Positions 1-64,000 of a DNA stretch of 64,000 nucleotides are shown here, piece by piece; within the stretch, counting starts at the first letter, position 1, and each line of letters opens with the position of its first letter. Source of the DNA: Camelus dromedarius. Lineage: Eukaryota. The notes under the pieces were generated by a model. That model had not been told where the DNA came from. It worked only from the letters and a program-made list of their open reading frames with translations, and ran no database searches. The position numbers and the translations under genes were made by a program. The stretch spans positions 21,206,001-21,270,000 of the forward strand of contig NC_087436.1 of assembly GCF_036321535.1 (NCBI RefSeq), read 5' to 3'.

Positions 1-2823
1 TCCACTCATCCATTAAAAGAACAATGTAAGAACTGTTGGTAAAAGTGTAATTTTCATCAATGATATTCAAATCTGTGCTTGGCAATATATACTACAATAA
101 AGTTATCTGTGATTAAAAAGGTGGGGGGAAAGGGGCTGGTATAGCACATGAATTAAGAGGCCAAATGACCCAAATTCAAGTCTAACTTCACTGCTAAGAC
201 CTTTAGGCACCTGTGGAACTTAAAGCTCATCACAAAAATCTCAGGTCTCCACAAGTAAAAAAACGACAAAGCCATCTACCTAGCCTACTTTACAAAATGG
301 TACTGGGATAGATACCATGAAAAATCAAATACATCTTTAAAAAGTAAGATGTGCTTTCCAACAGCAGTCATTATTTCTTTCATAGTTAAAAAAAAAAAAA
401 GGTTTGGATTTCAGGACTCTTGAAGTCCTATGATTACTGGTATATAGTGTACCTACCTATCAGTCTTGTCAATAGTGAGAGATGAGGATGAATGAAAGAC
501 AGGCCCCATCCACAATGTCAAAAAGATCACAGTAATAAACAAAAAATGAGATTGCTCCCCTGACCTATCAGCACCACAAGCAAAAAGGAAAAATTAACTT
601 CATACATAGAAAAGCTAGCTAATATTTCTAGGAAAATGGGCTTTGTCAGAAAATAAAAGATTTTGGAAAAATCCACCTTAAATTCTACTTTCAAACAAGA
701 AAAGGGCATTAAAATTTTTTTCAACCATGAAACAGACTGTCAGATATATTACATATGCGTGCTCAAATCTAGTTTTTAACCAGGGAACCTCAATGATTTC
801 TGAATTCAGTTAAAAGAGAACAGACTAAAGTAAGGTACGTTTCTTTGAAAAGAACAAAGTCACACTATAATGTGAAGAAAAAAACCAGAATCTAGTCAGT
901 GAAAAGATTGATAAAAAGTAAAAGTACCGATATTCCTCTACCGAGAAGGTAAAACTAACTCATTCGTCAATAAATGAAATTGTCAGACATCTTTTTTTAA
1001 GAATATGACAGGGCAAAATATGTGGGAAAAGGGTCAGCTTCAGAGCCAGACCTGGGTTCTATTACAGGTTCTGCTTACCAGAAGACTCAATTTCCTCATC
1101 TGGCAAAACAAAACAAAACAAAACACCACTAACTTCATTTGTTACTTGTTATAACCTGACTATTCATAATTAAACTTTAATTCCACTTCAACTTGAAAAT
1201 GGCACCTGAAAACCAAAATACTTAATTTAGACTTTAAATTATTCTGCTTTCTGGTATTTCTGTAACACCTCTAATGAAACTTTGGTTACTTCAAAATTTG
1301 AGTAACAGCCCCTTTTGAGAAGCTGAGGAAAACTACGGACAGAAATTTGCAGAGAATTGCGTATTAACATACAATTGCGTATTAACATACAATTGCTTTC
1401 AGCGTCAGATTTTCAAACCCACTTAAACCAGGAAGCAGGAATCCAAGTTAACCATAGTAATGGAAAGAACCATTTAAAACCTTAAGGAAAAGAAAATAGG
1501 CAAAAGTAGATGTGAATCGGAAACAAATCTCGTCACTGAAAACGACAGAATATCAGATGTCTTATTCTATCAAAACCTACCCTCTCCTGAAAGTTCTCAC
1601 AAAAACTAGTAACATGTTACTTCACCCTAAGTTAGACCGTTGGTACCCAAATAAAACTATTATACGCCGAATGCTTCAACGGGAAACTGCGCTACCATTT
1701 CCTTACTGTGTTAATTCTGCATCAACGTTCATTTTTAGAGCAGTACTACCTTCACTCAGTCTATCCAAGGATGGAAAAATCCCAGAAATCTTTGGACTTC
1801 GACTATAAAATATCTTAAAACAGATCGAAGGCCAAGAATAAAATCTGGAAGGAGCAAGCAATCACTTTGTTCCCAGACATCGCAAAGCCTTCCTTGGAGC
1901 GCACCCAAGAGACCCGCCTGGCAGTTCCCCAATCTTTCCACCCTCGCAGGACTGTCACCACCCCCTGGCCGGCTAACCCCAGCCCAGTAGGCAAGCAGGC
2001 TCGGCAGCGAGCGGTACCAATTTTCAAAATAAGGCCAAGGCCCTCAAAGAGGAATTGAGCTGGTCTGAAAACCAACCAACCGTCCCTGACTCACTAATTC
2101 ATTCATCCACCCATCCGTGGTCCCCCCCACCCCCCGCCCCCAATTAGATGGTGGTTCAAGACAGCTGCGGCTGCCTTGGTCGCTTCCCTCCCCGTGGAAC
2201 AGTGCCTGGGAGGAGCCTCCTCTCCCTTCACAGGAGCAGCTGCGCCCTGCTTATCCCCACGGCGCCCCGGGCCATCCAGCTCTCGGCATTGTTTCTGCCC
2301 AGAACAGATACCGCCCCCGCAAGGACCGGGATGAAGAAAAGGAGGCCCAAGTACTCGGATGCGCTGCTTTTAAATGCCTTCCCTACCCCGCCGGTCTACC
2401 CTCGTTCCTAGGGGGACATCTCCCTCGCCCTTCCCCCAAGTTGAGTGGAAACTAAAAGCCAGATTCAGAGATGGGCGAGAGAATGATGGGAGCCTAGCTA
2501 GGGAAAAAAGGGGGGGGGTACACGTCTCTCGGCCTAAGTAATCAAGAACGTATGTCTAATAAGAGCGTTCGAGGATCTGGCAAGGTTCGCTGAAGAGACA
2601 AACATGTAAGTGGGAAGTGCCAGAGATCCAACTGAATCCACCTGGATAGGTGAAGCACAAGGGCGCGGGGCTGAGAGCATCATTTCGGATCCCGAGGGTC
2701 TGAGGCCGAGCTTTGGTGCAGAGGGGTGAAGTTCGGCTCTGCGTCTGTTCACGACCATAGGGGCCAGGGAACCAGTTCCTCCTCCCCATCCCGCCCTCTC
2801 CCCACGCCACAAGCCGCCCTCAC

Positions 2824-3000
2824 CTCCATCTCGGAGTCCGCGGGGCCGGCGCCGGCCGCAGAGGGAGCCGCCTGGGCCGCGACGCCCTCGGCGCTGCCTT
2901 TGTTGCTGTTGCTGCTCCCGCTGCAGGCGGCCGAGGCAGCGGGCTTGGAAGGCGCGCTCTCAGGAGGCGGGGGTGGCGGAGGGTCGGCGGCGGACGACAT
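2824..3000 (-). CDS. SMARCA5: SMARCA5 (SNF2H, ISWI remodeller ATPase) coding exon 1; the rest of the gene lies left of the window
   Basis: Translates to [22 protein letters not shown]...GPADSEME (59 aa), matching the recalled SMARCA5 N-terminus. A phase-0 donor GAG|gtgagg follows at 2823. It lies next to GAB1, as in other mammals. Confidence 0.96.
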
Positions 3001-3456
3001 GATGTTCCGTCTGCGTCACCCGCTGCTGCCAGAGGCCGGGCCGGCAGGGGTGAGGAGGAAGCCTAGGCCTGGGTGGCTACGTCGCAATGAGCAGATGGAG
3101 GAGCGAGAGGACCACCCGAATGCCCCCTGCGCCGCCGCTCGGCGACGAGCCGGAGCCAGGCCCAGCAGCCTCCCCCTCTCGTCCTCGGCCCCCTCTTCCA
3201 CCGGGCTCCGGGTTCGACCAGCGCTTTACCTCACGGCGGGAATCACGTCGACGAGAGTGGGCGGGGCCACCCGGGTCACAGAGGTCAGGGAAGGCGGGCT
3301 GATTTACAGGAGGGCGGAGGGTTAGGGGGAAACGAAAGGAAAGCGAAGAAGGGGCCGAGTCCGGGAACTGGCTTCGCGGCCTCGCCTTCTTCCTCTGGCA
3401 GATACCATCTATCTCGCCCGCATCCAGGTCTACTACCTACGCCACCGACTTTCAAC

Positions 3457-3466
3457 ACTCGCGAGA
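3457..3466. promoter_or_regulatory. CGCG-element / BANP-type motif
   Basis: ACTCGCGAGA, a 9/10 match to TCTCGCGAGA, inside the CpG island. Confidence 0.5.
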
Positions 3467-3497
3467 TTGATAGTTGGCCAAATGACTGGGTACCAAG

Positions 3498-3509
3498 TGC
3501 GCATGCGCA
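3498..3509. promoter_or_regulatory. NRF1 palindromic site
   Basis: Perfect TGCGCATGCGCA, about 500 bp upstream of the SMARCA5 ATG. Confidence 0.75.
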
Positions 3510-3528
3510 TTCCCCTCTCACTGCCCTT

Positions 3529-3583
3529 GGCCACGCCCCCTCCGGGGTCCCCAGCGGGCTTTAGGGCGAGGAGTGGGCGGGGC
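3529..3583. promoter_or_regulatory. SP/KLF GC boxes
   Basis: GGCCACGCCCCC (3529-3540) and GGGCGGGGC (about 3575-3583). Confidence 0.6.
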
Positions 3584-5559
3584 CTCGAGGGAGAACTCTT
3601 AGACGTAGGCTTGTGCGTCGGCTCCCGGGCGTGATGCGAGAGCCGTGCTCCAGGCGTTCTTAACGGCTTGCAGTCCTCGACCGCCGCGTCTTATTGGCAT
3701 GGCAGCGATCGGCGGCGTTCCTTAGAAACTTGCCCGGGTTTTGCGCCGCCTACTGCAGCATGGAGGCCTGTGCAGGCCTTAACACTTTTACCGCCTCCGC
3801 TGATAGGCGTGACGCCACGGTGTTGACGTCTCCCTGTTTTGTTGTCTAAGGAAAAGTGCCCGTTAGTGTGATTTTTTTTTTTGTCAACATCGCATGTTAG
3901 TTACATCAATCATTTCTAAATGTTTTCTCTTCGGTTCAGAATTACATGATATTTCCTCTGAATTTACATGCTGAAAGTAAGCAAACAGTTCCCAACACCG
4001 TGTAAGTGAAACATGAGCAATTAATAGATAAGAAAGAGAGGCGATGTGTTATCTTTTCCTCAACCACCAAATAAATAAATTTAAAATTGTACATTATTCT
4101 TTTATCGGTAAGAAATGTTACAGGTAATCACTACTGGTTTGTACACTTCCTTACGCTCTCTTCAACACAGCCTGAGGGTCTCGTGCATCATCTACTACTG
4201 AGTTTAAGCACATTGTGTTCTATTCGATATCAAATCTGCCTACCGCAGTAAATTGCTATCTGCCCTGCACAGGCTTTTATTCATATTTGTATCCCCATGT
4301 CCAGCTTTCTATCAATATGTACTGAATAAAGGCGACACTTCGCAAGAGTTAAGGTTTGTGCAAACTCTGGATTTTGCTGAATTTCAAACAGAAGGGATCG
4401 CCTTTGAATACATAGCCCGCAGACTTTTAACCAATTGAGTAATAATTCTTTGAGAGCTGGAAAAATGACCCCTAGCCCATTAGAAATACTATTTCTGAGG
4501 CTACAAGGAACCGCCTATGGATACATGAAAAGTACCTAAAGGATGTTCATCATGTTCTTCACGTGTAATTACAAAAAACTAGCAACAGATTAAGAGTCCA
4601 ACATTGAAAATATGATTTTAAAACTATCGTACACCCAAAAAAAGAATTCATCGACCTTTAACAACCATTAATGTAGAATAATGTTTATTATATAGTGTTA
4701 ACTGAAAAAAATTTTTAACAGTTCAAAAATACAGATAAAACTTTGGAAAGATAGTCCTGAAAGTATTGAAAGTGATTGTTGTTGGTGTATATTTCTTAAT
4801 TCTTTTTTGTTTGTATTTTTTATTTTTCTAAAATGAACCTGGGTATTATCATATTGAGAAAACAATGTTAAAAAAATTATGTCCCCGAAAAAGCTTGTGT
4901 GGAAGGATAAAAGGTACTATCTAGGGTGGTTGCTGACATATAGACACTCAGTAAATACTTATTAATAAATATTTATTCAATATTGACATTGTTAAGTAGA
5001 AAAAATATAACATTTATGTAATATTCAGAACATTTCTTCACTCTATAATGATAGGTAAATAACTTTGGTTCTGGTTTGGAAACCCTAAAAATATACTGAA
5101 TATATAAATGGATGAATCTTAAGTCTGATAATAGTTTAAAGAAAACAATAAGTAGCAAGAAAAACAATAAATAAAATTGCCTCCAAAATGGCAACTGTCT
5201 TTTTTAACATATGCACTTACACTGTGAGTGAGTCTGTCTTATGAGCATATGAAAGCTGTATGAGAATCTTGTAGGGAAAATTTTAGAGGAAAGGAGGGAA
5301 AGGAAACAGAATGTCTGAATCCACTAATCTAACAACAGGGACAGAGAAACAGATTTTGAGCAAGATCTAGAAGCGGAGAGGAAGAGGACAGACAAGCTAC
5401 AGAAAAGACAGGAAGCCTGGAAACTGAGCTGTGGGGACATTAGCTGAGTTAGGCAGAGAGCAGTGCTTATATGATGGCCAAATGACAAAGGCCTATTCTT
5501 CAAATACAGGCTACAACGAACAGCTAGTTCTGGAATTGATGGCATAATATAGGATTAAT

Positions 5560-5810
5560 GTAGCGGTAAGAGAGTAAGCTGGACAGTCAGGCAAGCCTAG
5601 TGCAGGCTCAAGAACTTAGTAATTGTGTGAATGCAGGCAAGTTATCTAACTTCTTTGAAATCAGTTTTCTCATCTTTCTGTTATTATCCCAATTTTATAT
5701 TTGGATAATATTCTTATAATGATGTCATAAGAATTAAATGAGATAGCACATGTAGGGTGTTTAATACAGTGCCTAACATATAGTGAGCACTGCGTTCAAG
5801 TGTTAGGTAT
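5560..5810 (+). mobile_element. MIR SINE, degenerate
   Basis: MIR core-like text (ggcaagttatctaacttctttgaaatcagttttctcatc ... gtgcctaacatatagtgagcactgc). Confidence 0.7.
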
Positions 5811-6149
5811 TCTAATCCTGAAGAACATGAACCTAAGGGTCAGAGCCTCATTGAAGAAAGGGCAATCTAATGGCTTTTTAATAAGGAGGAGGATAAGGGG
5901 AACAGTGTCAAGAACACACTGGAAGGAATTACCACTTTAACCATGTTCCCAGATACAGAACGCTACAATGTAAAACCACGTTAGTGTTAGGTCTCAAATA
6001 TGCCAATACATATTGTTTATACCTAACATTCTCTCTGTTGGATTTAGTGTGCTAGAACAGTACGTGCTATGCTGAATAGAGTGGACAAAGAGACGCTGCC
6101 AGAGGACAAAAGATACCAGAGACAGGACTCTCTCAACATTCTGGCCTTG

Positions 6150-6620
6150 AATGGGGGAAGAGAGTGTGAAAGGCTAAACTGGGAGTTCGAAATTTGCAGA
6201 TACTATATATAAAATGGATAAACAACAAGTTTATACTGTATAGCACAGGGAACTATATTTAATATCTTGTAGTAACTTATGGTGACAATATGAAAACAAA
6301 TATATGCATGTTCATGTATGGCTGAAGCATTATGCTGTACACCAGAAATTGACACAACATTGTAAACTGGCTGTACTTCAATTAAAAATATATACATACA
6401 AAAAAATGAAGAGACATTTCACTGAAGAAGTTATACAGAAGGCAAATTAGCACATCAAAAGATGTTCAAAAGCATTAGTCCTTAGAGAAATGCAGGTTAA
6501 AACTATAATGAGATATCATTTCATACCTAACAGAATGGCTTAAATAAAAAATAATGACAACACTGAATGCCTGTGAAGATACAGAGAAAACGAATCACCC
6601 ACACATTGCTGGTGGTTATG
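6150..6620 (+). mobile_element. L1 3'UTR fragment (about 6150-6408) followed by an older L1 ORF2 3' fragment
   Basis: tactgtatagcacagggaactat...ttgacacaacattgtaaa resembles the L1 3'UTR at 18400-18570. It has an A-rich end and is followed by gaaatgcaggttaaaactataatgagatatca. Confidence 0.8.
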
Positions 6621-8954
6621 TGGTGCAGAGGAGTTTGTAGATCAAAAATCCTGAGAATGGCTGATTTAGGAAAAAACTATTTTCCTTGAAAAACAAAAGC
6701 ATGTGCAGAGTAGTTGTATCTCTGAAACTATTGCTCCAAAATATATGGTCATAATCATTCGTATTAATAGTAACTTTTAACCAAAATAGCCTTTATTTCA
6801 CAAAAAAACTATAGGGTAAATAATTGTGAATTTTATGATATACATTGACTTTTTAGCAGACAAGCAAAGCTTATGAATACATGTAACACAACATTCTACA
6901 GCCATCCACATCCTTTATAAGGCTTCTCAAAGTGGCAAAAATAAGCACATTCATTAACAGATCCAAAGAAATAGCCTCTTTTTTGCATTTAAAATATAAA
7001 ACAAAAGCATATAAACTGAAAATTACGCTTAGTAACCAATGTTTCATTGTCATATCTTGGAAATGATTTAGGCATCTGATAAATACCTGAGAATTAATAT
7101 AAGTCTTAGGTTTTAAGTTACCTAAATATAGTCTTCAATCTAACAAACTATAAAATGTAACTACTATTGGAAATCAGAATAATAACTCAATTTGGTTAAA
7201 CACAAAGTTTTACAATCTTAAAAATTAAATGGAGTTTATACTAGCTTATTTGATCAATAAGCCAGTATACATTTAGGAAGAACATTCCCAACTAGAATAA
7301 AACATAGGCTGGCATTATACTTAACACTGGTAAGTCGGGGCCACTAGTTATGAGAACAGTAACCTAGGTCTACCTTTTGAGCAAGAGCCAGGATGAGAGT
7401 GGTGGATGCAAAACACTGGCATCTCTAGCACAAATGTCTACAGTCTATTTATTGCAACAGAAAATAAAACTTTTTATAGAAAAATCTATAAATGTTCCCA
7501 TTCAAGCACCACAATCCTTTTAATTTTCAATCATACTTTAAATTTCATCAAAGGTGTCAAGTCTAAGCTCAGTGGCATTGGAAATACATTCAGCTAAATT
7601 GTACTTGAAGTATATTTTTGTGAGAGCTGGAGGTTAATTTCACCCATTTGAAAATTAGACTCTTACTTTTTAAGGTATGCAGTTATTTTTCTATAATAAC
7701 TCATCATGAAAGAAGATAGGAACTTAGTATCTTATAAATTCTAAAAAAATTCTTTTCAGTTTTTGGCTTCTCTCCAGATAGACGCTCCTCGCCAAGTGTT
7801 GAATTTATCTTCTGTCTAGATTAAATGCCCCAGAGGGCACGTAAGGGGGGATATCCTGTGACTCTGCTACTGGTCAGGAGACCTACTGAGTTGCATTCTT
7901 AAAATAGCACAACTTTTGTGTTTGTCCTAGGAAGATGGGCCACTTCAGATCTAGCTAGTGGAAGGAAGTGGACATTTTCTAAGTCTCACATTCAGACATA
8001 AAAGCGAAGGACGGAAGTCAAAGGAGGCTTCCACTTACTTACTATTTTGTAAGGGAACCCATGAATTAAAACACAGGAACCTGGACAATGAGAACTTTGT
8101 AAGACTTTGTAACCTTTGTAAGTCATTCCTGCTTGTCATTTTTGTTGCTCCTTAAAAATCTTAATTCTTTTACCATTGAATTTTTTTCTTCTACAATTCT
8201 TTCAGTACTTTGAATTGATGAACCATGATATTTGGAAAAAGACTAAATCTTAATTCTAGACTTACAGTTAAACTCTCCATGAAGTAGTTATTTTCACAGA
8301 AAGTTATAGTTAAATTCTCCATGAAGTAGTTGTTTTTCATGACACTGTCATTTCCTTTATGAAACTGGTAATTCTTATGCAACTTTGAGTCCCACTCAGA
8401 ACTTTAAGGTGGAAATTGTGATTGTAATTGTATCTTCCAGCTGGTTTGCATTTTATTTACACATTGTGTTCATGTCCTCACAGAAGAAAACACCAAGACG
8501 GGATCAGACTGCAAGAGACACATTTAGGGGAAACGCCTATTAAGAATAAAGCAAGGAAGCCAGCCAGAGCAGGCAGGGAGTACTTTCAGAGATGCAGGGC
8601 TAACACAGGTAAAAAGGGGAAAGATGGGGGCTGCAGAGGGAAAATTTCAGCTCTCAGCACAGCTCTAAGGAAATTGTAGCCAGGCTGAAAAGGAGCCCTC
8701 AAGCCATAGCCTCCTGTTAGATGAGTGCCATGTCCCATGGGAACATTCCTGTCCTGGTACCACTGCCTGCTGGGACAGCCTAGAAGTGTGTCCCGAGCAG
8801 AACACGGGGTGAGTTGTTTTGACTTTTTGGAGACAGGTGGGTAATAAAGGTGGGATGGTGAGGGGCAGCTGGAGAGGTGGGTCCAGAGGGACAGCAGCTG
8901 AGGCTACAGGAACCTGACAATACGTAGAGCTGAGTGTCTGAGCATCAGTTTCAT

Positions 8955-9490
8955 GGTGGAGACTGGAATATGCCACTCCAAAATATACTACTTTGGTGGG
9001 TATTATTTTGAACTGGAGGCAAATGAGAATCAACAGATGCAGAAAGAAGCCTTCCTGGAGCGTCTCTGATTTGATTAAAAACAGAAACTCTGAAATCTGA
9101 GGAGTGCCATCCCCTCTCCCATGGAGTGTTCACAGCTATGAGGAAGACAGAAAGTCAGCACTCTGGTGGACCTGCACAAACATTACTCCGCTCGTTTCCC
9201 CCATTTATTTACCTTCCCACAGCCTGCAGCCCTTGAAAGCCTAAAACCTTTGCCTTTCTCTTGTTGCTTTTCTACAAATGTATTGTTCTTCTGTTAAGAT
9301 GCTATAGAAGCCCAATTTCTAACCACTGCTTTGAATTACTCTTCACTAAGGTCTCTCCTCCATTATGTGTGCTACACGTTAATAAATTATTTGGTTTTCT
9401 CTTGCTAATCTTTTGTCAGTCTAATTTTACAGGACCCTAGCCAGAGAACCTAGGAAGGTAGAAGGAAAAAAATTTTTTTTCTTCCCTACA
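8955..9490 (+). mobile_element. Solo LTR, ERV1 class (MER34/MER4-group-like)
   Basis: Begins tggtggagactggaatatgccactccaaaatat, has an internal AATAAA, and ends ...cttccctaCA. Confidence 0.6.
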
Positions 9491-9999
9491 ATTGCCACAA
9501 ACATATATGACATGTTTTGGAAAGAGAAAGATGTACATTTAATAAATCTGTCTTGTAATTTAAATTCACTAATTTCAAATGATTTTAAACACACACATAT
9601 GTATACACACACTACACAATCTTCAAGGTGGAAAATAAAACATAAACTTATTATTGAACCCTTAGTTTGGACTTACAAAGATCCCAGGTACTGGGTATAA
9701 AATAAAATTTAAATAAAAGAAAACTTGGACTTTGGTGATGATTAACGTTTATTTGTCAGTTCCATATATTGGGCCAAATACTGGCCCGGGTGTTTTACAT
9801 GTGTTAACATATTTGGCCCTCACATTATCTCTTGTGAAATGGGTAATAATTGTCCCCCTTTTTGCAGAAAGAGACGCAGACACAGAGGTAGTCTGCCCAG
9901 CACTGTGCAGCCAATGTGTGATACGGCAGATTCATCAGACCAAATTGCACAAGAATCAAAGATGAAACCTGTAGTTCAAGGCTGATAGCTTATTATCAG

Positions 10000-10370
10000 T
10001 GTGGAAATAAATGAAGACCACCCAAATGAGAGCAAACAGAGGCTGTTTATTCAGAGCTTACTGTACTGAGGGAGTTGGCCGCCATCACTTGCTCTAGGCA
10101 AACTGGGAAGTGGTATGCTCTGATTAGAGAGTGCTGGGTGGAAGAACTAGAGGTAGACTAACTAGAAGCAGGCCCTCTTTTATACAGGATTGGTTTGAGG
10201 AGCACCTTTGGCTTTCTCTGGTTGGTCCTGAATTGGAGGCAAAAAATAGAGAAGTTGGTAGTCATTGACGAAGTCCTGCCCGTTCTGGGCAGACTGCCAT
10301 AGAGGTTGTGGTTTAGCGTCCCAGGCTGGTTGCTACAGAGGTTGTGGGTCAGAGTCCCACTGTCACACAT
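10000..10370. mobile_element. LTR fragment, MER21-like
   Basis: gcaaacagaggctgtttattcagagct ... ggttgtgggtcagagt resembles the recalled MER21 consensus. Confidence 0.5.
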
Positions 10371-11889
10371 GATCAGGTTGTATATTCAATTTCTCAAGAG
10401 GAGAATGAAGTCACCCAGTTTATCTTAGTTCTGCTAATAATTGTTTGCTTCTATAAGGATAACGCTAATAAAATGCTATTTAGGTTAGCTCACAATATAT
10501 GCATGCAAGGAGGGTGAATGCAGCAATAGTTAAATGAGCAGTACACACAGGATATACATACACACGTATATAAATACAATTGTGAAAGAGGGTTAATTCT
10601 AAGAAAACCCCAAAGTTTAGTACCCCCATTAGTTCTTATATTATTCTTACCTGAGAAAGTCTATTTTAAAATGTGAGATTATGACAGACTAAGAATTGTT
10701 CTTTAACAACCATTCTCTAAGCGCTTTCATGCTTAGCTGGACACAAGACCATGCTGAGTAAATATGGTATTTCCCATCCTCCCTTGCTGCCGGTGTGGCC
10801 ACGTAAATGAAGGATGAGTGCAATTTACATGAGGGAGGAATGAACTTCTATTTTCTGCAAGCCACTGTTATTTCAAGCCCCTGCTACACACCACTAAACC
10901 AAATCCAATAATACACTGTTTAATTTTTCTCCTGTGTATAATTCTGGGCTTGAGAATGTGATTTTGTTTTGAAACTAATTGAGATCAAGGGGAAAAAAGT
11001 TAGAGACAGAGACTCAAAAATGGTTTTCTACGTGGACCAGGTGCCCTTCAATGAAAAACAAAAGGATATCACCAAGACACAAAATTGGTACTTCCCAAGT
11101 GTCCAAAAATCAGTTTCTTCTTAAAATTTCTGCTCTCAACGTAAATGTGTACATGTTACCTGTCTAGAAAAAGGTAAATTGTGGCTAAAGTGTATATTCA
11201 CAATTAATACTTTCATCCATTCCCACAGTGAGCCAGAGTTCTTAAGTATACTGAAATAAAGTTTTATTAAGGCATCAGTGTATCAAAATATTAAACTCTG
11301 TGCTTTCTATTTCATACATGATTTTGCTTAAATAAGGATTACTTTCCTATGCTAAGATTAGTAGTAGCCAAGCACATGCCTGGGAACCACCAATTTTTCA
11401 AGTCTTGGAGGAGATAAGAAAAATAATAATGGCTTATATTAGGTGGTGAGCTTGCCCTGTGTCTGTGGCTTCTGCGGTTTTACATATGGGAAGAAAGGGG
11501 CGTTGGAATGTGGGACTTTCCCATGCCACTTCTCCTGTGAAAGTCGGGAGGATGTTAAATGACTAGTATTAAAGAGGAAAACCTCTTTTCAGTTCCGCAG
11601 CAAGGTATTAGGGCCTCTGTTACCAGGAACCTGGCAGAGGAATGGGTCTCTGGAGCAAATTTATGCCGCCATCCTGGGAAGCAGAGCTGTAAGCAGACTG
11701 CAGGGCCCAGGCCCCAGCTCCACACCATGTAATTAGAAAGAACCCGTGAAACAGAAGCTGTGTTCCCAGCTCTTTGATTAGGGAAAAATTCCAGCTTGGG
11801 AATGGGAAGAGGGAAGATACAGGCTCAGAAGAGTGATTCTCAAAGCCCAGCACATCTCCAGGGGCATGTCAGGTCGGCTCCTAGGCAGG

Positions 11890-13110
11890 TATCAAGAAAG
11901 GGACTAAATATTCCAATTAGAGAAAAAGATCGTCAGACTGGACAAAACAACAAAGCTAGTCTATATGCCACTTACAAGGGACACACCTTAAATATAAGAA
12001 TACTCGAAGGTTCAAAGTAGAGATAGAAAAAGGCAGTTCTTGCAAATACTAACCAGAAGAAAACCAGTAGAGTTACAATAAATGAAGCATCACTCGGAGT
12101 AAAAAGGGACACTTCGTAACAATAAAAGGGCCAGTTTATCAGGAAAACATAAAAGTTATAAATTCGTATGCATCAAATGACAAAGCCCAAAAATACATAG
12201 AGCAAAAATTTACAGAGTTATAAGAAGAACTAGAGAAATCTACAATCAAGTGGGAAATTTCATACTCCTTTCTTAGCAACTGGTACAAGCAGCTAAAAAG
12301 TATCAGTATGGATAGATATGAGATTGATGTGTTAATAAGCTTGACCTAATTAACACATGTAGAAAATTGCACCTACTAACAGCAGATACGTATTCTTTTC
12401 AAGAACGCGTGGAATGTTTGGCAAAGTTGAGAATGTGCTGAGTCATAAAGCATTAACAAATTTTGAATACTCCAAATCAGAGTATTTTCTCTGACCTTAG
12501 GGGAGTTGAGCTAGAAATCAGTAACTGAAAAATCACTGTAAATCTCTCATGTTTGGAAATTAATCAACATAATTCTGAAAAGATCAAAACAGAAATTAGA
12601 AAGTATTTTGAATGAAATGATCATAAAAATATGCCATTCCAAAATTGTAGGACATAGCTAAAGCCAAAATCAATAATCTAAATATTTATTTATATAAATC
12701 ACAAAAAGAACAACAAATTAAATTCAAACTAAAAGGAAGGATATTATGAAAGTAATAGAAATTAATGAAAGAGAAAAGAGATGTACAGTAAATACCAGCA
12801 ATGCCAGAAGTTCATTATTTGAAAAGACTGAGAAAAAAAATTGAACCTGGGACCTTTCACATGCCAAGCTCACTCTCTACCACTGAGTTATACCCAACCC
12901 TCCAAAAAACTAAGACAATTGGTAAATGCCTGGAAAGGCTAATTAAGAAAAGAGAAAGCATGATAAAATATCAGGGATGGAAAAAAAGCATCCCGACAGA
13001 GCCACCTGGCATTTAAAAGATAATAAAAGCATATTATGAATATTTTGCCAATAATCTGAAAATTTCATTTGAAATGGACAAATCTCTAGAAAACTATGAA
13101 ATTCAAAACT
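11890..13110 (+). mobile_element. Old L1 ORF2 endonuclease-region fragment, degraded
   Basis: A-rich strand with residual peptide KGLNIPI... and many stops and frameshifts. It is interrupted by a SINE piece. Confidence 0.8.
12836..12900 (-). mobile_element. Partial tRNA-derived SINE (Vic-1-like)
   Basis: ttgaacctgggacctttcacatgccaagc...ctctaccactgagttatac, the reverse of the SINE at 61288. Confidence 0.7.
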
Positions 13111-13479
13111 GACGAAAGGAGACACAGAAGTAAATTTTGTATAGTTTTATATCTATATGAACTATCCCTGCTTCTACCAAAATCTTCTTGGGCTCCGAAT
13201 TCCGTCTGTAGCCATTTCAAGGAGTTCACCCCTACAGTTAGTCCTCCTTGTCCCTGTATCACAGATTTTTTTTTCCTTCTCTACTCTCTACTAGATCTTT
13301 GCCACCAGTATGTAAACATGAGCTAGTGTCTAATACTCTTAAAAAAAAAAGGCAGAACCCCCCCCATTTTTTATGTCATATCTTCCTTAATATTTTTTTT
13401 TTATCTTTTCATAGAACGTCTTCTCAAAGGGGCCGTTACACTGTTGTCTCTGTTTCTGCACCATCTAGACCACCCTAAT

Positions 13480-14030
13480 CATGCTCTGTCTCCAGCACTG
13501 CACTCAAAGTGCTTGTGTTAATCGGTGATTTTCATGGAGCCAAATCAAATGGCTGCTTCTGTGGCTGCTTACCTTACTTTACCTCCCAGCAGGATTTCAC
13601 ACTATTGACCACTCCCTTTTTCCTGAAATACTCTTCATTTGTAAGACCACACGCTCCTGGTTTCCTTCCTGCTTTACTACCTGTTCTTTCTCAGTCTCCT
13701 TTGCTGACTCCTCATCCTTTGCTTGATCTCTACATGTGGGACGTAGTTATGTGACCAGTTTTCTTACTGCACATTCTCCCTAGATGCTCTCATCCATTTC
13801 CAGGACTTTATATACATCTGTATTGTGAGGACTTCCAAATATATATCTTGATCCTTTCTCTTCCCCTGAAATTTTATCATATTCAACAGCCTATTTGTCT
13901 TTTCTATGAGAATGTTTAGAACTCTAACTCAGACTTAACATGGCAATACAGAACTTCGTCCCCAGACCTAAAGTGCATCCCATCTCATAAATGACTCACA
14001 ATCCATCCAGTTAATCATACCTTATGTCTA
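13480..14030 (+). mobile_element. L2 LINE fragment (RT region)
   Basis: Pyrimidine-rich L2-like text (ttgaccactccctttttcctgaaatactcttc...ctcctggtttccttcct...gacttccaaatatatatct). Confidence 0.7.
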
Positions 14031-14059
14031 ATCTGCTGGGACCTCCTGTTGAAGCGACC

Positions 14060-15225
14060 CTAAATATATCCTGGGTTTTAAGAAATGTACTGCTGAGCAT
14101 TAGCAACTACCAGTTTTTTGAAGTGGTTGGACCAACTTATAGGCTCATTCATTATATGAGAATTCCAGGGATTCCACTTTTTCGCCAATACTTGATGTTG
14201 TCAATCTTTCTAATTTTAATCATTCTGATAAGTGTGTAATAAATCATTATGTGATCTTCATTTGTTGAAGTTGGGGACAATTTGGATATGTTGCTAATTT
14301 AAGTCTTCTGTCTATTTTTTTCTGTTGAATTACTTGCCCTTTATTGTTGATTTGTCAGAGTTTGTTATATGATTTGGAAATGAATTCTTATCAATTATGT
14401 GTTTTGCAAATATCTTCTCCCACTCTTGGCTTGTGTTCTCATTCTGGTAATGGTGTTTTGATAAACAGAGTTCCTAATTTTAATGTACTATGAGTTAACA
14501 ATTTTATTTTTCAATCTTTTTTTTAATACTTAGCAATATTTGAGTTCTATTTAACTTATAATGATCTAGTTCAATCACTTTTCATCTGAGTGAATTAAGA
14601 TTAACTTTCTAAAATTATTTGGGCAACTGGTGTCACCTCAAACCTTTGGACTCTAAATCTAGTGCTCTCCTCACTTTTAAAATTATTATTTCTCTCCTGG
14701 AGCTTATTAATACAGATTTTTAAATTTTCAACTTCATCAGTGATCACTAAAATTCTCCTAGAGTGTCGCCAACATGAGTTTTTATCTGTTTTTTGATGTT
14801 ATTTATTATAGTATAAATGATTCACATTACACTAAGTATCATGCTTGCTATGACTTTATGGAGTTGGGATTACAAAGAAAATCCCATTGGGCAATTACAG
14901 AACAAGGGTACCTACAGTAAAGTAGTACAGCTAGGATATTGACATTGATACGGTCAAGCTACAGAGTGTCTCCATCACCACAGGAGCATCTCATGACTTT
15001 TATATCATCCCTACCCCTTTCTGCCCCCAACTCTTCCTTATGCCCTGGCAACCAATAACTCTGTTTTACATTTCTATAGTTTTGTTATTTTAAGATTGTT
15101 ATATAAATGAAATCATACAGTATGTAACCCTCTGGGATTGGTTTATTTCACTCAGCATAATTCTTTGGAGATTCATCTAGGTTGTTATGTGTACCAATAA
15201 TTTGTTGCTTTTTATTGCTGAGAAT
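14060..15225 (-). mobile_element. Old L1M fragments, antisense
   Basis: ttgcaaatatcttctcccactc and tataaatgaaatcatacagtatgtaacc...ttcactcagcataatt are typical reverse-strand L1 3' sequences. Confidence 0.65.
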
Positions 15226-15929
15226 TCTCCTAATCATTTGTGACATGGTAGAAAAAAATGGCATTTATCAATAGGTGTCACACCTATTTAAGGAATCACA
15301 GATCAGTGATTTAGTGATACCATTTGTTGTATCTACTCCATGTAAATCTAAAAATCAGTGTTGAAGTTTTTTGGATGATTTTGGGATCACTATAGTAGAG
15401 GTGACATACAAAACAATGGAATTCTCTTGGTAACAATTAGTTAATAACTTTCCATATACATTTACAAAGTTGAAAATTTTAGAAAGTGTAGCTTTCTTTT
15501 CACATAATTGTCTCCTATTTTTAAGGGCTTTCATATACACACATACAATTACCAAACACTCAGGTTCACCACAAAGTCTGCTCATTTGCACTAGCCATGA
15601 TGGTATAAAATGTTTTACTGAAGTGATGTACTGAATGTCATGTGCTCTAGTCCCTTGGAGATTATCTGTTTGCATTTTTAAATGGTAATTTTATGCTGGA
15701 ATGCTCGGGCTGCCTCAGAATGCATACTTAGGTGTGTCTCCTGTCTTCCTCCATGTCAGCTAAATCCCAGACTCTGGCAGGGCTTGGATGGGCACAGTCT
15801 TCTCAGGATGGGTACAGCCTGAAATCTCATCCCAGGAAGGACCTAATAGCCTCGAAGAGCAAAAAAAAAAAAACCAGAGTCATAGGTCTGAATCCAAGTA
15901 GAGGAAGAGAGAAGGAGAAGAGCATTAGA

Positions 15930-18885
15930 TGACTCAACAGCAAAAAACAACAACCTGATTAAACAATGGGCAAAGGACCTGAATAGACATTTTTTCCAAT
16001 GAAGACATACAACAGGCACATGAAAAGATGCTCAGTGTCATTAATCATCAGAGAAATGCAAATCAAAACCTCAATGAGATATCACCTCATACTTGTCAGA
16101 AAGGCTATCATCAAGAAGACCACAAATAAAAAAGATTATACATCATGACCAAGTGGGGTTCATCCCAGGGACACAAGGCTGGTTCAACATACGCAAATCA
16201 ATCAGTGTAATACATCACATCAACAAGAGAAAGGACAAAAACTACATGATCATCTCAATTGATGCAGAAAAAGCATTTGATAAAATTCAACACCCATTTA
16301 TGATAAAAACTCTCGCCAAAGTGGGAATAGAGGGAACATATCTCAACATAATAAAAGCTATATATGACAAACCTACAGCCAGCATAGTACTCAACGGTGA
16401 AAAACTCAAAAGCTTCCCACTAAAATCTGGGACAAGACAAGGATGCCCACTATCACCACTCCCATTCAACATAGTCCTGGAAGTCCTAGCCACAGCAGTC
16501 AGGCAAGAGAAAGAAATAAAAGGGATCCAAATTGGAAAAGAAGAGGTAAAAGTGTCATTATATGCTGATGACATGTTACTATATATAGAAAACCCTAAAA
16601 GGTCCACACAAAAGCTACTAGAGCTGATTGAAGAATTCAGCAAGGTAGCAGGTTACAAAATTAACGTTCAAAAATCAGTTGCATTTCTTTACACTAATGA
16701 TAAATCAACAGAAGAAGAAAGTAAAGAAACAATCCCCTTTAAAATAGCACCCAAAGTAATAAAATATCTGGGAATAAATCTAACCAAGGAGGTGAAAGAA
16801 TTATACACAGAAAACTATAAACCATTGATGAAGGAAATTAAAGAAGACTTTAAAAAATGGAAAGATATTCCATGCTCTTGGATTGGAAGAATCAATATAG
16901 TTAAAATGGTCACACTGCCCAAGGCAATCTACAGATTTAATGCAATCCCTATCCAATTACCCAGGACATATTTCACAGAACTAGAAAAAATCATAATAAA
17001 ATTCATATGGAACCATCAAAGACCTAGAATTGCCAAAGCATTACTGAAGAGAAAGAAAGAGGCTGGACGAATAACTCTCCCAGACTTCAGACAATACTAT
17101 AGAGCTACAGTCATCAAGACAGCATGGTATTGGTACCAAAACAGACATATAGACCAATGGAACAGAATAGAGAGCCCAGAAATGAACCCACAAACTTTTG
17201 GTCAACTCATCTTTGACAAAGGAGGCAAGAATATACATTGGAATAAAGACAGTCTCTTCAGCAAATGATGTTGGGAAAACTGGACAGCAGCATGTAAAAC
17301 AATGAAGCTAGAACACTCCCTTACACCATATACAAAAATCATCTCAAAATGGATTAAAGACTTAAACATAAGACAAGATACAATAAACCTCCTAGAGGAA
17401 AACATAGGCAAAACATTATCTGACATACATCTCAAAAATTTTCTCCTAGAAGAAATAAAAGCAAGAATAAACAAATGGGACCTAATGAAACGTACAAGCT
17501 TCTGCACAGCAAAGGAAACCAGAAGTAAAACAAGAAGAAAACCTACAGAATGGGAGAAAATTTTTGCAAGTGAAACTGACAAAGGCTTGATCTCCAGAAT
17601 ATATAAGCAGCTCATACGACTCAATAAGAAAAAAATAAACAACCCAATCCAAAAATGGGCAGAAGACCTAAACAAGCAATTCTCCAAGGAAGACATACAA
17701 ATGATCAAAAAGCACATGAAAAAATGCTCAGTATCACTAATTATCAGAGAAATGCAAATCAAAACTACAATGAGGTATCACCTCACACCAGTCAGAATGG
17801 CCATCATTCAAAAATCCACAAATGACAAATGCTGGAGAGGCTGTGGAGAAAGGGGAACCCTCCTACACTGCTGGTGGGAATGCAGTTTGGTGCAGCCACT
17901 ATGGAAAACAGTGTGGAGATTCCTCAAAAGACTAGGAATAGACTTACCATATGACCCAGGAATCCCACTCCTGGGCTTGTATCCAGAAGGAAATCTACTT
18001 CAGGATGACACCTGTACCCCAATGTTCATAGCAGCACTATTTACAATAGCCAAAACATGGAAACAGCCTAAATGTCCATCAACAGGTGACTGGATAAAGA
18101 AGCTGTGGTATATTTATACAATGGAATACTACTCAGCCATAAAAACCAACAACATAATGCCATTTGCAGCAACATGGATGCTCCTGGAGAATGTCATTCT
18201 AAGTGAAGTAAGCCAGAAAGAGAAAGAAAAATACCATATGAGATCGCTCATATGTGGAATCTAAAAAACAAAAACAAAAACAAACAAACAAAAACAAAGC
18301 GTAAATAAAGGACAGAAATAGACGCACAGACAGAGAATACAGACTTGTGGTTACCAGGGGGGTGGAGGGTGGGAAGGGATAGACTGGGATTTCAAAATTG
18401 TAGAATAGACTACACTGTATAGCACAGGGAAATATACACAAAATGTTATGATAACTCACAGAGAAAAAAATGTGACAATGAGTGTGTATATGTCCATGAA
18501 TAACTGAAAAATTGTGCTGAACACTGGAATTTGACACAACATTGTAAAATGATTATAAATCAATAAAAAATGTTAAAAAAAAAAAAAAGAAGACCACAAA
18601 TAACAAATGTTGGTGAGGCTGTGGAGAAAAGAGAACTCTCATGCATTGTTGGTGGGAATGTAAATTGGTGCAGCCATTATAGAAAACAGTATGGAAGTTT
18701 CTCAAAAAATGAAAAATAGAACTACCATATGACCCAGCAATTCTACTCTTGGGTATATATCCAAAAAACACCAAAAACTCCAATTCAGAAAGACACATGC
18801 ACCCCAATGTTCATAGCAGCATTATTTACAATTGCCAAAATATGGAAGCAACCTAAGTGTCCATCAACAGATGAATAGATAAAGA

Positions 18886-18919
<34 letters not shown>

Positions 18920-19378
18920 ATATATACATCAGAATGGAATACTACTCAGCCATAAAAAATAATGAAGTTCTGCCATTTAGAACAACTTGGATAGATGTGG
19001 AAGGTATTATGCTAAGTGAAATAAGCCAGACAGAGAAAGACAAATACTGTATGATATCACTTATATGTGGAATCTAAAAAATAGAACAAACTAGTGAATA
19101 TAACAAAAAAAGAGACTCACAGATATAGAGAACATACTGGTGGTTACCAGTGGGGAGACGCAGGGGCAGGGGCAGTTTAGGAGTAGGGGATTAAGAGGTA
19201 CAAACTATTATGTATAAAATAAATAAGCAATGAAGACATACTGTACAGCACAGGGAATATAGCCAATATTTTATAACTATAAATGGAGTATAACCTTTAA
19301 AAGTTTTGAATCACTATGTTGTACACCTGAAATGTATATAATATTGTAAATCAACCATACCGCAATAAAAACAAACAA
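15930..19378 (+). mobile_element. Older L1 3' portion, split by the young L1 (pieces about 15930-16129 and 18587-19378)
   Basis: The ORF2 C-terminal sequence continues across the insertion (...ggctatcatcaagaagaccacaaataa|caaatgttggtgaggctgtggagaaaa...). It has its own 3'UTR ending caataaaaacaaacaaac and contains (CA)n at 18888-18917. Confidence 0.88.
16130..18586 (+). mobile_element. Young 5'-truncated L1: ORF2 RT domain to C-terminus, 3'UTR and poly(A)
   Basis: About 710 codons in one frame ([30 protein letters not shown]) ending at 18264, with one internal TGA at 17266-17268. A perfect 17-bp TSD AAGAAGACCACAAATAA lies at 16113-16129 and 18587-18603. Confidence 0.97.
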
Positions 19379-19949
19379 ACCTAAGGGCACCTGAAAGGCT
19401 GAGAGGAGCCCTAACCAGTGCAGGAGGAGCCAGGAGATCCCCAGCAGGGATCCAGTTGAGAAGAGACAGAGGAGTCAGTGAAGGCAGGAGCAGAAGAGAA
19501 GAGAATGAACTTAAGAAACTGAGAGGAACATTTATTGTATGAGTAGAGAAAAAAGACTGAGGGTTATAAAAAGGAATTGATAAGAATTCTTCATGATTAA
19601 AGTATATCACAAAACATGCATTGGTAAGGATGAGCGCGCCAGTCCCACATTTCTCTTCCTGAGAGTACTCCCGGTCTCCACCACCTCCCCAGCCATCAGT
19701 CTTACCTCTCCTGTGCTGCCTGGCCCTCTCTCCAACTTTTTTCTGTTTTCTCTCTGATCCGTCTTCCTCCAGCTATAAACACAGGGAGTTAGAGCAGATC
19801 TTAGTCACACATTCCTTAAAAGTGGAGTAAAACTAACTCAGATATTACCAGAAATCTTCAAAAAACTGGTTTATCCCATCCAATATGGAACATGATTATA
19901 AACTTTATTAATAGTAAGAATTAAGTAAAATTCTGCCAATTGTTCGTTT

Positions 19950-20690
19950 GGTGAATTGGTCTGATTCTGCAAGATCTAGGGTAGGAACTTGGCAGTGCGT
20001 GGCTGAAGCTGTTGGAGAAAAAGGTCACTGGAGTTCAGGGAGCTGAGGGAAGCCAGTGTTCTGTATGCACCACTCAGGAGGAGATTAAAGTTACCCAGAG
20101 CACTGAAAGGGACAGAGAAGGAGTGAGAACAGTGATCCATGGAGGGGAGGATGAGAGGGAGTGGGCACTGCCTGGGAAGGGGTGACCGGCAGTCAGTTGA
20201 TCACAGCAACAAGCAGAGTGTTGTCTTCACCTCAGTTGCTCTGGATGTGGAAGGAGGAGGGAGGCTTGTGTGAGGCAGCATTGGAGAGGAAGGGGACTCA
20301 CTTCCTGACCCCAGGGCCTGGGGTGTGACAGGAAAGAGTTCCACTTGAAAGAGCTGGGGAAGTGATTTCCTCAGTGGCGCCCACATTCCATCAAGGCAAA
20401 TTGAGTGCAAAGTGGAGACGAACTTTTTCATAGAACCAGAGGAAAGCCTTGGTGAAGGGAAAGGGGTGGGAGACTGTGGGAGACGAAGGGATGATCGTTT
20501 TGGGCTGAAGAACCAGAGTTGATAGTGAAAGGGATTCGGTGAATGTTGGGGTGACTGGGGATGCGAGGAGCCCCCTGGTGCGGTGGCTGCCACTGCGGTT
20601 GGAGTGGTGTAGGCAATGAGCAAAGTGAAGTCCTGAGGAAGGCAATTCCTTCCTCCTCTTGTAAGCCTTCGAGTGAGCATTTCAGCTCGC
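19950..20690 (-). mobile_element. Probable L2 fragment (endonuclease region)
   Basis: Purine-rich plus strand whose reverse complement resembles the recalled L2 consensus (cttccccagctctttcaagtgg...cacacccc). Confidence 0.45.
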
Positions 20691-20734
20691 AGTTTCCGTC
20701 TTTACAACTATAAAAGAAGGACAACTGAATGTTG

Positions 20735-21225
20735 GTAGCAACGTTATTCACAACAATCAGAGTGGAAACCAAATGCCCATCAGCTGATGAATGGATACTT
20801 CAACATGGGGCATCCCTGAAATGAGTACTATTCAGCTGTAAGTAGGAATGGAGTACTGATACATGCTCCAGCATGGATGAACCCTGAACACACTAAGCCA
20901 GGTGAAAGAAGAAGGTCACAGAAGACCACACAGACAACTGTATGATTCCATTTATAGCAAATGTCTAGAAAAGGGAACTGTACAGAGAAAAAGTAGATTA
21001 GTGGTTGCCTGGGGCTTGCAGGTGGGGTTGGAGAAATGGGTAGTGACCGCTGACAGGGAAGACATTTCTCTTTGGAGTGATGAAAATGTTCTAAAATAAA
21101 TTATGACAAAAAATAAAATAAAATAAATTATGGTGATGGTTGCCCAATGTTGAATATACTAAAAAATTGTCGAGTTGTACCCTTTAAATGGGTGAGTTAC
21201 ATGGTATGTTAATTATATCTAAATA
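20735..21225 (+). mobile_element. Old L1 3' end (L1MB-like)
   Basis: ccaaatgcccatcagctgatgaatggata...tgtatgattccatttata...gtgatgaaaatgttctaaaa. Confidence 0.8.
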
Positions 21226-21944
21226 GAAAAGGAGGGCAATAACTCCTGTTCTAATCAAACAAAATATGGATGTGAGAATTCTTTGGAGACAAAAAGCACA
21301 ATATACAATGAGATCCCTAAGGCAAGTGTGGGGACACATTCATTAAGGGATTAAAGAAAAAGGCTAATATTTGGGGGCTGGTCATAACTGAAAAATTGAA
21401 GGTATGGTGACAGATATGGCTTCAAGAAACTTTTACAATTGGAATTCCGTGAAAGAATAGTCGTGAAAATTTATTCCACTGTTCGATAGGACTTGCCTTG
21501 CAGATTCAGTTTTATGCACAAGGGGGCGATGTCCACCAAATAACAAACGTTCATAGCTGCTGGAAATACGCAAAAATCTCAGGGAAAAAGATAAGTATCA
21601 TAAAAAACAACTGAAATTTATGAGTCCCCTTAGTATATATGAATTTGATTATGAGAGGACAATATTTGGAAAGAAAATATGAAAGGGATACTTTTTGGTG
21701 TATAATATTTTATGCTTTTTGTGTTTTGAATTGTCATTGTGTTACTCAAAATATTACAGAGAAAAAATACTTTATAAGGAAAATTATTTTGTGTTCTTGT
21801 TTCAGATTAAAATATTAATTTGATAAAAAAGATTTGAGGAATATATGCAAATATATAGACATTATTAAAAATATTTTTAAATGATTGCAAATTCATTTAA
21901 ATGTTTATGTTTATTAATATGTTTAAAAAACATATTCTAATAAA

Positions 21945-22860
21945 CTTTCACCATTGAGTATAATGTTAGTTGTGAGTGTGTCATAAATGGCCTTTATTAT
22001 GTTGAGGTATGTCCCCTCTATACCCACTTTGTTGAGAGTTTTTATAAATGGATGTTGAATTTTGTAAAAAGGCGTTTTCTGCATCTACTGAGATGATCAT
22101 GTGATTTTTATTCTTCAATTTGTTAGTTTGGAGTTATCACATTGACTGATTTGCAGATACTGAACCATTCTTGCATCTCTGGGATAAATGACACTTGCCC
22201 ATGTTATATGATCTTTTTAATGTACTGTTGAATTCATTTGCTAATACTTTGTTGAGAATTTTTGGATCTATGTTCATCAGTGATATTGGCCTGTAATTTT
22301 CTTTTTTTGTTGGTGTCTTTGGTTTTGGTATCAGAATGATGCTGGCCTCATGTAATATGTTCACAAGTGTTCCTCTTAAATTTTTTGGAATGTTTTGAGA
22401 AGGATAGGTATTAACGCTTCTTTAAACATTTGGTAGAATTCACCTGTGAAGCCATCTGGTCCTGGACTTTTGTTTGTTGGAATTTTTTTTTTTTTTATTA
22501 CTACTGATTCAGTTTCATTACTGGTAATTAATCTGTTCATATTTTGTATTTCTTCCGGATTTACTCTTGGGAAATTGTACATTTCTAGAAATTTATCCAT
22601 TTCTTCTAGGTTGTCCATTTTATTGGCATATAATTGTTTGCAGTAATCTCTTACGAGCCTTTGTATCTCTGTCAGTTGTAAGTTCTCTTCTTTCATTTCT
22701 GATTTTATTTGTGTGAGTCCAGTCTCTTTTTTTCTGGATGACTCTGGCTAAAGGTTTATCAATTTTGTTTATCTTTGTAAAGAAACAGTTCTTAGTTTCA
22801 TTGATCTTTTCTAACTTATTTTTAGTTTCTATTTCATTTATTTCTTCTCTGATTCTTTTC
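21945..22860 (-). mobile_element. L1 ORF2 internal fragment (EN-RT linker / Z domain), frameshifted
   Basis: Peptides KINKIDKPLAR, NKSPGPDGFTGEFYQ and [12 protein letters not shown] across three frames. Confidence 0.92.
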
Positions 22861-23912
22861 ATATTCCTTTTTCTCTTATAAATTAAGCTGTCATAAACAC
22901 TTTTGTTTGTATATCTTGGTACACATGCATGGGTTTCAGTTGGACCTATACTCAGAAATATAATTATTGTGCCAGAGAATGCATATGTCCAACTTTCATA
23001 AATAATGACAGTCTTTCAGAGTTGTACCAATTTGAACTCCCACTGACACTGTATGAGAATAACACTTCCTTGTCAGCATTGGGTATTGGCAGCCCTTTTA
23101 ATCTGAATCGTTCTAGTGAATGTACAGTAATATGACACTGTGGTTTTAATTTGCATTTTCCCATTACAAGAAAGGTTGATTCATTTCATTTATTTGAGTC
23201 TTTTTATATGTTTTTGTGAAAATTCTGTTCATTTCTCTTGTTTTCCCCTTCCCCCTTTTTGGATTACTTTATTTTTCTTACTGATCTGTAGGAGTACTAG
23301 TTGCATTTAGGTTATGAGTCCATTGCTGGCTATACGGGTTACAAATATAAGCCTCCACGGATTTTGCCTTTGACTCTTACTCGTGTCTATTGATGAAAAG
23401 ATGGTCTTAATTTTGACATAATACAATGTATCAGTCTTCTTTTTTGGTTAATCCTTTTTTTTTCCTCTTTAAGAAAGTTTTTTTTTTAATCCAAATCATG
23501 ATGAAATTATCCTATATCAACTTTGTTATTGTTTTGCTGTCCACAGTTTACAGGGAATTGATACTTGCTTATGTTGTGAGCTAGAGATCAATTTTCTTCT
23601 TTTATTTACATGGAAATCCAATTTGTCTATCACCATTTATTGAAAATAACATTATTTTTCCACTGCTCTGCAGAGCTGCCCTGTCATAAATCAAGTATCC
23701 ATATATATGTTGTTCTGTTTCTGGGCTCTCTCGAGTTTCGTTGGTGTATTTTTATTTCCTTGTGCCAAGATTACGCTGCATTAATTGCTATATTATCATA
23801 ATAAACCACATCTTAGAGTACATCTTCCACATTATTTTTTTCAAGAGTGTTTTGGCTGTTCTTGGCTCTTTGAACTATAAATATTTAAGAATCACCTTCT
23901 CAGGTCCATTAA

Positions 23913-24285
<373 letters not shown>

Positions 24286-24441
24286 AAAAAATCCCTCTTG
24301 GAATTTTTAATGAGATTGCATCGAATTTAAAGACTAATTTTGGGAAAAACTGACATCTTTATGCCCTGAATTACCCAATCCATGCACACTGTATATCATT
24401 CCTCTTTTTATTTTGGTTTTCTTTACTCTTAATGTTTTATT

Positions 24442-24605
24442 ATTTATTTATTTATTTATTTATTTTCATCTTTATTTATTTATTTTGGTGGGGGGAGATA
24501 ATCGGGTTTATATATTTATTTGTTAATGGAGGTACTGGGGATTGAACCCAGGACCTTCTGCTTGCTAAGCACACACTCTGCCACTGAGCTATTCCCACCC
24601 CCTAT
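24442..24605 (-). mobile_element. tRNA-derived SINE (Vic-1-like), long-tail form
   Basis: B-box GGTTCAATCC on the minus strand, a (TTTA)n tail, and a 15-bp TSD TCTTAATGTTTTATT at 24427-24441 and 24606-24620. Confidence 0.88.
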
Positions 24606-26879
24606 TCTTAATGTTTTATTGTAGAAGTTTTGCACATTCTATTTGAAATGAATTCTTATTTGATATTTTTGATACTATCATAATCTTCATCTTTTAAAAA
24701 ACTCATAATTGAACAGCTTGCTGTGGGTTTATAAAAATACAATTAATTTTTGCCTATTGACCTGGTTTCTAGCAATCTTTTACCTTTAGATTTGGTTGGA
24801 TTTTCTACATACACAACTATATCACTGTGAATAACAGCAGTTTTATTTGTTTCGTCCAAATCTCATACTTCCTACTGGCAGGGTACCTCAGTGCAGTAAT
24901 GAACAGAAGTGGTAATAGTGGACATACCAGCCTTGTTTTAGGTCTCAAAGAGAAAGTTAAATATTTCACCAATATTTCAGTATGATGATGGTTGATGGAT
25001 TTTTAAAATAGATATTCTTTTCTCTGGAACACATTTCCTTTTTACTCCACGCTGCTAAGTGTTTTGTTTTCTAAATCATGCATAGACGTTGAAATTTATC
25101 AGCCAGTTTTCTGCATTAATTGAAATTACTAATATTTTCCCATTTATTTTATTGATACGGTGTATTACCTTGAACTCATGTAGGACTGGCATTATTTCTT
25201 TCTTACTTAATTGGCAATATTTATTGACGATTTTGTCTGAGCCCCGAATTCTCTTTGTAAAAAGAGTTTTAATTACAAAATTCATTTTTGTTGTTATAGG
25301 ATGATTCAGATTTTCTTTTCTCAGTTGTAGTAAATTGTTTTCTATAGCAATGTGTTCATTTTATATAATTTTCAAATTTGTTTGCCTCAGATTGTCCATA
25401 ATATCTCTTTTATTATCATTGTAATGTCTGTAATATCTGTAGTGATATCCTGCTGTTTTGGTCCTGTTAGTAACATATAACATAGGATTATACTATATTT
25501 AGTTATATAGCCTTAATTTTTACATAGCAGTATATCTTGAAAAACCATTCATGACATCAAATATTCTTTTATCACAACAGTTAGGACTTTTTACAGTTAG
25601 CAGAACCTATTGTTCAAATAAATCTTACGTCAATGTGGAAACAGAAAAAGTGGAGGCATCATAATTAAACCAAGGTGAAAGGGTGCTGGATCTCCCAAAC
25701 TTGGCTTTCGTTTTTTTTTCAGAAGTCTCTCTTGCTAGAGAAACACACTCGCAGATTATTGTTCTATATTATAAATGGCTATATACGTGTGTGTACAATT
25801 TAACCAGCCCTCCATTGTTGCCTACACTTGTAAACTCCTTGGAGAGAAATGATTGTGCACATGTTTGATTAATTCCTTGAAATTCAATTGCTTGGTTAAT
25901 GGTTAAGCATAGTTTTAAGACTTTAAAATTGTAATAATAAACTGCTCTTTAAAAAAAAATTGTATCAATTTATGGTCCCAGGGGTAGCACATGCTAGTGT
26001 TCCACTCCCCACACCTGTATCCAAACTGGATATTATTATTGGTTATTTTAAAATATTTGAAGGACTACAATGCAGTCTTTAAAGATGACAATTCAGATAG
26101 ATGTTTAAGAGCTGGGAAGATGTTTCTGACAGCAGTCAAAGCAAAAAGCAGCACATTTGCAGGCAAAGAAAGGGAAGTAACACAGTTTGTTTTTCCTCTT
26201 CTCCCCCCATTTTTCTTTAAACATACAGTTTTGCAATATGAGAATAAGAAAAGAAAAAAAAAAAACTATTCCGGAATGCAAGAGGCAGAAAATTGGCCCC
26301 TGTGTCTATTTTCAACAGAGGTAAGCCATTCTAGTAATTTGAAAAGGAACATTAAAGTAATTCCAAAAGGAATGTAGAAGATAGAGTTTACAATTACTGT
26401 GTGTAGGGCCTTAGGCATGATTCTCAGAACAATGCCATGGAATGGCCAGACATGGAAACGATCAGGAATCTGGGTTCAGGAAACCAACTCACTAGTGGTG
26501 GAGTCCAGGATCACATGTCTATGGCGCCACGCGGGTGCAGGAAGCTGCCATGACAGATGGTGTCTCCAAGAATACACCATCTTAGCGGTCGACCAAGGAT
26601 CAGGAACCCGTTGCTTCATCTACTAGATTTATCAACACTGATGCTTTGCAGAGCTCTGCCTCCCTCTCCACTGAACTGTTTCTGAATTTAAGTGAATGTG
26701 ACTGGTGGAAAGTTGACGGCAGAGCCCTAGATGCAAGGATGTCTGGGAAATGTAGTTTTTATCCTTACAGCTTCTGAAATACAGGATGGCACTTTAGTTC
26801 TAGAGTTTGGATCAGCTGTTAAGCAATCCAGTCTTTCCCAGACCCTACATTTTCTCATGGTAATAAATATGAAGACTGT

Positions 26880-27310
26880 GAAGGATTTTCTTTGCTTTAC
26901 CTGATCTGCCTTCTGCCATCCTCTGCCTTGCCCAGTGCCCGAGAGGATGACCTCCATGTATTACATGTCCTGGGTTATTTCTGGCTGCTGGTGGCTCTCA
27001 GCCAATGGCAAGTCACAGAAGAGGTAACCTGACTCCCTCCCTGCTGGCCTGCATTTGGCGGTGGTTGTGTCCTTCTACAGAAGTCCGAAGTGTCTGCTGG
27101 TGGACAGCTCTTGTTGGGTGTCAGTAACGGCACCCTCCACTTGCCCACTTAGTTCTAAAAGTGGTAATGACTTCTTACTGTTGCTAAGGGTTTTAATCAC
27201 CCCTTGTTAGTTCCCTTAACCCAATCCATAGATACGCAATAGTTCCTTCATTTAACTCTCATCAGTTACTCCTTTGAGTGGGACATCTTTTCCTGCCAGG
27301 AATGTGACTG
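26880..27310. mobile_element. Ancient ERVL-class LTR (LTR33-like)
   Basis: Resembles the recalled consensus and is degenerate. Confidence 0.4.
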
Positions 27311-27386
27311 ATGCTGTGATGCATAAGACTTAGTTTTTATTCTAAGCTGCATACAGCTGGGTAGATGAGATAAACATAGCCATCTA

Positions 27387-27770
27387 TTATGGACTGAACT
27401 CTGTCCACCCAAAATTTGTCTTGAAGACCTAAACCCCAGTACCTCAGACTATGACTGTTTTTGGAGATAGGGCCTTTAAAGAGGAAATTAAGGTTAAATG
27501 GGGTCATAAAGGTGGGGGTCTAATTCAACATGGTTGGTGTCCTTATACGAAGAGAAAGTGACACTAGGGCTCACGTGTCCAGGAAAAGGCCAAGTGAGGA
27601 TACATTGAGGCCACATCTACAAGCCAAGGAAAGAGGTTTCAGAAGAAACAAAATCTGCCTACACCTTGATCTTGGACTTCCAGCCTCCAGAACTGTGAAA
27701 AAATGAATCTGTTGTTTAAGCCACCCAGTCTGTGGTACTTAGTGATTGCAGCCCAGGCAACCAATATACC
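27387..27770 (+). mobile_element. MaLR solo LTR (MLT1A/B-like)
   Basis: tatggactgaac...ttggagatagggcctttaaagagg...caccttgatcttggacttccagcctccagaactgtga. Confidence 0.85.
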
Positions 27771-28185
27771 ATCACCAAAGCCAAATATGGAAAACAGAAG
27801 AAAGTTACCAATTTTGTGACTTTCAGAGGAAGAAGCTATCACCCCTGGGTGGGGGAGTTGAGGGAAAGCCTTGTGGAATTAAGTTGGAACTTGAAGGTTA
27901 GAGAGAATAACGTTACCTACTCCCCAGTATTATGAGGATTAGGTAAGAGTCAATATAAAACACAGTGTCTCAGTAACTGTCAAATAGCTTCATAATTTAC
28001 AAGAACACACAGCTAAACTCATAGACCCAGGTTCAGAACTATTTCCTGACTTCCTGTAGCCTGCTCTTTCCAAGCTTTGTCTTGTTCTGACTGTTTAGAG
28101 TCCTTAATTCTTCAGTGCACTTGAGTTCCTTGGTCCTTCAGGCCCTCCATCTTTGGCCTCATCTCTTGACATTCAATTCTGCCTT

Positions 28186-28690
28186 TGTGACAACTAGCCT
28201 CTAAGATGCTCCCAGTGACCTTTGCTTCCTGGTATTCACATTCTTGTATGTCTCCTCCCACAATGAATCGGGGGTGGACTGGATGACCCATTAGAGCACA
28301 GCAGAGACGAGAGTGTGTGGTCTCCAAGCCTAGGTCACAAAAGGCATTGAAGCCTCTGCTTGGTCTCTGGGAACACTAGCTTTGGGGGAAGCCAGCCGCC
28401 ATGCCATGAGGACACTCTAGCAGCTCTGGAAGAAGCACAGGAAGAGGAACACAGGCCTCCTGCCAATTGCCATCCTGCCTGCCACGTGGGTGAACCTCCT
28501 TGGAAGCAGATCTTTCCTCTCAAGAGGACTGCAGTTTCAAGTGATTTGATTTCCTTTCATAGAAACTGAGCCAGAATTGCCTAGCCAAGACACTCCTGAA
28601 CTTCTGATCATGCAAACTATGAGACTAGAGGATGATTAGTTTTTTTAAAGCCAAAACATTTTGGTTCGTTACACAGCATTCAGTAACAGA
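28186..28690 (+). mobile_element. MaLR solo LTR (MLT1E/F-like)
   Basis: gcctctaagatgctcccagtgacc...ggggaagccagccgccatg...ctgagccagaattgcctagccaag. Confidence 0.75.
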
Positions 28691-29694
28691 TGTAATATTT
28701 ACAACCTTCCAACTAACACACAGTTCTCCACATTCTGCCTCTTTTCTTTTTCACACCCCTCTTCTCAGAAGACTAATAAATAGCAAACTAATAAATTGTT
28801 CATATTGTTCTTTCAGATGCCCTCCCTCCTTTTTCCTTCTTGCCAACCCTCCAAAGCCCTTCTCAATCTCCATCTCTATGAAGCTCTTCTTGACTGCTAT
28901 CCTTTGATGGTCTTTGCCTCAGCACCTCATTGTTGGTCCCATATCATTATTTATGGTCCCATATCATCAATTCACACATACTAACTTGTCAAGATAAAGC
29001 TGGTGTAGATTTCCTCTGTTTCCCACAGCACCTAGCATAGTCCTACATATGTAGCAAATACTCTAGTAAAGTGACTTTAATTTTTAATGAGCTGTCATCC
29101 AGTAGACTCAAACTGGGACAACAGTACTTTCTTCTTAGTCTGAATTCCGAAGTCATTGCTTTATTTAAGGATTGGAATAAGCATCTTTCAGACTCATTGT
29201 TTTTTTACAAAGTTGATTAAAAAATAGTTTTAGAAGTACATAGGGTGTATGTGCTACAAAAAAAACCCCAGAAATATAAAGCAGAGATAATTAAATACAT
29301 ATATTAAAGTCATAGTATTTGACAAGGGTCAAGACTACAACCCAAGCATAGCAAATGGAATATTGTTCTTAATAGATCTTGTATGCCACCCAGCAAGAAG
29401 CCAACAATCTTTCTGTTCCTCTTTGCATACTGCTTTTCCTCCTTGGAGATGCTAATTTAATGGTTCCTGAAAGACAAAAATTTATGGCCTATAGAAGTGG
29501 AAATCTGTTTCACTGTAAGTAAATGGCTTCAGAAATTCATCAACACTTTAATTTTAGAAGAAAATATTTTTGGGGTAAAGGCTGCCAATGGATTCAAATT
29601 GGACCTGTAATTTACATTTCAAATTAAACCTCAAAATCATTGCTTGCTTTATATATGTATACATACACATAAATAACTCAGAATAATGAATTAA

Positions 29695-30135
29695 CAGGCT
29701 CTCTAGAGAAAGAATCTATCTTTCCATCCATCCATCCATCTCTGTATGTATCTATTTATCTATCAAAATAGAGCCAGTAGAATCTATCCATCTATCCACC
29801 TAGCCATCCATTGGAGAGATTTATTTTAAGGAATTGGCCCACACACTTGTAGGGGTTGGCAAAGTTGAAATTTGTAGGGCAGGCTGGAAATTCACAAAGG
29901 ACTTGTATGTTATGGTCTTGAGGCAAAATTCCTTCTTCATGGGAAACTTCAGTTTTTGCTTTGAAGGCCTTCAACTGGTTGGATGAGGCCCATCCACGCT
30001 AAGAAGGGTGATAAGCTTTACTTACGGTAATGTTAGTCACATCTACAAAATATCTTCACAGCAACATCTATACTAGCGTTTGATCAAACACATGGGCACC
30101 ACAGCCTAGCCAAGTTGACACATTAACCATCATGA
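29695..30135 (-). mobile_element. MLT2-like ERVL LTR with (CCAT)n simple repeat
   Basis: gagatttattttaaggaattggc...cctagccaagttgacacattaaccatca. Confidence 0.75.
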
Positions 30136-30354
30136 TACTGTATTTGAGAAAGTGGGCTTTTAAAACATTTGTTTTTTTTCTTTTTTGTACCATCATATGT
30201 TGTCCCACACACTGAGTACTCCAAATGTTCTAGGTACCACATAGATCACAAAATCAGAGACACACAGAGGTACGAGTGAATCACCAACATAACCATGATT
30301 AACAGTAATAAAAGCCTGTCTAATGAATTATAGAAACAAACTTTAGAAGCTTGA

Positions 30355-33300
30355 TTTTCTATAGGTGTTAACTTATTTTATTAAAAAATAACTTCATATA
30401 ATTTAAAGGAGGGAACCTAAGAGGGGAATGTTACTCATCACCACAGTTAACAAAATGCCTTTCACTATTGACTCAGCTTTTAAATATTCAATAACACACA
30501 TTCACAGAATTGCCAAATTATTCTCCATTAAACTTTCTAATAAAACTGTAATTCAAAATTGGTATCAGAGAAAGCAGCTTATTTTTCCCCCCAAAGAAGT
30601 TACCTGCACATATCCAGAGGTTTCACATTTACAGGGTGGCAGAAAGATGGGTGGGGGGAGAATGACCTCAAAGGCGATCACGTCACCCTCCCCAAACCTC
30701 CCAAAGATGATCTACTGACAGAGCCAGAGCTGCAAAGTGCTGCACTGGGAGGGCCAAATGACTGACCAAGGGTAATTCTTGGGGTTTTATGAAGCACTGG
30801 AGTTGTCTGAAAACTCTCATAGACATGAAAAAGCCCAGCTAAGCCATGTTTTATGTATCAAACGAATTTTCTGACGGTAAAGGTTGCACACGGGCCAGTA
30901 CTTACCAGCCTTTTACTCAATACCTCACTAGTGGCGCTGGCTAGGTGAAGAAATAATGGGTGGACGCATGGGCAGTGGTCTCAGAAGCCTCTCCTGTTTA
31001 GTTAGAGCATGACTATTATGTGCTAGCATGAGTTAGTGGGGTCCTCACTGCAGAAAACATCCCTATAGGAGTAGGACTGGGAAGTACAGTGAACGGCAGA
31101 ATTTGGTTTTTGATTTAGACACAGACTCTAAGGAAGGGTTGGAAACATAAATTTCTACATCCTTATTTGTTCACAGTTTTAGTATCCAAATTGACTACTT
31201 ACGGTCTTGAAACCAAATTGTTTGAAAAGTTTTATTTGGTAGCAGGAAATATCTACAATTAGATCTTTACAAAAGAAGATGGGTAAGAGGGGAGAAATAA
31301 ATTTATACATAAGAGTTTGCTGTTGAAATCTGGGGTGATTATCAACAATCGATTTAGGTTACAAGAACTCACACAAAGCCATGTCTTCTTACCTAAAAGA
31401 AGCAAGAAGCTATGTTACTCCCTTGACCAAACAGTCCGTGGAAACTCATAATATACATTATACTGAACCTAAAGAAAGCTAAGTCTATGGAAGACAAACT
31501 AAATTATTTCAAGCTGTAGTAATACAGAAACATATTTAGTCAGATTTAAAACCAATCATCTCAACAACCTGACAACTGATTTTTCATCATAACAAGTCTG
31601 TGATGTCTACAACATTCATTGGCTTTTTATCTCATGGTTGGCAGTATTTTAAATTACATATAGGTCTATATATAACATACTAGATGTTATTGATGATAAT
31701 TGTTGTCCTGGGATATGTCCCCCTCTCTCTGTATCCCCCTGATTTGGTCATGTTACGTCAATCCTGTTATGAACCCGATTGCTTATCTAACAACGGAGGA
31801 CAAGACCTACCACAATGACCCAAAGATAGGAATAAAAAAAACTGGCCCACCTCGTTTCTAAAAATTTAAAGGCTAATATTTTTTAATTTTTAAAAGGATA
31901 TTTCATTCAAAATACTAATAACAATACTTTCAATGGGCCAAATAAAGAAGCACTAAGAATGTTTGGGAATATCCAAGAATTACGTCCATAGCATAGTGTA
32001 CAGGTGTAACGTAGTTAACAGCTGAACAAAACATAAAAAAAAAATACTATTTTGGCTAAAGGGGGAAAGCAGACAACTTCTCACTAGTAGAGAAAGAAAA
32101 ACAAACACTGGTGTTCAATTTCCAGACTGAATGAATTTATGAATACAGCGATTATGACCTCCCATTAATTAAAGAGTCCAGAGGGAACTACGACTCATGA
32201 CATTAATGTACAAGGATGGCAGCATTTCTATACCAAATTAAATTCAGTCTACGATTAAATACAATGCTATATATACATACAGACACTCATAGTACCTTTA
32301 TGTTACTCTCTAAAATGCTCACAGTAGCTTATATGGTATTGATAAAAATAAAGATGCAAATGTATAAACTAGAGTGTAGATAAAAACCACTTTTATAGCT
32401 TACTAAGTGTTACCATCTGTGGATTAAATAGCTTATATTATTCAAGTCTGAATTTTGATTTTTTGAAAGCAGAGCTGTGCTTTGGTATTCAAACTTCCAT
32501 AAAATTGTACAGTTTTTCAAAATAAGGAATCAAACGTGGGAGAAAAAGACTTCTGATTTATAACGTTAACTGTCATATGGTTAACCAGTGGTTTTCAACC
32601 CATGCCTGGCCAAAACTGAGCTTCCTGAAGGCGATTAAGGGTATTCAAAAAAGTTGGATTCAAATTTTGTTTTTATAAAAGAATGTAGTTTAAAAACTTA
32701 ATAGAAATGCACATCCAGATGAGTATTACCATACTGGAGACTGTGTATGTATAAACTCCCACTAACACGATAATTCATTTTTGTATAAACCTGGGAATAC
32801 AACTTCGGCTATCTCTAGGTAAAGAATCTCCTGAAATGTGTGCTTATAACCTGTTATTATTTGTACTTACTTATGTTTGTGTGAATCAAAATTCTCTTGA
32901 AGAGTATGCAAATGAAATGAAGGCATAGAAACAAACAGACTGGCTGCTGCGGGTTTTACCCACGATCTATAACCCCGATTTCACATTTGTGTCATTTAGA
33001 AATCTTATTCTTAGCAATGGACTAAGTAAATATAAATGTGGACTCAAAATACAGCTACACTGATAAAATGGAACTTTCAGGCTTTATGTGTTGGGGTGAC
33101 ACAAAAGTTTACTTAAAAAAGATTCTAGTGCTAAAAAATGTTTGGAAGAGACTGCTCCGTAAGAGACTGCCTTGTAATTTAATCTGTCAATGCAATGTTC
33201 AGTGCGATTTAGTTTAGCAAACTGCTTAATGCACTTGAGTTCTTAAATCACTCTGCATGATGGGAAGATGTCTACAAATAAGAATGGTGCAGGTCTTCAA

Positions 33301-35411
33301 AAATGGTGAGTATTTTGTAAAAAAAATTAAGGAAAAATTATACTAAAAAATTCATCTTTGCCTTAGACTCTTCTGATAGGCAGTTATAAAACAAGATTTC
33401 TGTTTTTGAATTCATATTATATTTATTGTGTCCCAAATCTCAAAATACGTTCATCTTCCACGTAACACAATTTAGTATCTTCACACACCAACTGTGTGGT
33501 GTGTTTTGATAGTTTAGGCACATTTTGATGCTTCTGGATTTTATTTTGTGGTTTCATTATAAAACAGCTTGCACACACCAGACTCCAACAATCTTTTTTA
33601 TTTAAAAATCCACCTCAAAATTCAGTTCTGGGTTTTAGTTTTGGTTTAAAAAGAAGCAAACATTTAAAAACATCAAATGTTACTAGTCTACAATTCATCT
33701 TGTTCTGAACATTTTTAGTTCATAGAAGGGACATAAACCCATTACACTGAGTAGGCACAGCACTCCGGCCAGGCAGCCAGAAATCAGGGCACATCTATGT
33801 ACTCAGGCAACAGAGGTCAGGATGGAGGGAGATGGGCCTCAGCTGTGGGCACTCCTATTTCTATGCTCCCTCCAAAACCTGTTAGTAAGTCTCAAATCAA
33901 TACATAAGAGATTGTATGTAACTTGGTTAAAAAACAAACAATTATACCTGCTTTCTAAATTACACTGCAAAGCCAAGACAGATAAGTACAATTGTAGCCT
34001 CACTAGATATAATTTGTGGTTGTGATATCCATGTCACAGGCCCTTGTTGTATAGGTGAGACAGAATCAGATGGTTTCAGGAATCTGGTTGGAAGAGGTCC
34101 ATGACTATAAGATTTCACATTATAGCAAGGCTCCAATATTTCTTGAATCGGGGCAGTGAATATAAATCACAGTACAAAATCCTTAATTCTTTTACTGGAA
34201 AAGCAATAGTTGCTACATGAGAATTACTTACATAACATCTACTTTTTTTAAAAAACTGCAGATAAAAAATATTAATTGCATAGGGATTTAAATAGTATAA
34301 GGCCAAGAAGAATATTAAGTAAAGTTAAAAAAAATCATAGAAAGGGCACTATGGTGTCAAAAGATAGAATTTCATTCTTAGAGTAATAAATCTGAATTAC
34401 TGTCTAATTAAAAATCACAGTATGTTGCTATAACTAACAGTGAATGTCAACTGTGTCATTAACTCCAAACTGGAAACCAAAATTAGAGGACTAACAAGAA
34501 CACCACTAATGCTAGTTTTCTAAACCTGATCAGTGTATGAGCACATCAGTGCCTGGTACGTACCTGATTAGTTACATAATCTACACTTGGCAAGTAGAGT
34601 TTAATACATGTTAACAAGTGTGAGAGCTCCCCACCACCACCACCACATGCTGTCAGTGATCTGTAAGCTTACTTGATAGTGTAATTATTCACTCTTTCCA
34701 AGGTGTAAGATCCCGCCCTCACTCCGGGGAGAATCTTCATTCAATGAACCCAAACACTGTAATTAACAAAACAGAATAAGGTTCCACCACTGAAAGCTCA
34801 ATGTACACGAAGCAGAGAACTAAGTCCTGACACCAGTACATACATGATGCTCAGCACTTTGGAAGGTAACGAATGAGTCCAACTGTGCTCTGTAGTTTAA
34901 GCTAACGGTTACCATGTGAAGTTTCAGGTAGAAAGGCAGGTTGTGAATTTACTTCGCATTGTAATGTTGTTATACTGCGGTTTAAAGAGTAATTTCCAAA
35001 TCTAAAAGTAGCTTAGTTAACTTGGTATAGTTCTTAGAGTAGAGTGAGGAAGAACAAGAAACCCCAAAGGAATCATGTTAAGGTCCATTTGGAAATACCC
35101 AAACCAATGCTTTAAATGAAAAAGTGCATAAATACAGTAATACTACAAGTGTGTTAACTATGGAACAAATGTTTCTCTGGGAACCAAACAACACTATTTT
35201 CCCACACTATGTACACGTGATGAATTGTTCAGCCACCACAAAGCACCATGGACAGTCTAGATTGCTTGATTATGTCTGGAAGGTCCTTTGACTTAGACTC
35301 TACTCAGCGGAGGATCTACCTACAGTAGCTGTGTCAGGTCATCTCCGGGCAAACAGGATTTCTCTTGACAGTTCAGCCCTCTTTTGCTCAGGAAACAGCA
35401 AAGCGGTACTT
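30355..35411 (-). other. GAB1: GAB1 3'UTR; distal end inferred
   Basis: AU-rich, largely repeat-poor sequence after the stop codon. Minus-strand AATAAA occurs at 30377-30382, at 31231-31236 and near 33597. Confidence 0.6.
32586..33155. mobile_element. Probable ancient hAT/Charlie-type DNA transposon remnant in the GAB1 3'UTR
   Basis: Termini cagtggttttcaac... and ...tttggaagagactg form an imperfect hAT-like TIR. Confidence 0.4.
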
Positions 35412-35570
35412 TCATTTCACATTCTTGGTTGGTGTTTCAGACTCCGTGGACTGCCTCCCATCCGTCCAGGCCTCCCGGGTGCTCTTCAGAGCCAGGGTCT
35501 TCTGCTGGTCAACCACGACATAGTCCACTCTCTCGTCCGCAACACTGCTGCCTGAGCCGCTGCTCTTTTG
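35412..35570 (-). CDS. GAB1: GAB1 last coding exon (exon 11)
   Basis: Acceptor ttttttag|CAA. 159 nt encoding [52 protein letters not shown], including the SHP2-binding YVVV motif. Confidence 0.96.
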
Positions 35571-35844
35571 CTAAAAAAGCGAAGAAAACCCCCCATAAAC
35601 TCCCACATAAGAAGGAGCACTTCTGAGTGAAATCCCATCTTAAAACAGAGACACACATGCTGTAAATAACTCTTGAAATTCTATTTGGTCACGAAAAAAC
35701 AACATTAACTATTTCCATTTAACAATATTGTCACCCTCCTAATTGGACTCTGTTTTTCCCTTAAATTAATACTACTTTATTTAAGAATTCAAACTAATGC
35801 TCCCATCACAGATGAAATCCTTTCAAAATTTTTTTAATTAATCT

Positions 35845-35935
35845 TTTTTTTTTAATGGAGGTACTGGGGACTGAACCCAGGACCTTGTGCATGCTAGCTA
35901 AGCATGTGCTCTGCCACTGAGCTATTACTCTCCCC
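35845..35935 (-). mobile_element. tRNA-derived SINE (Vic-1-like), short form
   Basis: aatggaggtactggggactgaacccaggaccttgtgcatgc...ccactgagctat, preceded by poly(T). Confidence 0.85.
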
Positions 35936-36399
35936 TGAAATTCTTGGGAAAAAGGGAGAACAGACACTTGGTTCATCTTAGCTTGCTTCCTTAGCCTTTA
36001 ACTTAAGCTTGACTTTTTCAAGTCCCGAGGATACGTATCAGTGTTCACTTTCAGACCTAAGAAATGTTTTTTGAAAAGGAGTATTTCAAGAATGGCAAAT
36101 TGCCCAGGTTGATGGGCCTCTTACTCCTAAAAGACAACGAGATACTAGCTAACTTAAAACAAATGTAATTACTAATACATTACTGGGCTCACTAGAAATT
36201 AAGGGACATGACCAAAGTGTGAGGGAACTGGAGGGAACAGAGAGCTGCTGAAGGGTCAAGACAGTTGTCTGTAGGATGAACATCAATCTGAGCAGTGCAG
36301 TCAGGACGCCCTGGTGGGAGGCACATGGAATCGGAAATCTTTCTACTAGGCTAGGGACCATCAAAGGGAACTGAAGTGGTCCCATGGTGGTAGAATCAC

Positions 36400-37790
36400 C
36401 TGCTTCCTAGCAGAAGCGAATACAAACTCTTTTTGAAGGAAATTTAGTTCTGCAGGCTGCTCACAGATAAGCTCAGCAGAATCAATTCTCAATAAAAATA
36501 CAAGAAACACGCAAGGAAACAAGCCATCAAGCATGTGAGTTTGCAGAAACAGTAAACACAGATACAGACCACCAAGGTCTTCAGATGTTGAAATTATTGC
36601 ATAAATGGTGTAAAATATGAGTATAAAATGTTTAAAGGAATGAAAAAATAAAACTTAATAAAAGGAATAGGGTAACAAGAAAGGAATAAGAAGTTATTCA
36701 AATCAGCTAGGTGTACTGGGGAAAAAAAACCAAGCAGAATGTCATGTTAGCAATGAAAAATAAAATTAGTTGAAATTAAAAATTAAACACATGGGTTAAG
36801 CAGAAGAACTTGGGGACAGATCTAAAGAAATTATCCAAGTAAGCATAAAGACACGATAAAATAGAAAATATGAAAAGTGGCAAAAGGTGTGAAAACAGGT
36901 TGAGAAGTTCTAACTAATGTCTAATCAGAAACCTCAAAGAATGAAGAAAAAGAATAGCGGAAAAACAATATTTACAGAGATAATGATTGAGACTTTGCCA
37001 GAATTGATAAAAAATATGAATCCAGAGATAAAGACAACACATCTACCAAGCAGGATAAACAAAGAAAAAAATCTATGTCTAGATGTCTAGACACAGTATA
37101 GCAAACCTGCAGAACACGGAAGATTCAGAAAAGATCTTAACATCAGCCAGACTGAAAAGACAAGATTACCTACAAAGGAACTGGAATTAGACTGACAGCA
37201 TACTTTTCAACAGGAACAACGGAAGCCAGATGATAGTAAACAGTATCTCCTATGTGTCCAGAGAAACTTACTGTCAATCAAGAATTGTGACCTCAAAACA
37301 AAAAAGCAAAAAACAAACCCCAAAGCAAACAAACAAATAAAAAACAAAACCAAGAAACCCACAAAAGTTCTTTTTCAAGAATGAGGACAAAATAAAGACA
37401 CTTCAGTTAAACAAAAACCACAAGAATTTACTATTAACAAGATTTTCACAAAAAGAACTTCTAAAGGAAGGAGGAAGGAAAATTAGAGAAGGAAGGTCTT
37501 AGATACAAAAAGGAAGGATAAAAAAGTTGGTAAAAATGTAGGAAAATGGAAATAAACATTGTCTATGTACTATAGGATACTACTACTAGTAATTTATGGG
37601 TTTAACAGTAACAACAACAAAAAACTAAAATTTTGGACAAAAATAGCAAGTAAGTCAGACAGGGATTAAACTGAGCTAACATCAGAAAGGGAGTGAAGAC
37701 AACAATTAACTTTGGAACTTTAGAATTTATTTAGCATTTCAATGGTAACCATTAAAAGAGTAGAAAATGTATAACGTCCGTACCATTAGA
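36400..37790 (+). mobile_element. Old L1 (ORF1 region) in GAB1 intron 10, antisense to the gene
   Basis: A-rich, with attacctacaaaggaactggaattagactgacagcatacttttcaacaggaacaacggaagccaga typical of L1 ORF1. Confidence 0.75.
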
Positions 37791-37964
37791 AATGAAAAAA
37801 ATAAATTTATCAGTCTGCATAATGTTGTCTGTGATTTATGAAAAAAGCATAAAGACTTTATTAAACTTAAATTAAACATACTAATAAAATTCCCCCAAAG
37901 CAGATGCGATTCTTCAGGTTTCAAATGTGAACTAAGTGTACTTACAGAACGAGGCTTCACTTAC

Positions 37965-38087
37965 CTTGCGTGGTGGTGTGGATTTCCCAGAATCTAAATC
38001 TAGATCTAGGTACTCTACTTGTTTGTCTCCTTTGGGTTTGATCATTGGGCTGCTTCCTCCATCCAGGCTATTACTGCCAAAAAGATT
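37965..38087 (-). CDS. GAB1: GAB1 exon 10
   Basis: cag|AAT...AAG|gtaagt. 123 nt encoding [41 protein letters not shown], including the SHP2-binding YLDL motif. Confidence 0.96.
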
Positions 38088-39628
38088 CTGAAAGTGTAAC
38101 ACAACAGAATCAACCGTCCAACATTCGTAAGACATACCGCTTGTTACCTAGTTTGCCATCTGCTGAAGCCTAAATATTAATTTCAGGAGGACGAAGGTTG
38201 AAGAAGTGTCTCCTTAGAAAGTTAAACGATTTTTTAGGATTGGGGAAAAATAACTAATAGTTTTAAAACTGGTTAGAACATCAATTAGAGTAAGCTAACA
38301 GTAGTTTGAAAAGTAAGACTTGGTTCAGGCTAAGACTGGGACATCCAGCTACAGTGACCTACAATAGTTCTCCTTCTACACTGGTAAAGTATCTGTACAC
38401 AATCACATTCTCTAAGTACCAGATCCTTATATCCCTCACTTTCAAATTCAATTTTTTTTAGGGTTCTACCAAGATGGTGGAGTAGAAAGACTCTGAGCTT
38501 ACCTTCTCTCAAATTAAACTTTTTAAAAAAGTTCTGTATTTTATTTAAAGACTTTCATGTGAAAATTAGTTTAGAATAAGCATGCTAACTAAAAGCTGGG
38601 AATACCGACTCAACTTGCAAAGTCTATTTTGTTTCAACCATCTGGAATTTTTATCACTTAATTTTCTGTCTTAGCCTTATCCCTTCTCTCCTAATAGGAA
38701 CTCTGCAAGAGGACTACTCACTAAGAAAAGAAAAAGAAACAAGGAAGAGCGAGGCAGCAATAAACAATAAGAACGAAATAAAGAAAAGACAACATGGACT
38801 TATGCCCCTACATACCGCCTAGACTCTGATTATGACAGTCTTCTAAATGTGCTCCAGCAAATCTCCTGTTTCCACACCTTGCTGTTTTTAACCTCACCTA
38901 GGAATGTTCCTGAACTCTCACAGGTGACACTACATATTTGTTAGGGGCTTTCATCCTTATGCCGTCTTTCACACAGGTATTATTGTTCACATGTTATCTC
39001 ATACTTTTGAAAATGAACTTGACAATTTTACACTTGTTAGGATGAACAACACAAGTAAGAAATGACACAAATCTGTTCTGTTGATTCTTTCCACTGCTAC
39101 TCCATTTCTTTTGGCTTAGGTTAACAGAGTAGGCTGTGGTTTAGGGCAAGGACAATTGCTAGGAAAACACTGAGTTTATTCCCTCATTTGAAAGCAGGGC
39201 TGCTGACAGCCTGCATGAAACATTTCTGTGAATTAGGAAAAGGTGCTCCTTCCCCGAGGGTGACACAGCTCTGTGCTGGGACCCACAGCCTGGTTAGCAG
39301 GACATGGTCTGGGTTGTATGTACTCAAACGCAGTATGTGTGTGGTCTTTTGCACGTACTACATACTGAACGTGACATGTTTGTGCAGTAGACAACCTGCA
39401 CAACTGAATCTGATGACCCTATCTGCAGGAACAGATTTTTAAATCAAATTTATCAACTATTGCTAACAAATCATAAAAAAAATACTGATGGTTACATGTA
39501 AGACAAAAAATGTAAGTAAGTTTTGGTGCTCAATTAGTACAAATTGCTATTCCTCTCCCTCCTTTTTTCTAATTCATGAAAAAACTGAAAATTTTTTTCA
39601 GCTCATTCTCACATAAAAAACCAACCTG

Positions 39629-39630
<2 letters not shown>

Positions 39631-39705
<75 letters not shown>

Positions 39706-39715
39706 TGTGTGTGTG
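39631..39715. repeat. (GT)n microsatellite, about 42 units with one interruption
   Basis: Directly visible. Confidence 0.98.
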
Positions 39716-42677
39716 AAGACAGAACCCATACCTGGAATTTCCCTAATAGGAAACATTTAGGATTGTTCATGGTATTACAAGGGTATGAAAGGAACCCTTG
39801 AGTTCATATGATGTACACATTTCATCTCAATACATTATTTCTAAAGAGAATTTCTCAGAATTGCAGGTTAAACTTTTCTGTCTAATAATTACTAGAACTT
39901 GAAATTTTTTTATCTTTAAGTATAGTTAAAATATATGTTCCTACAAGGAAGACTATTTGCTCTTGATCTAACCTCAACTGGGAACAGCCTGTCTCTGTTC
40001 TAGCCTTTTAATCCAGTGTTTTCCCAAAACAGTTTAGAAAAACCCTAAGATTCTAGGCGTTATTATAAGCATTCTGTGAACTAAATGGAAAAAAATACAT
40101 AGTTAGTGCTTTTTTTCCCCTAAAATTCTTTTCAAAATATATAAAATTATTGAACAGATTTTTGCTGCTAATGTTACAAACAATTTACATGTCTTTAGTA
40201 ATGTCCCATCACTTGAATTTCAGGTGTCACATTAAGGGTTCATTTCAAGAATGCTTGACTTTGGATATCTGTATAAATGAATAGGCAGCATCACCAATTC
40301 ACTGTTTCCTTAGATACCGTCTGCTCCATGAGTGCCAGTGTAGGAAAGAGCATGCATTCTATACATTTCAACGTAGAGAATTTAATCTCTATTGTCCTTA
40401 TAAACCAGGTTTTAATCTCATCCTGTTCTGTTTTTTTTTAATTGACTTTATCGATCCAAGCATATGTTAGATCTTGTGAACTTTTATGGTGTTCTATTCA
40501 TACACTAAATTCCAAGAGGTGCAGGAAATACTGCTGGAACTATCACATTCTTTCCTTAGGAATTGTTGCTCAGGCTAGGATGAGCCCCTGGGCAGGTAGC
40601 AAGACAAGAAGGAAAGGCACAGCTGACTTTTCCATTGTGAATGGGAGATGGATATTGTCAACTGGGACACTTCTGCTCATTTCTAACACTTAGGACCTAA
40701 GTACTTTAGAAATCCACTATCTGGTGGCTATTGAGATACTTCTACTGGAAGGTAAAAGTAACTTTCTGGTTTAGCGTTATGACATATAAAAGAACAATCT
40801 TATATTTTCATTTCCTTTGACTTTCTGAATGTCATGGTTTCCTTTCTAGTCTTTTCCCTTCACTTAACACCTACTCACAACAAATCATACTTTCAAATTC
40901 CCCTAATAAATGTCCTTTCCAATATTTCTATGATTATTTACTATTGGGGGGTAAAATAAAAGACTCTTTAGTATCTCAGAAAATAATTACTTTTGTAATT
41001 TGAAAGAATTCCCTCAACCACCTGAAGATGAAAATTGATGGCAATCTATACTCAGCACTGAGGATTTACTGAGGCTCTTACTAGTCTACTTACTGTAATA
41101 AAGAAAAAGTACTAAGTTAATAAAAATAATAAACCACCACCCATCAAGTTGAAAAATAGCAAATCCAAAAGCAGAAGTCAATTAATAAATATCTCATTGC
41201 CTTCAAGTTAGTGAAAATATGACTGATATTTAGTTTGCATTCTAATTCAAGGGCTGATGCAAATATTTTAAAATTAACTTATTCATTTTTAAACACTTTA
41301 TAAATTTGATTAATATTTTAACATTAATTAATTCAAGGACCCAATCATACTTTCCAAATGACTAACTTTTGTTTCTTCACAACATAGGAGAAATCTGTTT
41401 CTGCCTAAAGTCCATTAAAGACATACAACAAATTCATTGATAAAATTGAATCGCTAAAGAGAATTGTTTCAAAGAAAATAAAGCCACTAAAATGCTATTC
41501 ATTCCAAGTTTTGACATTCAATATTTGCTTATCCTGGCAGACGCTGCCTGGTTGTGCCCCCCATCTGTTGTCCCCTCTGCCTGGGGAAGGGGATTTTTAG
41601 CCAGGCCCCCTTGCACTCAGAAGAAAGGCTATGGTTTCCTGCCCCTTTCATGTCTGCGTGGCCGGAGACTAAGTTCTGGCCAACAGTTTGTACTCAGCAG
41701 TTTCTGGGAACCTTCTTTATGAGGCAGTTAGGCTGCCTCCTTTGCTGGTTCTCTCTTCCTTCCATCCCGCAGCTTGGACTGTGACTCTGCTGGGGGGCGT
41801 GGCTGGTGGGGGTGGAGCATCTTGTTCTATTGCGCATGTGCACCAGACCCAGGGGACAGTGGACCCGAGAGCTGGAAGGGACAGAGATCCCGAGGGCTCC
41901 AGGAACAAAGCTGCTGCAACCACCCCGGATTGACTCTCCGGTCTTTTACATGAGAAAGAAATTAAGTCCTTGTTAATTATTCTGTTACTCAGAGGGGACC
42001 CCAGTGCCAACTGATACACTCACCTGCTCAAATATAAATAACAAAGCAAGCACTCACTCTAGTTTAAGGGAAAACAAAAGCAAAAGACTTTTAAAAATTA
42101 AAACTGCCTTGAATTCTTAAACATCTGAAGTATTACTTTCTGGAACTACCTGATTTCTGAGAAACATATTGCTTACTACTATTATAGAATTCTTGTGCCT
42201 TCCAGTAGTTACAGCAAGACTGAAGTAAATCAGGTTTTAACAGGTCTTTGATCTTTAAGCCTTACCTAAGGATGTATTTTTGAAAGATTATGAAAGACCT
42301 TTGGTATAAGATTATGTCACCCTAAGAGAACTCTGACATAGGGCCTGGAGAAATGGATTATAAAATGCTTGAGTATAAAATATTTTCTTGCAAAGTTTCA
42401 AAACTCAAGTACATCTTAAAAGAAAAAAAACTGTAACACTTCTATGATTTTAACTAATTTCTGCTTTATAGATATGTATACTACATTTTGACCCTTTATT
42501 GCTTTTACACTTTATGATACTATTTTTAAAAAGCATTTTTACAAAGTTGTATTTTATTCTTTTAAGTAAATAAAAAAAAAGACAGAAGGGTAAGGTGTAC
42601 AGTTTGGAAGAAAGGTCTAGCAGGAGTGATTCAGAAGAGTGGCTCAGGAAGAGAGGTTAAAGGCAAACTCCACTCAC

Positions 42678-42801
42678 CGAGTCTTCACTGGACAGGTTTG
42701 GGTTCATGGGAACGTAATTTTCTTCACTGTCGTGCGAGTCACTGCTTGAAGTCGTGCTGTGCACTGAATCCGGCCGTGGAGACATGGGAAACCTGGAGGA
42801 G
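42678..42801 (-). CDS. GAB1: GAB1 exon 9
   Basis: tag|C...TCG|gtgagt. 124 nt encoding (D)[41 protein letters not shown], including a PI3K-p85 YVPM motif. Confidence 0.95.
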
Positions 42802-43002
42802 CTAGTCACAGAGATGGCCATCACACACATACACCGTGACCAAGATTCACTAGTTCACTTCCCAAATACAAGTCAGTGATAGTGTACATTCTTTGAGAAA
42901 TATTCAAGCTTATAGTCATACACTGTACACATTTATTACAATTAATCGCACACATTCAAATGCACAATGTGTATTTATAGCTATTTGTAAAGGGATATTT
43001 TC

Positions 43003-43227
43003 TTTTTTTCTTTAACATTTTCAATGTTTGATATAATTTTGAAAGGTTAGTTTCCATTTACAGTTATTAGGAAATATTGGCTATATTCCCCATGTTGTAG
43101 GATACATCCTTGAGCCTATCTTACACCCAATAGTTTGTACCCCCCACTCCTCCACCTCTATATTGCCCTCTGCTTTCTCCCCAACTGGTAATCACTAGTT
43201 TGGTCTGTGTATCTATGAATCTGCTTC
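43003..43227 (-). mobile_element. Short L1 3'UTR insertion in intron 8
   Basis: Reverse L1 3'UTR with a 17-bp TSD TGTAAAGGG(A/G)TATTTTC at 42986-43002 and 43228-43244. Confidence 0.85.
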
Positions 43228-43492
43228 TGTAAAGGGGTATTTTCGAGCATCAAATTACCTTGTGCAGAACAACAAAAAAGGTATTGCTGATGATGTGGGG
43301 GTTAAGTAGAAAGTCACAGATATAAAAAGAGTTAAGAATTCCTATTTTATCCCTATTTATATATTCCACATACAAAATATGAACTCGCTGAACACAGCTT
43401 TGGAACTGTGTACATTCTTTTCATTTCCCCATATACATTTAAATGAACCTTGATTAAATAATCCCCACGAGAAACTACCAAGTTTTCTAGAG

Positions 43493-43822
43493 TAGCAGGT
43501 CTCAGAAATTTCTAGACTCAGGAAACTTTTACACTCTTAGAAACTACTGGGAAGCCCGAGGCACTTTTGTTTACATGGGTGATAGCTACTGGGATCTAAC
43601 ATGTGATAAACAATAGAAAAGCATTTACAACACAAAGACACACTCCATTAGGTGTCACAATGATGTTATCAAATTTCAGGCCACCTCTGGAAAACTCCAG
43701 CGTACACTCACGAGAGGAGAGTGAAAAAGGCAAATGAGCTTAGTATCTCAGTGAAAATAGTTTTGCCTTCACAGGACCCCAAAGAGGGGGGCTTCCCCAG
43801 ACCACCCTCGGGGACCACTGTT
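43493..43822 (+). mobile_element. hAT Charlie1-family non-autonomous DNA transposon
   Basis: ttttacactcttagaaac...gcacttttgtttacatggg ... aatagttttgccttcacaggacccc...gggaccactg. Confidence 0.6.
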
Positions 43823-43877
43823 CTAGATATTTTCCATTATCATGAACAATCAAACTACGAATTTGATAAAGACTTAC

Positions 43878-43971
43878 TCTCGAGCAAAACTCCTAGTGAT
43901 AGGAGATCTCACTGGGGCTTGTAACTCTTCCCATTCTGGCAAAGGTTTTATTTCTAAAGGTGCTGGCTTGG
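43878..43971 (-). CDS. GAB1: GAB1 exon 8
   Basis: cag|CC...GA|gtaagt. 94 nt encoding (A)[30 protein letters not shown](D). Confidence 0.95.
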
Positions 43972-45666
43972 CTGCAATGAGAGAGAGAAAAAGAGATTTT
44001 AGTAGACAGACATTTGAAAACCAAAACAAGATCCTCTCTATTTCTAGTTACACATTAGAGCCACAGCACACCTAAGACCAGCTAGTTTCCCATGTGAAAA
44101 GAAGTTCACGGATGTTATATGGTTTTTCTAAGGTCACACAGCTAAAAAAATGAGTGGCAAAAGCTAAATCAGATAATGTTTCATGACTGCTGACTCAGTC
44201 TAAATAAAGCTTTTTATTACAGCTTGCTGCTTTTTAATTTAAGTAGCTATTTTATGGATATAAACTAAATGAGAATAAGAAAGAGTAATGTGACCCAGTT
44301 CCTTCAGTTATTTGATTTATACTATTCATTATTTCCTTATTTTATTTTTTCACTAATTTTATCCTCAAACACAGTGATTTAATTTTCTATGTAAATACGT
44401 TCCTAATCATTAACACAGAAGCATGAGTAATACAACAATACATATAAAATGATGTTTAGAAATAAACACAAAGCTTTGCTAAAACCAAAAACTGAGAAAA
44501 GAATTAATGACCAAATCTTAAATTAATTCATGTCTAGTCCAGAAACAAATAGAACAAAGCAAAAATTGTATCTCTCTACTCAAACTTAGCTCTGAGAAAA
44601 GGCCTTAATCAAATAATTACCTCAAATTTTTAGCTTAATTTAACCAATAATATAATTTAATAAATTGAATATTCTTACTAGCATTTATTTATAAGTGGTC
44701 TTTGCTCACCTAATGCATTACAGCAATAGACAATTACTCTTCTAGTGTATACCAAGAGCTCTTGGCCCTTAAAGTCAACATTCAAACGGTTTTTAGAAAT
44801 TAATGAAATGGGCAAAAGAACTAAAACAATATTGTTTGTTAATATTCACTATATTTTAGGAGACTATTTAAATATATTAGGTGAATATTTTAGTTACATT
44901 TCATCGACACTCTAAAGAAAAAATTTTCATTTTTCCAGGTATCCTTCTAGCCTTTGTCCATATATGTGTACTTTTAATCAACTATGTTATAATTACCTTC
45001 AAACTATAAAATACGTAGCCATTTTCAAGGACTATGTAGAATCCTTGGGGCTTATGACTAAGTATTTCTCTCAACTCAAATACAAAAAAAACTCAATGTG
45101 ATTTTCTGAAGACCACACTGATTTAAGTTCGACTTAAAATAATTTTGCCCATCTATCCACTTAAAATGGACATGTACAGAGTATTGAGCTAACCGAAAGT
45201 ATTTCTTGAACTCTTATGTTTTTACTTTTTTGAAACCCAAAGGCTAATAGCAATTCAGCTGCCAAATTCTAAGTAATGGCATAAAGTAATTAATCCACTG
45301 AAATGATTTTATATTCTGTCCCAGAACAGAGTACATGCATTATCTATAAATACAGGAGACAACTGGAACTCACAAGCAGCTCACAAGTTTAAAGAAAACA
45401 CTGTATTGATGTCTAAAAGGTTAAAGGAATAATACAAAAGGACAAGACTGAATATCATATATTATCAAATATTTAACATGCTGCTGTTAATGGCATGACA
45501 AGACTTATTGTGTATTATGGAAAGCATTCACTTTAGAAATTACGTGCTGGGAAGCTTATTTACAACAGCAATGGTACGTAAGACTTGTCTCCTTTACTTT
45601 AAAAAAAAATCACAGAATAAATAAATTCCCAACACCCCATCCAGCATGCGGTGCTAAAGTACATAC

Positions 45667-45756
45667 CCTTTCTTCTTGTAGCAAAGTCACCTATGGTTTG
45701 TGAATCAGTTCGCTCTAAACCATGGGGTTTGGGTCTTAAAATTTTAGGACTTTGAC
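45667..45756 (-). CDS. GAB1: GAB1 exon 7, the 90-nt cassette exon of the long isoform
   Basis: tag|GT...AAGG|gtatgt, symmetric phase 1, encoding (G)QSPKILRPKPHGLERTDSQTIGDFATRRK. Confidence 0.92.
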
Positions 45757-46440
45757 CTAATTGGTAAAAAGAAGACTCTCTTAATATAGTGTTATTTTTT
45801 AATGGGGAAAAAAATGGATTCTGTAAAAAAAAAGCAACAGAGCCCTGAGCAGAAATGTTAGATCTCAAAAGCATAAACAGAAGTTTGTTTGTGGAGACAA
45901 TTTCAGTCTTGTTACACATATCATTCATGCTCAGTACCAAGGGAACCAGGAAGCTGCATGCAACCATGTAATAAGCAAAGTATTATAAAAGATGGTAGGG
46001 TTTTAGTGGCATAATTGCCTGGTTAGTTGTTATCTGTATTTGGAGGAAGGGAGGAAAAACGTGTCATGTTAGTTATTCTTCTAACATGCCATAGAAAATT
46101 GGATCAAATAAAAAATTATGAAACCCCTGGGTCAGATCTCAAGGACATCTTTTCTTTGAAGTTTGGCATCTCATAAGAAAGTACCAAGGTCTGCTTCCTT
46201 AACTTGACAGAAGTGTTTTAAAAACTTCAGTCTGACTACTCCTTCACCTCTAGGCCAAAGCCCTTCCAGAGAAACTATTCGACCACGTCTCCTAATCCAA
46301 GGTCAAAACCAAGACCAGCATTTGTTTCCCCTGGATACTCAGTGGTTGCCCAGTGACACCATTTTGCAAGGATTAGATGTCTGGATTCTGGAACTGCTGA
46401 TTATCCAGCTTTAAGTATCTGAAAGCATAAATTCAGCTGC

Positions 46441-46492
<52 letters not shown>
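46441..46492. repeat. (TAT)n microsatellite, about 17 units
   Basis: Directly visible. Confidence 0.97.
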
Positions 46493-46663
46493 TTCATTTA
46501 ATCTCTGCTCCGTACAAGTACTGCTAAAAAGCCTTATGAAAAGCACAGGTTTAACACTCAGCAGTTTTCTCATACTTTTTCCCACTGGAAGCCTGGATGC
46601 TGGAGTAGCAACATCATTTCAATCAGGAAGTTAAACTACTCTATTCTCAATGGCACCAAATTC

Positions 46664-46694
<31 letters not shown>

Positions 46695-49600
46695 GCATTT
46701 ACAAAGTTGAGTCGACATCTACTAGATGACAGAATTAGAGCTCACTGATTTTTGCTGATATTTAGAAATCTACATGTTTTTTAAGATGCGATTTTTTTAG
46801 CTTAAGAAAACATGAAACTTCTCTAATCCTCTCAAGTACTCTCCAGGGTACTCCTTGATTTTCTTCCCAGAAATATACTGTGTTAAGTGAAATTTTTTAC
46901 AGTGTAATTATAAAATTTGCATGTAGTTTCTACTCCAGGCAAAGTTTTAAAGCTGATTTTAGGACAAAAGTCACAACATGAAAATGCTGCTTTGGTAGCT
47001 TTGTTTCCTTATTCTTTACATTTATTCTTTATATCCTCCCAAGCTCAATTTGACATTTATGTTCCAGACAGAAATGGAAGTGATACTTTAATAGCTCAGT
47101 ATTATTTATGAGGAGAGAAAGGAGAAAAAGTTCAAGGTGTAAGTACTTCTTTTCTACTGCCTGGAGTCAAATACTTGAATGTTTCTTTGACTGCTTAAGA
47201 AAAGTGTGAAAACAAAGAGTAAAAAATAAGAATACTAAAGGCAAAAATGAACCAGCTCTGGAGATACTGATCAAACTCTGATAGTCAACAGAGTATCTCT
47301 TTCACGCCTCAGCTTTTTAGATCCAAGGCAGTCACAAGTGGGCTTTCGCTAGATGAGGTTTGGACAAAGAAGGCAACAGGACGCATCTCATTTAGCAAAG
47401 GGCACTGACTACCGGTGAAATGCTCATTGTACTTTAACCCTCATGGGTTAAAACAGTCTCACCCCGGACTGTCAGTCTCTGGATCGTGTGCTCCCTAATG
47501 TGGAGCACAACTTGGTCCATCTTAACCTTGGGTTCAGGATCTCTCCCCTGAGATCCTTATCTGCATGTCTACAAAACCACCTGACAGGGATGTTCTGCAT
47601 GCGTTCATACCACATGTTCAAAACAGAATTTATCTTCTTCAACCCACCACAGACCTGCTTTGTTTCTTATACCTCCAGTTGCCATAGCAGATCTTTCAGA
47701 GAAGTTATTCTAGATTCCACTTTCTCTCCAATCTCTCTATTATCAATTTTACTTTCTGTTTATAATGACAATAATTTGTTTTTATTCCTCCAAGAAAAGT
47801 TAAAAACCTGCAAGCCTGAAATCCATTCTTCCTCTTTTAATGTGCACTTCACTTACCTGGTTTGTTTTTCTAAAAGTGATGAATTCACACTGTCTGGCTA
47901 AATGACATCTACCTCTCCTCCAAGTGCCCTCAAAATTTGTAAACATCACTGTAAGTACCCAAGTTGAAGGAGCAACTGAGAGCCAGGAAAGGGACTTTTG
48001 TTATGCCTTTCCGTCTGATCCGCTCTAAAGCAAGGCTTCAAGAACCCTGGATTTGGAAAACAGGGCAAAGCACTCTTTAAGTAAGATGCTGGACAAAAGT
48101 GTGGTTTTAGAACATTTTACATGAAAGGATACAGTTTTCTTCCTATAGTATCCTTAAATCTTAGAATGAGCTTTCTAGGGGGGCCAACCTGATTATGTTG
48201 TCTGCCTGTATGAGCCCTTTAACAGTGTGTTCAGAATAAAGCCCAAACTCATTAGCATGGATTACAACTCGCCCAGGATCAGACACCTGCGAGGCATTTG
48301 GCATTGGTTCCTGCTTTCATACTTTCCTCCCTCCCACCCAAGATGGAGCCACAGTCCCATCTGCCCCCCTTTTCAAAAGAACTAGAGTATGCTGCTTATT
48401 CTGACCAGGAGATCCTCCACCATCACTTAATTGCCACTCATCCTCTCAGACAGAGGAGTTAGTGAACAGTGCCAAGAGCTTACCTCAGCCACAGCCCCTT
48501 CCATGCTAATTATGATAATGTGTTTACTTTTCTACCTCTTCCACTCAATAGTGAGCTTCTTCAGGGAAGCTACGTTTTCTTCTTTGTGTTTTGAAACTCA
48601 AGACCTATCAGAGGGTACATCCTATAACTGACAGGCACTGCAGCCAGTTTGGGTGAACTGCAGTTCTCTTAAAGCTGGTGGTGTTTAAGCTGACTGATGT
48701 CATACTTTTTTGTTTGTCTTTGAAGAGAGAGAGAAAAAAAAAAGGCACTGAATGTTGTTTCAAAAGTTGATCATTCCAAATATGGTCAAGGCAGTTACGA
48801 GCTCATGCTTCAAAAAGCAGATGCGGTCCTTTTCGAAAAGTCCATATGCTGTTAAGTATTATTTTAACAAGTACTACTTACAAATATTCAACTCAAAGTG
48901 GAAAATTTATTTCCTCTATCACTATAGGTTTAAGTTGGCCTAAATTAGTTACTCATCTGAAGTTTCACAGATGACGTTATTATTTCCAGTAGGCACCTCA
49001 AAAATCAAGAAAGAAGAAAAGTAAGTCACAACATTATCCTCTGCTAATTCCAAGAAGTAATCAAGGTAGCACGCTGAAAAACCTTTACACTTATTTTAAT
49101 GGTCTCACTGTACAAAGGGGGCTATAACCATGATAGTTATATTGGAAGTGCAGGAATACTTAGGAAAAAAACAAAACCCTGCATGTAGACGCTATCCTAT
49201 AAAAATGCACCCTGGACTCATTTCCTTTAAACTGTAACACCAAACCAAAAACCTGACGTTAATACTTGTTTATTAAAATCTAGTTACATTTACTGGTATC
49301 ACTTTTCCATCTTCCCAACATTTATTATAGTATAAAAGTAATTTTTAAAAAAGCATGTTAATTTTTAGTCACATCCAAAACACTGCTTTAGAAGAGCTCT
49401 TGAAAAAATGTTCAGAGCCAAGATATAAAGATATCACTGAGATCCACCAAGGGAAATTCCTAGAGTGGTCTTCTGGGTGCTTCTTACACCCAAGGGAAGA
49501 TCCAGACCTGAAGATGCTTTAACCAAACTGATGTACAAAAGCACCAGAAGGAACCTCGCACTGCCCTTTAAAACCCAGTACAATAGCTGATGGTCAGAAC

Positions 49601-50549
49601 TACCGTAGAAAGCCATGAATGGATGAGGCCAAACAAAATATAAAGGCAGCATATTTGAGGCTTGAACAGCTGTTCTATCATGTTAGAAACAGACTGAACG
49701 GGCCTAGTTAAGTGCAGGGATTAAATCTGGTAGATATCTGTAAGGACTTATTTTTACAGAAGGCACCATATCTTATAGAAATTTCCCAAACTTTACAAAA
49801 GTACTCTTCCATTAAAGCAATCAGAACAGAATTTGTCCTGCACTTGCAATGACTCATTTGCTTTCCTAATATTTAATACAACACATGTAAATTATGTTTT
49901 TCCCCTATAAGAATATTCACAAAACTTGGTTCAGAACAAATACTGTTGTGACAGTCGTAGTATGGGTTAAAATATAGCCACCACTGTTGGGCAATGGGTA
50001 AATGGTCCATAAAAATACGTTCAATGTAAGTGTTCAAAACATCTGTGTATTTCTGCAGCTTCAATTACTCGAAAGTATTTGAAAAACTCATCTGTACTAG
50101 TAACTGCAGCAGCTGACATCTATAATTGGGGGTATAAACAAGACTAGAATGTCACTCGTTTACTGTAGACCCTTCCAAAGAAGACAATCACAGAAACCGG
50201 TTATACTGGGTGTTGAACTAGTTACACTGCGTTTTGAAACTAATCAAGCCATATATTACAGAACTAGGTTTGCTTATTATGAGGTTTAGTTAATAAGAGA
50301 CACTAGAATAATAGATTGAGTCATGTATCTGATGTCACAAGATTTGAAATTAAAACAGACTCATCAGATGCTATGCATAAGAAGAATTTCATGACCAAAT
50401 AAGACGTCTATTTTTACAGATTAATTTTTTAAGGGTAAACTTTCCGCTAGGATCTGAATTTGGGTTTTATAATTTGTTTTTCTTGAATAGCTGTAACTTC
50501 TTAAAGTGAGTTTGTACTGCACTATTAAGAACTTTCTCAAGCCTCCTTT

Positions 50550-50697
50550 CTTCTTTTTTTTTTTTTTTTTCAGTTTTTTTGGGGGGTGGTAATTAGGTTA
50601 TTTATTTATTTATTTTAATGGAGGTACTGGGGATTGAACCCAAGACCTCGTGCATGTTAAGCATGCGCTCTACCGCTTGAGCTATATCCTGCCCTAT
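50550..50697 (-). mobile_element. tRNA-derived SINE (Vic-1-like), long-tail form
   Basis: Same body as the other copies, with a 13-bp TSD TCAAGCCTCCTTT at 50537-50549 and 50698-50710. Confidence 0.88.
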
Positions 50698-51659
50698 TCA
50701 AGCCTCCTTTATTGTATCATATTTATTTTAAAAAGTAGAGTAGTACTAAAGAAAAACAAAAATTTAAAAAAAAATTACTATGACTAGTAAACTCTTTACT
50801 ATTTTGCTAAACCTATTCTTGATTTTGTCCAAAACTATGGAGGTATTTTATTCTGGGTACTTTCTCAGTTCTTTTCGTATCTAAACAGAGATACAAAACC
50901 AGTAATCTGGCCCATGAGCTCAGAATTGTCTTTCAACAGTTCAGTTAGTTTTTAAAAGACTGAGGAGAATCTCCAAAAGTAACCAAGGAAACTACTTTCC
51001 TCTGTTCTACAGTAAAGTCACCTTAGGTTGGTTTAGAGGATGAGGACAATTAATCTCTCATGTACTAGAATATATATACTTTCACTATAGTCATAGGGAG
51101 GTATAATTATATATATATATGCAATACATATAACCTGTAGTATACATGCCATATTATGATATAGACATAAGATAATATATATTGTAATACGGGGCATATG
51201 AACTCTGTCAGACCTAGATGATACTAAAAGCATATCATTATGATCCCAAAACTTTTCTAACATATAAATAGGGCTCTTTTCTGATTCTGCATTGTGCTTA
51301 CCACATGGAACCGTTCACAGTGAACTACACTGGGAATTTTCAAACTGTGTTCTGCAGAGCCTGATGGAAAGAAGTAGCAGGCAAGGGAGCAAAGCTGGAG
51401 GGACTCAGAGCTTCGTGCCTCACCCAGACCAGACCACCTCCATACTCATGTGGGACATCCAGATAGAAAACTGTTATGTTTTGTGTTAAAAACCAGTGAT
51501 CTGCTGCTAATGTACTCATTATGGGAAAATAAGAGAAGAATCCGTTTAGCATTAAAATGAAGATTTCAATGTTTCACAGAGTTCAGGACACTTGAATCTT
51601 AACCCTCCCACAACCTGGGGGCTCTATGATAAATCCACACATGTCCAAACATACTTTGG

Positions 51660-52370
51660 CATACTGTATGCAAACGAAAAAATGACTAATGAGGCCTAAA
51701 TAGATTTAAAAACAAATGAGGATAAAGAGAAACGAGAGGAAACGTGATCAATGGAAAAGCCTGGGATGCTCACACCCTTTCTGAAATAACCAACCCTGAT
51801 CAGGGCCCTGCTGCCGGGGCCACCTGGGTGGCCAGTGGTGTGACATGCAACCATCTTTCCAGCTGTGGGACCAGAAGGGAGTGTGTGACCCAACGACAGC
51901 CCGTCGATGGGCTGGCCCACCGTCCATGACGTGGCCTGGTGTGGCAAGACACATGAGACCAATCAAAGTCTCTCTGACCAATCTGAAGTGAGCAGATGAT
52001 GAATGAGGCGGTCCGCAGTAGGTATGGAAGCTGCGAGGGCCCATAAAAAGCAGCCAGGAGGTGGGATCTAAGCCACAGTGGGGCGCTGGAGGCCACCGCT
52101 CTCTGAAAGCAGAAACCATGTCAAGTAGAGGATACGGAGGAAAAGAAACAGAAAAGAAGGGGAGAAGGTAAGACTGAACCAAGTAGTAGAATCAAAGACT
52201 TCCCAGAGGACAGAAGCAGAGTGAGCCGGACAAAGTGACAGCCCCAGAGGAGCACCTCAGTTCCCAATAACGTTCTCTTTTCACTTACTTACTTAAAAGT
52301 AAAACAAAACAAAACTCATTTTCTTAAGAGTGAGTCTCTGTCACTGTCCCCTACAACAGGAACTTAATTA
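51660..52370. mobile_element. Probable ancient ERVL-class LTR in intron 6
   Basis: GC-richer block with ccaatcaaagtctctct and an LTR-like layout. The family is not resolved. Confidence 0.35.
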
Positions 52371-53442
52371 GGATTAATAGAAATGATCCCAGCAGGTTAA
52401 TGAGAAATTTACACAAACATTACATGCTTTAAAAAAAAAGCTACATCTAGCACATGAGATCTTTCAAATGTGCTGAATTCCCCGGAAATTGTGCCACGCA
52501 TCCCACAGCCAATATATTAACTAATTTGGTTGTAGAGATTAAACCACACTCACAGCATGCTACCACACAGCTGGCTGTCCGGGTTTTAACCACTCAAACC
52601 CAAATTTTGAAAACTTGGGTCCATATTACCAATTCGGCTGAAAATTTTCTTTTACACTGAGTTCTTAATGAACCATGCTACCTTAGAATTTAATGGTACC
52701 TAATGAAGGCCAGCATGAAAGAATAGACTAGAAGCATTTGTTTATACCCCAGCAAAGGCAGAATCATTTTTGAGAAGTTGTTATACAGACAGAATGGGAA
52801 GAGAATCCAAGCAAACCTTACTGCTCTTAAAGAACCATGTCAAGTGCATTAATAATCTCGAGTCTGATTTGACATCACACACTCTGGAGAAGAGGTTACA
52901 AAATAACAGCCAAAGGCCATATTTGGCTTGTAAAAGTGTTTGGTATGGTCTACAATGCTTTGCTTTGTTTTAAATAACTAAATTAGCTGGCAGAACTTAA
53001 AAATCAAAAGGCCATACATATAAAACTCTGTGTTTTTGACTTCTTTTGATAATCAGAAGAGTTTTCCTCTAGGGGCCCACGTTATTTTCACAAGTCCACA
53101 AAGGACTGTAGCCAGGCAGTAGTTACCCCATTTGGATGGGGCAAGGGCATTCCAGTTCCTCCTAATTATCTCCTGTTGCTCACCAATTCTTGGGAATATG
53201 TTAGTTGGTAACCTCTGCTCTAGAGATAGGAGACTGAAAAATCTCACCAGGGCATCAACATATGACATAATAATTAATAATCTCTAAGTAGCGATACTAT
53301 TTTACTTAAACAAGTTGTTAACTAAGGTAATAGAAAATACTTCCCAATTTCTAGTGCCGATTCTGTTTTGGATTTAACGAGAGTTAAATGCAGATCTAAA
53401 CTGGCAGCCCCTGACCCTTTTACCATGCCACAACCCCCATAC

Positions 53443-53746
53443 CTTTTCTGTCTGGCTTGAGGTTCCGATCCACGGGAGGTGGTTCACAGTCTGCAACAGG
53501 AACTGGTCTCCTGGGAGGGGTCTTTGGGCTGGACCTGAAGCCCATGTGAGCAGGAGGAGGAACTTGCATTCCAAATGAAGAAAAGTCAAATGTCCCTGGA
53601 GTCATTGGCACATAATTTGCTTCCTGAATTGGTTCTGTGAAGCTGCTGGAATGTTGCCGTGGAGGAGAGTTGGGATTCATGGGGACGTAATTTTCATCCA
53701 GTTCTTCACTTGAGACGCTTCCCACCGTCAATACGTTTTTGATTTT
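53443..53746 (-). CDS. GAB1: GAB1 exon 6 (Met-binding domain, two YVPM motifs, Grb2 [10 protein letters not shown] site)
   Basis: tag|AAA ATC...AAA G|gtatgg, 304 nt. Confidence 0.97.
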
Positions 53747-53929
53747 CTAAAACACACATATATTTCTTTCAATAAATGAAAACTATTGTCAACAGGAAAA
53801 CATGGTTGTCTTATTCACATGGGGCTGAAGGGACTTTTATTCCAGGATCTCATTTTAGTCTCAGAGCGCTAAGTGTGAGGATTCTGACAGTGAAACACAC
53901 TTGATGATGTTAAGGTCAATTATACTTAC

Positions 53930-54015
53930 AAAGTGGTTATGGAAGCCTTCAAGTGAACTAGATCTGTCACTTGGAAATGTTCGTGGAATATCATAGCAAT
54001 CTTGAGAACTAGCAT
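53930..54015 (-). CDS. GAB1: GAB1 exon 5
   Basis: tag|AT...TTT|gtaagt. 86 nt encoding (D)[28 protein letters not shown]. Confidence 0.96.
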
Positions 54016-55233
54016 CTAAAACAGAGAATAAACTGTCAACATTTCCTCCCAACTTTACCAGTTCTCAAGGTAATCAGGAATAACATTCTCTCTCTCTGTC
54101 TTTTCATATATGCACACATGCACATACACAGATTTTTAAAAGGATGCTCACAGAATAATATCTCTCATTAACACATTGAAGCACTAGAAAATGCAGACAT
54201 TTCCTCTTATGCTAACCAGTACCAGTATTTGATTATGACAATGAGTAAATAGCTAAGCCTGGGATGAAATGGTTATCTAAAGATGGAGAAAAGAAATACT
54301 TCCGTTTTTTCATCTTTTGCACCCTTGGGTCTAATTTGCATCTCACTAACTTATAACCACTATAACATACATTACAGCCACTTCAAGAAATTAGAAACTG
54401 GTAATGAATAGCTAAATAAGTGTTGATATAAGTCCTATTCACAACACATTAAATCTTTACCTTCTTTAAAACAGCCGGATAACTCGAACACAAAATACAG
54501 AAGTTTTTAGGGTATGTGCATTGTAAACTTTGGCTTTTTAGTTTTAGGACTTTAAGAACCTCAGAGTATAACCCAAACTCAATTTTTCTCCTCTCAAGGT
54601 CTGCAACTTTTGGTTGGCTCTAGGAGATGGTGAAGGCTCTAGGAATAAGTAAAGTGGCTAGGGGTCTGGGAAGAGAAGATTCAGAGCTTTAAATATAAAT
54701 AAAACCAAACAAACAAAAAGCAGAATGACTTGATTGGAGTGGCATATCAGCTGGTAGATGTAACGTAAAAACTGCTAATCTAGAAGGAAGGAAACGGAGC
54801 CCAGCAGATGTGACAGAGAAGTGGTCATAACGGGACACAAATACAGGGAAGGGTATGCCTGGGAGAGGCCTTGTGGCTGGTCTACTTCCTGCTCCTCTGT
54901 CCCATCGGGTCTGCCCACCCAGGAGAGAGAAAGTGAGAGAGGGGGGTGCACACTTCCTGAGGCAGGAAGGTATTCCTAAGGCCACACTTTTTCAGGGATG
55001 AATAAATCCATCCCCTTCTCCCTTCCAGCAGAACACGCACACGGACACACGCTGCATGCACAACCACACTTCTGTGGGACTCTGACATCTTTGCTAAGTG
55101 AATGGGCAACTGCAGAACTGCAGAGAAAAGGGATTATCATTTCACGTCACGCTATGCTTACAAGAACAAATATTTGGACCAACGGCTGCTCGATCGTTAA
55201 CCTCTAACACGGCAGAAGCCAACTGGAGCTGAC

Positions 55234-55835
55234 CTTTTCGCAATTTGTTCAAATCCACAGTGGAAATGGTATTACTACGTGACGGTGGCATCCCTGCCGT
55301 AGGGACACAGTAACTACCGTCAGTGTCCGAGGCTGCGCGTGTGATGCTACACGCTTCCACGGGAGAGCGGTCATGAGCCGGGTGTGGTTTCGGTGGCCGA
55401 GGTGGAGGAATATCTGGAATAGTGTCCAGCTTTGACGTCTGCCCCAAGGTTCCTTCGGGAAATGTTCGTGGGATCTGATAAGTATTACCAGGTGTTGGAG
55501 GAATGTCATAACTTATAGATACGTGCCTCAGCTGGGTCTCTACATTGGAGGTCCCCGAGGGGGTATTAAAAACATAGAGTTCTCCATCGGCTTCGGTACT
55601 TGATGGAGACACCTTTGGTAAAACGTCGTGGGAGTAACTCCTGGGCAGGTAATAAAGGCTGGAGTCGACAGAAACAGATGCAGCGCGAGACGGTGGCGAG
55701 TCATACATCATCTGCTGCTGAAAAAAGCCATTCACTCCGTGTTTGCTCTGGGAGGAAGCAGGGTTTTTATGAGAAGGGACGTTATCATTGCAGTCTGTCT
55801 CAGAAGAGGTGGATTTGGCAGAATCAGTGTGTGTT
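55234..55835 (-). CDS. GAB1: GAB1 exon 4 (YxxP Crk-site cluster, PPPRPPKP)
   Basis: tag|A ACA CAC...AAA G|gtcagc, 602 nt, open frame. Confidence 0.97.
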
Positions 55836-55944
55836 CTAGATAAAAATAGTTAATGACAGAAGATAAAACATGGTGAGGACATAAGCCTGCGTTTGCATAG
55901 ATATATTTGGAGCTTAGCAATCAAAATCCATGGCTTTTTCATTA

Positions 55945-55947
<3 letters not shown>

Positions 55948-55977
<30 letters not shown>
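55948..55977. repeat. (TG)n microsatellite, about 15 units
   Basis: Directly visible. Confidence 0.95.
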
Positions 55978-55978
<1 letters not shown>

Positions 55979-56739
55979 TCCATCTGATTTAAAGCACGGA
56001 TATTCCTTAGTTTTTTATGATTATATGCCAGGTAACAAAACCGCCACCACAAAACCGAAAGCATTCTCACTAATTCCTGTCCTGTACCTGCCCACAGCCC
56101 CAACCCCACCTAGTAAATCCACACATAAAACCACAATCCCTGAAGCACGGGAATTAGAAAGGTACCAAACTCGGAGAAAGGTAAATGATTCAGGCACAGA
56201 CACAAGGAAAGCACTTCCTCTGAAGAGCATGCAAAACCCCAGGCCAACAGTTGGTCCACTGCTCTTTTGCCCACCTGCGCAAATTTACTGTTCTGTAAAA
56301 CAAAAAGTCTAATGATTACTTGGTACTGAATAAATTCAACGTAATCTCCAAGGAGGTGGCAACATGACAGGTTTTGCATACCTTCCTTTCTACTAATTTT
56401 CTTTAACAAATATTTAGCCAGTACTATAAAGAGGATCAAAATCCAAGCCACAGAGTTAGCCAACTCCAAATAAGAATGAACTTCGAGAAATCTCATTAGA
56501 GTAAATTTCACGCTTTGGTACATTTTCAGTCTCTGTATGTTGTGGTATCACAAAATTTGGGAATAATGCAAAACAAAGCTACCAATACCAAAACAAGCAT
56601 CCTTCCTTAATGCTAAACAAGATAGCTTAACTACCTACGTATGTTGTCCAAAGCCCTGGAGGACCTTAAACTCAATATTAAAAAAATAATAACTTGTGAT
56701 AGTTTTTTTAAGGGCATATCTCTCTGATTTCTTGGTAAC

Positions 56740-58275
56740 ATCTGGCACTGTGTAACTGCATTTCTTCCCTGGACCTCTCCCCTTCTAGTACCAGAGAACC
56801 CTCACTGCAATGTCAATGCCCTGATTTTCCTTCTCCCTCACTGACTATGTCCTTGTTTCATTGACTGACTCCTTCTTCCTGTCTGTCCACCTGGAAATGG
56901 CTAACAGAAATCAGTCCTGTGAGTCTTTAAAAAAATCATTTAAAAAAACCCATTAAAAACTCCTTCTTTCTCATAACTTCACCTTCTACTGAAAGCTGAA
57001 AACTCCTATCTTCTCATGAAACTTCGAGTCCCGTATTTTCAAACCGTTCAAATATATTTCTACTTGATTATCCCAGTATTACCTTGCTCCTGTGCACCAA
57101 ATTTAATTTACTTCTCAAACTGATTGCCCTCTCTGACTTGCCATGAAAAGAAATGCCTTTAACGTAGGTTCTCTACACTCTAAACCCAATTCGGCTTTGA
57201 TTCATTCGCTTTGATCTCTACCATCCCTCGGGCACAGAGTCCTTTTTCCTAACCAAGTACCTACTATCCTGCTTTGTTCCCACCATCACCACCCCAAGTT
57301 CGGGTCCATGTCTCTGCTGAGATCTAGACCACTGACCCCTCCTCAGAGAACTTCTTTCCTCTCGTTTCTCCCTCTTCCGATCTATCCTGGGTACCAGCCA
57401 TGTAGCCAGTACTGCTGGAAGATCATTGTTTTCAAAATATGATTTCATATCACTCACGTAGTCAGAGAAAATCCTGTTGAGAGTCCCTCCAGGCTGTGGG
57501 ACCTACAAAAAGCCCACAAACGATGCCACCTGGCACTGAGGCAGTCAAAACCTGGTTCCACCTTCCTATCTTAGGTCCTACCACTCCCCAAGTGGAAACC
57601 TTTTCTCCCGGCAGCCTCTCCTCCCGTCACTCTCGTTCTCACCTCCCCTGCCCCTCAAGCTATTTGGACATAAATTATTAATGACAGTCTCCTTTTCTCT
57701 CACCAACCAGGTGTGGTTCAAATCCTACTCCTCCTGTGAGACCGCTCACCCTCCATTTCAAAACCATTCGCACTATTCTTCCTAGGAACTTCTCACACAT
57801 ATTCTGAAATTTGTATTTGATTTAATTCTAATATGAAGTTAAGAGAAGCTAGAAGTACAATGAGTACTGAGTTCCCCGGCCTTGACATCAGCTTATGGGT
57901 TGGTGGAGAATAAATATAATTATCAAGCTATTTCCAATTCTGTGATAAAGCGGAGATATAGAGGCACAACCAGGGTGCTATGAAAATCCAGAGAGCATTT
58001 AATCCGGCCTGGGAATTTGGGGGAATGTCTTCCAGAGGAGCAGATGTCTGAGCCGAGTCTTGCACAATGAACAAGAGTTTGCAAGGCAACGCTCACATCT
58101 TGCCTTCATCCCTAGATACCTAATGCTTGAATGTTTTGACTTCTTCACAAGCTTTACTTATAAACTCTCAAGAAGACTGCATCGGAGGGGGCTGTATCTT
58201 ACGTAACTAATTTGTACCTTCATAGCACCCACAAAACAGTGGGCACATAGTGGGTACTTCATAAATATTTGCTAC
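56740..58275 (+). mobile_element. Degenerate L2 fragments in intron 3
   Basis: Pyrimidine-rich text ending in the L2 3' signature ggcacatagtgggtacttcataaatatttg. Confidence 0.55.
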
Positions 58276-59393
58276 TTAACTGTCGCTTCCGCAAAACATA
58301 GATACAAAATATATCTGAGCAATGATCCACATCATAATTTCTACTACAGCAGGAAAACTGTGATACCAATGAGATCCACGAAAGACACTATATAAAAAGA
58401 AAACGTACTGAAAACTGTTACTTGGCTGTTGGCTTTTGAAAAATTGATATGGAAAAATAACTGTGGCTCTCCCTAAAATAAAATCTTAGTTAGTAGCATA
58501 GGCAACAAAGTTGCAAGTGTATAATTTTACATACTCACAGCAAACAAGCAAAAATCAAGTTAGAATTTGATATTATTAACTGGTGTTGATTTATAAAAAA
58601 AAAATTTTTTTTTTTTGCTCTTACACGTAAAATCCCATTACAACAAATATATGGAAACTCATCTTTGAAAGGTTTGTTAGCTGTTTCCATTATCTCAGGG
58701 AATGGTTTACAGGAACTAATTTGTGGATCTTAACCAATTCTACTTAAAAATTTTTGAACAAGTGTTTTGTATGACCCAGAGCCTAGTAACAGTCACTTTC
58801 TACATGAAAAAATTTTTTTTTGTTATAAAAATAATGCCTCCATCTAACACCTGTTTTAAAAAAATCTTTCACCTCTCAATGCAATTCACCTCTGCCCTTC
58901 ATACTGCAAATTCAGATAATAAATACACCCATGTCACTAGTTATCACATAGCTGCTAATGGTAAAACAGATCTTCTAGTTAATTTCTGACTCCAACTGTC
59001 ACTATTACTTTAAGCCTTCCAATTATCCAACATCAAATGACAAGAATGATCAGATTAAAATATCTTATAGCTTGAAAGAAGAGAGGGGTATGGAAGCAAA
59101 GACGGCGATGACAGGTAAATCAGGCTCTGGGAAAGGTTTCAGGATAGCCTTGGTAATCACGGAAATCCATATACTCCATTCTACTTAAAAATCTGTCAAG
59201 TCAAGTCTTGTGGTAAGGTCTGCTTCATTGCTAGGTATGAAGATTCAAAAGTTTCGTAGTTTTTAGCAACATATTTGACTTCATCAAATTTCACTGATGC
59301 CCGATTGGTTTATTCCATAGAATTTGCTATACTGGGATTTTACCTGCATGATTAATTTCTCACACAGATCCAAAGCAACCACAACACACTCAC

Positions 59394-59474
59394 TGCAATG
59401 GAATCGTTTTGCTTTCAAAATCTTCTAGCAGTAGATATTCCTCTCCTTCTTCAGAAACAAAAGATGACCCTTGG
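59394..59474 (-). CDS. GAB1: GAB1 81-nt in-frame cassette exon between exons 3 and 4
   Basis: ccag|C CAA GGG...TTG CA|gtgagt. Exactly 27 codons, phase 2 at both ends like the host intron, no stop, encoding (S)QGSSFVSEEGEEYLLLEDFESKTIPL(Q). Confidence 0.85.
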
Positions 59475-59849
59475 CTGGTTTACAATCACATAAGAAATGG
59501 AGCAAGATCACCATTTATAAATCAGTGAAATCTGTTAAGCAAGTAATACTGTGAGTCTGTAACAACGACTATGACACAGGAGACACATTTCTAAAAGAGC
59601 CTTGTAGGTACAAGTGTTCTCTGCCAGAAATTATAGAGAACGTGTTTCTTTAATAAAATCTCCTGAACATCAGACATCATTAGTCGGGGAACATACACCT
59701 GAAATATACGCCTAAAATATAAGCTTCTATAGGTGGTTTCTTTTAAGCCTTCAAATGAGGGTTAAAAAAGTTTAAAGGTGAGCTTCCTAAAGACATGCGC
59801 GCACAGACGCACAGACGCGCGCGCACTTGCGCAGACGGATGCGGTTTAC

Positions 59850-60072
59850 CTGGGGGGTTCAGGCTTCTTGCTTTGACAGTTGATGAGCAAGAGGTAGTCT
59901 TGAGGGTCCTCCTGGATGCCAAGAGTTTCCAGGTGTGGCGGAAGGCTAATTAGCTGATACGGCGGAGGAGGAGCAGCGGAGGAATCCACCTGGGCGGAGG
60001 GCGGTGCTGTGTTTATCGCTAACGGTAAATCAGCTGGTGCTTGTAAGGAGTTGCCAGGAGGCTTCACAGGAT
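59850..60072 (-). CDS. GAB1: GAB1 exon 3; the PH-domain exons 1-2 lie right of the window
   Basis: cag|AT CCT GTG...CCC AG|gtaaac. 223 nt encoding (D)[21 protein letters not shown]...[16 protein letters not shown](R). Confidence 0.96.
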
Positions 60073-61287
60073 CTGCAACATCCAAGCGTGATCATCATTG
60101 TCTACCCCGTTTTAAGAATTGTTTCTTAAACAAAGCTACTTGAAAGGCTGGACATAAATTTGTTTAAACACATGAAAATAGGATAAACTAGGACAACGTC
60201 CGTTAAAATACATTCTCCCTAAATGGCAACCTTGACCCAGAAAATAACTGGTTCTTCTCAAAGAGATCTGAGAATTAGGGCTCTTTCTTCTAGAGGCTCG
60301 AGGAAAGCCATGGTTAACATTGGCCTTGAACATTCTTTCGTTTTAAGGCTACTGGGAATGAAGATGTTAACACAAGCAGCAGATTTTATTCCCCCAAAGT
60401 AAGTGCTAAGCCAAGCCAACCTTCCAAGGAGATACACTTTATTACGTGGTATCTACAGGCCCGTGGTGCTGTGTGTGCCAGGGCCAGCTCTTCACCCCAT
60501 TTATTTTGCTATTGATTCATTTCTTTCTACTTCCCAGCCGACTGGGGAGAAATATGTCTAATTCCAGGATTCACATTCAGGGAAAGAGCTTCTCTTTGAC
60601 ATCACTTCTCCTCTCAGCTCATAGCCTTCTTTGCCATTTATTGGTTTCTGTAGTATCTTCATGCAGAAGGGCTCAACAGGTAAAGAAGTAATTTATTAAG
60701 CACTTAACTATGCTTTGAGAAGACAGGAAAAAATCACGAAATTGTGTAGAATGAAGTAATTTGAAAACAAGTTAAAAAATTAGAAAAAAAAAAAAGACGC
60801 TGTAATTATTGACACAACCAAGGAAATTTTTGAGGGCCCAAAACAAAAATTCTCTGTTAGTCTGGTTAGGAATACGGAGCTATAAATCAATTTTAAAAAA
60901 AAAGGTAAATGCTCATATTTGAATAAACAAATCTGTTTCTTGCCTGTTTATATTAGAATAGAAAAGGCTGGGTTGAAACAGACTTCCACAACAAAACATT
61001 ACCTAAAGATGATAAGAAGTGGTAAGAAAGTTAATATGTTCTACAGAATAGAATCAAAGGCAGGTCACTTGGCCTGTCAATTCCTCAGGGAAGAGCCACA
61101 TGTCAGCTCTGTTTTCCAGATTCTACAGAAAAAGTCCACGTGCTTTTGATGCTGTCTTTTTGTATTCAACTTTAACATCCATACATGCACCACAGCCAAG
61201 TTTATAGAGTTCATTTAAAAACTCTTCTTGCTAGGCAAAGAAGCTCATATCCTAACTGTAAAGCTTGAATAATAACATATTAGTATT

Positions 61288-61374
61288 AGGGGGAGGAGGG
61301 TATAGTGGTAGAGTGTATGCTTAGCATGCACAAGGTCCTGGGTTCAATCCCCAGTACCTCCATTAAAAAAAAAA
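61288..61374 (+). mobile_element. tRNA-derived SINE (Vic-1-like), short form
   Basis: ggggaggagggtatagtggtagagtgtatgcttagcatgcacaaggtcctGGGTTCAATCCccagtacctcc followed by poly(A). TSD ATATTAGTAT at 61277-61286 and 61375-61384. Confidence 0.9.
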
Positions 61375-62111
61375 ATATTAGTATGGCTATCTTTAATTAG
61401 TTTGATTTAATTAATCATTAATTGTGGGTCCCCCAAACAAACAAAGAGAATCAGAACTCCTGGGGTAGATGCTCAAAAATATTTCCTTCACCCAGCTGAA
61501 ACTCACTTAGCACTTTCTCCACGTCAGGTTGGAAGACATGAAAGCCAGGCCCCCCCCGAATCTGCAAGACCCATTTGCATGCACCTGCACTTTGGAATTT
61601 GCTCCTCCAGAAACTTGTGAGACCTACTAGGTGCTAACTGAGTACAGAAATATCTTTCAGTTGGACAATCTGGCCCGAGTACACAGAAGTGGAGCTAATT
61701 TCCAACGTTCTGGCTTTGTTATGCTTCATGCAACATCAAGTCTTCATACAGGCTCACCCAACAAAATCTAACACTTTATGACAGGGATTAATTAGTTAAT
61801 TCTTTCTTATTGACGAAGGGCCAGAACACAAAGTGGTGAGAAAAGAGAAATGAATTTTTGGACATTTATACAACATCATGCCAACATTTCATGGGAACTG
61901 ATAACTACTTCACCATGTCTAAATGACACTGATTACAGTGTATATAGCATACCCTATGAACTGTCTTGCTGTTTTGATTTTGTTACAAATATAAAGAGAT
62001 TTATTTAAGGGGATTTAAAATGCCATGGACAGATCACTGACTTAGAGTAAATCCTCGTGGATTATCAAACTTAAAACTATGAAAAATATTTACCCTTTAA
62101 GGAGCTTAAAA

Positions 62112-62428
62112 AAATGGTACAATACAAATGAACTTGTTTATAAAACAGAAAGAGACTAACAGACACAGAAAACAAACTTACGGTTACCAAAGGGGAAATG
62201 GGGGACATTTGGGATCAGTGGATATACCGTACTACATATAAAATGGATAAACAAGGAGGTCCTACTGTATAGCACAGGGAACTACATTTAATAGTTTACA
62301 ATAACTTGTAATGAAAGAGTATGAGAAAGAATATATAGATGTATAACTGAGTCACTGTGCTGTACACCAGAAACTAACACAACATTGTAAATCAATGATA
62401 CTTCAATAAAAATAAAAAATAAAATAAA
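62112..62428 (+). mobile_element. L1 3'UTR fragment with an A-rich tail
   Basis: aaacttacggttaccaaagggg...ctactgtatagcacagggaacta...acacaacattgtaaatcaa...caataaaaa. Confidence 0.85.
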
Positions 62429-63914
62429 CAGCTTAAGAAGAATATATTCAACACTGGAGAGGAAAAAAAAGCAGAGGGATCAGAAAGCAGCTGCTGGATC
62501 CTACAGGGTGCATTCACAAGTATATTTTATATATTTCTTCTTTCTTCTACATAGAGATAAAGTAAAATGGTATAATCCAGTTCAATTTTTAGTTTTGACC
62601 AAATGAAATGAAAGTGAACACTGGAAATACATTACTACATAAAACAGTATGAATTCTACTTTTCCACTGTAACTCCTAAAATAACTTTTCCAGGTGGTTG
62701 TTTTTACAGATAACACTTTTCCTTTAGTATTTTTTCTAAACTAGATGGCTATACACTACATGAACTGAGTGATTCATCGTAAGTGGGAAAAAAGTCACCC
62801 CATCAAGCAATCACTTTTGTCTATTTTATTAACACAATGGGATCGTCTCATTTTTAACCTTCCCTTTCTCCTGCCTGTGAATGACAAAACTGTTTTTACT
62901 GTATAGCTTCAAGATCCTCTCAACTTCCTGGGGGGGGGGGGGGAGGGGGAAGAAAAGAAAAATGAAAAGAAAAATAATAAAAAGAACCAGGATTCAAAAG
63001 TCCTTTTTTTTTTTAAATCTTGTTTACAATATGGGAAGACTTCTGTATATTTCTAAAAGGCAAGAATCAGACAGAAACTTTCATTTTATTCACTAGCAAG
63101 CTCATGGAAGAAAAGACTTTAAATAGCCATGAACAGCAAACCATTTTGAACAACATGGCTACAGGGGACTTAAAGGGGAAGGGGACACTGCTTTACCACT
63201 TTGGGCTCAGATAACGTACCATCTTCAAAGTTTTAGTGATTTTACTCATGTTAATTCGACTAGAGACTCAACTCTGCGTATCTTGTCAGCATGCATGGTA
63301 TCTAACTATTCTCTAACATAAAGGTTCCAGCCAAAGTTAACCAACTGGTCTGAAAAAAGAAACTTCTGTTCCACCTTATAAAGACATGTGACTACCCCAT
63401 GAGTAGTTGGGCAGACTGTTTACTACCTTCTGCCTCACTTGGGTTTCCAACTTACTGCTCTTTCTAAGTAATGCTGGTATCATGTTTCTGAGAACCGAAC
63501 ATCAGCTTAGGGTTTGCTTATGTGTGTACAATTATTTCCTGTCTCTTAATTCAGAAGGCATGAAGAGTAACAGTTAGCACCCACCAGAGGTCTAATAGGC
63601 GGCAATATCAAGCTCTTAAACTGAACTTTACTTGGAAAGCAAGTAAGTACTGCTAAGGAAAGCCTTCACGAGTTTTCCGTGAAGAGGACTAGATGGTTCT
63701 GTGAGGAGACCCAACAATAATAAATTGGTTCACATGATCCTGACCTTCCTTAATGCACAGTTTTATTCTATCTGAAACCAAAAGGCCCTGGTGTTAAGTG
63801 TCCCTCACAGAAGTTGGGGGTGACCAGATAATGCCTCTAAATATTCAAAACACTATGTATTTTTTTAACCAGATGGCACAAAAGCTTAAGCCTAGGGAAG
63901 CAATCCTACTCCCT

Positions 63915-64000
63915 CTTTTTATTTTTTGGAGGAGAGGTAATTAGGTTTATTTATTTATTTGATGGAGATACTGGGGATTGAACCTGGGACCCTGTACATG
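63915..64000 (-). mobile_element. tRNA-derived SINE (Vic-1-like), long-tail form, cut by the window edge
   Basis: ggtaattaggtttatttattt...atggagatactggggattgaacctgggacc. Confidence 0.85.

Follow-up and report, generated by a model that had tools for sequence, protein, structure and literature searches.

The closest described counterpart of the segment analysed here is an extra exon of Gab1. Yasui 2016 reported an 81-bp exon, coding for 27 additional residues and lying between exons 3 and 4, in the 'high-MW Gab1' of mouse, rat and human (PMC5115770). According to that report, the mouse isoform with the extra exon occurs in heart and in embryonic skeletal muscle; in adult skeletal muscle its mRNA is barely detectable and its protein went undetected. 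The same report describes neuregulin/ErbB signalling via Gab1 as important for heart maintenance, finds the long isoform tyrosine-phosphorylated upon neuregulin-1 and AKT activation reduced upon its knockdown. The short isoform boosts AKT about equally and the authors leave a shared role possible, so that no function specific to the insert emerges from these experiments (PMC5115770). Conservation is given there for mammals only, and no homology of the insert to known domains is reported.

A second described system is the motif around Tyr183 of Gab1 (Dietrich et al. 2026, PMC13435814). Tyr183 is presented there as conserved and phosphorylated, without a known partner, and as part of a preformed helix (P180-I187) that is about 40% populated by NMR. 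The study also points out that the docking tyrosines of Gab1 occur as pairs, that Tyr627 and Tyr659, 32 residues apart, bind the tandem SH2 domains of SHP2, and that the likeness of Tyr162 to Tyr183 is merely superficial (PMC13435814). By its legend the alignment of that study covers vertebrates only, and its main text makes no mention of isoforms or exons. In the literature that we covered, which included few subscription papers and no supplements, we found no report of a duplication of the Tyr183 motif or of a pre-mammalian age of the exon. One further paper (PMC4670726) was set aside as dealing with a different Gab1 motif.

The window analysed here is a stretch of 64,000 nucleotides of the Camelus dromedarius contig NC_087436.1, and GAB1 lies on its reverse strand. 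We find in intron 3 of this gene the camel orthologue of the heart/striated-muscle cassette exon, an identity of which we are almost certain. The features discussed below are collected in Table 1.

Table 1. Features of the camel GAB1 cassette exon and its surroundings, in window positions
Feature	Position	Strand	Basis
GAB1 cassette exon, 81 nt, phase 2/2, net +27 aa	59394..59474	-	splice sites, frame, tblastn, Yasui 2016
GAB1 exon 3, 223 nt, upstream neighbour, ends in phase 2	59850..60072	-	
GAB1 exon 4, 602 nt, downstream neighbour	55234..55835	-	
Acceptor region, 57 nt without a further AG, pyrimidine tract distant from the AG	59475..59531	-	
Second Tyr183-like motif, E-Y-L-L-L-E-D-F-E-S; Tyr210 codon 59437-59435	59411..59440	-	alignment, profile
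First motif, camel Pro179-Lys192; Tyr182 = human Tyr183; putative duplication template	59864..59905	-	
Donor gtgagt and UG/GU-rich flank, candidate intronic splicing enhancer	59354..59393	-	TG count
Lone ACTAAT (QKI-type) element, 210 nt before the acceptor, possibly a chance match	59679..59684	-	

A sequence-only reading of the window had proposed at this place an AG/GT-bounded segment of 81 nt, open in the frame of the flanking exons, and its coordinates, sites, phase and frame are all as claimed. The acceptor reads ...gattgtaaaccag/C at 59475/59474 and the donor CA/gtgagt at 59394/59393. Exon 3 ends at 59850 with the donor AG/gtaaac and exon 4 starts at 55835, boundaries by which the two junctions proposed in that reading, 59850>59474 and 59394>55835, are correct. 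Intron 3 measures 4,014 nt. The cassette frame is open for 29 codons and each flanking intron supplies a stop. In the camel model P0014 the cassette corresponds to residues 197-224, with its first and last codons split; when it is included, a 28-residue S...Q string takes the place of one Arg. The acceptor had been called weak; by a simple count it has 12 pyrimidines in 20 positions, inside the range of 8-18 at eight other GAB1 acceptors, and the description is not borne out.

We also searched intron 3 for segments of 30-300 nt that are bounded by YAG and GTRAG, have a length that is a multiple of 3 and are free of stops in the frame of the cassette. Nine segments were found, the cassette included. 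Such formal sequence properties are not selective; it is conservation and the literature that single out the cassette among the nine.

Apart from the first residue (the published peptide starts with C), the human antigen peptide of Yasui 2016 is identical to the camel peptide, at 27 of 27 residues, and the mouse primer of that study equals the first 21 nt of the camel exon (PMC5115770). The proposed orthology is thus borne out by size (81 bp, 27 aa), location between exons 3 and 4 and peptide. The accompanying label 'striated-muscle' is correct as far as orthology goes and too broad for the adult mouse, in which the isoform is described as essentially cardiac, with its mRNA barely detected in skeletal muscle (PMC5115770). 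Any tissue specificity of the camel exon would be read across from these mouse data. Three sampled words of the 81-nt exon were present in 19 of 24 rows, none of them recorded as RNA, a result that is uninformative on expression.

At the level of annotation, the cassette is alternatively included and skipped in mammals. A protein search with exon 4 gave 1,121 matches, among which Camelus GAB1 was 100% identical; of the best 120 of these matches, all GAB1 proteins, 74 contain the cassette, 44 are without it and in 2 the end of exon 3 is missing. By tblastn the cassette matches Camelus models in 28 of 28 residues. It is carried by 11 of the 13 Camelus models listed, the remaining two being truncated models, and no skip isoform is found among these 13 proteins. 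The human UniProt entry D6RIS0 (721 aa) carries it as well. The reference form of GAB1, which we take to be the one of 694 aa, skips it. The suggestion that the exon would be missing from annotation is therefore not supported. Conservation across mammals, which had been expected, was found: 54 of 71 parsed inclusions are identical to camel and the other 17 differ in 1 of 28 residues.

Two other alternative pieces of GAB1 were seen in the window. An in-frame extension of exon 4 by 72 nt (55162-55233, minus strand; +24 residues), ending at a second donor GTAAG at 55161, is carried by 10 Camelus models only among all proteins fetched, and may be camel-specific or an artefact of gene models. A further alternative exon of about 30 residues (45665-45757, minus strand) is present in some Camelus models and absent from others; 21 of the best 120 of 1,121 proteins match a 12-residue piece of it exactly, and the exon probably accounts for the 724/751-aa forms. 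At the other end of the window, a CpG island at about 2000-4000 (GC 0.61, CpG observed/expected up to 0.99) contains an ATG-initiated Pro/Ala-rich first exon with an ORF start at 3000 on the minus strand, presumably SMARCA5, which we take to be the usual neighbour of GAB1.

Next, we compared the cassette peptide with the rest of the protein. Its best local match in camel GAB1 is the Tyr182 motif, with a score of 38 that is equalled by 61 of 10,000 shuffles when compared with the rest of GAB1 and by 2 of 10,000 when compared with exon 3 alone. The two exons adjoin, and their donors, both in phase 2, lie 44 nt (cassette) and 47 nt (exon 3) from the Tyr codon, within one codon of the equivalent position. 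At the DNA level cassette and exon 3 do not resemble each other significantly: 36 of 81 nt are alike in register, and the score is attained by 121 of 2,000 shuffles; decay would be expected at the age proposed for the duplication.

For a comparison with the motif family, a profile was made from 47 motifs of single-copy Gab-family representatives (of 150), with 6 two-copy or mammalian rows left out. On this profile, whose training rows were chosen by motif pattern and which therefore favours the motif, the cassette scores 7.5 bits with the Tyr uncounted and comes second among the 22 Tyr windows of the camel protein, the third being at -13.9. Among 1,494 other Tyr windows 7 score as high, and each of the 7 is a copy of the Tyr183 motif; of 20,000 shuffles, 1 does. 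In fish, second copies read Y-L-L-L-E-E-C-E-S and first copies Y-L-W-L-x-N-C-E-S. From these comparisons we infer that the cassette probably goes back to a tandem duplication in which the 3′-terminal part of exon 3 was copied together with its phase-2 donor.

The second copy is found far outside mammals. Because the sturgeon region, which served as query in a word-limited search, itself carries the cassette, inclusion forms are favoured among the 84 proteins returned, of which 78 have the second copy: sharks, rays, chimaera, sturgeon, paddlefish, bichir, gar, bowfin, teleosts, coelacanth, turtles, chicken and a marsupial. Amphibians, squamates and monotremes did not appear among the 84 proteins of this word-limited search, which is not evidence of loss. 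The spacing between the two tyrosines, over 80 proteins, is 28 residues in 66, 29 in 13 and 34 in one. E209-E214 and S218 are invariant over 34 jawed-vertebrate rows and the first half of the exon drifts. At position +6 the 17 distinct variants of the second copy have Cys in 7 cases (bichir, gar, bowfin, teleosts) and Phe in 10 (sharks, sturgeons, coelacanth and tetrapods including mammals), so that the Cys of the family may have been either kept or regained in some second copies. Alternative use is annotated in fish as well: among 15 cyprinid proteins listed, 11 include and 4 skip the cassette, with the same S...Q versus R junction as in mammals. In a divergent teleost Gab1-like paralogue (P0124, P0125 and P0149, from salmon, pufferfish and mosquitofish) a single Tyr183-type motif was seen in the 5 models inspected; the cassette may have disappeared from this paralogue following gene duplication.

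In jawless fish, one lamprey Gab1-like gene has 8 models that include and 2 that skip, among 10 listed, a 28-residue difference bearing the second motif, and in two hagfish genes every model (7 of 7 and 2 of 2) carries the second motif. A third lamprey Gab gene also has isoforms that differ by 28 aa, but at residue 315, another site, and it was discarded as a further case. On the single-copy profile the jawless second copies score poorly (lamprey -17.7, one hagfish -14.4, the other outside its top 4). On a profile of jawed-vertebrate cassettes they rank first or second in their own proteins, a preference also seen for the lamprey first copy. Jawed and jawless second copies likely share ancestry; an independent duplication in lamprey is possible. 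One motif copy only is present in the annotated proteins of amphioxus (5 of 5) and tunicates (3 of 3), in lungfish Gab2 (1 of 1) and in shark Gab3 (8 of 8). These distributions suggest that the duplication predates the split of sharks and bony fish and, with less assurance, probably also that of jawed and jawless vertebrates. The Tyr183 motif itself reaches far beyond vertebrates, in the form Y-I-P-I-S-E-C of invertebrate-type Gab/Dos proteins (P0225-P0269).

What the exon would do in the protein can be outlined from its place. Inclusion would keep the frame and lengthen the disordered tail by 27 residues at a point about 80 residues past the PH domain; the tail would thereby gain another Tyr183-type motif, more acidic than the first and 28-29 residues beyond it. 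By analogy, this spacing is close to the 32 residues between Tyr627 and Tyr659, which serve the tandem SH2 domains of SHP2. The cassette is strongly acidic, with 7 D/E and 1 K. Acidic surroundings may favour tyrosine kinases, and the acidity may lie behind a band shift of about 20 kDa for an insert of about 3 kDa. Muscle Gab1 could in this way gain a paired docking site for the partner of Tyr183, with the cassette rather than Tyr162 as the genuine second tyrosine of the pair and in muscle alone, or a better kinase site, and a paired site would tune, rather than create, neuregulin/ErbB4-to-AKT signalling; we propose this tentatively, as a possibility falling somewhat short of probable. The more specific proposal, that the duplicate of the Tyr183 motif has been switched on and off as a cassette since before the split of jawed and jawless vertebrates and that in cardiomyocytes the tandem pair binds one partner bivalently, is more doubtful still.

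Structure prediction counts against a paired site. In an AlphaFold model from an alignment of 77 rows, residues 195-243 have a pLDDT below 50 and no helix; the first motif, at pLDDT 50-70, is given one turn only despite its helix proven by NMR. A predicted complex of the PH domain (1-125) with residues 168-228 received a score of 0.01 and a mark of 0.34; controls were not folded and this prediction gives no answer.

The likeness to exon 3 could instead be convergence or chance among short acidic Tyr-x-x-Leu motifs, the exon having arisen from the intron and serving an unrelated partner of its own, of a type exemplified by the consensus patterns of Tyr-based sorting motifs and LC3-interacting motifs. 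The match is indeed short and its counterpart in DNA not significant; a Pfam scan of the 29-aa peptide gave 0 families, a PDB sequence search with the exon 3 and cassette peptides gave 0 matches at E up to 10, and Yasui 2016 found no homology to known domains (PMC5115770). Nevertheless, chance would have to explain why the cassette comes second of 22 on a profile from which it was held out, why first and second copies of fish are alike and why two adjacent exons of the same phase have donors within one codon, and we consider it improbable. A related doubt is whether the segment is used at all in camel, or is a silent or poorly used pseudo-exon retained by descent. Eight further segments of intron 3 have the same formal properties. 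The camel peptide, however, is the commonest mammalian form (54 of 71), the exon retains intact splice sites and 11 of the 13 Camelus models contain it, which makes a pseudo-exon extremely improbable.

Even if the exon is used and derived from exon 3, it could act as a spacer or blocker that interrupts the PAK4-binding region, or as a decoy that competes with the Tyr183 motif. Insertion at about residue 196 does fall inside the PAK4-binding stretch of aa 116-234 (PMC2747914), and the mammalian second copy, which lacks the Cys, is much more acidic and has no predicted helix, would fit a blocker or decoy. A pure spacer, by contrast, would not hold E-Y-L-L-L-E invariant over 34 jawed-vertebrate rows with drifting flanks, an argument that does not touch the decoy. 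We see a spacer, blocker or decoy, the main competing explanation, as unlikely, although not negligible.

Finally, we investigated how inclusion of the cassette might be controlled. The first 40 intron bases after its donor contain 10 TG, a level not matched in any of 657 tiles, each forty bases long, of the GAB1 sense strand, and GTGTG occurs at +5 and +29, two copies being present in 2 of the 657 tiles; these tiles include the short exon 5 and the motif was picked after viewing. The UG-rich flank noted in the sequence-only reading is thus real. CELF factors prefer GU-rich RNA. The same preference is described for RBM24 (PMC7463526). The proximal downstream intron contains the GU/UG-rich element expected of muscle exons activated by RBM24/38 or CELF, and its position directly 3′ of the donor suits these factors as candidate activators. 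In our literature coverage (few subscription papers, no supplements) we found no report that ties Gab1 splicing to RBM24, CELF or another regulator. By default the cassette would be skipped and, in cardiomyocytes, a GU-binding activator of the RBM24/38 or CELF type near the donor would promote inclusion, a scheme that we rate about evenly for and against.

Other regulators were considered and rejected. For RBFOX, TGCATG is absent from the upstream intron and from the first 300 nt downstream. For QKI there is a single upstream element only, on the side associated with repression, and the main text of the QKI study that supplied the ACTAAT motif does not name Gab1. SRSF1 is mentioned in a review for exclusion of a GAB1 exon in breast cancer, with the exon not specified there (PMC10835012). 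Directly after the exon 3 donor (about 59800-59845, minus strand) we also observed a CG/TG-alternating stretch with several YGCY and one GCATG, perhaps the remnant of a microsatellite, or an element that acts in splicing.

Overall, the data are best explained jointly by identity with the muscle exon, origin from exon 3 by duplication, GU-activated splicing and a second Tyr183-type site, a reading in which our overall confidence is good, and lower for its splicing and functional parts. The exon was already published in 2016 and is annotated, and the camel copy adds little. The useful part is the joining of a heart-specific insert without recognisable domain (PMC5115770) to a conserved, phosphorylated Tyr183 helix without a known partner (PMC13435814). 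If the insert has been a second Tyr183 motif since early vertebrates, the role of the insert and the partner of Tyr183 become one question. If the tandem pair works as proposed, it would account for the existence of the isoform and offer a direct way to that partner.

Compared with the exon of Yasui 2016, the camel segment shares the 81 nt between exons 3 and 4, the 27 added residues, the antigen peptide and the primer; it differs in coming from a camelid, in being traced to sharks and probably to jawless fish, and in being matched to the Tyr183 motif (PMC5115770). The RefSeq and UniProt isoforms of GAB1 (Camelus X1-X8, D6RIS0) contain the exon letter for letter, whereas they give it no tissue or function label and the common 694-aa forms are without it. 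With the Tyr183 motif of Gab1 the cassette shares the pattern acidic-Y-L-x-L-x-x-(C/F)-x-S-K, the location in the disordered tail after the PH domain and strong conservation (PMC13435814). It differs from that motif in Glu/Asp at +4/+5, in the mammalian Phe for Cys at +6, in having no Pro before the Tyr and, as far as the model goes, in the absence of a predicted helix where the Tyr183 motif has one by NMR (PMC13435814).
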